A stretch of 63,235 nt of DNA, filler included, from Platydemus manokwari (Eukaryota), in NCBI GenBank assembly GCA_037951405.1. It is 6 parts of 6 records of this genome, joined end to end, with 100 filler letters (N's around TTAATTAATTAA, not from the genome) between each part and the next. Parts side by side here need not be neighbours in the genome. Positions count along the whole stretch, not along the records: positions 1 to 13,968 come from JBBMOY011561411.1; 5 more parts are not named here. The stretch is one strand, 5' to 3'. Positions within the stretch are counted from its first letter, which is position 1, and the number at the start of each line of letters is the position of its first letter. Shown here one piece after another: positions 1 through 63,235 of the stretch. A model generated the notes under the pieces. That model saw nothing but the letters and a program-made list of their open reading frames with translations, was not told the origin of the DNA and searched no databases. The translations under genes were made by a program, and so were the position numbers.

Positions 1-75
1 CTCACGTGGCACGAGAGGCACTGCTTTGACATTGTGGCTTCCAGGCACCAGGTGTGTTCGTGTAGGCCATTCCTT
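1..75 (-). mobile_element. DNA transposase fragment (Chapaev3/CMC-like, the family with the downstream LPPLHIKLG motif), running off the window start
   Basis: Minus strand reads KEWPTRTHLVPGSHNVKAVPLVPRE, matching the recalled KxWPxRxxLxPGxxNVxxxPLV segment of this family. GC-rich relative to its flanks. An in-frame stop lies immediately upstream. The superfamily name is from memory. Confidence 0.5.
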
Positions 76-441
76 CTAATTAGATAAATTTTAATTAAAG
101 GAATCTGAAAAATATGATTCTATATTCACAAAGTGTTTTTAAAACAAGCAAAAATACGCCAACGAACTAAAATTTAACAATATCGAAAGATAATTTTCAT
201 TTGCTTCGAATTTAAATGATTAAAGTGTTATAAAATATTCACTACTTATCCAATACCAATTATAAATAAAATAAGAATTTATTTTCCTTAACCATTATAA
301 AATAATAATAATATCGATTCATTTCAAATATTGAAAAATTTGAAATTCAAAATAACAGATATCTATAAAAACAACTGAAACTGAACCAATAACCATCAAC
401 ATAAACATTATATTACGATTTTTTACAATTACCCAAAGCGA

Positions 442-3400
442 TTATTGAACTTTCTTTGATTTCGAAACTTGTAACTTATCTTGTAAACTTAACCATTCAC
501 TTTTACCAGTCCAATAGTATAAATAAAAATGTAAATATGAAATCACAAGACCTATTCCACAAAATAATGACGTCATCATCAATGGGAGAAATTCTAGTCT
601 GGGCAAAAATATTGGAAGAATGAAATCAGTGAGTATCCATAACGGAAGAACCATTGCCAAGTGTAATTTAAGTAATGGAGAGATAGTATTAAGCACTTTT
701 TCACCACACATATAGCTAACTTGGATATAATGGGTACACGTGCAAGCCAAAAACAATGCAATTTTCAAGCCATATTCTAAATATAAAAGAATTAAATTGA
801 ATGCAATATTCCAGTAAAATTAATATTCGATAAGATATAATAAATAATCGATTTGTTTTAATCATTTTTAGACAATAATCTAAGATTGTTAATTATCTAA
901 ATGTTTTTATAAATATATAAGCGTGTTATTTGCTGCAGAAAAAATGATATTAACTCAGTTTTCTTAAAAAAATCAATAAAATAAGGTATTCCTGGATCGA
1001 TTTAAGACAAAACACTCCAGCTACTTATATAATTTATTTATGTGACTTACTTATCTTAGATAATTCAAGTTTTGTAAATAAATATTATTAAAAACTAATC
1101 ACAAGCAATGAAACATTCGACAAGTGGTTTTATCAACAGTTATAATTAATCGATATTTTCAGCTGTTTATCACAAATCAATCTCTCTCAATTTACTCAAA
1201 TCAAATTTAACATCAATTTAAAGTCAAAACACGCTGAAGTAAAAGTCTCCAAAATAATTTTATGAGATTGAATGGAATTACGAGTAATCTTTGGTAACTG
1301 ATATTCGGATCACATCCATAATCGAAATAATGGTTATTTCATAAATGTATAAATAAGGTGAGATATTTTTGTTTAGAATTTTGAGAATGAAATTTTATTT
1401 GCTCCAAAATATAATTAAGAGTAAACTCTGAATAAAAATATATACTAAAAAACTAGTAAACCAATTATAGTTCTCATCTTTCATATTTTAAGAGCTTTAT
1501 CAAGACATTATTCGAGATCAAACCAAATCACAGTGTTATGATATATTTTACAGGATCGAATCATAAATTAATTTTTATTCAAACAAAAACAATATAAAGC
1601 GATCAAATTACCTGGTTTAGTGGGAATCAAAGGTAACAAAGAAAAGTGACCTATTGTTGTCACATAAAATCCTAATCCCAGACATTTGGGATCCAAAATC
1701 TCCAGGATTCTAAAAAATGTAAACAATTCATGATTAATTTATAAAATTACACAATACGATGAAATATTGTTTAAAATAGATTAGTATCTATTCTTTCAAA
1801 ATGAGAACGTAAAACAGCATAGATCAGTCGCGATAGTTTTTCAAATGTCAGATATTTAGAAATATTTTTTTATTGTTTAAATATTACTTTCTATTTTTTA
1901 CACCAGTGTTCTTCAAAAAGCGGGGCGCGAGAAATTTCAAAGTTCTAGTAAAGCATTCATAAGAAAATATTCTGACTTATATTAAGACAGAATATCGATC
2001 GAATTTTAAAGCTCTGGAATTAGTACTGAGACCAGCCAACACCGAAATAGAGCTAAGACTTGATGTTTTATGCCAGAATATGCAAAATCGCTGTTATTAT
2101 TAAATACATTAATTTTTTGATGTTATTATTTTTATTTCAGTCTCTAGAAGTCGTGAAAAAATTTGGACTCGTAAAGTGGGTCGCAATACAATACGTGTGA
2201 AGATCACTTATTTACACGATATTGTTTAAATTTATACATTGTTGAAAAAATTTTTTATTGAAGCTATTTGTAATATTTGTTTGAAAATTATTTTTTCTTT
2301 AGTATTGAGATAAAAATATCTTGTTTGGTACGCTGCACTAGATTTTATCAAGAAATAACAAGAATCTTTTACATATCCATGAAATGTAGGACCACTTCAA
2401 TGTTAAATAGCGACCAATGGTCAATGGTTACTTGTTTTCCAATAAATTAAACGGACGGATTCATGGATGATTTGCTTAAAATTATGATCACAGAACTAAA
2501 AATCAGTCGGTTTATCAAATAACTATTAACGAATTATAACAACTTTTATTTATAACAACTCTATAAACATAACTAATTGCTCGATAAAAGATAAATTACT
2601 ATTCAAATAATAAACTAAAAGTTATATATTCATTATTAACCAATGTTTATGCTTATGCCCTTGACAATAAGTTCAGTAACGATATGTAAACCTAAATTCG
2701 GTTAATGATTTCTAGTTTATAATCTTTAATACTGACATATTCATTATCAAGCTGGAATCAAACATGTATGTCTCCAAGCTTTGTTATCATTTATAAATAG
2801 ACATTAAAGGCAAAGAACAAAATTTTTCAATAAAATTATTAATATTTATCAATGTAATTTTATAAATAAATCCAAAAAGCAAAATTATGATTAAAATTGA
2901 AAAATGCGTTACATTTTATTAGATTATTTGATTCAATAAATAATTTCTCTCTACAAAACCAGTCATCTATCATGAGGGATTTTTGCAATTATCTCTTCCG
3001 TATTGTGTTGTACACACATGACGAGGGAAGGAAACTGTGGTACAACTCGAGATAAATTTTGTCATCAATAATCAATTAAGTATAGATAGAGACAGAGATT
3101 GTCAATATTTTCTAGAGGTCAAGGCTTAAAACCACCGAAATAATTTTAATATAATTTTATATAAATTCTTGGAATATTTTGTTAAATACTATGGCATTAA
3201 ATTATTAATGAGATTTTCGTGAAAATGAAATTTGATCACAAACTCCTCAATGATTGGATGGATTATGTGAGTTGAGATCATAAATCATGAACACTGATAA
3301 ATCGGTTTTATAATCCTGTCTACCCAATGAAATTTCAACTCACAACATCTCTACTGTAACTTGACACGTGCTGCTTGCCATGAATTGCTGTTGTAATTGC

Positions 3401-6400
3401 ATTTTAATTCCATATCACCATGGCACTCACAAAATCAATCAGTAATATTTCCCTTTCTCATAAAATAGTAATTATCCAATATACTCACTTGAATGGTAAT
3501 GTTACCATAAGAATAGCTTTCTCGTGAACATGCCAGCCGAATATAAATGCTGACCATCCACAGATAATCAGTAATTTGAAAAAATCACTAATCGAATTGG
3601 CAAAACGACATTTGATAAGAGCAGGCTAAAAATAGAAAAATTATATATAATCTTGAATTGTTGATTGGATGCAAAATATTGATCGGTATCCAATGATGAT
3701 TTAGGTGAAAATTTTAGTTGCTAATGGTTACCAAAACTAGACCTCATTTATAAATTGTTAATAGCATTAAGAAATCGATTAGATATTGTAAATATTTTAT
3801 TTTTTTACAAATATTAAATAAAAACAAGCAAAAATAAAGAGTAAAAGAATAAATATAATCTAAAGAGAATAATATCTCATAAACATCAATAATGACACAA
3901 TTCACTGAATTAAGAATCAAATCATAACATGTCAGAAATTATTTTAGAGTTAATTATATATAAATTATCATTATAATGCATAATATATCACTTGATCTTA
4001 CCACAATACTTGCAATTGTTCGCATTAATGTTGTTAACGGTTTAATGCTTGGAAATATTAAATGATTATATTTCTCTACAAGACCTTTGGTCATATCGTT
4101 TGACAAGCTAGATACACCAGTCATTACACCAACTGTTAATTGATGATAAAATATGCTCTCTAATAAACATTCATACCCCATTTGGAGAATGCCATATCCA
4201 GTGAATTATAAATTGCCCACATATTCGGTGCCCAATATGCGTGAGTTAATCCTCTCTCATCAAATGGAAATAATCTGCTCATCAATTGGCCGAATTGATT
4301 CTAAAAATTTTAAAATAATACAATCAACCAATCAGCGTTTACCAACAAGTTAAAGTGGAATATCTTAGTATTACTTGAGTGTGTGTATTTTTATCTTAGA
4401 TAATAATAATGGGAACAAATATATTTTAAATTATTATTAAATCTTAGCATAGATTGATATAAAGATATTAATTTTAAAATTCTATATTTAAAAAAATGAT
4501 TAACATGAACCAAACAAATAAGAAAACCTACATATGATAATAATAATGACAATGGGAACTTCTATAATGAAGTATTTATCATGTAAGCTATATTTTTATT
4601 GAATAAATAAATTTTTACCCAATATGGATTAAATTAAAAATAAAAATTTTAAAAAATAAAATGATATTTTAGATTAAACTTGATGGATTTCTCATGCTAT
4701 TTAATACAATGTTTGATATCTAAATGTATCAAATTATTTTATTAACGTATATCAATTAATATGCTTTTAAAAGGCGCTTGATTGATTGAGAGATAATATG
4801 AGCCGATGGATGAAAGAAGTTCACATGATGAAATATTGATTTCAGAAATTATATTATCATCATTATTTTTATTGATATTATCATTTTGATAATAATTATT
4901 ATTTATTATTATTGTCAAATGATCATTTTCATCATCGCTTTTGTCTATTTTTTGTTATTATTATTTGATAATAATAACATATGATTATGACAATTATGAT
5001 AATAATATTAATAAATATTATTTATATCTTAAAATAATTGACTTCTTACATTTGATAATAATTTTATGATTTACTTTCAATCTAACATATGAATGACATC
5101 ACATTGTATGTAATCATTATATATTGAATATCAATGCAAAAGTTATACAGGTTCTCTATTTAATTCATAAAAATAAGATAGAACTTCTATTATATAAAAA
5201 TAATACACAAAATTTGTCTAGCCGAAGAGGACAAGTGGAAAACCCAAAACAGTTTTTGACTGAATATCAACCAGTGGAAAAGAAAATGTAGATTCGAGGG
5301 TAATTAATCGATAGTGATTTAGATAGGATGATAATTTTTAAAGCCAATAAACTCAATGAGAGAATGTTACAAAAATAATGTTACCAAAGCAAATCAAGAC
5401 AAGGAAGGCAAATAATTCTATCTAAAAGTAGGGTGAAGAGTCGGAAAATATGATTACTTTAGCGTTCTCTGGGAAAGTGTAAATCATGGAAGAGCAGATC
5501 ATTGAAAGTTCTAGAGAAAAAGAAGTTGAGGACAACATAAAAGTTTCGAAGAGATTCAAATTCAAAACAGATTTCGATAAATATAGATTTAAAGAAAAAT
5601 AGATGATGTGAATAAAAATGGTCTATTTAATGACCCAACTAATAACTACAAGATAAAAAGAAAGTAACACACCAACAGATATAAATTTCAGGAAGATGTA
5701 AATGTTGTTTGTAATTCCCTGATAAACCAGTTTCACTCATCAGTATCATACAAGACCTCAAATCAATCATTTAATGATTCATTCATTGACATATAATGGA
5801 ACACAATCCTATTTCATCCATCTAGATTCTCACTTGTCACGTGCGCCTAGATACATGTTGTCATGCCATTTTTGGTTTCCATATCATCGTATGCTTCACA
5901 TAGACAATGATAAGATAATTATTAATAATCATTTAACCAAACCACAATCTCCAACCCATGTCACCAATAACAGATAATTTTTTAATTATAAATAACTAAT
6001 TAATTAATTTTAATAAAATTTTATTATATTTAATAATTATTCATTTCAGATCATAATTAATAATTATTAATTAATATTAATTTGATTAATTAATGTAATA
6101 ATATATTAATAATTATTAATTAATATCAATTTGATTAATTGAGCTAATAATATATTAATATTAATAATTATTAATTAACATTAATTTGATTAATTAATGT
6201 AATAATATATTAATAATAATTATTATTGATTATCATATGAAATGAAACAAATATCATTACCATAGCTATAAATGGTCCAAATGAAACAGCAAAAACACCG
6301 ATGACAATTGAAGCGAGTTGACAAAACCGTTTGTAATCAAAATGATATTTGACTGATATAAAATATTAATATTAATATAATTAAATGAAATATTACTCGT

Positions 6401-7428
6401 TTTATTGACATTGTCAACAGTGGACACAAAACAGAAATGGAAGAATAAAAATGCCCCATAAGCGGGAGCATAATAAATAAAAATATGCTTTAGGTTCAAC
6501 AAAACAGCAAACCAAAATGCAGCCCACAAATGACGATTCTGAATAAATAAATCATGTTAAATGATGGATATCTTTATAGATAATGCTATTATTTTCAGAA
6601 TATTTTTCAAACATCATAAAGGTTTTAAATAAATAATTAATTTAAAATTCCATTACATTGTAATTTCAATAAAAAAATTAATTAAAATTTAATAAAAAAA
6701 AATAATAAAATCAAAAGATTACCTTCATTAAATTGGAAATACTCAAAAATAATACACCGAAAAGCATACCGTTGTACTGGAAATGAATATCTAAATCAAT
6801 TAAATACCAAAATAAAAATCGACATCATAGTAAAACAGAAAATACGATCTATTAAAAGCAATCCAAATGATCCCAATAATGTCAATGTCGTCAAGATACC
6901 AAATAACGAATCGTGTAATAATTTTGAAATCGGCTTACAAAACATAATTCTTGAAAACAGTTATTTCTAGATATAAAATCGTTTCTAGTTAAATTACTTA
7001 AATATGGACAGAATGTAAACAGCATCAAATATAATAACGGATAACTTTTGAAAAAGTTTCGTACTGTATGACATATAGTTAAGGTTTTCAACAATTGTCA
7101 TATTTTTATCGAACTCTTTGCCAAATTGTGACAACCCGTATTCGAACCATGCGAACAAAGGAGGATAATCTAATGTCCATTTGGACGTATTCTAATAATG
7201 GGTAAATAAAATGTTTAAAATTATTCAGAAATAAGTACGTCACAATACCAAAATTTTATGGGTAAACTATGAGTTATAGCTAACCAATTTCGGTGAACTT
7301 CAAAATCAGTCGAAACACTAGAAATACATTAGAAACAGATAAATTTCACAACATGCTTACTATGAATGAAAAAATGACAATTTGATACAAGTAATAAAAA
7401 CTGTAACTATGAAAAATAATTTAATCAT
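442..7428 (-). CDS. ALG8: Dolichyl pyrophosphate Glc1Man9GlcNAc2 alpha-1,3-glucosyltransferase (ALG8), 12 exons, 523 aa
   Basis: Exons (all GT-AG, phases compatible): 7361-7428, 7239-7317, 6998-7191, 6846-6949, 6723-6790, 6397-6538, 6261-6352, 4177-4300, 4002-4132, 3489-3625, 1612-1709, 442-776; total 1572 nt, open. Motifs [84 protein letters not shown]. Confidence 0.97.
1904..2209 (+). mobile_element. Non-autonomous hAT (Buster/Charlie-type) element in ALG8 intron 10
   Basis: Ends CAGTGTTCTTCA...TGAAGATCACTT. 8-bp TSD ttttacac (1896-1903) / atttacac (2210-2217), 7 of 8 matching. Same family as 32883-33178 in the opposite orientation. Confidence 0.8.
6055..6225. repeat. AT-rich minisatellite, about 3 copies of a roughly 50-bp unit, in an ALG8 intron
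   Basis: Unit approximately taattattaattaatattaatttgattaattaatgtaataatatattaa, repeated in tandem. Confidence 0.7.
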
Positions 7429-8170
7429 TGTAACTTAATTAAACGATGTAAAACTATTAATTGAAATATTTTAGTAGAAGTATTAATTTCATTTAGAAAT
7501 TTAAACAAAATGCTTCATAGGAATTTCTTAATATTTACTAATTACTTTAATATTATTTTAAATTAATAACATCAAATTTAATATTATTATAGCAACAAGA
7601 ATCATAATTATCAATTTGATAGTTGTTTGCACTATTTTATATTTTTCTTGTTTACTTTTATAATATTATTTTCAAATAAGAAGTTGTGTAAGATTCTTCA
7701 TGAGATCTTTGTAACTTTAACATTCTGTATCAAGAATAAACATTAGTAAAATATTGTAATAGCAGCGGTGTTATTGGTTTTTCACAAAATTGTTATTTAA
7801 GTTTAAAATTAATTCCAAAAAATCTGACTTATTTTCTTTAAAAAGTTTGGTCTTAAAGGAAATGAACAATAAGACTAACAATGAATGAGTAATTAAAATT
7901 AATTATTTACCTATAAGTCATTCTATCAAGATTGGCAACATTTATAAAATATATGGTCAAACCAATTCAGTTGTTTTAATAAATATCTAACAAACAGTAA
8001 ATATTTATTCTAGCAAATAATTTACGTAAACACACTAATCAATGTGTATTGGTAAGGCATTATCTGATGGCTTACAAATAACACTCAATAATAAAAAAGA
8101 ATTACAAAAAATTGACAAATATGTTAATATTTATTTAAAATGAAAGACAATATCATCGTTGTAATCATAA

Positions 8171-10240
8171 TTATACAGTATTGACAAATTTTCCCGCTGC
8201 AAATAATTTCAATTCCGAAAATAATAGAAAAACATCCAAATGATAAAGTGAACCAATTTCGACGGCTAATAATTGCTCAATTTTGATTTGTGCTGTCACA
8301 GTACAGCCTGCTTTATTAATCAATCTAGAATTATGATAAATAAATCAATAATATTTCCCCACACAAAAACTCTTTAATCAATTTACCGGGGAGATTTTTT
8401 CACGATTTTTTGTTTATTTTCATAATATTCCACCGTTAATATTTTCATTAATTGACAGAAACAGCTACGACATTTGAACCATAGCAACATCTTAATAATC
8501 AATAAATCAAATCCAATACAAATCATCAACCAATCAAATCAAACATTCATTCCATTCATTATTGGAATATTGATATCACAATTGAATATTCGTATCTCCA
8601 CTTTAAAATGATCGCTAATCGTCAGAGGATAATCAGGATGACAAATGAAGCTTCCTTTCTTGATTTTATCTTCGGTATCGATTTCTGAGAGAGTTAATTC
8701 CACGAAATGACCCGCGAACGCAAACGATTTCGTTTTTAATTCATCTTTTTCAAAATCATAATTAATCAAATTTTGTGCTTTAATAGAATTTACTTCCTTC
8801 CTGAACTTTCATTGATTTTACTGTGCATTCAACAATTTCCGGTACAATCAACCCTTTACTGGTTCGATAATTGACTCCGGAAGAAATTCCACCTCTAATT
8901 ACGTAACCCGATATTACAGGAAGAGCCGATTCAATGGGTTTATGAATATCGACAATTTCCATCAATAATGGCTTATCGAATTCCATTGATAGTGGTTTCA
9001 TTGGTAGGTTATTGATTCGATCAATAATTGCTTTCAATTCACATGCTTGAATATCCAACACATTGCCAATGATTGAATGATTTAAATTTGATTTGAAAAA
9101 TTTTTTCCAAATCGATTTGATTTTTAAGAAAGGTTTTTCAACATTTTCATGAAATTGGTGCGTATTTACGAACAGAATTTCCAAATTATCAATGGCAAAT
9201 ATTTTCATGATGTAGAATACATTGTAAAGGTAATCATAATTTTTAAATGACAACGTAGTTGAGCACCAATCAGTGGTCAGATTGATCACCAACAGGATGT
9301 GGTGAGATTTGATTAGACTCTTCATCATTTCTTCATAATAACATAAATTTCCGGGCGAATCAATCAAATTGACCGATCTACCGTTAACATCGATGCAATA
9401 AAACGAAGTGGAAATTGTTTCTTTGTAAAATCGTTCATCTTTCGATGTATCCATAAGCCAAGCAGATTTGTATTCTATCGAGTTCATTTTCGTAGCTTCC
9501 CATTCCGTTTTTTTAATAAAAGAATTATCCAAAACATCCAAATATAAAAGAATATTTCCGATTATCGTACTTTTACCAGATTTTGGAAAACCCACAAAAG
9601 TTAAGTTGACATCATTATTTGAATATGAACCATGTGTTTTATGAGCTTTGATTATTGAATCAAATTTATGTTTGGAATTTGACGATTCTTTTGCACTTAT
9701 TTTGGATTTCTTAGTTCTTTTAAGAAGATAACTTGGGACGATATCTTTCCCTAATTGGTACTTATTTGGTACAAGTTTTTTAAATTCTGGTTTCTCGGCA
9801 GACTCAATTAACTTATTTATATCCAAAGGTTTACGGTTCTTAGTATACTTAATATATTTAATTAAATTTATTACATTCGAAGGTATAACATATCTCGATA
9901 AAATATTAAAATCTTTTATGTTTTCCGATGGGTTTTCAAAGATAAATGAAATTTTTTTCTTTTGAGGCATTAGTTCCAGTTCAGAATTCTTGAGTAATAT
10001 ATTCGAAGATTTGATTGTTATCTGTTGACTTTTAATATACAAGTTTTTCGCGAATTCTTTCTGCTTTTCTTTAACATTATTGACAGTTGTCTTAAAACAA
10101 TTATCTGTACTATATTTATTCAGAGATTTTTCAAGAATATTATCAAGAGATAATTCTGTAAATTTTGAATCTATATTATTACATTTTGATTGAGTCTGAT
10201 TATCTTCGGATTTTTTGAAAAACGACTGTTTTTTGAACAT
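8171..10240 (-). CDS. HBS1/eRF3/eEF1A-family translational GTPase-like protein with degenerate G motifs (Ski7-like candidate), 4 exons, 634 aa
   Basis: Exons 8794-10240, 8545-8744, 8387-8490, 8171-8324 (GT-AG introns of 49, 54 and 62 nt; 1905 nt, open). First ATG at 10240 (the ORF-track start at 10285 is GTG). G1 GFPKSGKST, AWLMD..KDER, G3 DSPGN; domain II FAFAGHFVELTL and KKGSFIC; domain III KKSPRLI and terminal FAAGKF. AATAAA on the minus strand at 8130-8135. Confidence 0.9.
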
Positions 10241-10525
10241 AAAAATATATTTTATTTCAAATAGTATTATTTTAAATATGCGCACTTATTTAAATATTTT
10301 TCAAACAAAATCATTTAAGTGGCTAAAAATTTATTAAAACACAAATCTGTAACTTAAATTTCTTTAAATATGCGTCCCATTTATCATCATTATAATCCCA
10401 CACATATATGCAGGAAAATTACTTTGTCAAGTGTATTTTATATTATTGAATATTTGGTAACATATTTATCATGGTGTAAATTTAAAATTTTTATTTCTCA
10501 AACAGATAAAAAATGTTTGCTTTAA

Positions 10526-12685
10526 CCACTTTATGCGAAGGTTTCTCTGTGAAATGAGGTTCAAAAAGCAGGTTTTTTGTTTTTATTTATAATATTGATA
10601 AAGTAGAAATCATAATATAAACTTAAAAAAACATTAAAAAATTGAAAAACGTTAATTTAAAAAAAAATTCAACTTTGTGTGATAAATCTTAAAGCAAGGT
10701 GTCAAACATAAGCCCACATTGCAGTCAGAACAATAATACCGATTTTCACACCGAATTTTCTTCCCCTTCTCATTTTGTTTACTGCAGTCGATGGCACATC
10801 TTTTTGTTGAAGCCAATTTTTTCGGTACTTGGAATTGGTTCCAAGAAGTGACGTTCTGTCAATCTTAATGGATTTCTCTTGCTTGGACGACCATCTTTTG
10901 ACGAATACTGTAAATCATGATACATTTCTACATATTCACTGATTAGTAGTTAGCGAAACTCCAAGTTACTCGTAGAGCCCACTTGTTTTGTGTACCAAAA
11001 ATGCGTTCCACAAGACTTGTTCCAATTAATGGAAAAATGTTTTTTTTATAAAACATAATAATTTGAGAGGTATTGATCTACTCTATCAACACCTCCCATG
11101 CTGAAATTGTAGTCCTTTGCTCTTTCTAATATTTTTCTTTAAATATTTTATGGAGTCGGTGCCATGTATGGTAGAGAGAAAGAACATATCCTTCTTATCC
11201 TTCCATCTTATCACAATTACTTCTCTTTTTCGATATGCTGACACAAACCCCGGCCTTACTTTTTTTGGAACGGTTAAATTTTTAGGATTTACTTTTCTAT
11301 TAGATTTTCTGGTTCTATAGATATCGGTTGTATGTATTACTAGAAGATCTGTTCATTCAACGGGTGAATAAAAATTATCAATTGTAAGGCAATAACTTTT
11401 GTTTATTAATGGTTTCATGAGAGTCATTACAACTTGCGTTGGCATTGGTAAATTGACACATTGTTGTTCCCCGATAATTTTTTCTTTCCCTATATATAAG
11501 TGATGATCATTTATATCCCAATTTGAATTCGCACAAAAAATAACATTTTATCCTAAATCAGGCTTTTTATTGGTATATATTGTACCCAAACTAATCTACC
11601 TTTGTACAACATAAGACTTTCATCAATAGTGATGTGCTGTGTATATGCCTCTTGGAATTTCCTATTTAGGTGAAAATATGCAGGCCAAATTTTGTTGAGT
11701 TTTGGTTGTGGATGTAAAATTTAAGTATTTCTTATGAAAATAAATTTTGATGTGACATCAACTTAGCATAAAACGGTGTGAAAACTGACAGTCTTCTAGT
11801 CCAGTACAATTTTTCTTCCGGTTTTTGATCAATACTCATAGCCATGGTAACGACAAAAAATCCTCATTTCTGAAATGCTGGTAGACCATGTATTCTCAAC
11901 ATTGGAGGAAGAAGTTGATGGTCTTTCTTTTATAGTTTGTACATAGTACAAATTTGTTTGGTCTACAATATTTTGTACTAATTCGTCATTGAAAATGCAG
12001 TTGAAAAATTGACTCGGTTTTGTAAACGATGAAATTTCCTCATTTATCTGTGAATTTGCAGTAAAGTCAAAAGATGTTGATGCTGCGGGTATATCGTTTT
12101 CAATATTTATTTCCGTCCATTCGTCGGATATATTGTTTTGCGATTGATTTGAATCTGTTTCATTGTCGGAACTAGAACTCAGAGCTGAACATGTTAAATC
12201 GGTTTCAGAATGTTCAATATGGAACTCCTCTCCGCTATCGCTATCGTTTTCCATTCTGCAAAAAATTGAAAAAAATCAGATAAAATAAATGACAATTGTT
12301 GAATATAGAAATTGATGTATAAATATAAAGTAAAAATTACTTACTTAACGATCAAAAACAATAAGTAAAAAATATTTGCAAAATAATACACTTAAAATAT
12401 GCAACTGAAAAACACTACATAAAACCATGGAAGAAAAGAAAAAGCACGTCTGAAAGTGTTTGTTTATGTTTGTTTTGTTATACGCATGCCACTGGAGCAC
12501 GCATTAAATTCGAACGAGCATACAATAAATAAACACTAAGCTCTATGAAATACAAACGGGTGATAAGGTATTGCTCCAGATAAAAATATAAACATAATAT
12601 TTATAAGTGGCGAAAGGTACTCGGAATAGCGCAAATTTGAACACATTTGATGCACGAGAGGGTCTCGTTTGAGATGCTTAAGTGG
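10526..12685 (-). mobile_element. Full-length but degenerate piggyBac (PGBD4-like) transposon
   Basis: TTAA at 10522-10525 and 12686-12689 flank CCACTT...AAGTGG ends. The transposase starts MENDSDSGEEF at 12254 and is frameshifted. Motifs ITIDESLMLYKGR, CLTIDNFYS, YNFSMGGVDRVDQ and a C-terminal cysteine-rich domain (RYYCSDCNVGLCLTPCFKIYH) ending near 10665. Confidence 0.9.
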
Positions 12686-13157
12686 TTAAAGTTGTACATA
12701 GTTAAAAAGCCTGCACCAGACAGTGTCAGATTTTGGAAATGCTTATATTTTCAGAAAAAAATTAACAAGCACTGTAAATGATAAGATTTATATCATAAAA
12801 CTATAATTCAACAAACTTCCACCCCCTGCTGTGTAATTGCGACGTAATTGTTTTTTATACAACTTGTTTTCGTGTCATATAAGTACTCTAATTCTGTTCT
12901 AACTGTGCCTTTAATAATTATCACAACAGCCTTAAATAATTATCTGCCATTACTCACTTAATGAGTTACATTATGTTTTTTCATCTCTGAATTTATTATT
13001 TCAGACAGTAATTTCTTTGTAATTAAATTTGATATAGAAGATAGAAATTCTCGATGATTATATTTATTTTCTGATTTTATAATTTAAATTGGCCTGGTTA
13101 TTTGTCATATTATGACTATTTTATTGACAGCCATAATTTATTAGGTACGAAAAGACA

Positions 13158-13267
13158 AGTAGATGTGAAAGTCGGTCTATGATAGCATAACCCACAAATA
13201 CTCACTTGCTCGCGCTTGCTCACATTTGAGGGTTACATTGCCACTGAGATTGATTTTCACATCTACT
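13158..13267. repeat. About 110-bp imperfect palindromic (hairpin) element
   Basis: Arms agtagatgtgaaa...taacccacaaat and atttgagggtta...tttcacatctact around a central ctcacttgctcgcgcttgctcac. Confidence 0.7.
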
Positions 13268-13968
13268 ATTCATTGATAATATTTTTAGAAATAGTATCAA
13301 TTTTTCTAAATAAATAAAATCTTTTCAATATTATGATAAAACCTTATGAAAAATCAAATTCTTAAAAATGAATGAGTATAAGTGTCGAATTTGCGATACA
13401 ACTTTTAAAATCATTCGAGCTTCAAAAGCCAAACTAGCAAAATATATTGCTCACATTAATAATAATAATAATTATTATTATTATTATAGAAAATAATTAT
13501 TTAAATTTATGCTCATCAAATTCACTAGAAAATTATCTTCAATTTGATATATGATTGATTGAAATCGGCTCATTAAATTCAAAATTATAAAATATACACA
13601 ATTCAGGCTCGAAACCCTTCGACAATCTATTTAAATAGTTGCTGGAAATAATTAATTTTGAAAAATTACACGAAACACAATCACAATAACAATATTTGAA
13701 AACATATAATCATGTTATCTATGAAATTTTAAATTATCGAGAGAAGAGTAAGTGTTTTAAAAATTTCCCACTAGTCGTATTTGTATATATAAAGAACATT
13801 ATTATCATCATTATATCATTATTTTTACAATATTCATTTGTCCATTTTGTTTGTCGCCAAGATGCTTTCCATCGTTAGGGTGCTTTTCATTATAAAAATA
13901 AAAATACTAGAACTAAAATTAAAAAATAATTCTGTGATAACAGTAAAACAATAATAATAATGATAATA

Positions 13969-14068
13969 NNNNNNNNNNNNNNNNNNNNNNNNNNNNNNNN
14001 NNNNNNNNNNNNTTAATTAATTAANNNNNNNNNNNNNNNNNNNNNNNNNNNNNNNNNNNNNNNNNNNN
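13969..14068. other. Scaffold gap with artificial linker (44N-TTAATTAATTAA-44N)
   Basis: An identical 100-bp block occurs five times. The linker gives stops in all six frames. Confidence 0.97.

Positions 14069-14137
<69 letters not shown>
14069..14137. repeat. (ATT)n microsatellite at a contig end
   Basis: Perfect ATT run adjoining the gap. Confidence 0.95.
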
Positions 14138-14139
<2 letters not shown>

Positions 14140-15119
14140 ATTTTTCATGCATATTCATTAGAGTAAACAATAATTGGGACTTTCTTTTAATACGATTATA
14201 AATAAACTTCTCTTGTGATATAAGTCAGATGATAATTATCATTATTTCATAATTCTTTCTCGTTCCTTTCTCATTGGGCATTGTTGATGTAATTCACCAT
14301 CATTAACAATTTTCTAATTTCTTCAATGTTGGATGCTTTGAAACCCATTGGTTTTGTTATCCCATCAAATTGTCAAGTTATTGTTTATTTTATAAATGGC
14401 ATTCATATCTTATTGTAATAATTTTATACAATTATTTGTTTAAATCAATGAAGATTTATATTGAATAAAGACTTAACCTTTAGAGTTCAATAATCCTATT
14501 ATCGAATCATTTCAATATACACATTTGGGTTTATGGTGTCATTTTTAGAAATAGGAAACAAAATCTGATAACTATTTTCAAAATGTGAGATCACACAGTA
14601 TTATTGTTTATCGATTTAGAGTTTGTTACACATTATGATGATGATGCTATGATATATTAATCATCTCTTATGATTGTTACAATATTAATGGAATTCTATC
14701 ATTCCATCATTCAATGCAGCATTATCTGAATCTATCTTTCAAAACTTTTCCACAATTGTTATTCGTTTTTATTTTTATTATAAATTCTCATTATCTGATA
14801 AACAATAGATTTATTTATTATTTAGATCATATCCTGCAACATACACAAATCGATCTTTTGGTGCCGATATTTTTCAGTACGACACTAATCAGAAATTATT
14901 CATCCACAGTAAATGGTACCAAATCGAAAAATATTGTTTTGGTGAGTGTTTTAAAAAATTGTTGTTTTATTATATTGGATTTAATTATTTCAAAAGATAA
15001 ATAATTTTCAAGTGATTTTAAAACCAAAGAAGTTAGATAATTGATTTGTTTTAATATTCGAAAAAACTTATGTTACTTTTGGAATAATAAAATTTGGTGG
15101 AAACAAACAATACTTTTAC

Positions 15120-15580
15120 TGGCGACCACACCGAGAAATGCTCTTACGAAGGCCAAAAGAGAAGGAGGCAAAAAACTTTGCAAATCTGCAGTGAAAAACT
15201 CAGCAGTTATTGATTCCGAAGCCATCGTTCTTTGATGCATCAATCCAAGATGTTGAAAAATGGTTCCAGACATCCAAATGATTTTGCCACATTTAATAAA
15301 ATGATATTATCATTTGCATTTGACAATCTGTTGAGAGATGACCCCAAGCAACTGTGGTAAGAATGCAGTACTTTTAAAGAAGCTTTTTCAAAGGAAGAGA
15401 TTGAGAAATGGTTTTTGGAAACTTTCTCAGATACCAAAACAGTGTATGACAAGGTTTGTGATTTGGCAGCAATATGGCAAAGATAAGATGAAAAGTACCG
15501 CAGTTATATACTTCAGGTAAAGAAATAAGTGACAGAGGTGTTTGATAAGAAAAACACTCGTGAAAAAATTATATATATAA
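15120..15580 (+). mobile_element. LTR-retrotransposon remnant: primer-binding-site-like motif followed by decayed gag
   Basis: TGGCGACCAC at 15120. Then PKPSFFDASIQDVEKWF...FDNLLRDDPKQLW...TFKEAF...WQR*DEKYRSYILQV, with stops and frameshifts, resembling a retrotransposon gag domain. Confidence 0.5.
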
Positions 15581-16994
15581 TAAATAGAACTGTAAAGATT
15601 TATTCATCGACACATAGTAACTACGCATTTTCATTGTCATTGTTTCTAGATATTCGTGTTCATCTTTCTCCCTTATTGTTTGCTGTATACATTTTAAAAC
15701 ATATCCATATCCACAACCAAACAAAAGCATCAAAATTTCCATATATTACAAAAATATTATTAAAATAACAGTTACCAAATATTTACTATCTTTTTTAATT
15801 AAAGTTCGTCCAACATATCGAACGAATAATATGTATCACAACGGCGGTAACGACGTCATGTAATATAAATCATTTCTGAGTCTAGAAAGATTTGTCAGAT
15901 AGAGATTTGATGTATTATTGTAATGTTGTTTTAAATGACCTGAAAAAGTCATTCGTGCTGCTACAATGAAATAAACTGGATTTTTGGAATTATTTTCAGT
16001 AATCTAAAATACTGTAGAATTACACCGATACTGATGGAAATGAAGCATGCTCGTTTCACTTCTATTACTTAGTTAAACCGATGCTGCCAATCGATTTTTT
16101 AAGGCACAGTGACATTGGAAGTAAATACAAATCATTTGCAATCGAAGTTTTTGTAAATTATATAGGAATTTTTTTCCAACAAGCCAAGAAAGTAAAAGTT
16201 TAACCACACTTTTTTGTGTGATATTAAATAAATAATTGGAGTTTAGAAATGTTTTGATGATCCATTTAGTAGTTAACCATGATCTTGATTATCGATTTAA
16301 ATTGGTATTTACCCGTTTCGTCTGTAGAACAATAGGGATTTTCAAATCATTTATCTTTTGAGGTTATTATCGATAAACAGATTATAAAAAGATTTAAAAA
16401 AATTTTAAATATAAATTCAGATCTGAAAAAATATTTGGAAAATGAATATTTTTCTGCATAAGTGGTTTTATTAATTTAGTTCTTTTAATTTAAATTACGA
16501 TCTGATATCGATATTGATACAGTTAAATAAATTGGGATAATAACATAACTTTATTTAAACAATCATTGGATCAAAAAACAAACCAGCTGTGAAATAGTTA
16601 CATTTTAATTATCTACCAATTAGAAGATTTTATAATTTGATTTTTTGATTGAGGAAAAACTTGACCTTTTTGAATGAAAAGAAAATCGATTATTTAATAA
16701 CTTTAAGACAAGGATAACCCAAAAATTATATGGTACAATGGGTAAATATTGATATGTATGTGAAATAAATAATTCAAACATGCTTCTTAGAATATTTAAA
16801 TCAAATTTTGGCCAATGAACGATAATGTGATTGCTAGAATTCAATTTCTGATATTCATTAATCGTATTTTCTAAAAATAAAATCAAAACCTCGAATTTAT
16901 AGATTGTATTTAACTGATATTTTAATAGGCGTTTAATGATCATTTAGGTTTTTATAACAGATTCCTTTCATCATATAATCTATAGAGAATTTGG

Positions 16995-17215
16995 TTAATG
17001 TTGACAATAGAGGTTCTGAAACAAAATTTTTAATTTGTGAAGTGTATTGCAAAATTCTATATAGTTTATTTAACTATATTCTTAGAAAACATCTGGAATT
17101 TTATATTTAAGTATTTAAGAAAACTGTTAATTGCTTAAAATCATATATTAAGTACATAAAAGCATCAAAATCTAATAGAACTTGGTTATTTGAAAAGTAG
17201 GTCGAATTGCAATTT
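16995..17215 (+). repeat. Single copy of the roughly 208-bp repeat unit found in tandem at 24070-24364
   Basis: Shared gaagtgtattgcaaaa(t/a)tctatatagtttatttaa and downstream ttatttgaa...gg segments. Confidence 0.75.
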
Positions 17216-17514
17216 ATTGAAAATTAGAGAGAACCCCCTTTTAACATTAGAAGCAAATAGAAAGATCCTATCAATTTTTACAATTATTTTATAAAAATAT
17301 GCAATGATATTATTAAACATGTCTGTAATAAACTAACTGGATTTATAATTATAAAAATTTAAATTTAAAAACTCAAATAATCATATAGAATTGTTGTGAT
17401 TAGAATGGGATCTAGGTTTTAAAACTATATTTGGTTTCTCTCTATTCGACATCTTAAGAAGTGAGGTATTAACCAAATTATACAAATAAATCAAACGTCA
17501 TAATTATATATCAA

Positions 17515-17745
17515 ATTACCTCATGTTCGAAAATTCATCATTACGAAAGTAGGTCAAAAGACCACTTTTTAACTTAAGTCAAGTTTTTTAAATTATAAAT
17601 CGAGTTAATTAATGACAAACTAGCTTAATAATCTAATATTACTTATTTATGTAAAAATTTAAAGTCATTAAAGTGTGTCATGGGCGAAAATTCATTACTA
17701 CAAAAATAGGTCAAAGGGCTCTTTTCTTAACTTAAGCCGATAATT
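17515..17745 (+). repeat. Tandem duplication with a period of about 158 bp
   Basis: tcatg..cgaaaattcat..tac.aaa.taggtcaaa...ttaacttaag occurs at about 17521 and about 17679. Confidence 0.65.
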
Positions 17746-19703
17746 TTCAATATGTGTATTCCCGTTAATAATAAATGGATAATTTTGAGTCATACATAGT
17801 CATTATTCATATCTTTTGAAATCAATATAAAATCGATTTCTTCACTAATAAAATAAATGTTAATCGAATAAAAATTTTTAATATTTTTCCAAAAGATTTA
17901 CATTATTTACTGACAATTATTGGCCTTATTTGCAATATAAAAATGAAAAAAAAGTCATATCAAGAAAGTAACATCTAATTGGAACAGGATCATATCAATA
18001 AATCGTTATTTGGAAATTGTCATTGACAAGAAAGGATTTATTTCCTGATATAATTTTCAAATGAGTTCTTATAAATTAAACTGAAATCAATTTATAATCA
18101 GTGAAGTTTTTTTTTCTGTCGTTTTTGTCGTCTGATTTATTTGAATTGCAACCACTTCAATTATCTGACTGCCCATCAATGAAGATTGCAGTGTATACCA
18201 AAAAATTTCAAACCAAACCTATTGACATAAATAAAAAATTTTAAAAGAGAAAAAACACAAGTTGTTTAAATAAATCATTAAAAAAAACGCGAATAATTAG
18301 ATGATAATATATTCGGAAGTATTGATTTTTCGTGAATAAAATCGATTGTGTTCACTCGACAATTTTTAACGGTACCAACAATATTAAATTCGTATGTCAA
18401 AGCAATGTTAATTTCCACTCTAAAAGGCCGATTTAATATCAAGACATTATATTAGATACATTGTGTGTAACTTTCTGGATTGGAAAAATCCAATATTAAT
18501 AGACGACTAATATAAGCAACGACTAATATAGCATAAATGTTTGGCCATAACTAATAATAGTCTTGATATAGTCGTAATGGTATTCATAACCATAGTAGTA
18601 TTACGATAAATATATTATTAAAGATTTTAATAAAAAATGATTAGTGATAAAAATATTTTCACCATTAAAAGAAAACTTCATATAATTATTTCATTGGAGG
18701 AAATATTTTCTATTATTAATGTTATTTTCACTTTAAATGTTTTCAATTGTAAAAAAATATGCTGATCAAATTATTTTAAAACCTTATGAGTTATTTTTGC
18801 TTTAAATAAGAATTACTTATTAGACAATAAATTTAATTTAATTAATCGTTGAATAATTCGAGATTTTAAATGATACTGTGGTGGCGAGCTAATTTTGAGT
18901 TACAAAAATCATCAAACAATATTTATATGTTTCGATTCTATGATAATTTCTTAATATCTTGAATTTTAAACGTATATTGAATTAAAATGTCGGCAACGAT
19001 TATTCGGAATGAATTCAGTTTAAGGTTTTGACAATGGTAACAGTGATTGATGATTTTATAAGTGTTTTAAACCTACATGAATATAACTCAATAACAAAGT
19101 TTCCATTGATTCAGGGAAAACAAACTTCAGTTAAATGGCAAGTTGTGGTTACTGTGAGTCAAAAATGTTTCCAATATTGGACTTTGAATTATTAAAATCA
19201 TGTTAGAATGTAATAATTATTTTTATAGCTCAAAATTTAAAAAAATGACAAAGTAAAACAATGTAAATTCGAAATTAAAATTTTAATAAGCATTTAATAT
19301 TATAAACTAATATATTTTAATTAAATTCCTTTATTATAATCAAAATAAGGTTTTATTTGTCATAAATATAAAGTTTTTATTATCGTCATTTTCATCCGAA
19401 AAATTTCAAAGAGGTTGTCTTTGACATGCTGGTAATAAAAGAAAATTGTCAATGTCAGGTCTAAATAATTAAAATATATTGTCCTAAATATACTTTGATT
19501 TCTTCATATAGCCAATAATAAATAATATTTCAGTCCTTATAACATTTAAGCGCAGTGGGGTTTGAAACCCCAGTTACGTAATAAGTATGAAAATGACAAA
19601 TCAAGAAATAAAACAAACATCTAAATTAAATATTACAAAAATAAAGAAACAATTTTCAACAAATTTATAAGCAAAAAAAAATTTTATTCGAAACTGTCTA
19701 TAC

Positions 19704-20175
19704 TTTAGTGGTTTTCAACCTCAACATTCCGCTGGCTCGAGGAACAACTATGCAATAATTTAATTGTTTAATGCAGAAAACATCATTTATTTTTTCAAAT
19801 GAAATAAAAGTATTCATGTTCAGATTATTGCACATGTTTGTTGATGTAATGAAAACAAAACTGTACATGTTTGAATAGACTATATTTATTCTTATCAAAA
19901 ATTCACTGGGAAATTTGAGCTTGGTGTTTATTTGTACAACTCCTTAAAATTCGTTCGTGTTTTTGACAGACACAGATACGAAGTTCACCTTCCATATACA
20001 GCAATTGTGCTCGTTTCCTGTTTTTGATGGTCATCGTAGCGCTGTCTGGGCAATTGCAGGACATTCCTTTTCAACCAGCAACCAAAATATATAAAAGCAA
20101 ACCTAACAGTAGTAGGACAAACTGATCTTTCAAATGTATCGAGTTTAATAATGTTAAATTAAGTATATTTAAACA

Positions 20176-20216
<41 letters not shown>

Positions 20217-20390
20217 TGATGATAATAATAATAATAATAATCATCATCATAATGAAATAATCAAAATAACAAAATAGATTTTCGAAATTGAATTTAACAT
20301 GTTGTTCATTTGTTTGTTGGTCTAATTTAGAAATTTAGAAATTGCGGAACCCCTGGAGTGTAGTGGTGGAATCCTGATTGAAAACCACTG
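19704..20390. mobile_element. Internally deleted hAT (Buster-type) element
   Basis: Ends (t)AGTGGTTTTCAA...TTGAAAACCACTG. Perfect 8-bp TSD GTCTATAC at 19696-19703 and 20391-20398. An internal minus-strand FWLLVEKECPAIAQTAL is a hAT dimerisation-domain motif. Contains an (AAT)n tract. Confidence 0.85.
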
Positions 20391-21674
20391 GTCTATACAT
20401 TCGATTTTCAGTCCAAAAAAATCAGGAATCTTATTCCTTGTTGAATATAATCATTATTTTTAAAGGGATTAATAATTAAATTGTATTTGTAGCTGGGGTC
20501 TTGGGAAAATGAATCAGCCACATTTAAACATCTATTTCCATTTTTAATCGGACTGGAGTCGCTATTATACCCAACTCCAGAATCCTAAAAATCCCAATGG
20601 GTATGGGACTTCCTACAAATAAACTTATTAATGCAATTGTGTTAATTATCGTATTTCATGTCGCAGATTTCCAATTTGATAAAAAATTGAGTTATTCTCA
20701 TTTTTATTTTAAGATACACACGGTGACATTTTCATTCTGCATTGCATTTTAAACCAACCTGCGAAATACATCACAAGTTTAAATACATAATGATAGGTAA
20801 TATTAATAAAGCTGTTATAAGTAGAGATAATTATTCATAATAGATTTAATTATTATATTAGTTGATGATAACTAATTTAATAGAGTCGTAATATATATGT
20901 AGGGAATATTTTCTCATTTATTTTTCTATATAAAACAAAGTGTTTTCCTCGTAAAAGAATTGTGAGATCATCATCATCATCAATAAATCTGCAATTCATC
21001 GCATAATGTTATCGAGAAACAAAAGACAACATGATATCTATCAAATGATTTACTCTATAAAGGTGTTAATGAAATGATTCTAATTATTGTATTCCCATAA
21101 CACATTATCAATGCCATTTCCATTACATCATCGACTTGTTCGATAATATCAAACATGTTTTCTCGATTTATTATCCATGTGAGAGAGAGAGAGAAACAAA
21201 AATATTGATTCAAGTTTAGTTTTTTTTTGTTTATGAGATATATTTTTTGATTTCGTTCAACAAAGATATTTACGAAATAAAAATTTATTATTTGAAAACA
21301 AAATAACTCATTTACACGAATGACAGAATCAACATCAAATGTTTTTTCTTCAATTTTCATCAATAGAAACATAATGAATTGTCGTGAATATGTTCGAGTG
21401 ACTTTTTGAAATTATTAGAAATTTTGTAGAAAAACGACCAGGTGTTTGCAGAAATAAATATTTGCTTAATTACAGCGGGTATTAAAAATATAGTAAATAT
21501 TCATTTCATTTGGATTTTGATGAATGATTATTATTTAATATTGTATTTCTTAAAAGAATTTGGGCTGTATTGAACTATAAAAATTTACTGGGGGTATTTT
21601 ATACTATTCCGATTGGTTTTAATTGGATACACAAGTATGACACAAAGTGTGACACAAGCAACGCAACATCTGAA

Positions 21675-22165
21675 TTTACAATAAAATATATGTGAGATAT
21701 TTCAAATTAATTAAATTTTTATTTCAAATTTAATTCTAATTTTATTTAAAGTCATATTTGGATAAAATTAATTTTTTTTGTTTAAATATTTGTATATAAA
21801 TAAATTATTGGTGTCTTGACTTTTCAGTTCGTTTTTAATGTGCGGTTTTTAAACTAAAAGCGGCTAATAATATACATTAGGTTTTTATTAATTAGGTTTT
21901 TTGCTTTTAATTACTTTAGCATATTACTGTAATTGGTGTGTTAGCTGCTACTATTTTAAAAACCACACACTCAAATCAAACAAAAAAAAGTCAAGACACA
22001 ATCAATCTATTTTAAATCCAAATATTTAAACAAATATTTCTAATTTTACATCAATTTAATTTTTATAAAATTAAATTAAATCTGAATAAAAATATGAAAT
22101 TAAATTGTTTTGAATTAAACTAAAATTTAATTCATATAAAATATCTCACATGGTGCATTTGTAAA
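21675..22165. mobile_element. About 490-bp foldback (whole-length palindromic) MITE-like element
   Basis: Nested inverted pairs: atgtgagatatt/aatatctcacat, tgtttaaatatttg/caaatatttaaaca, gtgtcttgacttt/aaagtcaagacac, gtgcggttttt/aaaaaccacac, agcggctaa/ttagctgct. Confidence 0.8.
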
Positions 22166-24069
22166 CAAGAATTTAACGGCTCTAATTCTTGCTTCGGTTG
22201 AGTCTGTTCATCATTAACGATGAAATATAAGCCAAAATTTTGCTTTTGAATTTAATTTAAGATTAACGTAAACGATGAATAGATAAATCAGAATATAGAT
22301 ATTGAATGATCTTTAAATGAATAATTGGAGTCATAATATAATCGTTCGAAGATTTAGCGTTACTTATGTCACACCCCGTATTAATCTAAAATCGGATGTT
22401 GTATAAACATTAAAGAAAATTCATATTTATAAATTGGCTTAATCATAAAAAGTCAGTACGGTCGGTACAACATTTTAATAAATATCTTAAAATAAAACGT
22501 TTTAGTAAATCAGTCTTGCATTCAATTCTTTTCTCAGAGGAAAATTATTTTTACAACTCAAATAAGAAAGAAACTATCATTAGACAATGAATTCCAAATC
22601 TAACAAGAACCTTTAATAACTAAACCAAACATTGATACCATTTTAAACAAGATCATCAAAATTTGATTGGTAGGATTCGATAATATTAAAAATGTACCCA
22701 TATCTTCATTATCGTGAATTACTGTGGATAATGAACAGGATCAGATCGACAACTAACAGTAGAAGACAGAAAGTCTTTCATCACACATTACCGAAAGGGA
22801 CAGCTAGAAATCTCTGTTGAACTTGTGTATATGATTTACTAAAAGGAGGATTAGCGAATCCTGTAGCAGTCGACAATATATGTAGAGAAGGCCTTGATTT
22901 ATAATGTAGCTACTCGCTAACTAAAGAAACTAGTTTCTTAAGAGAAACAATCATGAATAATTCAGAAAAGTTACACTTTAGAGTCTGTCGAAGAAAAGTT
23001 GGTAGCCTTTTATTGAAGAGGGAAACTGATATAATGTATGTAAAAACAAGAACCCCGGAAAATCTAGTTCAATAAATGTTTTTAAATATTATATGTAATG
23101 TATAAGCACAAGAATATTAGTTCCAAAACAAATTACCATAGTTACATCAAATAAAGTGTTGTTAACGCTTCGAAATATATAAATTAATTAAAAATAAAAA
23201 TTCCTGGTTTAATTATAAAAACTCAGATAATATATTTCCAATATCATTGTTAATAAAATATTCAAATCATCAATTTATTAAAAACATAATTGATTTTTCA
23301 GTACCCTTAACATTGATAAATCCATATTTTTCTTACACTTGAGTTTTATATTGAAAATGAATGAAAATAAATTAGAAATTCACGAGTGTCTATTTCTGCA
23401 GGTGGTCTTATTGGGTATATGTATTGGTCTCGATTGTAGTTCTCAATATTTCTCAAGAACATCTAACAAATTTCTGTTTTCATGAAACCCATTGGCGTTG
23501 ACACAAAATCGTCTGTGTCACATAATTTTATCCATGTTTTATGAATAACAAAAATAAATGAGTTGTTTTTTATAACTCGTATGAAAATCACCACCATAAA
23601 CTTTCACTGACATTAATCCTCATCTGTTGAGAATATAAAATCCCAAAACCACCGGAAATACTCCCAAATCAATTAACGGATGATTGGAAAAAAAAATACC
23701 AAATGCAAAAAATTGGCTTCTCTTTGTATGAATGCTGCTCGTTGTATTTAAGTAATTGAAGTTACCAATTAGATAATGTAATTTTATTTACTTCAGAATA
23801 GAGAATTGAATTTAGAATTGAATAGTCTAATGAAATATGTATCATTCTTTTTGTAGAATATGTTCAATATTTTATAATTTGTTTTTCAGAACCAAACACA
23901 TAAATTTAGTTAAAATAATTGAATCTATGAGGTTGATTTAAAAATTTTAATATGTAATTGTTTTCTTTATTAATTGGTGTTGTTTCTTAGAATTAGATTA
24001 TTTCGATCCAAATTTATTGAAATACACCCGATTAATGAGATAAAATTCCGGGATATTTTTAAAATTTTA

Positions 24070-24364
24070 GCTAAACTTAGGAAAAGAGGTCCTTAAGTAA
24101 AAGTTTAAATTTGATGAAGTGTATTGCAAAAATCTATATAGTTTATTTAATTATATTCTTTAAAAACATTTTGAATATTCTATTTAACTATTTCAGAAGA
24201 ATTTTTGTTGTTTAAAATCAAATAAGAAATATACAAGAGATTTAAAATCTTCTGAAATTTGATTATTTGAAGAATGGGCTAAAGTTAAAAAAAAAGGGTC
24301 CTAAAATAAAATTTTAAAATTGTGGAGTGTATTGCAAAAATCTATATAGATTATTTAATTAAAT
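24070..24364 (+). repeat. Tandem repeat with a unit of about 208 bp, running into a gap
   Basis: gtgtattgcaaaaatctatatag occurs at about 24119 and about 24327. The array is cut by the gap. Confidence 0.8.
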
Positions 24365-24464
24365 NNNNNNNNNNNNNNNNNNNNNNNNNNNNNNNNNNNN
24401 NNNNNNNNTTAATTAATTAANNNNNNNNNNNNNNNNNNNNNNNNNNNNNNNNNNNNNNNNNNNN
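24365..24464. other. Scaffold gap with TTAATTAATTAA linker
   Basis: 44N + linker + 44N. Confidence 0.97.
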
Positions 24465-25327
24465 CATATATAATTAATAACATTATATATAATTATATAA
24501 TTAAGAATATTATTAATAATATTAATACAAAATAATATATTCGAACTGCCATCTAATTTAAACACCATCGATGTAGGCAAATAAATGTCTTTCCATCAAA
24601 TCCACCGTTTCACAGTCGGTAGAATAACGAAATCCGAATGAATTTAATTACAAAACATTAAAATTATAACCAATTTCATATTAGTTTTTTAATCATATCT
24701 AAGAGAAAGAAATTATTTTTCAAATTCTACACAAACTGATTTAATTAATATTCTGTTTTGTTTTCGTTTGAGAAATGGGATTTCCTTTTTCGTTCGAAAG
24801 AATAACGGGAATATTTGTAATTAATTGATTTATTTAGTGGTCTATCAATGAATTGAAATTCTAATAATCATATTCATATCATTCTCAAACTATTCTCAAA
24901 TTAATCTTTGAAAAATCATCACAAATCGAAAACATTAAATTATTTGTAATTGGATTAATTATTTTTCTTTTATTAAACAACAATTAGATATAATATGATT
25001 GGAGTTTGTATTAGATGGATGAAAATCGATGATATAATTTATAGAAAAACCGACAAATTAATTTATATATAATCAAATAATTTATATATAATTTAATAAT
25101 AATCAATGTGTTATAATAATAAATTCAGTGACAACTAAGTCTGAAGTCATTTTGAAATTGATTTACTCATTGGAAACTAGAAAACAGATAATATTTAATC
25201 AAGCCATAATTATTTGTGATTAATATTATCTCTAGGGAATTTATTTAAAAAAATTTAAAGCTATTTTTGGCGTTTTTTTGAATTTGTATTTGTTTAAAAT
25301 ACCGTGTTTTTTGAATTTTTTATTACC

Positions 25328-26810
25328 ATGAAGAAACTGACTTATGAAGACAGGTTACAAATTGCAAAAATTTCACAAAGAAGGAAAGATGTCAGAAAGG
25401 GAGCTTTGTAATAAGTATTAAACTAGTAATGGAACTATTTCAAGAATTCGAAAAAACAACCGAAAAATTAATATTCTTGATGAAGAATGTAAGGTAAATA
25501 ATAATTCATCAAACAATTTTAGTGATTTAAATAAAATGGTATACGAAACTTTTTTAAAATTAAGAGAAGATATTTACGTAAATGGAACAGTAATTAAAAT
25601 GATTGGAAAAAAGTGGGTTCGAAGATGCCTGTTAAAGATTTTTGTGCGTCTAGCGATTGCTTAAATAGATTTAAATCAAGACATAAGTTGTTGTTCAAAA
25701 ACATCTGTGTTGAAACTAAATCTGCAGACAAATCTGGTTTAGATGAATTTCACTCTGCATATGATGAATACGTGTTAGAATATAGGCAATGTAACATATT
25801 TAATTGTGAAGAAACGACGTTATTTATAAAAAATCTTCCATCTAAATCTTTTGTTGAGAAAAGTGACAATTGTAATAGAACAAAAAAATCAAAGAAAAAA
25901 TTACTTTATTTTTGTGTTGTAGTTAAGAAGCCGAAAAGCTAGAACCACTTATTATTGGGAAACATAAAAAAATCCCCGATGTATGAAAATTTAATCTTAA
26001 AGATTTTAGAGTTTTATATTTTTATTCAAAAAACACGTGAATGACAACAGAAATATTTCAAACATGGTTGATAATGTTAAATGAGCCCTTGATTATGAAA
26101 GTGGTATAAGACATTTCAAACTTTCAAAACCAAATTTCCATTTAAAAATGGTAATAAATTTCACAATCATATTAAATGCTTATTTACAGGCCGCTAATTA
26201 ATTGTCAAAATATTTCATTCCATAATACACAAATATTTTTTAATTCTTTAACATGCAAATCCCTTAATATCTCCAAACAAGAAATATATGACTTATACCA
26301 CTTTCATAATCAAAGGCACAAATACTGAAATGATAAAGCAAAACAGAAAAATTGTGCTACGTCTTGATAATGCCAGTTGTCATAAATCATTGGACTGTTC
26401 AAATGTCAAGTTATCATTTTTACCTAAAAACACAGCTTCACTTATTCAACCTCTTGATATGGGCACCATAAAACCTTTCAAAACTTATTATGTAAATACA
26501 TTCATGAATTTTTTTCATAATGATTGCGAATCATTGAATTTTCTTTCGAAATTGAATATACACCAAGACTTGGGAAATGTTAAAGGTTGAAACTATGAAA
26601 AATTGTTGGAATAAAATTAATGAATAACGTAAATCAGATCTTGCTGACATTATAAAGGATGAAGCTGAATAAAATATCGATGAAGTAATAGAAGAAACAT
26701 TTGAAAACCTTGATAGGATTGAAAACATTCAATTTTACAATGGCGAAAAGATTATAAGAAACCAATTGTTAGATTTATATAAGACAACAGAGAATTTAAA
26801 AACAAGATAA
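25328..26810 (+). mobile_element. Degenerate Tigger/pogo (CENP-B-like, DDE_1) transposase
   Basis: MKKLTYEDRLQI (psq-type HTH), FCASSDCLNRFKSRH, IFNCEETTLF, LEPLIIGK, MTTEIFQTWL, RKIVLRLDNASCH, FLPKNTASLIQPLDMGTIKPFK, KNCWNK. Frameshifts and stops present; interrupted by a MITE. Confidence 0.9.
26083..26319. mobile_element. 237-bp MITE with 4-bp AAAT TSD (Sola-like) inserted in the Tigger transposase
   Basis: TIRs GAGCCCTTGATTATGAAAGTGGTATAAG and CTTATACCACTTTCATAATCAAAGGCAC. AAAT at 26079-26082 and 26320-26323. Removing the element and one TSD restores ...WLIMLNTEMIKQNRKIV. Confidence 0.85.
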
Positions 26811-28719
26811 AAATATTATTTAATAACAATATTTTGTTTACAGCTGCCTATTGTCAACAAATGATAGAAATAGGAAAATACAATGATATTTCACATCATA
26901 CAGGCATATTGATGTCTATAATCAGACTATTTCTGTTCATTATGATGACAATGATGATTTATTTCATTACAAAAAACCCATTGAAAAGACATCCATTCAT
27001 AAAAAAGAATAAAAAGCGACGATGATATGTGGTGGAGATGGCACTCAAATCTCAATGCCCAAGAGTCATGGACTAATTTCATTCACCGATATTTATATCT
27101 GATTAACTAATTCATTTCATGAAATCTCATTTGAAAAAAAAAATAGTAACACTTCTAATTTAAATTGGGAGAAATTCTATTGAAGAATAAAAATGATAAC
27201 ACAAAAATAGATAATAAATAACCTTTATAATCCGACAAATCTGACAGCGCGTGGTGAAGATTAACGAATTCTCGATATCTGCGTGGTGTTGTTCTATTAA
27301 CAGTAGACAGTTGGTGAAGGGGAGTTGTCATGGCACAAGTGAACTGTAAATAATAATATCAATGAATAACTGTAATAAAAAAAATGATTAGCAAATAAAT
27401 CTTGTTCATACGATTTCAAAGATATTTACGAGTTATGGTGGTTTGGATTTGGTTTTTATTAAATACATTTACGTTTGTATAAAATGCACTGATTTCTTTA
27501 ATGATGACACACACACGCAATCAAAGGATTCTCTATCATAAAGCTAATGACATGTTTTACAATTTTTTTTTATTATTTTTGAAAAATGACAAAGAAAATA
27601 TTTCATCACTTCAATTTTTAAACTACTCAAAAGAAAACCCAATTATGGATAATTCAATAAAAATATTTACTATTAGAACAAATAATTATGAAAAATAAAA
27701 ATACCGAGTTGAAATTGAGTTGGTAATACTTGTCTAACACACACACATGCACGGACACACGCATATATAATCCAAATATTCAGATTTCAATCCAGTGTTC
27801 GACAAATTAATAAAAATTAAATCCTATTAATTAAATCGATAATATTTCAATTATTTATTTATCGATTTCCGAAACATTTTCCCCATACTATTATTCAATA
27901 AATTATATCAATATTCGAAATTCAATTAATGATTTCAATTATTTAATAACAGTAATTTTTTGTTTTAATGAATTAAAAAATATCGGGTTACTTTATCGAA
28001 TAGAAAGAAATTAACATGTATAAACGCTATATCACTTAATAAACGTTGTTTTACTGCTCAAACAAATAATTGAACTTTGGAAATCTAAACAAATCGGCTA
28101 ATTAAGATTGATAATTGGTGATCAGTACAAAAAATAAGAAATGACAATGAATATTTAATGATAAAACATAACAATATTCCAGAGATCTCTCATATATAAT
28201 AACATATCATGGGACAGTGTTGCGAAATTCATTAAAATGATCGATGGGATAATGATTTAGTCTTGAACAATATCACATTCATTACAAGCTGAGATATTGC
28301 TTTTACCTCAACATTTCCATCGCCAATATATTCCAATAATGATCATAGGAGAATTTTCTGTCAGTTTGTTTAATTAATCGAGCAAATTTAAACAACAAAA
28401 TATAAGTTTTGCTTACTAATAATATTATTATAATATAAATAAACAGGTATTTTTGTTTTAATCATCATAAAAATATATGAAACAATTTATTTATTCATTG
28501 ATTAATCGTATAATATAGTATGATATAAAAATGTAAATAACGGTTCATGTCTAAAAATAAATCACATTGCAATCTTAATAGAATGTCTGATTTGATACAA
28601 ATTAATAACGAAATATAATTGAAATGAGTTATACTTGTGCAAAATGCAAATTTATTAGTTCTTAATGGAAATTATCGAATATTGCAACAATAATGATATT
28701 ATTTAATTATTGTTTATCA

Positions 28720-28729
28720 NNNNNNNNNN
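28720..28729. other. 10-N gap
   Basis: Run of N. Confidence 0.97.
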
Positions 28730-29047
28730 AAAAATAGTTTATTTTCAAAAAATCCATTGAATTATAGGAATTCTAAAATTGGTCTGTCAACATAAAAGAT
28801 TATTTTCAAAAATTGTCTACTTATTACAATAAGTAGTAAGTATTAATTAAAAAATTGTTTTAAAGCTTGGTTTAGTATGAAAAATTTTATTTGATATAAT
28901 ACAGTAATTTTAGAGAATAGCGTTCGATAAATCAGCAATAAAATATAGATCACCACCCAATTATAGTTCTAACTATTTGTTCACCCTGGTATAACAAATA
29001 TATGAATACAAGATTAAAATGTGCTGAATTTTTAGGTGACACAAAAA

Positions 29048-29570
29048 TAGGATTGGAACGAAAGTTTTGGCCGATATAAAATAATAAAACTCGTAGATGC
29101 CATTTGATATAAGAGGTGCCGATTGTGTGAAAACAGTTTCGAAAAGTTCCACGTCTTTCATGATAACGCTCGACTGCATACGGCACGTTTAACTCAAAAT
29201 AAATTTCCCGAGAACGATTTTACGGTAATACCGCACCTACCATATTGCTCAGACTTCCCCGCTTCAGACTATTACCTGTTTTCTCCGATGAAAAACTCAC
29301 TTCGTGGGAAAATGTATCATTACACCGAAGAGGTTAACGATAATTTGAAAAAGTGATTCGCTTCAAAACCTGTGGAATTCTATGAAAGCGGCTTCTATAA
29401 AACAGCTTCCAGAACAATGGCAAAAGTGTGTTGGCCTTAAAGCTGACTATTTTCAACATTTCAGATTTACAAATGAATGATGTTTTGTTTATATTTCTCA
29501 ATTTACATATTTTCTTTATTGGTTAAATAAATATACATTTCTATCGGACAAGACTTTCGTTCCAATCCTA
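29048..29570 (+). mobile_element. Internally deleted mariner element retaining the C-terminal catalytic region
   Basis: 29-bp TIRs TAGGATTGGAACGAAAGT(T/C)TTG(G/T)CCGATA at both ends. Encodes FHDNARLHTA...PHLPYCSDFPASDYYLFSPMKNSLRGK (mariner HDNA and YSPDLAPxD motifs). Confidence 0.92.
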
Positions 29571-32500
29571 TATACAGAAATACAAATTATTAGAACAAAA
29601 AATGCAATTTCTAAAACAGTTGTAACGAGCATTACTGGATACGAATAACATAAGTTGATTTTGAAAAACAAAATATGTTATGAATAATAAACCATTGATA
29701 TTTGTTTAAACCAACTTCAAGAACAAAATAATACAAAATCACAATTTGAAATATTAAAATATCGTTTATTGGATAAATGTGAGAAAACCTTCCAACAAAG
29801 TATGCTCATAAATAATTTTAGTATATAATAATGGAGATATTTCTCCATAACATCGACCTTATAGTTGATTATTACCAGATCACAAGTTTTACAAAATCCA
29901 AACACAAATTTGAAGCCCTTAAATTAATCAATATTAATACCCGTCAAAATTTGTATGGACCAAAAGTTTCGAAGAGAAAGTTCCATATATTCATTAAATT
30001 AATAAACTGACCATGTGAATATTATTCCCATTTCGTCTGATCAATTTAGTTTGCCTTTGTCTATATCAGAATTAATTTAGCTCGACATTGCTCGTGTATA
30101 GCAAAATTAATGTTACTTCTGATTATCCAATCTGAAGATCTTATCGAAAATTGTTGCCTAAATGGTGACAAGAGAGATTAGTGAGACGAAATCAGGCACG
30201 CCTGAATGATTTTGCTTTTTCATAGATTTTCAAATCGACTTTTCTGGGAAAAATTTGACTGTTATTTATATTCGTTATGTAGGTTATTTCAAATTTAAAA
30301 CGAAAGCAAATGATTCAGTAAGAATAGTTCATGAAATCAATTAAAATGCTGTGATGCTGTATCATCCGAAAAACCCAAGATAATTTCTATAAATATATTT
30401 TGTTAACAACATGTTCTAATCATGAATACTTTATTAGATATCAAATAACAGAAACAATTCATTAAAAATTAACATCTCTTCGTGATATTTACAATATCGA
30501 AAGAATTTTCCAGCCTTATATTACATTAACACGACACCATTCAATGGCAATGTCTTCAATGTTATGATTCAGTACGGTAATCCATCGTATCAAAATATTC
30601 CATTGAACAAGATTTCTTGTTAAGAATATGGAAATATAAATTTAAATTTTGGAACTCACTACTGCGCAGGAACCCCAACATACGAAAGTTTAATATTTTT
30701 AATGAGATTTTTTGCCCATTTTGATAATTTTACATTACTTAACGATTAATTGACATGATAAATATCAGATTTTTCCACCAACGACTCAACAAACCTTTTA
30801 ACGTTATCAATGGATCTTTGTAAAGAAAATGAAGTTCATAGATTATTATAACATTGAAACAAACGTCCTTAAATCAATAACACAATCTATAAATTAAATC
30901 ATGATTGGCGAAAGTTTTAGATTATTTTAAGGGAAATTATCCAAGTAAAAAATCCATTAACTTTCAGCAAATCGTATTTGGTTTAGAGCATAACGATCGA
31001 TTTTTTCAATTAATCTTCCTCTAATGTTTCAATTGAAATGACAAAAAAAGTTTCTTCACTTTTCCAAATAATTGATAATCATTTTTGTTTAGTTCAAAGG
31101 ACAAAAAATCCAATCCCAAAAATAAACCTGTTCACCGATTCATCGGTTCCGGATTGGAATAATAACAGAGATTTATTCATAAATGGTTTGACAATCGGGT
31201 GACAATTGTTGTTTGTAAACTATGAAAGTATTTTTGAAAGTTTTCATTAATTGTGTCGGTGTGGTATAAATAATATATTAAATTATAATAGAAATCATTA
31301 TAGAAATTTCTTAAAGATTCGACAATTTAATATTTGACACTGTCGGCTTAAATGCAGGTTGTTGGTGTTTCAAAAATAGGTGTTTGACTTATATTTTTAG
31401 AATATAAATGAAATTACTGATTGGATTAACAACAATCAATAAGGTCCAAAGTGAAAATAATTCATTCCTCATACAACTGAAAACATAAATCGAACAAACA
31501 AAAGAAATCCAATTAAAAATTCCCATTGAGAAATGTTCGAAAAAAATAGAAACGAAAATAAACGATATCAATCAATCAATAAATTTATCGGATATCCATT
31601 TGGTTTTATTTAGATAAAAATCTTTCCAATAATCGATCAATATCAATTATTCACTACAATGATTCATGATTGATATCAGAATGTTGATTGATTATTTGTA
31701 ATTCTTAATTATAGAATTTGTCTAAAACAAGACCAACATTGCGTGGCACAATATCAGACCTTATTAACAGGAAGTTATTCCATTGTGTCCGAGTGAATAT
31801 TTTGAATTAATAATAAATTAAATCTCATTAAAAATCTCATTCCATGAAATCGGTCACACAATGTGCTTCATAAAACACACAAAACCGTCGATTTGTTGAA
31901 ATGGCTCTTCAATTGAGTACTGTTGTTGCTATTGGTGAAATGAAAAAATCTAAAAATTTAATTATCACTGAATAGGTGAAATCGCGAACGACATTTCAAA
32001 CAAAAGCGAAATTTCCATTCGTTAGTGTTTATTTAAAATTCGTGAAAGGCAAAATTGAATGTCAAAAAGCTAATAATAATAATTGATTGTGTATATATGT
32101 ATACATTTAAACAAAACAATTCCTTTTTTTCATTGGTTGCTCGATAACGTTCTCAGTGAACATTGTAAACTTGGTGAGCCATATTTAAAAATAATCAATA
32201 ATTTTGTTAAGATTTGAAAATAATGATAAAATAATTCAATAAAGTAACAAATCACATTAGAATCACATATATTAATAATAATAATTGAGGTTATTGCCAT
32301 TTTATTAAACATTCGATTGATAAAAGATATTCCAAAGTCAATATTTACAAATAAACCTTGCACCTGACCATATTCATGTTATAATCATGGCTTCATAATT
32401 TTATTTAACCACAAACTTAAGTTTAATATAATATTTATTTGAGAAAAAATTGGTACGAAGACTCACATCGTTATATGAATTGCTTAGGAATCACTTGAAT

Positions 32501-32882
32501 TTATGATGGAAAAATTATTGATTTTCAGTTGTTTGCCTTGAATTTAATCGATTTAAATAATCTGATAAAATATTTCGATCATCAAATTAATTAGAAACTA
32601 ATTTTATTAAAAGTTAAAAACAGTTTAGAGTTGAAAAAATTGTATTAGGCTGTCCGATCCAATTAACAATACCTGGATGACTTTTGAGTTTAATAATCAT
32701 GTTATTTTATATAATGAAATTCCATAAAAATATAGAAAAATATCAAAAATAAAATTTCCACAATGAATTCAAGTGATTCCAATGTATTTCAGATAAAATA
32801 TTGATTTTTCTCAAAATTAATCTGTTAGTGATAGCTCTATCTGGTTTAAAGTTGGAGATTAGTTAAGAGTATTCATTTGTAT

Positions 32883-33178
32883 CAGTGGTCTTCACACTTT
32901 TTTGTGTTTCGACGCACTATATGAGTCCAAAACTTTTCGTGACCCCTAGGGACTAAAATAAAAATAATAAAGTTTTTTAATAAACAAAATTTTTAACATC
33001 CAAAAATTATAACCATTTTGCATATTCTGGCATAAAACATCAAATATTTTCTCTATTTCGGTGATGACTAGTCTCAGGACTAATTCCAGATCTATAAAAT
33101 TCAATCGATATTTTCTCTTAATATAAGTCAGTGTCGAAAATGAAATTTCACGCGCCAGCCCCATTTTGAAGATCACTG
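32883..33178 (-). mobile_element. Non-autonomous hAT (Buster/Charlie-type) element, same family as 1904-2209
   Basis: TIRs CAGTGGTCTTCA...TGAAGATCACTG. The minus strand encodes EISFSTLTYIKRKYR...[24 protein letters not shown], the Buster transposase C-terminus. The TSD is not conserved. Confidence 0.85.
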
Positions 33179-33476
33179 ATATAGACAATTTTCGTAACTT
33201 TTATTATTGCAAACAACTTCTTTAACTGTCAATCCCTATCAAGCATATAAATATATTTAAATTGTTTAAAAATCACTTCACATGAAATTTTAAATAGTGT
33301 AATACAATTTCAAAATATTTTTTTTATTTTAAAATTATTATTAAAATTTTTCCCTTTAAATTTTCCTCACGAAATCTATACTGGATTTGCGCGATAATAT
33401 ATAAATTATAATACTGTTAAAATAATTTTAGATATTATTATTATTAAATTGTAAGTGAATAAATAGCCAATGGGGA

Positions 33477-33576
33477 NNNNNNNNNNNNNNNNNNNNNNNN
33501 NNNNNNNNNNNNNNNNNNNNTTAATTAATTAANNNNNNNNNNNNNNNNNNNNNNNNNNNNNNNNNNNNNNNNNNNN
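33477..33576. other. Scaffold gap with TTAATTAATTAA linker
   Basis: 44N + linker + 44N. Confidence 0.97.
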
Positions 33577-34999
33577 ATTTTATCAAAAATTTACTCCATT
33601 TAAAACAAATTCGTCCAAAGACAAATTCAACGCACAATAATACTTGTAACAGATTTTAGCAGTCAGATATAATCAATAAGATTTGTTAAACGATACACTT
33701 AAATTATATTTAGTACAATTAAGTACAATTCATTTTTATTTGATAAAAGGTTTTATATCGATTTTCATTCAAAAATCAAATTGAGTTGAATAATTGGTTT
33801 TCACTTTTAAAATATTGTTGTTGCAAGTAAGATAATATTTTTAAAAATATTGTATTTTGTTCTCATAATCAATAATATCGGTTGATATTTAAGCGGAATG
33901 TTTCTTTGTTTCAAGAACGGTTTATCGTTAAAACAAAATATTGAAAGGAGCAAAATAACTATATTCATCATTATCCAAAATTTACTGGAACTCTAATCCG
34001 TATTATCTGTGATCGACTGGCACTTTATTATAATGTTCCAATTCTGTATATTAACAAATCAAAGCTTTTGTAAAACTTTCTATTTAGCCAATCTTTCTAA
34101 TAAGAAATTTTTAATAATTTTTGATTTTTAATCAATGATAGTTTTCAAATAAATATTAATATTGATTGTTCATTTTAAATATACATTTTAAAATTATTTA
34201 TAATAATTTCGTAATCCTCACATTATGTTGTGTTATTCCATAAGACAGCATTAAACATTTTTGTTTTATAATTTATCGGGATTGATAAAAATAATTATGA
34301 CTCAAATCTTTATGTTTCGACTTTGATGAATATTTATTGTTTATTTTAAGAATAGTTTGTTACACTATGGTCTGACAAACAATAAATTTTAATTCCGATT
34401 CATCTGGAAATTAGTTCGATTTGATATGAAACTGATATGTCATAAAATCAAAGATAACCACTAAACAATCTGAAAATTCTTTGATGTAAAATAAGTATGT
34501 TATATACTGGTTAAATGATAAGTCAAATTATTATTTTATGATATACATCTAAAAAAATATTATAAGATTGAATAAAAATGACTTGAAAATGAAAATAAAC
34601 AAATATTAAGGAAATTTCTTCAGAGAAGATGCAAACGATTGACATTCATAAATATGAGGTGTGCAGAAATTTGGTTTTTATTTTAGAAAGTACTCTCAAA
34701 ACTCCTTATTTTGACAACCACTTAGTTTTGTCTCATTTTACATCTGGTTTCTTATTTGATTCGGTTCTCATTAACTAATTCAAAACACTATTAAGATATT
34801 GGAGTACGTCTATTTATGCATAATTCCACAATACAGGGTTGAGAAATTTTGCGGTAACTGTCAAAATCTAGTCAATATAAAATATAACTCAGTCTTAATA
34901 ATTGTTGCAACTAAATTCTGGATAACCAAGTAATTACTGACACAAAAAATTGAAGGTTGCAAGCTTTATTTCGATTACATGTACTAATCAGAACGACTC

Positions 35000-35620
35000 T
35001 AAACTCAATACAATATCTTAAAAATGCAACCAAAACTTGGCTTCCAACTGGCAGTTGGCCATCTTTACATCGGTATTTGTACCCGAGATCTGTGCGCAAT
35101 TTTTGTGTCACATTTATATAGCATTTTGATTTGATCTTTAATTTCTCACATTTCTATTGGACTTGTTGGTTTTTGTATAAAGGGGATTGGTCAATCCCTA
35201 TGTGTGTATTGTGTGACTGTGTCCTTTTTTCAAATTATCGTTTTCTATCTAAGTCAGCTGTGATTAGTTGACTGCCATACCTATCTAGTTGTGTAGGGAT
35301 GCAAATGCTTAAGTGCTAAAATAAGGATTTCAAGGAATCCGTTTTTCGTTTGCAAGATTTAGTCTCACTCAACTTGACGTTATAATATTATTTTCTGATA
35401 GTTGCATTAATTATTACCGCAATTGCATATATACGCTTATTTTCTCTATTTTTTCTATGTTGGAGTCTTTATCGTTGACATTTGCACACATTTAATGCTT
35501 TTATCAATAGCGAAAATTTTTAGGCGGTAATACGCTGCTATTGATATTAAGGAATACCATCTGATAATTTAACTTCCACATCCAAAGGGTGTTCTAGAAT
35601 AATGTACTGGCTTAATTGCT
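35000..35620 (-). mobile_element. Highly decayed Gypsy-type integrase remnant
   Basis: Minus-strand fragments in integrase order: LEHP...YYRLK...CKCQR (HHCC-like), HPYTT, HNTHIGIDQSPL, and KLRTDLGYKYRCKDGQLPVGSQVLV (post-core VGxxVLV motif). Confidence 0.5.
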
Positions 35621-37680
35621 TACTTGAGTTTGTTGACTAGTTTGAAAAAAATAACTAATCTTTTGGACCCGTCAAAAATTAAGATTGTATTCTCATTCTT
35701 ATATATCAATTCGAGGATACAATTCACAAAATGTGCATCCTCTTTCTTTATTCGAATTATTAATTTTTACACACACACTGTCTTAAACAAAAGTTTTAGA
35801 AATTCGGTAGTTGGCTATTGAAATATTTGTTTAAACTTTTGCTTGTAAAACCAGATTAATATTCATAGACAGATTTTCTATTGATTTTACAGATCAATTA
35901 ATATTTAAATGATCTATTTAATTTATTTGCATATTCTAATTAAATATAATTTTGGGATTGGAATTGCTTAGACTAGTTTTCAATTATTGGTTTATGAATT
36001 ACTAGCAGCTAACACTAAAGAAATAATATAATATCAATAAACTATTAATACATCATCATTATATTATTAACATGTAATAAATGTATTATCAAAGCATTAC
36101 CCATAAGGTAATTAAACATTATAAATATATGATTAGTTTATTATCAATATATTACCAATAAACCGTTGTTTAATTTTTCACAATTCCATGTGCCTTTAAC
36201 CTCACGAAATCAAAATAAAATTCAAAATGAAACCTCTCAATGACTGCCAACTTGAATCAATATAATGTGACGGATGTCTATATGACAGAGATTCATTTAA
36301 AAATCGTGAACGACTTATATCACTTTTAATATAATTATCAAATTGTTTATAAAATTTTTTGGTAATAAATAATGATGATTTTATCAAATCCCAAAATACG
36401 AGCAATTGAATTTATTTATTCATTTATGCTACATAATTTTATTATACTATAATTTTATATTTTATGTTATAATAATTTTATTAAATTAAAATTTCGAAAA
36501 AATTCAAAATTAAAAAAAAACAATTTTAAAGTCCAGCTTTTTCAATTTGCTACAACGTATGATTTATTGGTACACGAATTAATTATTACTTATAGCCAAA
36601 GTAAAGTAAACAATATCTGACTTTAAAAAGCATATTATTGGCAAGAAAAGTCAATTTTACAACACAAACTAAAACCAAACATTGTTTAAATAAATCAGCA
36701 GGACACATGCATTAAAGAAAACGAGGTATGCAAAATCCACCAACTAATTAGTAAGCTGAAAACGTAGGTAAATAAAACTTTCTTTATTCTCTGAAATCAT
36801 ATTCTTCGTTTTGTCTATTTACAAAGAGACGCCCACAAAACATAAGTATAAATAGCGAGCAGAAAGCACAAAAAACGTAAAAAATTTCGGAATTAAGTTC
36901 ATTACAAATAACAGTATAATTTGAGATTATCTTTTGTTGATCACTATAATCAGATGTTAAATCATTATTGTTAATAAAGTGGTATCATCGCTATAAACTG
37001 CGAGGTTAATCGAAGAAAATTCCTTTCGAAATTCGAATGTAGTCCTCATTTCTACAATTGAGATTAGGTCATTTCCTGATCAATTTTAAGATGCAGAAAG
37101 TTAATTATTATTTTATCCGCTACTAGTACATTATCGTTCCGCGAGATGGCACCTAGTGTTTTAAAGTCCACAGTACGTAATAACTTTAAAATCTAAATTT
37201 TATTTGTTTCCCAGAAGTTATTACAGAGCTTCATAAAATAAAAAATCTATTCATAGTTTACGGCTGAAACATACATCTACACTTTCAAAAATAAACATAT
37301 GGTTCTGTTTTTCATTGGACTATTTTTATTACTTTGGATCTGAATTCCATTAGTTAATTATCATTAGAATAAGCTACTTCGTAAGTATGAGTAAGTAATA
37401 GGTTATTCTTAAGTATAATACAAGTAAGATTCGGTAAGAAAATTTTAAAGTATAAAATTATTATAAACAGGTGTAACTCACATACATCCTTGTTTATTTT
37501 CCCTCTTTCATGAAGAGATTGTTTTGTTTGTTAATCAGAAAAAAGCTACATAAAATCCGAATATATAAGAAAATACCATTTGTTGAAATCATACGTATGA
37601 AGCTTTACTTCAGCAATGTAAAATTATATTTGTTTATTGTTTTCTTCAAATGCCTAGAATAATAAACAAATTAGTATAAC

Positions 37681-39320
37681 ATGATTAATGACACAATTTT
37701 AGATGATAAAATGAGACTGTAAATTTATCTGTTTTATTGAATAGATTACAAAGATTTTTGAGAGAAGCACTAGGAATAATACATTTTATTCAAAAAAACA
37801 CTGGGTTTGAAGTTGTATCTAATCATCAAAATATGAGAAGACTTTTAATCCACAATGTCTCAATGATCTCACTGGTGGAATCATTTTGTCTTCTTATTTA
37901 CTCTTGGTTATTGATTCGAATGCACCTTTTATGATTGACACTTGAAGATCAGATACTTAATTTTAAGACTTCTTATAACAAAAGATTCGACATATGAGTT
38001 TAGTTCAGAGACTTGTCATTGGCAAGGATACGGTGAGGTATTTTAAATCCTTAAATTAATATAATGTCTGAAATTCTGAATGGAAATCAAATACTGCACA
38101 ACATGTGGTTGCATCACTATTTGGTAATATTAATATTATAAATTGTTAATGGACCTTTCCCTTTATTGATTAGATTTCGCGGAACATTTACAGAATTATT
38201 GGTAATGTATTCTACCAGAATTTCACATTAGATTATGGTTTCACCACTGTCAATGACAAATCATTTATTAGGAATTTTCAAGATAATTTTTACTGTAATG
38301 GGGTTTTCAAAAATGTATATCTTTCAATTAGTGATTTCTTGATGTGAAATATTCGAAAATTGGCCTATAACTTTGGTAGTGAAATGACTAGCAGTGATTT
38401 AGTTTAGATAATAAACCGGATGATGTTCTGCGGTGGTGGAAACGTTCATAATTGTGACATGATTATCAACTTCCTAGATGATTCCTTGATAATGAGTTTA
38501 GATCAAAATGCGATCATGAACCTGCATCTGGGAAATGATGATTATTCTCTAAACATGTTCATATTCACCATTATATTGTCTTCAGATTGGCCTGCAATAT
38601 TATTTGAATTTATGTCGAATCACATGTGAATCTCTCATGGAATCTGTGTCAGAAATAAATCTTTATCCTGAGGTTGTTGTGAAAATTTTAATTTCAATCA
38701 CTAATTTCAAAAATAAGAATTGGTCTGAGTGGTGGAAGGTTATCGGAGACAAGTTGACCAGAGACAGGCATATGGAAGTTAAAGTCTCATCGTAGGTTAT
38801 TTGTACTTACCTCAAACGGTATTCAAAGATTTTTAAAAAAATTATTACGCCATGTGCCTACATCTATAATTACAGGATGAATGAGTTACTCACTGATGTA
38901 GGCTTTGAGAGATCAATTAATAAATGATACTAAAGTTACTATTGCTGTTCTTATTCGGAGAACTGGATATGAATTTTTCCTCAAAATAAAGTACGTTTTA
39001 ATACATTCTGCAAACCTTGGCATTAAACATATAAATACTGAGACTGATTGCATCAATAACTTAATTGAGAGAATCACTTTAAAAACAGAGCTCGCACATT
39101 TTATGTACCAACAATTTGTGTGGCATTTTTCAATGATTCATTCGAACTGGTCAGATCTCTTGAATCTATGCCAGCTGGGTGTACACACTCTATTTACTGG
39201 TATTCTAGTTGATCCTTTACTGAAATAGGAAATCCGGGAATAGGAAAGGACAATATTAGTGAGTTGCTTTGAATATAATGTATCAATTGTTGAATGTGTG
39301 GAGTACCCAGAGCATTAGTA
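37681..39320 (+). pseudogene. Decayed intronless ORF of about 1.6 kb, unknown family (possibly an endogenous viral or mobile-element gene)
   Basis: Four same-strand ORF-track pieces (37737, 38420, 38604, 38905) plus the intervening frames form one coding-like tract with scattered stops and frameshifts. GC is higher than in the flanks and no intron structure is visible. Confidence 0.55.
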
Positions 39321-42300
39321 ATGAAAAAACATAATAAATATAGAAATACAAATTATAAAAACTCAGATTTTCTTTTAAAAACATTCTAAATGTTAAACAC
39401 AAAGCTATAGCATAAGCATACGGCACGATATTCATTTCACAACTATATCTCTTTGGTCTTCGACTACATTAATTTTAAAGTCCACAGCTCACTGAATCGA
39501 ATTAGTATCGTTATCAAAGGCATCATGGAGGTATTAAAACACAGTAACATCTTGATCATTATTTTATCCTAACAAGTTGAACAATTGATTGGAAATTTTT
39601 ATGATTTATTTAATTTATGTTTTATTGTTCATTTGATAACTAAATATGAGATTCTGTCTTTATTGATTAAATGCCAGTGGTGCTCAGTAGGTGGGCGATA
39701 TTAGTGGCAATGTTTATCTCTAGCATTTGGAACACGGATAGCACGTTTTTAATTTTATTGTGTTTAACAATCTATTAATAAACTATTTAATATGCGATAA
39801 AGCCTTATTATTGGTATTTGTTTTGTTTTAATTGTTTCATCTTTATACGTTCGAAATTAAAGCAATTTATTGATTTAATCATATTGTTAATTAAAAATAC
39901 TTAAATATTAAGTAGGACAATATTTAATTTATTTGACGTATCATTTCTGAGGTACACTATGCAATCATCTGATAACTAAAACTATAATCGGAGTCAATTT
40001 CTTTAGCATCTTATAGTTTAAAAACAGTCCTGTTGAATTGATTTTCTCTTACGATAACCATTTTCTTTTATGGTTTATCATCTTCTGGTATTCCATCAAT
40101 AAGCATTAAAACTCATTAGAAATTCAACACATTAAAGTATATTTGACTAAGATATTCAAAAAATAATCTATAATAATTACATTCTACCTTTCCACTTTCT
40201 TTAAAATAATTTATTTAAAAGCCTTGTTATTGAATTATATATATATTCATTATCATCTATTTTCTGTGTATCTTTTATCTTCTCTATATTTTCGGCTAAC
40301 AATTAACTTTTAAAATACTGAGAAATGTGGTATCGACGATGTTTTTAATAGTGTGACCATTTATTATAAGTGCTTAATTCCCTAAATCAAAATTAGCACT
40401 GGTATAAAAAGACTATACTGTGTAATTTCTTTGCTATATAGTGTGTGTTGGTTATCAATTATTTCTTTAATGCAGAATATCCTTAATTATGTTAATTGTT
40501 ACTAGTAGCTACCTCATTTTGATATTGAAAATCGTTAGAATTGGTCATTGAGAAGTTTTTTGAAATATTTATTGTTAAAAACATATTTTTCAAATGAATT
40601 AAAATATTTTCAAGAGAGTTTCATTAATTGGCCAGTCGCTGTCACGAATATAAATATTAAAATATCTAAAAATAAAAATATAAATTATTCAAAAATTATT
40701 TCACAATAAATTTTCAAATAATCCATTAAAAATTTTAGTTTATAAGACATGAAAAATTAAAACATTTTTTTAATAATTCAGTTTTAAAATTATTTAAATT
40801 TGTTTCTTTTACATTTTTAATTTGCTTCAAATTGATTATTAGCTTCTCCTACCACCCGTTGGATAAGACAAATATATTTAATTTATCAAAGTCTCACACG
40901 CTTTAAAGAAGTATCTTGAAATATAAAGAAAACTGTTAAAAATATTAAACTTTTCAATGAGATAAACATTTAGTGATCGTGAATATCAGCAAATTAATTT
41001 GAATAAATATATAAGTTATAAAATCGAAACAAAAAACAATGAGATCTAAAGTATTATTCATTTTCAGTTTCGGCAACAACTGAAGTGAGACTTCCCCCAC
41101 AAACTATTTCAAATCATTCTAAGAATATTCTGGAATATTTTAAAATTCTTACAATAAGATAATCTTATAATTAGAAAAGTAGAAGATCATCATCATATTG
41201 CAGCACAGACGATTTTTCCAATTTCAATTCTCAATTTACGAATTGTAAGTCTGCTGTCAATATGAAAATTGAAATACATTTTCATGATAACTATAAATCA
41301 AAAGTATTAAATTTTATAAGAAAAAATAACTCTTTAGTTAGAAAGTAAAAGTGATCAGTTATCTTTGGATTTTAACTTGTCTTTCAAATAAAAGTATTTA
41401 TGAAAAGTTTTAATGTTTTATTTAATTTTGGTATTAATTTTGATTTTGTTTAAAAATATGAAACCTATGTAAGGTTAAATTTTATGAATTTTAAAATAAA
41501 ATAATATTATTTAAGTTATCAAAATTTAATAAACTGATACCAAGTTGACAAGAGTGTTTTCAAATTATTGTGATAATTCAAATTATATCAGCAACCTGTC
41601 ATATTAATATTCGGAATCAAAGTTGAGTGAATTGGCTCTCATAATTGAAAAAATTTAAATTATTTGATACTTATGAATGACTAAATGAATATATTGAGTA
41701 TCGTAAAAGTAAAGTGCCAAACTTAAATGAATATATAGATAAAATATACAGATTAAAAAACAAAAATGGTCTCTATAAACAAGAAGTTTCTTTCAAAGAA
41801 TTCATAGTAATTAAATTATCTAAAATTCATTTCTTTAGAACTGTCTTTTCTTAAAATAACATTTTTCAATTCATCATAGTCCAACTAGAAGTAAGATTAT
41901 GAGTCGGAGTTTCAGTTAACTATTTTCTTAACCGACTCCACAAAACTTTTGTAAACATTGATTATTTGATTCACGATTATCTGACAGTTTTAACATTCGA
42001 TCGAAAAAATAACCCACCGATCAGTTGGGTAGAATAAAACTGATTTTAATCTTATAACCAATCTAGGTTTATTATTAAGTGATTTTTAAAAATGAAAAAA
42101 TTAAAAATAATTTTTAAAAAGAAAAACAATTTTGAATTGATTTTAACAATCTTCCCGTAAAATCATCAAACACATCTGAAATGAAATAAAAACAAATGAT
42201 CAAGATAAATGAATTCTTGTGAGAACATAATCTTTTTTGATTGAATGTTGTTTAACGAGAGTTTTATGTTTCGTTCATAATAATCATCCATGCCCAGGAA

Positions 42301-42879
42301 CGACGGGAAAAATATAGTTTTGAAGAAATATTTCTTCTTCTAAATTTAGATGAGTAGAATGGAAAATATTAAAGAATATTTCAGAGTAATAATCCAATTA
42401 AATAATAAAGCTAGATTCAATCAAACACGAATTCCATCATCATTAAATAAGTGTCATGAATTTTGATTGGTCTGCTCTTTCTAATAATAGACGAATAAGT
42501 ATTCAATTGTAGTAGTTTTCTTTTGTGAAATCGTACTGCAGAATAAGATATTGGAATTAATTCATACGAGTGAGTTGGTTTGGCGTATTTGTTTTTTGTC
42601 TTTTCTGATTTTTTCCTTCGTGAATTATTTTCATTTGGGTTTTGATTTTTCTAGAAACATTGTCCAGCAATCAATGAATCTTAGTGATCAATATATTCAA
42701 TTGTTGCACAGTGTAATCGCATGCAACAATCAACATCAGAATATTTCCAGAGATTATAGAGGTTTGATTATATATTTTTAATAGATTGACGAACAATCTT
42801 CAAATATTTATAGGGATGGTAATGCTATTGAAATGACAGAAATCACATTGATATATATATATATATATATATATAATAC

Positions 42880-42979
42880 NNNNNNNNNNNNNNNNNNNNN
42901 NNNNNNNNNNNNNNNNNNNNNNNTTAATTAATTAANNNNNNNNNNNNNNNNNNNNNNNNNNNNNNNNNNNNNNNNNNNN
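42880..42979. other. Scaffold gap with TTAATTAATTAA linker, preceded by (AT)n
   Basis: 44N + linker + 44N. Confidence 0.97.
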
Positions 42980-43168
42980 CAAATAATTAAATGAATAATA
43001 AATATAATCTAAGCATATATATATGTATATCAATAATTACACTAATAATGTGATTTGAACTATATCGCCTTAATATCTATGGCATAATGTTTAAAAATTA
43101 TAAATGCTTTACCGTAAATATTTAATAAAATTGATTATATTTATAATCAATTGATAGTATTTATTTAG

Positions 43169-46100
43169 ATTTTCATTCCTATTTCAAAAAAATTCCAACT
43201 AGCCAGAATTTAAAATCAAATCAAAAGTTAGTCCTTTATTGTATTCCACCAGAAGCCAAACCAACTGCTTTTGTAAGATTTGGTTTTTAATCAATATTTT
43301 TATGTTTTTCATTGATTGTATCTTAAATATTTTTTTTAACTTAAATTATTGTGATAATTATTCATTATTATCCGTATTATTTATTTAAAACTCATAATAT
43401 TATAACATGCGATAATAACAAAAATAACAACAATTATTATTATCAGTAATCACTTTCTAAAGGTTTCTCTCAAAAAAATATGAATATACCATATTTTCAC
43501 AACTATAAGTCACCTGATTATATTGGCTGCTTTTGAAAATTTACATGTATATGCTGTATTATTATATTCTTTTACATTTTTACCGATTGATTTAAATTCA
43601 GCACTGATATGCCTATTATGATAACTGTAACAAATACGATTTTAATTGCTACGTGTTTATGATATTCATATTTAATTAAATGATATTTGAATTTATATTT
43701 CAATTATTTATAATCGTGATTTCATTAAATATTAAAATTATAAACGAATTCATACAAATAACAATTACATCATTCATCGAAGAATCCTTGAAATGATTAT
43801 TTTCGGGCTTGAATTATGATAACGAATAATCACATTTTTTGAGATTTAAATTTCCAATTTATCTAAAAACCAGAAATCATTTTGACGTGAATGTGTAAAT
43901 TAAACCAGAAATCTTTGTTCTTTTGCAGATAAAGTGATTATCCAATAAATATAATTATATTTAACTAAATACTCTATGACAACATTTGTTTTGATTTATT
44001 GAGATTTTACAATGTTTTCGAAAATAATTTTGTAATAAAATTAACAGTGTGTGTTTGCTAAGACAATTGGTGGAAGGAATTCCACCTTTGAGTTAGCACT
44101 TGCGATTTAAATTTTTTTCAAATACGAAAGGAACAATAGTCAAATTGAATGATTGAAATAACAGGAAACAATCATTTGACTTTGACATAATTAATTAATT
44201 AATAAATAAATAAATTAATAATTTGTAACAATTATAGGTAATTTGGTTGAAAAATGAGAAGATAATCAATGAAGCTAATTTTCCACATATCAAAATAAAG
44301 GATGATTCTACATTGATTATTGATAAAGTCAGCCATTCTGATCAAGGTCGATATTGCTGTAATGCAAAAAGCTTGGATGTCGTTCGAAGATCTCCTTGTG
44401 CAGATGTCAATATTATCGGTAAATGACTTTCAAGTATAAATTTTATTAAAATAAAAAAATATTGCCAACTTCAACATTATTGCGGATATTTTGTCGAATT
44501 ATCTTCAATGTTACCCTCATTTTTATATGTTACCATGGGCTTCTTAATAATATTATTATTGATAAATATTAAGTAAAAGTGTATATTTCAATCAACATCG
44601 AGTTTGTGTTGGGAAACACAAAACTTAAAAAATAATTAAATAAATAACTTTTTCAGCTCGAAATATATTTAGATAGTTTTCAATAAATTGTTTTTTTATA
44701 AAAATACTGTTTAGTATACCATTTAAACAATAATATATCGACATAAATATTATTATTGCGGTTATTAACAATGTTCTGATCATTCATAATGAATATTTTA
44801 AATAAAAGAAAAATGAAAAACTATACTGGCGAAATTTTATTCACAAATGCAAAGGGTACTTGTTCTTTATCCTGATGTAATTTTGAATATTTTTTATTAA
44901 GTAGTGTGTGCTGTAGGAATAACGTAACAACTAAAGCAAACAACAATTATTTGTTTCTAAAATAGAATAATAAATATTAAAAAGTAGAAGATTTAAATTC
45001 TTAAAATTAAATAAAAATAAATAAAAATACTAAAAATAGAGTATGATAAAATAAACGTTAACAATAAAGAACTATGATTGGGCATTGAAATGAATTACAT
45101 GCATGACTATGTTGACGAACAAAGGTAGCGTCAGACAGGAGAAGAAAATAAATACTAAAATGCAGTAGTTTTGGATGAGAGAACTATAAAAAGAAGATCG
45201 CAGCGAACAACGTGTCATAATATTAAACAAAACTTATGCAAAAAGAAATTTTTATTGCCACAAATTGCCATAAGCACATCTGTGTCACTAAACTCGTAGT
45301 TAAATTTATCGAATGTTTAATGCGAGATATTGTCACAAGATATCAAGTTTATGTATTGTTTTTCAAATTATTATTCAATTGTAAAAAGGACGAAGATCAA
45401 ACCTCTATATAGTAAATTTTATTCAACATAACTTATCTAAATAATTAGTTCTGCGTTCAGTGCTATTAATTTAAACAAAATTCTTCACTTTATTTCATTA
45501 TTATCTTTGCCACTGTTCAGTGATTCTAAGCTTTCTAGTTTAGTTATTGAATGTACCTTCGCTAGCTATGCCTGGTAAACATCGAATGAAGTGTACAAGC
45601 GATAAATAATGATTGTAAGCAGTCTTAATCATTAATAAACACTATTTTAATCAATTGTTATTACTTCATTTATTTGAACCATACTTGTTCATAAAATAAA
45701 ATATTTAATATTACTCTCGAACAGCTTATACTTTCAATCTTTGGATTCAGAAAGTAGATTATAAATACCAAAATTTTAAAGAAGTTTCAATTTTCTTAGC
45801 CATTGCTTGAAAATATGTTCGATTTGTAGATGTTTATTTCCAACACCTTAACAATAATTTTCTATTAAATCAATAGTAGTTTATTGTCTGTGTCCAAATC
45901 AAATTTAATATGTTCTTATAGAGTAACCATAAATTAATGACCAAATTTTGAATATCGTGTATAAAACAACATGAATACCCATGTCACAAATTTAGTTTTA
46001 ATCATGTGATGGATATTAATGGTATCAATGCAGTAGGAAAACAGGATATGATTTGATTGGAAAGGTATTTCAAGAAATTATAAATCAATTTCAAAAAGAA

Positions 46101-49100
46101 AATATTTGACAATCTTTGTTGTGTCAAATATTTACCAATTGGAGACAATTTAACCGCCAAATTAATTTTTTTCCAATTATTTACATTGAAATTTCATAAA
46201 TATAATTTGACGCATGTTATAGATGGATTTTCTGGAATAAATCTTTGGATAGCATTTGAATATTTTATAAATGAAAATATGAACAATATATTCGAGTTTA
46301 TTCAAAATCAACCCATAAGTTTGTCTAATTGAGTCTTGAGGTGTTAGAAGAACCTTTGAATAAGAATTTAAGACTAAGTCTGAGCTCAATCTTATCTCAG
46401 TTGAATTACAGTTTTATTCATTATATAAAGAGAGCTCCAATTGGTACAGGAAGAACTATTTTAATAAATACATTTTTTAAAACTTTATTTATAAGTGGGC
46501 ATGCAATTCCTCGAAATTTTATATAAAAATATACAAATCTCGATTTGTAATTATATGGGAGTACTTTGTGATTTTCTTTCATGATGGTTAATTTAATTTA
46601 ATTTGATTGGCTTTATTTTGTATTTTTTATTTTACATGAAATCTTTTTACCGACTAATCGGATGAATTTTTTCGTAATATTAATAATAACTTAAATTATT
46701 TCAATTTCATAACACAGTCAATCTCATTATTAGATTGTTTTGGTTCTTTAATGAATTATTATTCAGGTTGTGGATAATTAATGTTGGTCAATTTATAAAT
46801 AAATCTTTAGAGGAATATCTTTGAAATGAGTGTTGCTTAAGGTCAACGAATATTTACAAAGTTTCAATTTAAAATACTTAAGAAATTTATTTGTGATTCT
46901 CAACCTAAATAATCCTGATGAGAAAAAAGACACAACGAGGCTATATTTTTCATTTGTTTTTTGGTTGAAAATTTAAATTTATAATTAAATTTATTTATTT
47001 TGGAATATATTTATTGATTAAAACAATCATTTGACCTCACAACATTTCCAGTTAATTAATTTAATATATTTCTTTAATAATTTCAAATAGCATTGGTTTA
47101 TAATTGATCTTCGGTTATCTAGAGAATCATTACCACCACCGATCTATTTAAAATCAAATAAATATTTCAATAATGGTTCAAAACTGTCTCTTTATAAATT
47201 AAAAACTACTTCTATTGAGCTAAAAATGAATATTAAAGTTTAATCCAGTAGTTGGGGTTGACTAATATTCCTTTATTCAATATCAATGCTCATACATTGG
47301 TCATTTATTTATTTACTAATTATTTATTTAGATTAATATCTATACTAGTTAAATGACAACGATTAAAATTTCCTTTTTAAAATGTTAATTAATAAATAAT
47401 TTAATAATTTAATAAATTTGATTAAGTTAAGCAGGTTTAATTAATGTAAAAATATTATATAAAATTTACAAAACATCTGATTATAATTTATGGAAACATA
47501 TAAAGATAGATTAGCTAGTTTAGTTTCTTTATGTTTGGTTTATGTGCAGGAATTGTGATTTGAAATAAAAAATCCCATGTGGGAGAATAAAATAGATGTG
47601 AGTTCGACTCCTTTAGTAACTGAATATTGAAATAATGGTTCTGATCAAACATCCAATATTCATAAATAGAAGACGAAATAGAGCAAGAGAAATGGCTCAA
47701 TCAGGACAAACGAGATAACCCTTACATGACATGCTACATTCTAGTTTCAGATTCATCAAAATGATTTGTTTATTAGATTTCGGTTTTGAATGATTTTATA
47801 AGTTATTAAATAATTTCAAATTGTTGTCAAACAAATTATATTAATATCAATTTTTATTCTTAAAATAAATGACAGGATTTAAGCCAAGTTAAAATATAAT
47901 ATTGTATGATTTTATATATAATTAAATGTTTGGAAGAAAATTATGAGTGTAATAATATCCACGTCACACAATATGTTTGAGTTTCCAATGATTCACAAAG
48001 TTAGAAATACATGGCAATAATTTGTTTCAGGACTTATTCCATTGGAATTGTCTTGGTCTCAGAGATATCTAATATAGAATAAGATAAAATATTTATTGTT
48101 AATTAATAAATTATTTGAGTACATATTTCAATTTGCTTAACCACTTTGCAAATCGGAGTTAATTACGACGATTTTCAAAATATTATATTTTATAAAATCA
48201 TTCATTTTCAATGATATGCTTTCCTACAATTAAAAGTTAAGATTTCTAGAGAGGAGGTTAGCTTTAATAAGTTATAAAGGCTATTTTTAAATATAGTCAA
48301 TATGGGATTTTAGCAACATTGGTAAATGTATTCGACCCTAATCTCTATCCATGAAATTAAATACAGTTTTATTGGCAATTAGCGTACTTACTGTGTAATC
48401 CTATTTAGAAGCAAAGTCAGATCATTATGAATTGATTTTATGTATTGTGTAGGATCATGTGTAATAATGTTGGGTTAATCTGTTGGAGATGGAATATACT
48501 GGTTGCTCCGAAATAAAAGTTGCATCTTATATTGAAATCCCTAACATAACATCTTATAAATCAAATAATAGTATTCTGTGTTAACCTGTATGGATGATGA
48601 GTCTCATACTTTTTACTGAAAAAATATTAAATTATTTTTCTTTAAACATTCAGTTTCTAAGATTACAGAGGATTATTAAAACAAATCTAAAAAATCTGAT
48701 CATATGATTGAGTTACTGTGATTATTGATAGAATTTTGAATCAATATAATACAATAATAATCACACATTGTTCATAAAGGATTAAGATTTATTGTTAGAT
48801 GTTTTTATTTTTCTTTTTAAAATATTTAAAAATTTAATAACGCAATCATAAAACTGAATTATTTCAAAATTTCAAATTCCATTCATCCAATCTCGAGTAA
48901 TTTTCCAATAAATTTATTTTCAAAATTAATGTATGATTTGTCGTTCAAAAATTTCTAATCTTTAGTAATCTTTGACAAATATAAAATTGATAAATTTATT
49001 TTCCGTTAGCCAAAACTGAAGACTAATTAGAAATTCTGTTATCAATACTTCTTATGAAACTCGAACAAAATAAATGTGATGGAAATAATATTTGATGTAA

Positions 49101-52100
49101 AAAGATTCTGGAAAAGTATTATCAGTTGAAATTTTAATTGAAATTTTAATTGAAAAACAAATAAAAATTCCCATGCTTTAGAAAAGAATTTTGTTAACAT
49201 AAAAACGTTTCATTGTGGCACTTGAATTTGTTTGAAAATTGACAAAAATAAATAAATTAAAAATTATTTCCTTTTAATGGTTTTATTTGAATGTTATTAG
49301 AATAAAATTTGCGATGAAATCTAAATTTCATCTCAGAGAATACTCTTGGCCCAAAGGAGAGAAACCACATATCTAAATTTAAGTTATCATGCACCTGATT
49401 TCACAGAATGTCGTTTTTGGAACCAGTTTAACATATTATCTGTATGAATCTGATCTATTTGCGAATCGTCTACTTACTGAAATGGTCAGTAATACGATTT
49501 ATAAACTCCTTAAGTTTTACAGTGTAGACATTGATTTCAAATAATTGGATTTGTTTAGTCAACGGTGAAGAAATCCATCTGATTACTAACTATTTAACTA
49601 TGTTCTTAAATCAATTTAATTTCGTAATTGTGAATATTTTAACGCTTTGATAAATAATTTATAAAAACAGTCTAGTTTTGTCACAATTATAAACGTTTCC
49701 ATCTTCATATTCTTCTAACCTTTCCATTTACAATTCATTAAAATTAAGAATTTGCCTTTCATCTACGGTTTTAGATTCTCAAATAATTCTTTTCAATGAT
49801 ATCACATGCCTGGAAAGAAAAGGATTAAGCGAGCCATTCGATGGTTTAAAATCATGAATTCCTAATGAATTTACTAATTCTAATGCTTTTTGTTGTATTA
49901 TATCACTGACACACATTGAACACGGTTGACTGTAATCAAATTAAATAAAATATATAAAAATTCAGAAAATTTCTTTCAATAATTCGATTAAATATACTTT
50001 TTTGAGTGACTTTCTCAATTTTGTTTTCAATTCACATTTATTGAGATAGTAGCAGTTAACAAAAACCACGATTAAAAATCCGATCTGGTAATATTGCATA
50101 ATATGATCAATATTGAGAATAATCCACTGAAGTCAGAGAGTTGGTTTTATTTTTATTAACAGTTTTGAAATGAAATTTGGAAATAAAAAAATACATAAAA
50201 TTGTCAGAATATGTGAAGTGCAAATGCCACTTTTAGCTTATTTTCAGGTTTTTTCAAAATTTAATAACCCATCACTATTGCCATAAATATGTTGACATGG
50301 AAACAAACCTCAATTCAAATACCTTAATGTAAAGTGGCAGTAAAGTTAATTACATTGGACTTAAATTCGAATAGTCAACTGAGCTAGTTGCAGAATATTA
50401 TTAAAATAGCTGAAACGATTTTGAGGGATGAGGGATTACCTATTGTAATTAACAATGGTTCAATTAGCAAACCCATATAACACTTATAACTACAATAATC
50501 GTAATTATTCTTCTAATATTTGATAGTTAATTATTTTGTTTGTAAAATTGAAAAAATTATTTTATGATAATGTTTACAATGATGGAATCAGAAACATAAA
50601 TAGATGTCAAATGCTTAAACAAATCAATAAAATCACTGATCAAATCCTGACATTCGATGTTTCAAAATATGAGTATTTAACCATCACTGTATTTTAATTT
50701 CTGTAAAAAATGGAATAACAATAATATTTAGATTATTTTATCAAGAAACGGAAAGACTGAACACCTTGGATTTTATCTCATCATTGAATTCATCATTCAA
50801 CTTAATCATTTCGTTATAATAAAATTTCCGTAGGTGCAACTGATAATCATTATGAGCTTATAATGGAATGATTTAAAATGATTCTAAAGCAGCAGAAATA
50901 TTGTTTTAATGAGATATTTTGTGAATTATCGATTTATGTTAAATATAAAAATCATTGTTTATATTTCATTTAATATTTTAATACATTTTTACACTTATTT
51001 GTGTTGAATTGGCTAATAATTCACCCGAAAAAAATCAAAAAAGACTTGTTAAGAATTTATTTCAAATTTTATTTTTAAAATAAAATTTTTATCCAGGGTT
51101 GATTAAATGAAAAAAACATCCATTTGTTGAGCTAATCGTACGAGATCATAATGAGAGATATTTTTCATGATTTAGATTCGTTAAAATGGAGCAGTTGGAC
51201 ATTTTGTGACAATCAATGCCTTTCATATCGTACAAGAGGCTGTCAAATTAATCAATGTCAACTTCCAAATATTCAGTACAGAAACTGCTCGTCATACACC
51301 TGTTGGAGTACGGGTAAAATGAAATTTGTATTTTATTTTCAAATGTTACAATTCAGTCTAAACAAACAATGAATAATAGTTGCTTTCAAATATTTCAATA
51401 ATTATTTTTATTGAAAAATATCAGAGTAATTTTTAAATATCCGAAATCTTATATTCATTGAAACCGAACACGTTTTGAGTAAAATCTAATTTTAATGGTT
51501 TAATATTCATTCGAGTATCTGAATAATTGTAACGCTTGCAAACAAGTATTTGTGAGTTAAGGTTTGTGATGAATCATATTATTAAAACAAATACCAATGT
51601 ATGTTACTTATAATTTGTATTTTTCTTGTATCAAGAAATGTTTTACTAATAATTGATTATTTTATGAAATTAAAATTTCCCAAGAAAAATTTATAAATTC
51701 TTAGCCTAAGTATTTAAAATACACATTGTTCGGCATTTCGTAGTTGCATTTTGTTAATAAATTTTGCAAAATTTTTAACAAAAATTCATTCTTATAAACT
51801 ACAATATGGCAATGAAATTAAAAGCTTTTATCAAAATTTGAATTTGAAAATAATAAAATAACAGAGTTATTTAGATAATTTATAAAAATCGATTAGTTTT
51901 ATTTTAATACGAATTGATGTACATAAATAGAAATGTTTAGTTTTTAATCAAATACAGTCAAATAGATTTGTTAAACCACAACAAGTGATCATTTCCTATC
52001 GATAAGTCATAATGAAGTTGTTTGAATTGATTGAAGGTTCAAAAACATCAGTGTAGAAATTTTGGAACGATGAAATAAAATATCCTATCAGATACTGGTT

Positions 52101-52635
52101 AGCTGCCTACCAAAAGACTGTCGGTTCAAGACTCATTCGATAAATCACCATTACCCCTACAATACTCATTAAAAAGAAGAAAAATTATCACTATTATGAT
52201 TATTATACAAAGTAATAAAAATATGAAGATATATTGGCGACTGAGTAATACAATATATTTGATGTATTCTACTGATATTAAAACGAAATTGAAAATTGAA
52301 TAGAAATGAAAATGAAAATTCTAAGCAATACAAAGTGATTAATTTTCATCAAATCGGTAAAAAAGAATTTTCTTTGAAAAATTAATTTTCTTTATCGACT
52401 TAAATAAATAAAAAATTTACAAAAATTTCAAACCGGACTTTTTATATTCATCAATATCATTGAAAAATGAATTGTTGTTAAGGTAATTTCGTTGATCAAT
52501 TTGAGAATATTATCTATGTTGCTCTATCAATACTGGTTTCAATTCTCTTTATCATTTTTATCATTGGCATTTTCGGTTTTCGTCGAAGACGGTTACTCAA
52601 AAAACAAAGGGAAAATAAAAACACAAAACCACCAA
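43169..52635 (+). CDS. unc-5: UNC5-type netrin receptor, partial (Ig2, TSP1 and transmembrane exons)
   Basis: Phase-compatible GT-AG exons: 43169-43272 (FKKIPTSQNL...LVLYCIPPEAKPTAF), 44238-44418 (VIWLKNE...STLIIDKV...DQGRYCCNAKSLDVVRRS), 51176-51313 (WSSWTFCDNQCLSYRTRGC...RNCSSYTC), 52483-52635 (IIYVALSILVSILFIIFIIGIFGF then RRRR). The Ig-TSP1-TM order and the CxPPE and RRS motifs fit UNC5. The 5' and 3' exons were not resolved. Confidence 0.8.
49380..49930 (-). mobile_element. Second, older Tigger/pogo transposase remnant, in an UNC5 intron
   Basis: DIIQQKALELVNSLGIHDFKPSNGSLNPFLSRH...ESKTVD...YEDGNVYNCDKTRLF, i.e. the CENP-B HTH and the first DDE_1 aspartate region. Confidence 0.7.
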
Positions 52636-53445
52636 GTAAGCTGTTTGTTGATTTTTATTAAATTGTACATATTTCCCAGCTGATTATTATCGAATTATTA
52701 ATTGGATTTATGAAAAATATTGATTTTTAAAATTTCAAAATCAAAATTTTGCTCTAACCAATTTTTTTCAGAAAAAAATTGATTTTTAGAGCTTCTATTA
52801 GCGATAAAGACTAATTACGAAAAAAACTATAAATAGTAATAATATAAGTATTTAGTAATGAAAAGTAGTTGTTTATTAACTGGTTGAAAATTATAGGAAA
52901 TCAAATACGAGAATGTTTTCTACAATTTCCAATTTTGGAAATAACTACCATTTATTGATTAAAAATATTTATCACTACAATTTAAACAACAAAATATATG
53001 GTTATTTTTAATGGAATGATTTTCAACCTTTTCATGGACATGGAAGCCTTTACAAACATCCAGTCTGTCTTATAATTTCTGTGATGATTTATTTTTGAAA
53101 AAATACATAAAATAATTAACAGGTAGGTTTGAAAAAATTCAAGAGCTCTTAAGCAATAAAGAAAACATGTATTTAACATTAAAACAAACTAAGTTAAATA
53201 TTAATAAAATATGAAAAATATTCTTTTATGCCTTGTAATAAAAATTTCTGAATTTTCACCAATTTAAAATTGTCTTTTGTATGAATATAGGAACAGGAGT
53301 TTAATTAGGTGTTAACTGATTATTTATTTTTAATAGAATAATGAATCTAAAATTATTTTTTTGATAGTCATTTCACACAATATTTTCGTTTGTGACAAGC
53401 ATTATTGAGCAGAAATAATCTCATAATGAATTATTATGTCATTAT

Positions 53446-54245
53446 TTTATATATTTCATCATCATTATTTTCAAATATTTTTCGGAAACTTTGTAAATGT
53501 ATCAATCTCTTTTTTTCCTATTACTCTTTGAACTCTCGGAATTCAATCGACATCACAAAGAAGTGGTGTAGATGGGATTAATAATGAATCATTTCATCAA
53601 ATATCCGAGGTAGGCGGAAATCTACTTTACGAATTGATACAAATTATTTATAATTTCTATTTTCAATATTTTTTATGATAAATTCATTATTTCAATTATT
53701 TATGAAAATAATATCGACTTATCGACTATATTTGTATGCAACGAACACAAATAGGTGCTGATTCAAAGCATCGTTCATATGTAAAGATTAGGAAGTGATT
53801 CAATTATTAATGGTCGAATTCATTATTCATTATGATTTGATAATCGTACGTTAATAATTTAACAAATCTCATCTGACAATCTCAGGCTCAGCGATAGCAT
53901 CGATTGTAAAGAATAATTTCCTTGAAAAAATAAAATAAATCCCTCATTCATAAGTGTCAGTCAACTAAATTCAACTTGTGATATAAAATTTTCGATTAGT
54001 GTTTAGAAGGAATTATCATTCTCAATAAAATTTAAAATGTCTGAGTGAACTAAATCGTATTCAGCGAAATAAGATTATGAATTATATTTCACGCCATCAT
54101 TCTCTAATACAATCAATCGATTACTGATGAATCCTAGATGGATGTTAATTCTGTCAGTATTATTGTTATTTTCTTGATAAATTGTCTTTGAATTTTAATA
54201 AATCCTTCATCATTTGTTACAGATTCCAAATTTCGGTCTATCCTT
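53446..54245 (-). pseudogene. Second decayed intronless ORF, apparently related to 37681-39320
   Basis: Mostly one frame with scattered stops: VTNDEGFIK...INIHLGFISNRL...DLVHSDILNFIENDNS...LRLSDEIC...ISAYLGYLMK*FIINP...CRLN. Similarity to the other copy is judged by eye. Confidence 0.4.
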
Positions 54246-54364
54246 TCGAATAAGTAATGCAAAATAATATTTTATAAAATTGCGAACAATGTTTTTGCAA
54301 CGTATTTTAAAAATAGCATATAATTTAGAAAATAACTGATTTATTAATTTGATAGTTATGAAAA

Positions 54365-54464
54365 NNNNNNNNNNNNNNNNNNNNNNNNNNNNNNNNNNNN
54401 NNNNNNNNTTAATTAATTAANNNNNNNNNNNNNNNNNNNNNNNNNNNNNNNNNNNNNNNNNNNN
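54365..54464. other. Scaffold gap with TTAATTAATTAA linker, followed by (AAT)n
   Basis: 44N + linker + 44N. Confidence 0.97.
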
Positions 54465-54505
<41 letters not shown>

Positions 54506-56062
54506 GAATAATAATAAATATTAAACATCAGCACCGAACATTTGTTAAAGAGAACCATATAAGTGTATCTCATAATCGTAAAGAATACTTTTCGCCATCT
54601 TGTAATTGAAGAAAATAATTGGTAGCTTAATTTTTATTCACAGTTTCCCGGATAATCTCTATTTTATTTCAGATTAACAGACAAGTCGACGACTAATTAT
54701 TAATGGCAAACTTTCGTATAATTATCTAACTAAATAATAGTTTATTTTTTCTCCATTTCATTAGTAATGCAGTCCTAAATCATATATCAATGTAATTAAT
54801 AGAGCCGGTTCACTGCAGTTAAAGTTTTGTTTATTTAGAATTTTTGTAAACGTTTTTGAAATTAACATTTTGTCGTCTTCTTGAAATATCATTGACACGA
54901 ACTTATAACAAATCAAAACTAAAAAAAGTTATTAACTTTAATAAATCACTAAGCTCATTGTGTTAAGGATCACCCACCATCTCTCAGCTCCAAATAAGTA
55001 ATCATGTAAAATTAATAAGAATGAAATTTGATGTTAAATTAATTTTAATTATTAAACAAGACATTAACATTCAAGTATAAAATAAATTGCTAACAGCCAA
55101 CACTAAATTTAAAATAAAAGTAAAAATAAAAATTTTAAATTACTAAAAATGGACAAAATAGAATAATGATGATTTTGGAGATTAAGAATTACTAAAAATA
55201 GTAAATAAAATGCCAACAATTCGACCAATTAATCATCAGGACAAATAAATAGTTTATATAGGAAATAAATTTACAGAGAATTGCTCAAAAAATGTAAGAA
55301 ATATCAAACAAGAAAACTTGAAACGTCATTTGAGAAACAGCATCTTTGACAGTAGATCACATTCAGGAGAATTTAGCACCGAAATGAATCATTATCAACA
55401 TTTCCACACTCATATCCTCTCAAATAAAATTTTAGTTTTCTGAGTAAAGTCTGTCGCGCGCTTAACCCGTTCTGACATTTTTTTTAATCTTCATTCTTTT
55501 GATAAACTTTGTCGATTAGATGATTAACCTCGTTCTATCGACCTTCTCCTTTTAATTAAATACTCCAAATTGATATTTAAACACGAATTAATTAGGTATT
55601 TGAGCTTGATCTATTATATCAATGATTTCATTTTAAAATCCTAATAAATTATATCTATTTCATTCATTTATTTGTTTTAAATTTTATTATTATCATCCAT
55701 ATTATAACTTATATTTAGATGAAACGCAACCAAAACTTAAAATATAAATACAAATATACACCAAGGAACACCAAACCCACATCAAGAAAATTTTATAATT
55801 GCTATTACAATATTAACTAAAGAATATCTAGATAAAGCGCGAAATAGAAGAATTATAAATTTAAAGTCATTGGTGAATTACTTTTGATAATTTAGTTCCT
55901 GTACTTGTTCTCATATTATTTAAAGTAGTTTTTTTGGGATCAATAGAACCAGGCATCGATTCAGAATAATAATAATAATACAGTTTAATAAAATAAAAAC
56001 CCATCATTATAATGATTTCAAATTTAGAAATATCACAAATTCATTTTATCAAAATCATTTAC

Positions 56063-59000
56063 TTTATTAATTCTCTGCAATCGATTGCTGGCTTCAATTG
56101 AGTTCCTTGATCATCATGGTTATAAATGGAACTCTCATTTCTTAGTGTAAAATAAAATGATGTGATCATAACCCCTTTAATATCTTCTGTTATTGGACAG
56201 AAACATTTGATTAATTTGTTTTGATTGCTTGGTAAAAATAATTAATTGAAAGATAAAATTAATATTTTCATTTTACTTTTCATCCAATTCTAAAATTTTA
56301 TTCAAACTAAATCGATAATGATTATCCAAATAAACCAATTTGTAAATTCCCGAACCACATGTAGCGAAAACTTGATTGCTCGAGAAATTGAGATTAGTAA
56401 CTGGAGCATCAGCCAGATGAATCTCATTGAAATCACTGGTCTGTAAGACCTATAAGCCATAATAATACGTGTTAAAATTTTTAGAGTCGAGTCGAGGATT
56501 GCGCACACACACATACACACATATATATATGCATGAAAACACATTTTTCAATATTTAAAACTACTCAACAAATCACATCCATTGATAAACAGTGAATTTT
56601 TAAAGAAAAATGATTTATTAAATACTAAAATTAATATTCAAAATAAACAGTGTCGGTTTTTTGGTCGATTTTATTTGGTTATACAATACATTTTTTGGTT
56701 ATTTATTGTTTCAGTATTCAAATTCAAAAGTTCTGAAAAACTGGACTTTTGAAGACAACTAATTGTGATAAAATGAGATAATTGCTCCTGTAAAATTTGT
56801 GTAATAGGACCAATATAAAACATTGTCGTACATGAACCGACAACACGGGACACACCATAAAGATTGCTTTAGAAGTAAAATTTTACTTGATAATGTGATA
56901 GCATCGAATATGTACCACGTTGACCTGATTTAACAGCAGAGGACAGTAAATAAAAATGCTTACCACACGGAAAATAAATTACAATGGCTTATCTCGAAAA
57001 GTTTTATACAGCGTAGATATCACACACTGGAAATATTTGAGGAATATTGTAATGTTGATTATCCAGATAATGAAGTATTTATGAGATTAAACTGTGTTAC
57101 ATAAATGTGGGTGTTTGAAATATATGTTTTCATCTTTGAATAGTATAGCTGTTTTATCTCATTGTGACTATGGAAAAGTTTAAAAGGATTCTATTAATAG
57201 AAAATCAATAAATTCTTTATAAGTTAAGTTAATCTTCATTTGAGTCCAATTGCCATCGTCACGGATTATGATTAAACGAGTTATTTAACAAAAATTTTAA
57301 ATAAATATCATTTTAAAGTTGCAGTTAAACAATTCAATTTGTTTATCTAATTGATTCTAATATAATGAATGGAAATATATTGTCGAGCAAACTCAATTAA
57401 AAATCTTTACTGTTTCAATGATAAGTATAATGGGAGAATAATTATTTAATGTCTTACAAATGCACTGGTGTATTCAGCTTTGTATAAAATAGATCCATTA
57501 GCTAGTCCCATCATGATGATTGTCGAGTTTTCTCCAACACTAACTTGACACTGTATTACACAATAATACAAATGATTTCATTATTCTAATCTAATATAAC
57601 CATGCATAGAATAGAATCTTCAAATTGAGCCTTGATCAAAGTGAAATCATTTTCCAAGTAATTATACACCCAAAGTTGTCCATTTTGAGTTCCAAGAAAG
57701 ATGATATCATCAAATAATGACATGCTGAGAATTCTGTTTGATTTGGCATCGTTAGAAAACGGTTTACCCTAAAAAGCTTTTAAAATCTTTCATAAAATAC
57801 ATTATAATACAAATAAAAGTTTAATGATGAAATTTTATTGTTCACCAGTACTTATCAATTAATTTCCCAATTTATTTACAATAACAGAATATATTCAGAG
57901 CAAGGAATATTTTTTCTAATTAAAAATGTCTGCTTTTTTTTATTACATTCTATTAATAATATTTATGCATTAAATCATAAATTATATTTTTAATTAATAT
58001 TTTAATTAAATCACTATGATTGATTCACTAACAAAGAAGAACTAGACTGTGTTAAACAATATATTATATAATGTATTTCATAACAAAATCTCCTACTGCA
58101 GTTTCAATAATGAGTTTTGTGACTTGCTTAGCATACTTTCGTCGTTTAATTTTTAATTTATCATCTAAGTACTAATGGAAGCTTTATTCGTCATTTGAGA
58201 AAAATAGTTCTGATCTGTAATGATATTCAATACTTTTATCCAGTTATTGATAAATTTAAACGAGCTCAGTTAATATCACCTCTTGCGTCCTGGGAAAATT
58301 AAAAACACTGGTCAAATATTAAACGAGTTTAATAAAAAATTTATTAAAATAAATTAGAAATTGATAAAATAACTTAAAAAACTATTTACATGTAATGTGA
58401 TACTCTCAATTTACATTCAACTACGTGTGGTTCTTGAAATAAGTGAAACTCAATTGATTGGCTATCTATTTTTAACTATTTATTGGAAATTGCAATCATA
58501 TTCTTTATTAATTAAGTTTTCTATCTTATTGATCAATTTAGGTAATCGAATTTAACCAAAGTTTTTGAAGTGATTTTAAACATTTCATATTTTTTTTAAA
58601 GTTCTTAGTGGTTCATCTATAATGCTTCGATTTTCAATTTACAGTAAGCAACGATTCGATTTTCGATTACGATGATATTAACATAGTTCAACTAAATTGG
58701 ATTGCATAAAATGTAATTTCTAATTTATGTAGAATAAAAAAGAAATAATTTTCAAAATGAAATAGCAATTTTATTGAATTGAGTTAAACGTTTCGTTCGA
58801 AAACTTTCTACAATATGTCAGGCAGTTTTAAAATCCAAGACTATTAGAACCACGAAATTTTTTGTTGAGAAATTTTAGAATAGTAAAAACATAAGTTGTT
58901 TGCATCAATATTTTATTTTATATCAAAATCACACGCGTTTGTTTAAAATATTAAAACAAATCTCATTTTTTATCTGACTTCCCTTTCCCGTTGTTTTTGA

Positions 59001-62000
59001 AATCCTTTTTAGCCACTCAATTCTTTGAGGTTTTGACTGCCCCTGGAAATCAAGAAGAACTTGATGTGGACTTAAAAATTTCAAAATTCTATGACAACCT
59101 TCATAACGATCTCCCTTCTTTATTTTATGTGGTTCTTTCTTCAATAAAACTTCTTCACCAAATCCAAAAATTCTATAACGTCTTTTTTAGCATCGAATTT
59201 CTTTAGGTTTGTGGCTACTGATTTCCGCTGGTTTTCCGTTTCTTGGTTCATTTAGTCGTAACCCATGCTTATTAATTCTTCGTCCAAACAATATTTCGAA
59301 AAGAGAATGTTGAATTGAACTCTGATATGTTGTATTGATGATTAATTTTATCCTCGGTATTAATTTATCCCAAACCTCTTTCTCTGATGCCATCGTTGTT
59401 ACCATCATGTCTCGGACCGTCCTAATCATCCTTTCGGCTAAGCTATTTGCTTGATGTTGGTATGGGGGAAATTCTTGTTTTATTCCAAATCGTGTTGCTG
59501 ATTCTTTCATTTCCGTTCATTCGAAGACTCTACCTCGATAAGTGAGCATTGATTTTGGAGCACCATACTTATAAATCCATTTATCGACGATGGACTTGGA
59601 AATACTTGTTTCGTCTTGTCGAATAAATGGCATTGAGCTTACTAACTTACTGAATCTATTGACAATAACCAACAAATATCTGGTTTTAGTCATAAATTCC
59701 TCAAAGTGTACAACATCAACCACGATCTGTTCCAGAGGACCAAACTCTTCCTTGGGAATCATAATCTCTTTAGTCTGTCCAGTGTATACCTTACGTTTAG
59801 CACAGATTCCATACTTCATGTTCGATGTTTCGTGACATATTTGATCAGAAGTAAATTTTTTGAATGTAATCAACCAATTTCTTATTAGCAATATGGAACA
59901 ACTCCTGATGAAGGTATCTCGTAAGTTTCTGCGAATGAACCTCTGGTACAACAATTCGTTCCTTTTCATTCTCATAATACACTACCATATCTTTAAACAA
60001 TTCATATTTCTCTAAACTGTTAAAATATTTGCTTTTATTGATCGCTGAATTGACTTCTGTTCCTGTTTTCCTTAACCATTTACAAATGGAACCAACGACA
60101 GCATCTTTTTGTTGAATCTTTCTTAGTTCGTCATTATTTGCAATTGAATGCTCGACAACATCATGTATGTCAAGGCTTTGTGATCGGTGCGAGTCACAAA
60201 TTTCTTTCCCAACAGATAATGTTTAAAATGCATAGTAAACTCGTGGATTGCCAAAAGCTATTCCTCTTGGCTCAATAACCTTTTTATGACTGTTAAGGGT
60301 TCTAGAATCATAGGCTATTATTCTCTCTGTTTTATTGTCATCCAGCTGACTTAAAACGACCCAAATCACTCCGAAACTAGCGTCGGTGCCTAAAATCATC
60401 TCTTTGTTTCGATCCGGAAAGGCCAAAATCGGAGCTGTGCATAATTGTTCTTTAAGATTTCCAAAACTTTCCTCACACTCTGTACTCCACTCCAATTTCT
60501 TGTTACTTCCAGTCATCATCGCATATAAAGGATCCGTAATTAATGCGTAGTCCTTGATTAATCTCTAATAATTGCATTATCATAGTGATGCAACTGAGTG
60601 ATGCAACCAGGCCTTATTGCTTCCTTAATCCTCTTTAATTTGTCGTTATTAGTTTCTATACCTTCTGCACTGACCGTATGACCCAGGAAATTCAAATTTC
60701 TAGTACCAAAAGTGCATTTCTCGAGATTGATTTTCGAAACCTGATGATTTAATTAACCTCAATGTTTTATCAAGCTTCTCATTGTGTTCCTCTACTATTT
60801 TTCCATACACTAAAATATTGCATAGATAAACAAGAACGCCTTTGTAAATCAAATCCTTGAATATAGTATTCATTAGACTCTGAAACGTTGCTGGCTCGGT
60901 ACATAATCCAAAAAGTAGTCTGTTAAAACAGAACTGCCCAGTTCTAGTGCTGAACGCAGTTTTCATTTTAGAATCTTCATAATGGTTGGCCTAAATCTAT
61001 CGTGGAGAAAACTGTCGCTCCATACACTGAGTTCAATAACGTTTGGATATCAGGTACCGGTAAAGAAAGCTTCTCAGCCTGTTCGTTTGTTTTCAATATT
61101 AAAACAAATCTCAATTTTTATCTAACTATAATTTTACTTATTAAAAATAATATTCGTTACCTTTTCGTAGTTTATTTTATTTTCATTTGTTTATTGAGGT
61201 AGATTTTATAAAATTTAATAAGAATAATTCAACAGTTAGACAAATTGTAAATATCTTTACACAGATATTGGATAATAATAGCTTGTAGCTTTACCTGAGA
61301 AAATCCACTCATAACATCGAGCCATCGAACTTCTTGTTTAAACTGGTTTCCGTTGGCCAAGAAAACCTCAATTTTTTTATTGTCACTAGTCTATTTAAGA
61401 ATCACATAAGCCATTTCAAATCAAAATGATCACCTTCGTTACCATACATTCTATTCTCGTTTGCTTTGTCAGTGGCCATACATTTTTAATTACAATAAAA
61501 CTAGGACAAATAATAAACTGTTCTAAAATAGAAGCAGTCGGTCGGTCTTCGGGAACCAGTTTCGTGCAATTGTTAATACAATCCTAAATGATTTAATTAA
61601 AATTTAATTTCTATTAATAGAGTAATATAGATTGCCTGCATCCTAGGCCAACTGTCACATCGATAAGTGGAGATTAATTCAGATTGTTTTCCAGGGCGCC
61701 AATGATTTTTCACATCGGCAGGATGATGACCTCTCGTTGCGATATTATATAATAAAATTCCAAACGAAAAAATGTCCGCAGGTAGTTCGTATGAAGACGA
61801 TTTTGTAATAACTTCTGGAGCTTGATATCCATAAGTTCCCTGAGGATTTATAAAACCAAAAGGAGCTACAGGCCTTGAAATTCCATAATCAGCGAGTTTA
61901 ATATTAATCTAAGTTAAACATTATTTTATTAATCTATTAGACTACTGCTTTGGTTAAATATTTATAGTAGTCTTTGGTACAGACATACTGTGTGTACCAC

Positions 62001-62832
62001 AATAAATATATTTGCATAATAATTATCTAAAACTTTTCATATTTGCTGACTTAGATTTCTATTTTATTAAATTTCACATTTCCATTATCATATTTTTTCC
62101 AGTGAAAAAGGCATTTGAAGTGACTTTGATTTTACATTAAAAGGTGTTTATTCATTTTGGGAATATCGAATTTAATGGACTGATATTTGATATGTAAGTC
62201 TTGTTATCTGCTGATTTCTTTGTTTTCTAATTGAGATATTTCGGTTTTAACTACATATTTTTGATATTATATATATATGCATCTTAAAATTGCTTGATGC
62301 GACTTTTAAAGGATTATTTAAGAGAAACATACTATATTTTTTAAAATAATATATAAAGGGGTCATTTATTTGAAATTCAAAGAAAAATAAAATCTTAATT
62401 TTGAATGAATAAAAATAAACTTACTGGAGCTGATAATTCAATACTGAAAACTAAAACATTTTGCATTTTCACATCGCGGTAAATAATACCATTCTTATGA
62501 AGATATCCAATTCCACTGATAACTTGAAATGATATTCGTTGTAGCAATCGTCTGGGAAGTATATAATTTGATAAAATAAATCTCAAATCACGTAAAGGTG
62601 CCAATTCCAAAAGAATTCTTTCTCGATCAACGCCCAATAATTTAATTAGTGATGGATGCTGAATTCGTCTTAATATTTCGATTTCTTGACGCAATAATCG
62701 ATAAGAAGGAGGATCATTGGAGTAATCAATATTATTTATGTATTTTACTGCACATTCTGTTCCCATATAAGATCCCTTATAAACTGACCCATTACCACCT
62801 GATCCGATCAAATATTCCTCAGATTTTTTAAC
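56063..62832 (-). CDS. LRRK: Leucine-rich repeat kinase (LRRK2-like ROCO kinase): kinase and WD40 exons; 5' part outside the window
   Basis: Exons 62425-62832, 61636-61908, 61434-61583, 61295-61390, 57601-57768, 57458-57550, 56277-56449 and 56063-56227, phase-compatible and open. Kinase motifs GSGGNG, CAVK, RLLRQE, HPSLIKLL, IIYRDVK.QNVL, ADYGIS, GYQAPE, WP, P..RPTA. WD40 segments RILSM, GTQNG, DSILC, GLANG, TCGSGIY and IDC are collinear with LRRK2 as recalled. Confidence 0.9.
58929..61090 (-). mobile_element. Degenerate Gypsy/Ty3 pol (RT-RNaseH-integrase) inside a LRRK intron
   Basis: KTAFST...FGLCTEPATFQ...VYLCNILVY (YLDD mutated), FLGH, LCTAPILAFPD, TDAS, YKYGAPKSMLT.RG..F, PYQHQANSLAERMIRT, SLFEILFGR. 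Many frameshifts; no LTRs recognised. Confidence 0.93.
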
Positions 62833-63235
62833 CTGCAAAAAGTAATTAATTAAACTAAACGAAAATAATTAGAAATGTCTTTTAATCAAGAATTTCGTTG
62901 TAGATTTGATTTTATTTGCAAACGTTGAGAAATATTAAACAAGTCGAATATATTATTAACCCATCGGATATTGTCTAAACAACATAAACTTTTTATCATT
63001 AGTGGATATCCGTATCATGTTGTCTTAGGATTGACCTGGTTTTATTTGGAATAGAAATAGATTGAAATAAAAATAATTCTTGAATTATTTAGGTAAGTAA
63101 AGAGTTATAATGTTACAATTCCTATATCGATGGAAAATTATATTCAAGACACACACACACATATATTAGGCTGAGTCAAAAGTTATTCATGTTTTTTAGT
63201 TGTTTAAAGTTTTTGTTTTACCAAATCATTTAAAC

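Follow-up and report, generated by a model that had tools for sequence, protein, structure and literature searches.

A minus-strand gene of Platydemus manokwari is predicted to encode a complete protein of three domains, similar to a translational GTPase but unable to act as a ribosome-activated one. It lies in the window, the whole stretch of DNA analysed (63,235 nucleotides, filler included; assembly GCA_037951405.1). The gene is very probably HBS1-derived and hydrolysis-dead. Our overall explanation, to which we give an even chance, is that it derives from flatworm-type HBS1 by very fast evolution specific to its lineage, and that it would serve as an adaptor of the Ski7/HBS1L-V3 kind beside a canonical HBS1. 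The selected activity would then be located in an N-terminal module of ~190 amino acids, which may be viewed as a series of conserved short helices and blocks of peptide set in otherwise variable sequence. The G-II-III body would be a non-catalytic scaffold at most, apparently held open by selection here and decayed to a pseudogene tail in two related species. The likeliest role of the gene product would be in mRNA surveillance coupled to translation, as an adaptor without enzymatic activity.

An intact gene with an eroded G domain

Rebuilt by hand and by script, the gene runs through four exons from 10240 to 8171 (Table 1) and encodes 634 amino acids without an internal stop, in a coding sequence of 1905 nt that closes with a single terminal TAA. 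All three introns have GT..AG ends. Reading through intron 1 leads to a stop four codons on, and the frame change at this intron brings back homology to HBS1 domain II; exons 2-4 are collinear in alignment with HBS1 domains II and III, through to the C-terminus. The other two frames hold 42 and 75 stops across the gene span. The initial annotation had proposed an intact frame with intact splice sites and the presence of domains G, II and III, and both proposals are borne out, the latter by Pfam and by the collinear HBS1 alignment; the coordinates it gave for GFPKSGKST, DSPGN and NTHQ are exact. One contig of a sequencing run spans positions 7908-10592 at single-copy depth and without a single difference. 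This run, the sole one to match, has a DNA-like character and was probably the source of the assembly.

Table 1. Coordinates of the gene and of its sequence features in the window
Feature	Position	Strand	Description
Exon 1	8794..10240	-	aa 1-482 + 1 nt; N-terminal module, G domain, start of domain II (ORF list and hand model)
Start ATG	10240-10238	-	Met aligns with Met of both relatives
Intron 1	8745..8793	-	49 nt, GTAAAT..AAAAAG, phase 1
Exon 2	8545..8744	-	remainder of domain II, start of domain III (HBS1 alignment)
Intron 2	8491..8544	-	54 nt, GTTTGA..TTAAG, phase 0
Exon 3	8387..8490	-	mid domain III (HBS1 alignment)
Intron 3	8325..8386	-	62 nt, GTAAAT..TTCTAG, phase 2
Exon 4	8171..8324	-	end of domain III, including stop TAA at 8173-8171
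N-terminal module	9626..10240	-	aa 1-205; no known domain
KQKEFAKNL	10040..10066	-	aa 59-67; candidate [KR]xxxFxxxL motif, a lead only
ISFIFENPSENIK	9914..9952	-	aa 97-109; weak look-alike of Patch-4 motif PFDFxxxSPDDIV, a lead only
KLVPNKYQLGKDIVPSYL	9725..9778	-	aa 155-172; best-conserved N-terminal block
Degenerate G domain	8996..9625	-	aa 206-415; Pfam GTP_EFTU
G1 GFPKSGKST	9566..9592	-	aa 217-225; GxxxxGK[ST] retained; His, Val and Asp of GHVDxGKST gone
Switch I YKETI	9413..9427	-	canonical RGxTI; Thr retained
G3 DSPGN	9347..9361	-	aa 294-298; DxxG retained, catalytic His replaced by Asn
G4 NTHQ	9155..9166	-	aa 359-362; canonical NKxD; Lys and guanine-specifying Asp gone
ISSGVNYRTSK	8855..8887	-	aa 452-462; domain II insertion, neodermatan HBS1 signature
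LDVFLLF	8219..8239	-	aa 613-619, domain III; replaces canonical LGRFxLR; both Arg and the Gly gone

The protein opens with an N-terminal region of 205 amino acids; the rest has the G, II and III domains of a translational GTPase of the eEF1A type. The G domain matches Pfam GTP_EFTU at 1.2e-13, and its predicted model has an AF2 pLDDT of 80-92 over residues 210-320 and lower values beyond, with a strand at 355-358 just before the G4 sequence NTHQ. Catalytic-motif erosion, claimed earlier for G1, switch I, G3 and G4, goes further than that claim: it takes in the P-loop His, Val and Asp, the Ser of G5, the motifs QAD and TREH and, in domain III, GRFxLR, the Pelota/eRF1-side motif (PMC2613156). 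Near-invariant family columns are kept at 23 of 44 positions, against 36-44 in 84 canonical rows. This state is exceptional, since GHVDxGKST, DxPGH and NKxD are present in nearly all of the best 150 database matches.

Of the residues for guanine-nucleotide binding, GKST in the P-loop, the Thr of switch I and DxxG survive, as do structural Gly and Pro columns; NKxD and G5 have been lost. With GxxxxGK[ST], the Thr and DxxG intact, phosphate binding by the G domain may therefore persist; with NTHQ in place of NKxD, guanine specificity would be lost.

A conserved N-terminal module and its two relatives

The N-terminus begins MFKKQ; every canonical animal HBS1 that we fetched begins M[SA]RHR. The HBS1_N region (MSRHRN..., an acidic stretch and a UBA-like fold), which is common to two human isoforms that both bind the SKI complex (PMC5389692), is absent by Pfam at E up to 10, and the N-terminal sequence matched nothing in Pfam at the same limit or in the PDB. 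Its similarity to Ski7 and HBS1L-V3 is not significant, and neither is that to the N-termini of flatworm HBS1, whether by BLASTP (E 2.3 with the Schistosoma SKI7-type cassette) or by profile-profile hhalign (E 0.11). The predicted model of the module consists of short helices amid low-confidence, probably flexible sequence.

Only two relatives, P0002 and P0039, each a short contig, from runs SRR33002330 and SRR27492285, were found among ~15 billion proteins, and a profile search with the N-terminal module returned none beyond these. The module is the only part that stays an open frame in both (193 aa in DNA of 31% GC in P0002; 186 aa in DNA of 24% GC in P0039), with identities of 41% and 33-36%. 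The best-conserved block, KLVPNKYQLGKDIVPSYL, has invariant P158, Y161, G164, DIVP and YL. F63 and L67 of KQKEFAKNL, which would fit the [KR]xxxFxxxL definition (PMC5389692), are invariant across the 3 aligned sequences; in the ISFIFENPSENIK block, F99 alone is invariant in the relatives.

Downstream of this frame, the G-domain homology of the relatives is interrupted by stops, frameshifts and deletions, and the remnant alignments of both outscore 300 of 300 shuffles. Relative A has several stops and at least 3 frame changes within ~65 codons, and a ruined P-loop, GSLKSADNT; an intron of 14 or 27 nt that would bridge its stops was rejected as too short, and would leave three frame changes standing. 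In the other relative, the P-loop and switch I are deleted and five stops lie in frame. With the N-terminal frame kept and the G domain broken, the module would therefore be the conserved part of these genes and GTPase chemistry dispensable. To judge from its sequence, the module is kept by selection in the two relatives.

The relatives also invite the reading that the G-II-III body is functionless in P. manokwari too, and that only the N-terminal ~190 amino acids matter, the rest being a passenger or a young pseudogene tail. It would account for the loss of the body behind a retained N-terminus in two species, for the erosion of catalytic, base-binding and partner-binding motifs alike, and for the low confidence with which the G domain is modelled in its second half; the search for runs holding the DNA, moreover, returned no RNA run. 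We nevertheless consider this reading improbable. The body here runs undisrupted through 429 codons, and the three short introns are correct in phase and in their GT..AG boundaries, in contrast to the wreckage in relative A. It also retains GKST of the P-loop, DxxG and columns of structural Gly and Pro. In its codons, 5.6% of single-base changes create a stop, and neutrality predicts 12-48 stops (~12 at 0.5 substitutions per codon) where 0 are observed. We are thus fairly confident that selection maintains the G-II-III frame in the P. manokwari gene.

Probable placement as a derivative of flatworm-type HBS1

Among full-length matches in an exhaustive HMMER search, neodermatan HBS1-like proteins rank first (Schistosoma XP_051070171, Cichlidogyrus KAL3313869 and Hymenolepis CDS28822), at ~20-25% identity. 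The gene belongs to the eEF1A/eRF3/HBS1 superfamily by its domain order, a G domain and then the beta-barrels II and III, all collinear with the family. Within it, domains II and III are nearer to HBS1 than to either eRF3 or eEF1A: together they score 73-77 bits with flatworm HBS1, 43-66 with other animal HBS1 and 22.7 with the only aEF1A matched, and yield no match to 11 eRF3 rows. Scores of the G domain alone do not discriminate between HBS1, eRF3 and eEF1A, and a PDB sequence search returned aEF1A, eRF3, eEF1A and HBS1 all at ~1e-10 to 1e-8.

Residue patterns agree with the scores of domains II and III. Neodermatan HBS1 and the gene have in common SSGVNxxTSK, a FAFAG block, a CT(A/V) block in domain III and KPxDxxxL(V/I) before the G domain; in a regex survey of 180 proteins, the insertion ISSGVNxxTSK occurred in neodermatan flatworm HBS1 and in the gene studied, and nowhere else. 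Unlike the gene, neodermatan HBS1 proteins have canonical G1-G5, GRFxLR and an MSRHRN N-terminus. The Cichlidogyrus HBS1 locus has no intron position or synteny in common with it (introns near residues 47, 181, 338 and 390, versus 482, 549 and 583 here).

The phylogeny of translational GTPases that the initial annotation had called for gave a divided answer: the tree constrained to flatworm HBS1 was the best found (+11.8 lnL), but the AU test rejects neither it nor a tree forcing a grouping with eRF3, ~4.8 lnL below the flatworm placement. Free trees were unstable. The gene sits on a terminal branch of 2.8-5.1, where the median is 0.47, and trees fail to place the gene because this branch is 6-10 times as long as those of canonical neodermatan HBS1. 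Given the unstable trees and the non-rejecting AU test, family membership therefore rests on the per-domain scores and the indel signature, which uphold the HBS1 assignment made initially. A mite origin, to which a second tree and the domain III pattern KK.PRLI.K pointed, was rejected, as the domain II insertion, the scores and the likelihood favour the flatworm type; the attraction to mites was probably caused by common AT-rich composition. A word-indexed protein search with exon 1 gave one weak match, P0001, another divergent protein, which was left out of the tree because it had drawn the query by long-branch attraction in the first one.

All similarity points to flatworm-type HBS1, and the gene might be the sole HBS1 of a lineage with a degenerated Pelota-HBS1 system, working with Pelota in the absence of GTP hydrolysis or nearing loss, and HBS1 is indeed missing in some eukaryotes, such as some Apicomplexa (PMC2613156). 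We think this unlikely. A canonical HBS1 that evolves slowly is present in all neodermatans sampled (Schistosoma, Cichlidogyrus, Hymenolepis, Schistocephalus). The present gene has lost the Pelota/eRF1-side motif, and a broken G domain behind a kept N-terminal frame in two relatives is hard to reconcile with a rescue GTPase. The adjoining housekeeping gene is also normally conserved, its ALG8-type exons matching Pfam as expected (e.g. 44.5 bits over 32 aa), and the acceleration appears to be specific to the HBS1-like gene. We therefore regard a paralogue whose canonical HBS1 counterpart lies elsewhere in the genome as the likelier arrangement. Derivation from eRF3 or eEF1A, for which the equal PDB matches, the indiscriminate G-domain scores and the AU test leave room, is highly improbable in view of the scores of domains II and III, the neodermatan insertion and the likelihood maximum under the flatworm-HBS1 constraint.

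Comparison with Ski7 and HBS1L-V3

The Ski7-type character proposed in the initial annotation holds in part. Like Saccharomyces cerevisiae Ski7, the gene retains an HBS1-derived three-domain body as protein, in an intact 634-codon frame; its switch II catalytic His is substituted (by Ser in Ski7, PMC4509514; by Asn here); the GRFTLRD-type motif of domain III is gone and evolution has been very fast, on a very long branch that is hard to place (for Ski7, PMC2613156); and the N-terminal region is a specific one, unlike that of Hbs1. The parallel breaks down at G4, which is lost here, and at the N-terminus, which in Ski7 binds Ski3/Ski8 and the exosome and here has no detectable similarity. In Ski7, G4 and G5 are retained along with G1, and GTP is bound tightly (PMC4509514). 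Ski7 also coexists with Hbs1, and the gene here, analysed within a 14-kb piece of the genome, may likewise have a canonical HBS1 beside it. Its origin would be independent of that of Ski7, in an animal of flatworm type as opposed to a fungus. The role of the GTPase-like body of Ski7 is itself still open, two scenarios having been offered (PMC4509514).

Outside a few yeasts, SKI7 function usually comes from alternative splicing of HBS1 (PMC6143672). The N-terminal-only frames of the relatives resemble the GTPase-less HBS1L-V3/SKI7 splice form of vertebrates, plants and many fungi, in which a region of peptide motifs does the work and GTPase activity is not required. The HBS1 gene of flatworms carries a cassette of this sort itself: variant 3 of Schistosoma HBS1 has 200 extra amino acids with the motifs KTPSFFGLL and FVFDIPEP. 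These forms arise by alternative splicing of a single HBS1 gene and include HBS1_N, in contrast to the separate locus without HBS1_N described here, in which the exosome-binding motifs RxxxFxxxL and Patch-4 find weak, ambiguous matches.

Within our preferred reading of the gene as a derived adaptor, a putative function as a SKI-exosome bridging factor is proposed tentatively and considered less likely than not. More doubtful is the proposal that a flatworm-type lineage independently split off a stand-alone Ski7-like adaptor from HBS1, and that the three species represent successive stages of this process. In stage one, the protein would be complete but its G domain dead, as in the arrangement of yeast Ski7; at a later stage, the GTPase body would have decayed behind an intact N-terminus in two species, reaching the vertebrate HBS1L-V3 arrangement by gene decay and not by splicing.

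Were the gene the sole HBS1 after all, the species would offer a rare example of an animal that dispenses with a catalytic HBS1. A separate HBS1-derived gene in an animal lineage, if true, would be a natural experiment on which parts of such an adaptor are needed, the catalytic machinery being gone and the body kept in one species and discarded in two relatives.

An intact gene with an eroded G domain

The HBS1-family gene is divided into a long first exon and three short ones (see table), which join into a 1905-nt coding sequence for 634 amino acids. If left unspliced, intron 1 brings a stop four codons on; the frame is regained at each splice, and in the alignment homology to HBS1 domains II and III then runs to the C-terminus. 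These results uphold the intact frame and splice sites of the initial annotation. The start methionine is backed by both relatives described below, which have the same first residue (MFKKQ, MMFRNE, MFRKQ), and the other two frames hold 42 and 75 stops across the gene span, in a window of 27% GC. In the only public run containing this DNA, one contig covers window 7908-10592 with zero differences, at a depth of 12.6 that is equal over the gene and its 3' flank; the assembly was probably made from this run, so the match is a sign of consistency rather than independent support. The intron 1 site coincides exactly with a variable insertion (∼20-110 aa) that follows VKSIRSL in neodermatan HBS1 proteins; retained introns might account for some of these insertions as annotated, or introns might tend to be gained at this site.

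Features of the HBS1-family locus, its neighbours and the decayed remnants in relatives (window positions unless a contig is named)
Feature	Position	Strand	Details
Exon 1	from 10240 (ATG)	minus	1447 nt
Three short exons	up to 8173-8171 (TAA)	minus	
Introns 1, 2, 3	intron 1 site 8745-8793	minus	49, 54, 62 nt; all GT..AG; phases 1, 0, 2
GFPKSGKST	9566-9592	minus	
YKETI	9413-9427	minus	
DSPGN	9347-9361	minus	
NTHQ	9155-9166	minus	
ALG6/ALG8-family gene	442-7158	minus	exons over ∼6.7 kb
Decayed piggyBac-type transposase	10652-12254	minus	∼400 nt upstream
High-copy repeat	10532-10700		
Decayed G-domain remnant, species A	L001 631-820		directly behind intact N-terminal ORF
Decayed G-domain remnant, species B	L002 1161-1410		directly behind intact N-terminal ORF

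The protein matches Pfam GTP_EFTU at 1.2e-13, and its PDB sequence matches are aEF1A, eRF3, eEF1A and HBS1 (∼1e-10 to 1e-8). Erosion of the catalytic motifs, previously reported at GFPKSGKST, DSPGN and NTHQ with exact coordinates, and with YKETI likewise present, is real and wider than was listed. Among 44 near-invariant columns (identity of 90% or more across 84 canonical rows from HBS1, eRF3 and aEF1A), 23 are kept here, versus 36-44 in canonical rows. The P-loop has lost its His, Val and Asp, the last at a position that coordinates a monovalent cation in active trGTPases (PMC4509514); also gone are the catalytic His, QAD, TREH, NKxD and the G5 Ser, as well as the Arg of GRFxLR in domain III. 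Canonical motifs are found in almost all of the best 150 database matches. What survives is the Walker-A core GxxxxGK[ST], together with the switch-I Thr and DxxG, and a phosphate-binding pocket may therefore persist in the dead G domain.

Family assignment and origin

In an exhaustive HMMER search, 1.84 billion representatives yielded 790 matches and no close full-length relative; the top full-length matches were HBS1-like proteins of the neodermatan flatworms Cichlidogyrus, Schistosoma, Hymenolepis and Schistocephalus. When the complete 634-aa model was scored against all fetched proteins, the G domain alone, too eroded to discriminate, gave ∼50-60 bits to every group, and domains II+III gave 73-77 bits to flatworm HBS1, 43-66 to other animal HBS1, 34-53 to other HBS1-like proteins, 22.7 to the sole matching aEF1A row and no match to the 11 eRF3 rows. 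A five-residue insertion in domain II (signature S[SA]GVNxxTS[KR]), confined among 180 fetched proteins to neodermatan HBS1, reads SSGVNYRTSK here, and by eye 19 of the 33 residues around it are identical to Schistosoma, gaplessly.

Trees were not decisive. The terminal branch measures 2.8-5.1 substitutions per site (median 0.47), and the free topology was unstable, the partner being first another long branch, then a mite HBS1. Of the trees found, the one constrained to group the gene with flatworm HBS1 had the highest likelihood, 11.8 lnL above the quick free tree; forcing it with eRF3 gave +7.1 lnL and was likewise not rejected. The assignment to HBS1, of flatworm type, in agreement with the family originally named, therefore rests on domain scores and the indel rather than on the trees; flatworm type is deduced from this gene, and matches in a protein atlas agree. 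P0001, a divergent 661-aa eEF1A-family protein matched in the first search, belongs to a 14-member cluster from ENA/JGI metagenome contigs (∼2.2 kb); its gene, on short contigs, is rich in AT and has no introns, and its motifs are altered (GNKGSGKST, DLPGD) with NKMD retained. It was rejected as a relative, the grouping being due solely to long-branch attraction.

Downstream on the same strand lies an ALG6/ALG8-family glycosyltransferase gene with long introns, whose exon pieces match Pfam Alg6_Alg8 profile positions 50-103, 164-234, 238-268, 274-316 and 396-480, indicating normal conservation. The transposase remnant upstream, also on the same strand, begins with an N-terminal ORF weakly matching DDE_Tnp_1_7, followed by fragments in other frames and finally a Cys-rich tail. 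Over the nearby repeat, contig word depth rises from ∼12.6 to ∼578, and partial contigs and loose ends are numerous; the element is probably a terminal piece of the transposon or some other dispersed repeat.

That the gene is a duplicate, or has escaped the role of its ancestor, is favoured by a slow canonical HBS1 kept in all sampled neodermatans, by an acceleration that is gene-specific (the neighbouring ALG8-type exons score normally), by loss of the Pelota-side motif, and by the relatives' tolerance of body loss. No intron positions or neighbours were in common with the one canonical flatworm locus compared, that of Cichlidogyrus (introns near aa 47, 181, 338 and 390; neighbour CDC50), which fits a separate locus but is no proof of one.

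Loss of the GTPase body in relatives

Only two relatives were found in the collections searched, both Logan contigs matching aa 1-190 only; their proteins are P0002 (193 aa, 41% identity) and P0039 (186 aa, 33-36%), and the open frames sit in DNA of 24-31% GC. In species A (contig L001), HBS1-like homology resumes directly past the ORF end, with at least three frame changes and several stops packed into ∼65 codons; the P-loop reads GSLKSADNT, and the blocks IKAH and FIKKTEW are still discernible. In species B (L002), the counterpart of aa 194-227, P-loop included, is absent, and a collinear remnant of aa 228-321 in one frame contains five stops and a 13-aa deletion in the switch-I region. Both remnant alignments exceed 300 of 300 shuffles. 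The GTPase body has been lost in the two contigs independently or stepwise within the same gene family, and in two of the three species the N-terminal module evidently persists as an open frame of ∼190 codons beside a dead body.

The 429 codons and three introns that make up the body in the window species contain no lesion. As 5.6% of single-base changes create stops, ∼12 stops would be expected in the body under neutrality at 0.5 substitutions per codon; none is seen. We infer that the body was under selection for an open frame until recently at least, and not for GTPase chemistry.

The N-terminal module and the Ski7 comparison

The N-terminal module (aa 1-205) matches nothing in Pfam or PDB and lacks the MSRHRN/HBS1_N start common to all fetched canonical animal HBS1 proteins. 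AF2 predicts, at low confidence, short helices (32-42, 57-65, 120-134, 141-149 and 188-202) that largely overlap its conserved blocks. A candidate Ski7-type motif, K59xxxF63xxxL67, has invariant F and L (RQENFANNL in species A), and a second candidate, ISFIFENPSENI, follows 36 aa beyond; in human HBS1L-V3, RxxxFxxxL and PFDFxxxSPDDIV lie ∼46 aa apart (PMC5389692, PMC6143672). Being short and open to other mappings, these motifs are regarded as leads. In humans, the two isoforms each bind the SKI complex (PMC5389692); the N-terminal region common to them is absent here.

Schistosoma haematobium HBS1-like variant 3 (P0004, 871 aa) differs from isoform P0161 (671 aa) by a 200-aa cassette (P0004 aa 130-329) containing KTPSFFGLL and FVFDIPEP. 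Similarity of the module to this cassette was not significant by BLASTP (E 2.3) or hhalign (E 0.11; top block KPLDINKLI versus KPIDRHSLV). Flatworm HBS1 itself seems to supply a SKI7-type isoform via the cassette while keeping the GTPase body, as plants do; there is then no obvious need for a separate Ski7-like gene, and the initial reading of a Ski7-type pseudo-GTPase is tempered accordingly. In favour of that reading, the gene resembles Ski7 in its replaced catalytic His, lost GRFxLR, retained body, accelerated rate and novel N-terminus. Unlike Ski7, which binds GTP (PMC4509514), it has lost G4 and G5, nor is any SKI- or exosome-binding region demonstrable in its N-terminus, which lacks significant similarity to Ski7 or HBS1L-V3. 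The literature searched contained no report of an animal with a stand-alone Ski7-like duplicate of HBS1.

Judged from sequence, this real, intact and unusual gene derives from an HBS1 of flatworm type, evolves fast and encodes a catalytically dead protein in which the part that has been conserved is a novel N-terminal module. In architecture and evolutionary behaviour the comparison with Ski7 appears reasonable, and in partners it is unproven; the finding would be more notable should a canonical HBS1 exist in the same genome and the N-terminal module prove to bind the exosome or SKI complex.
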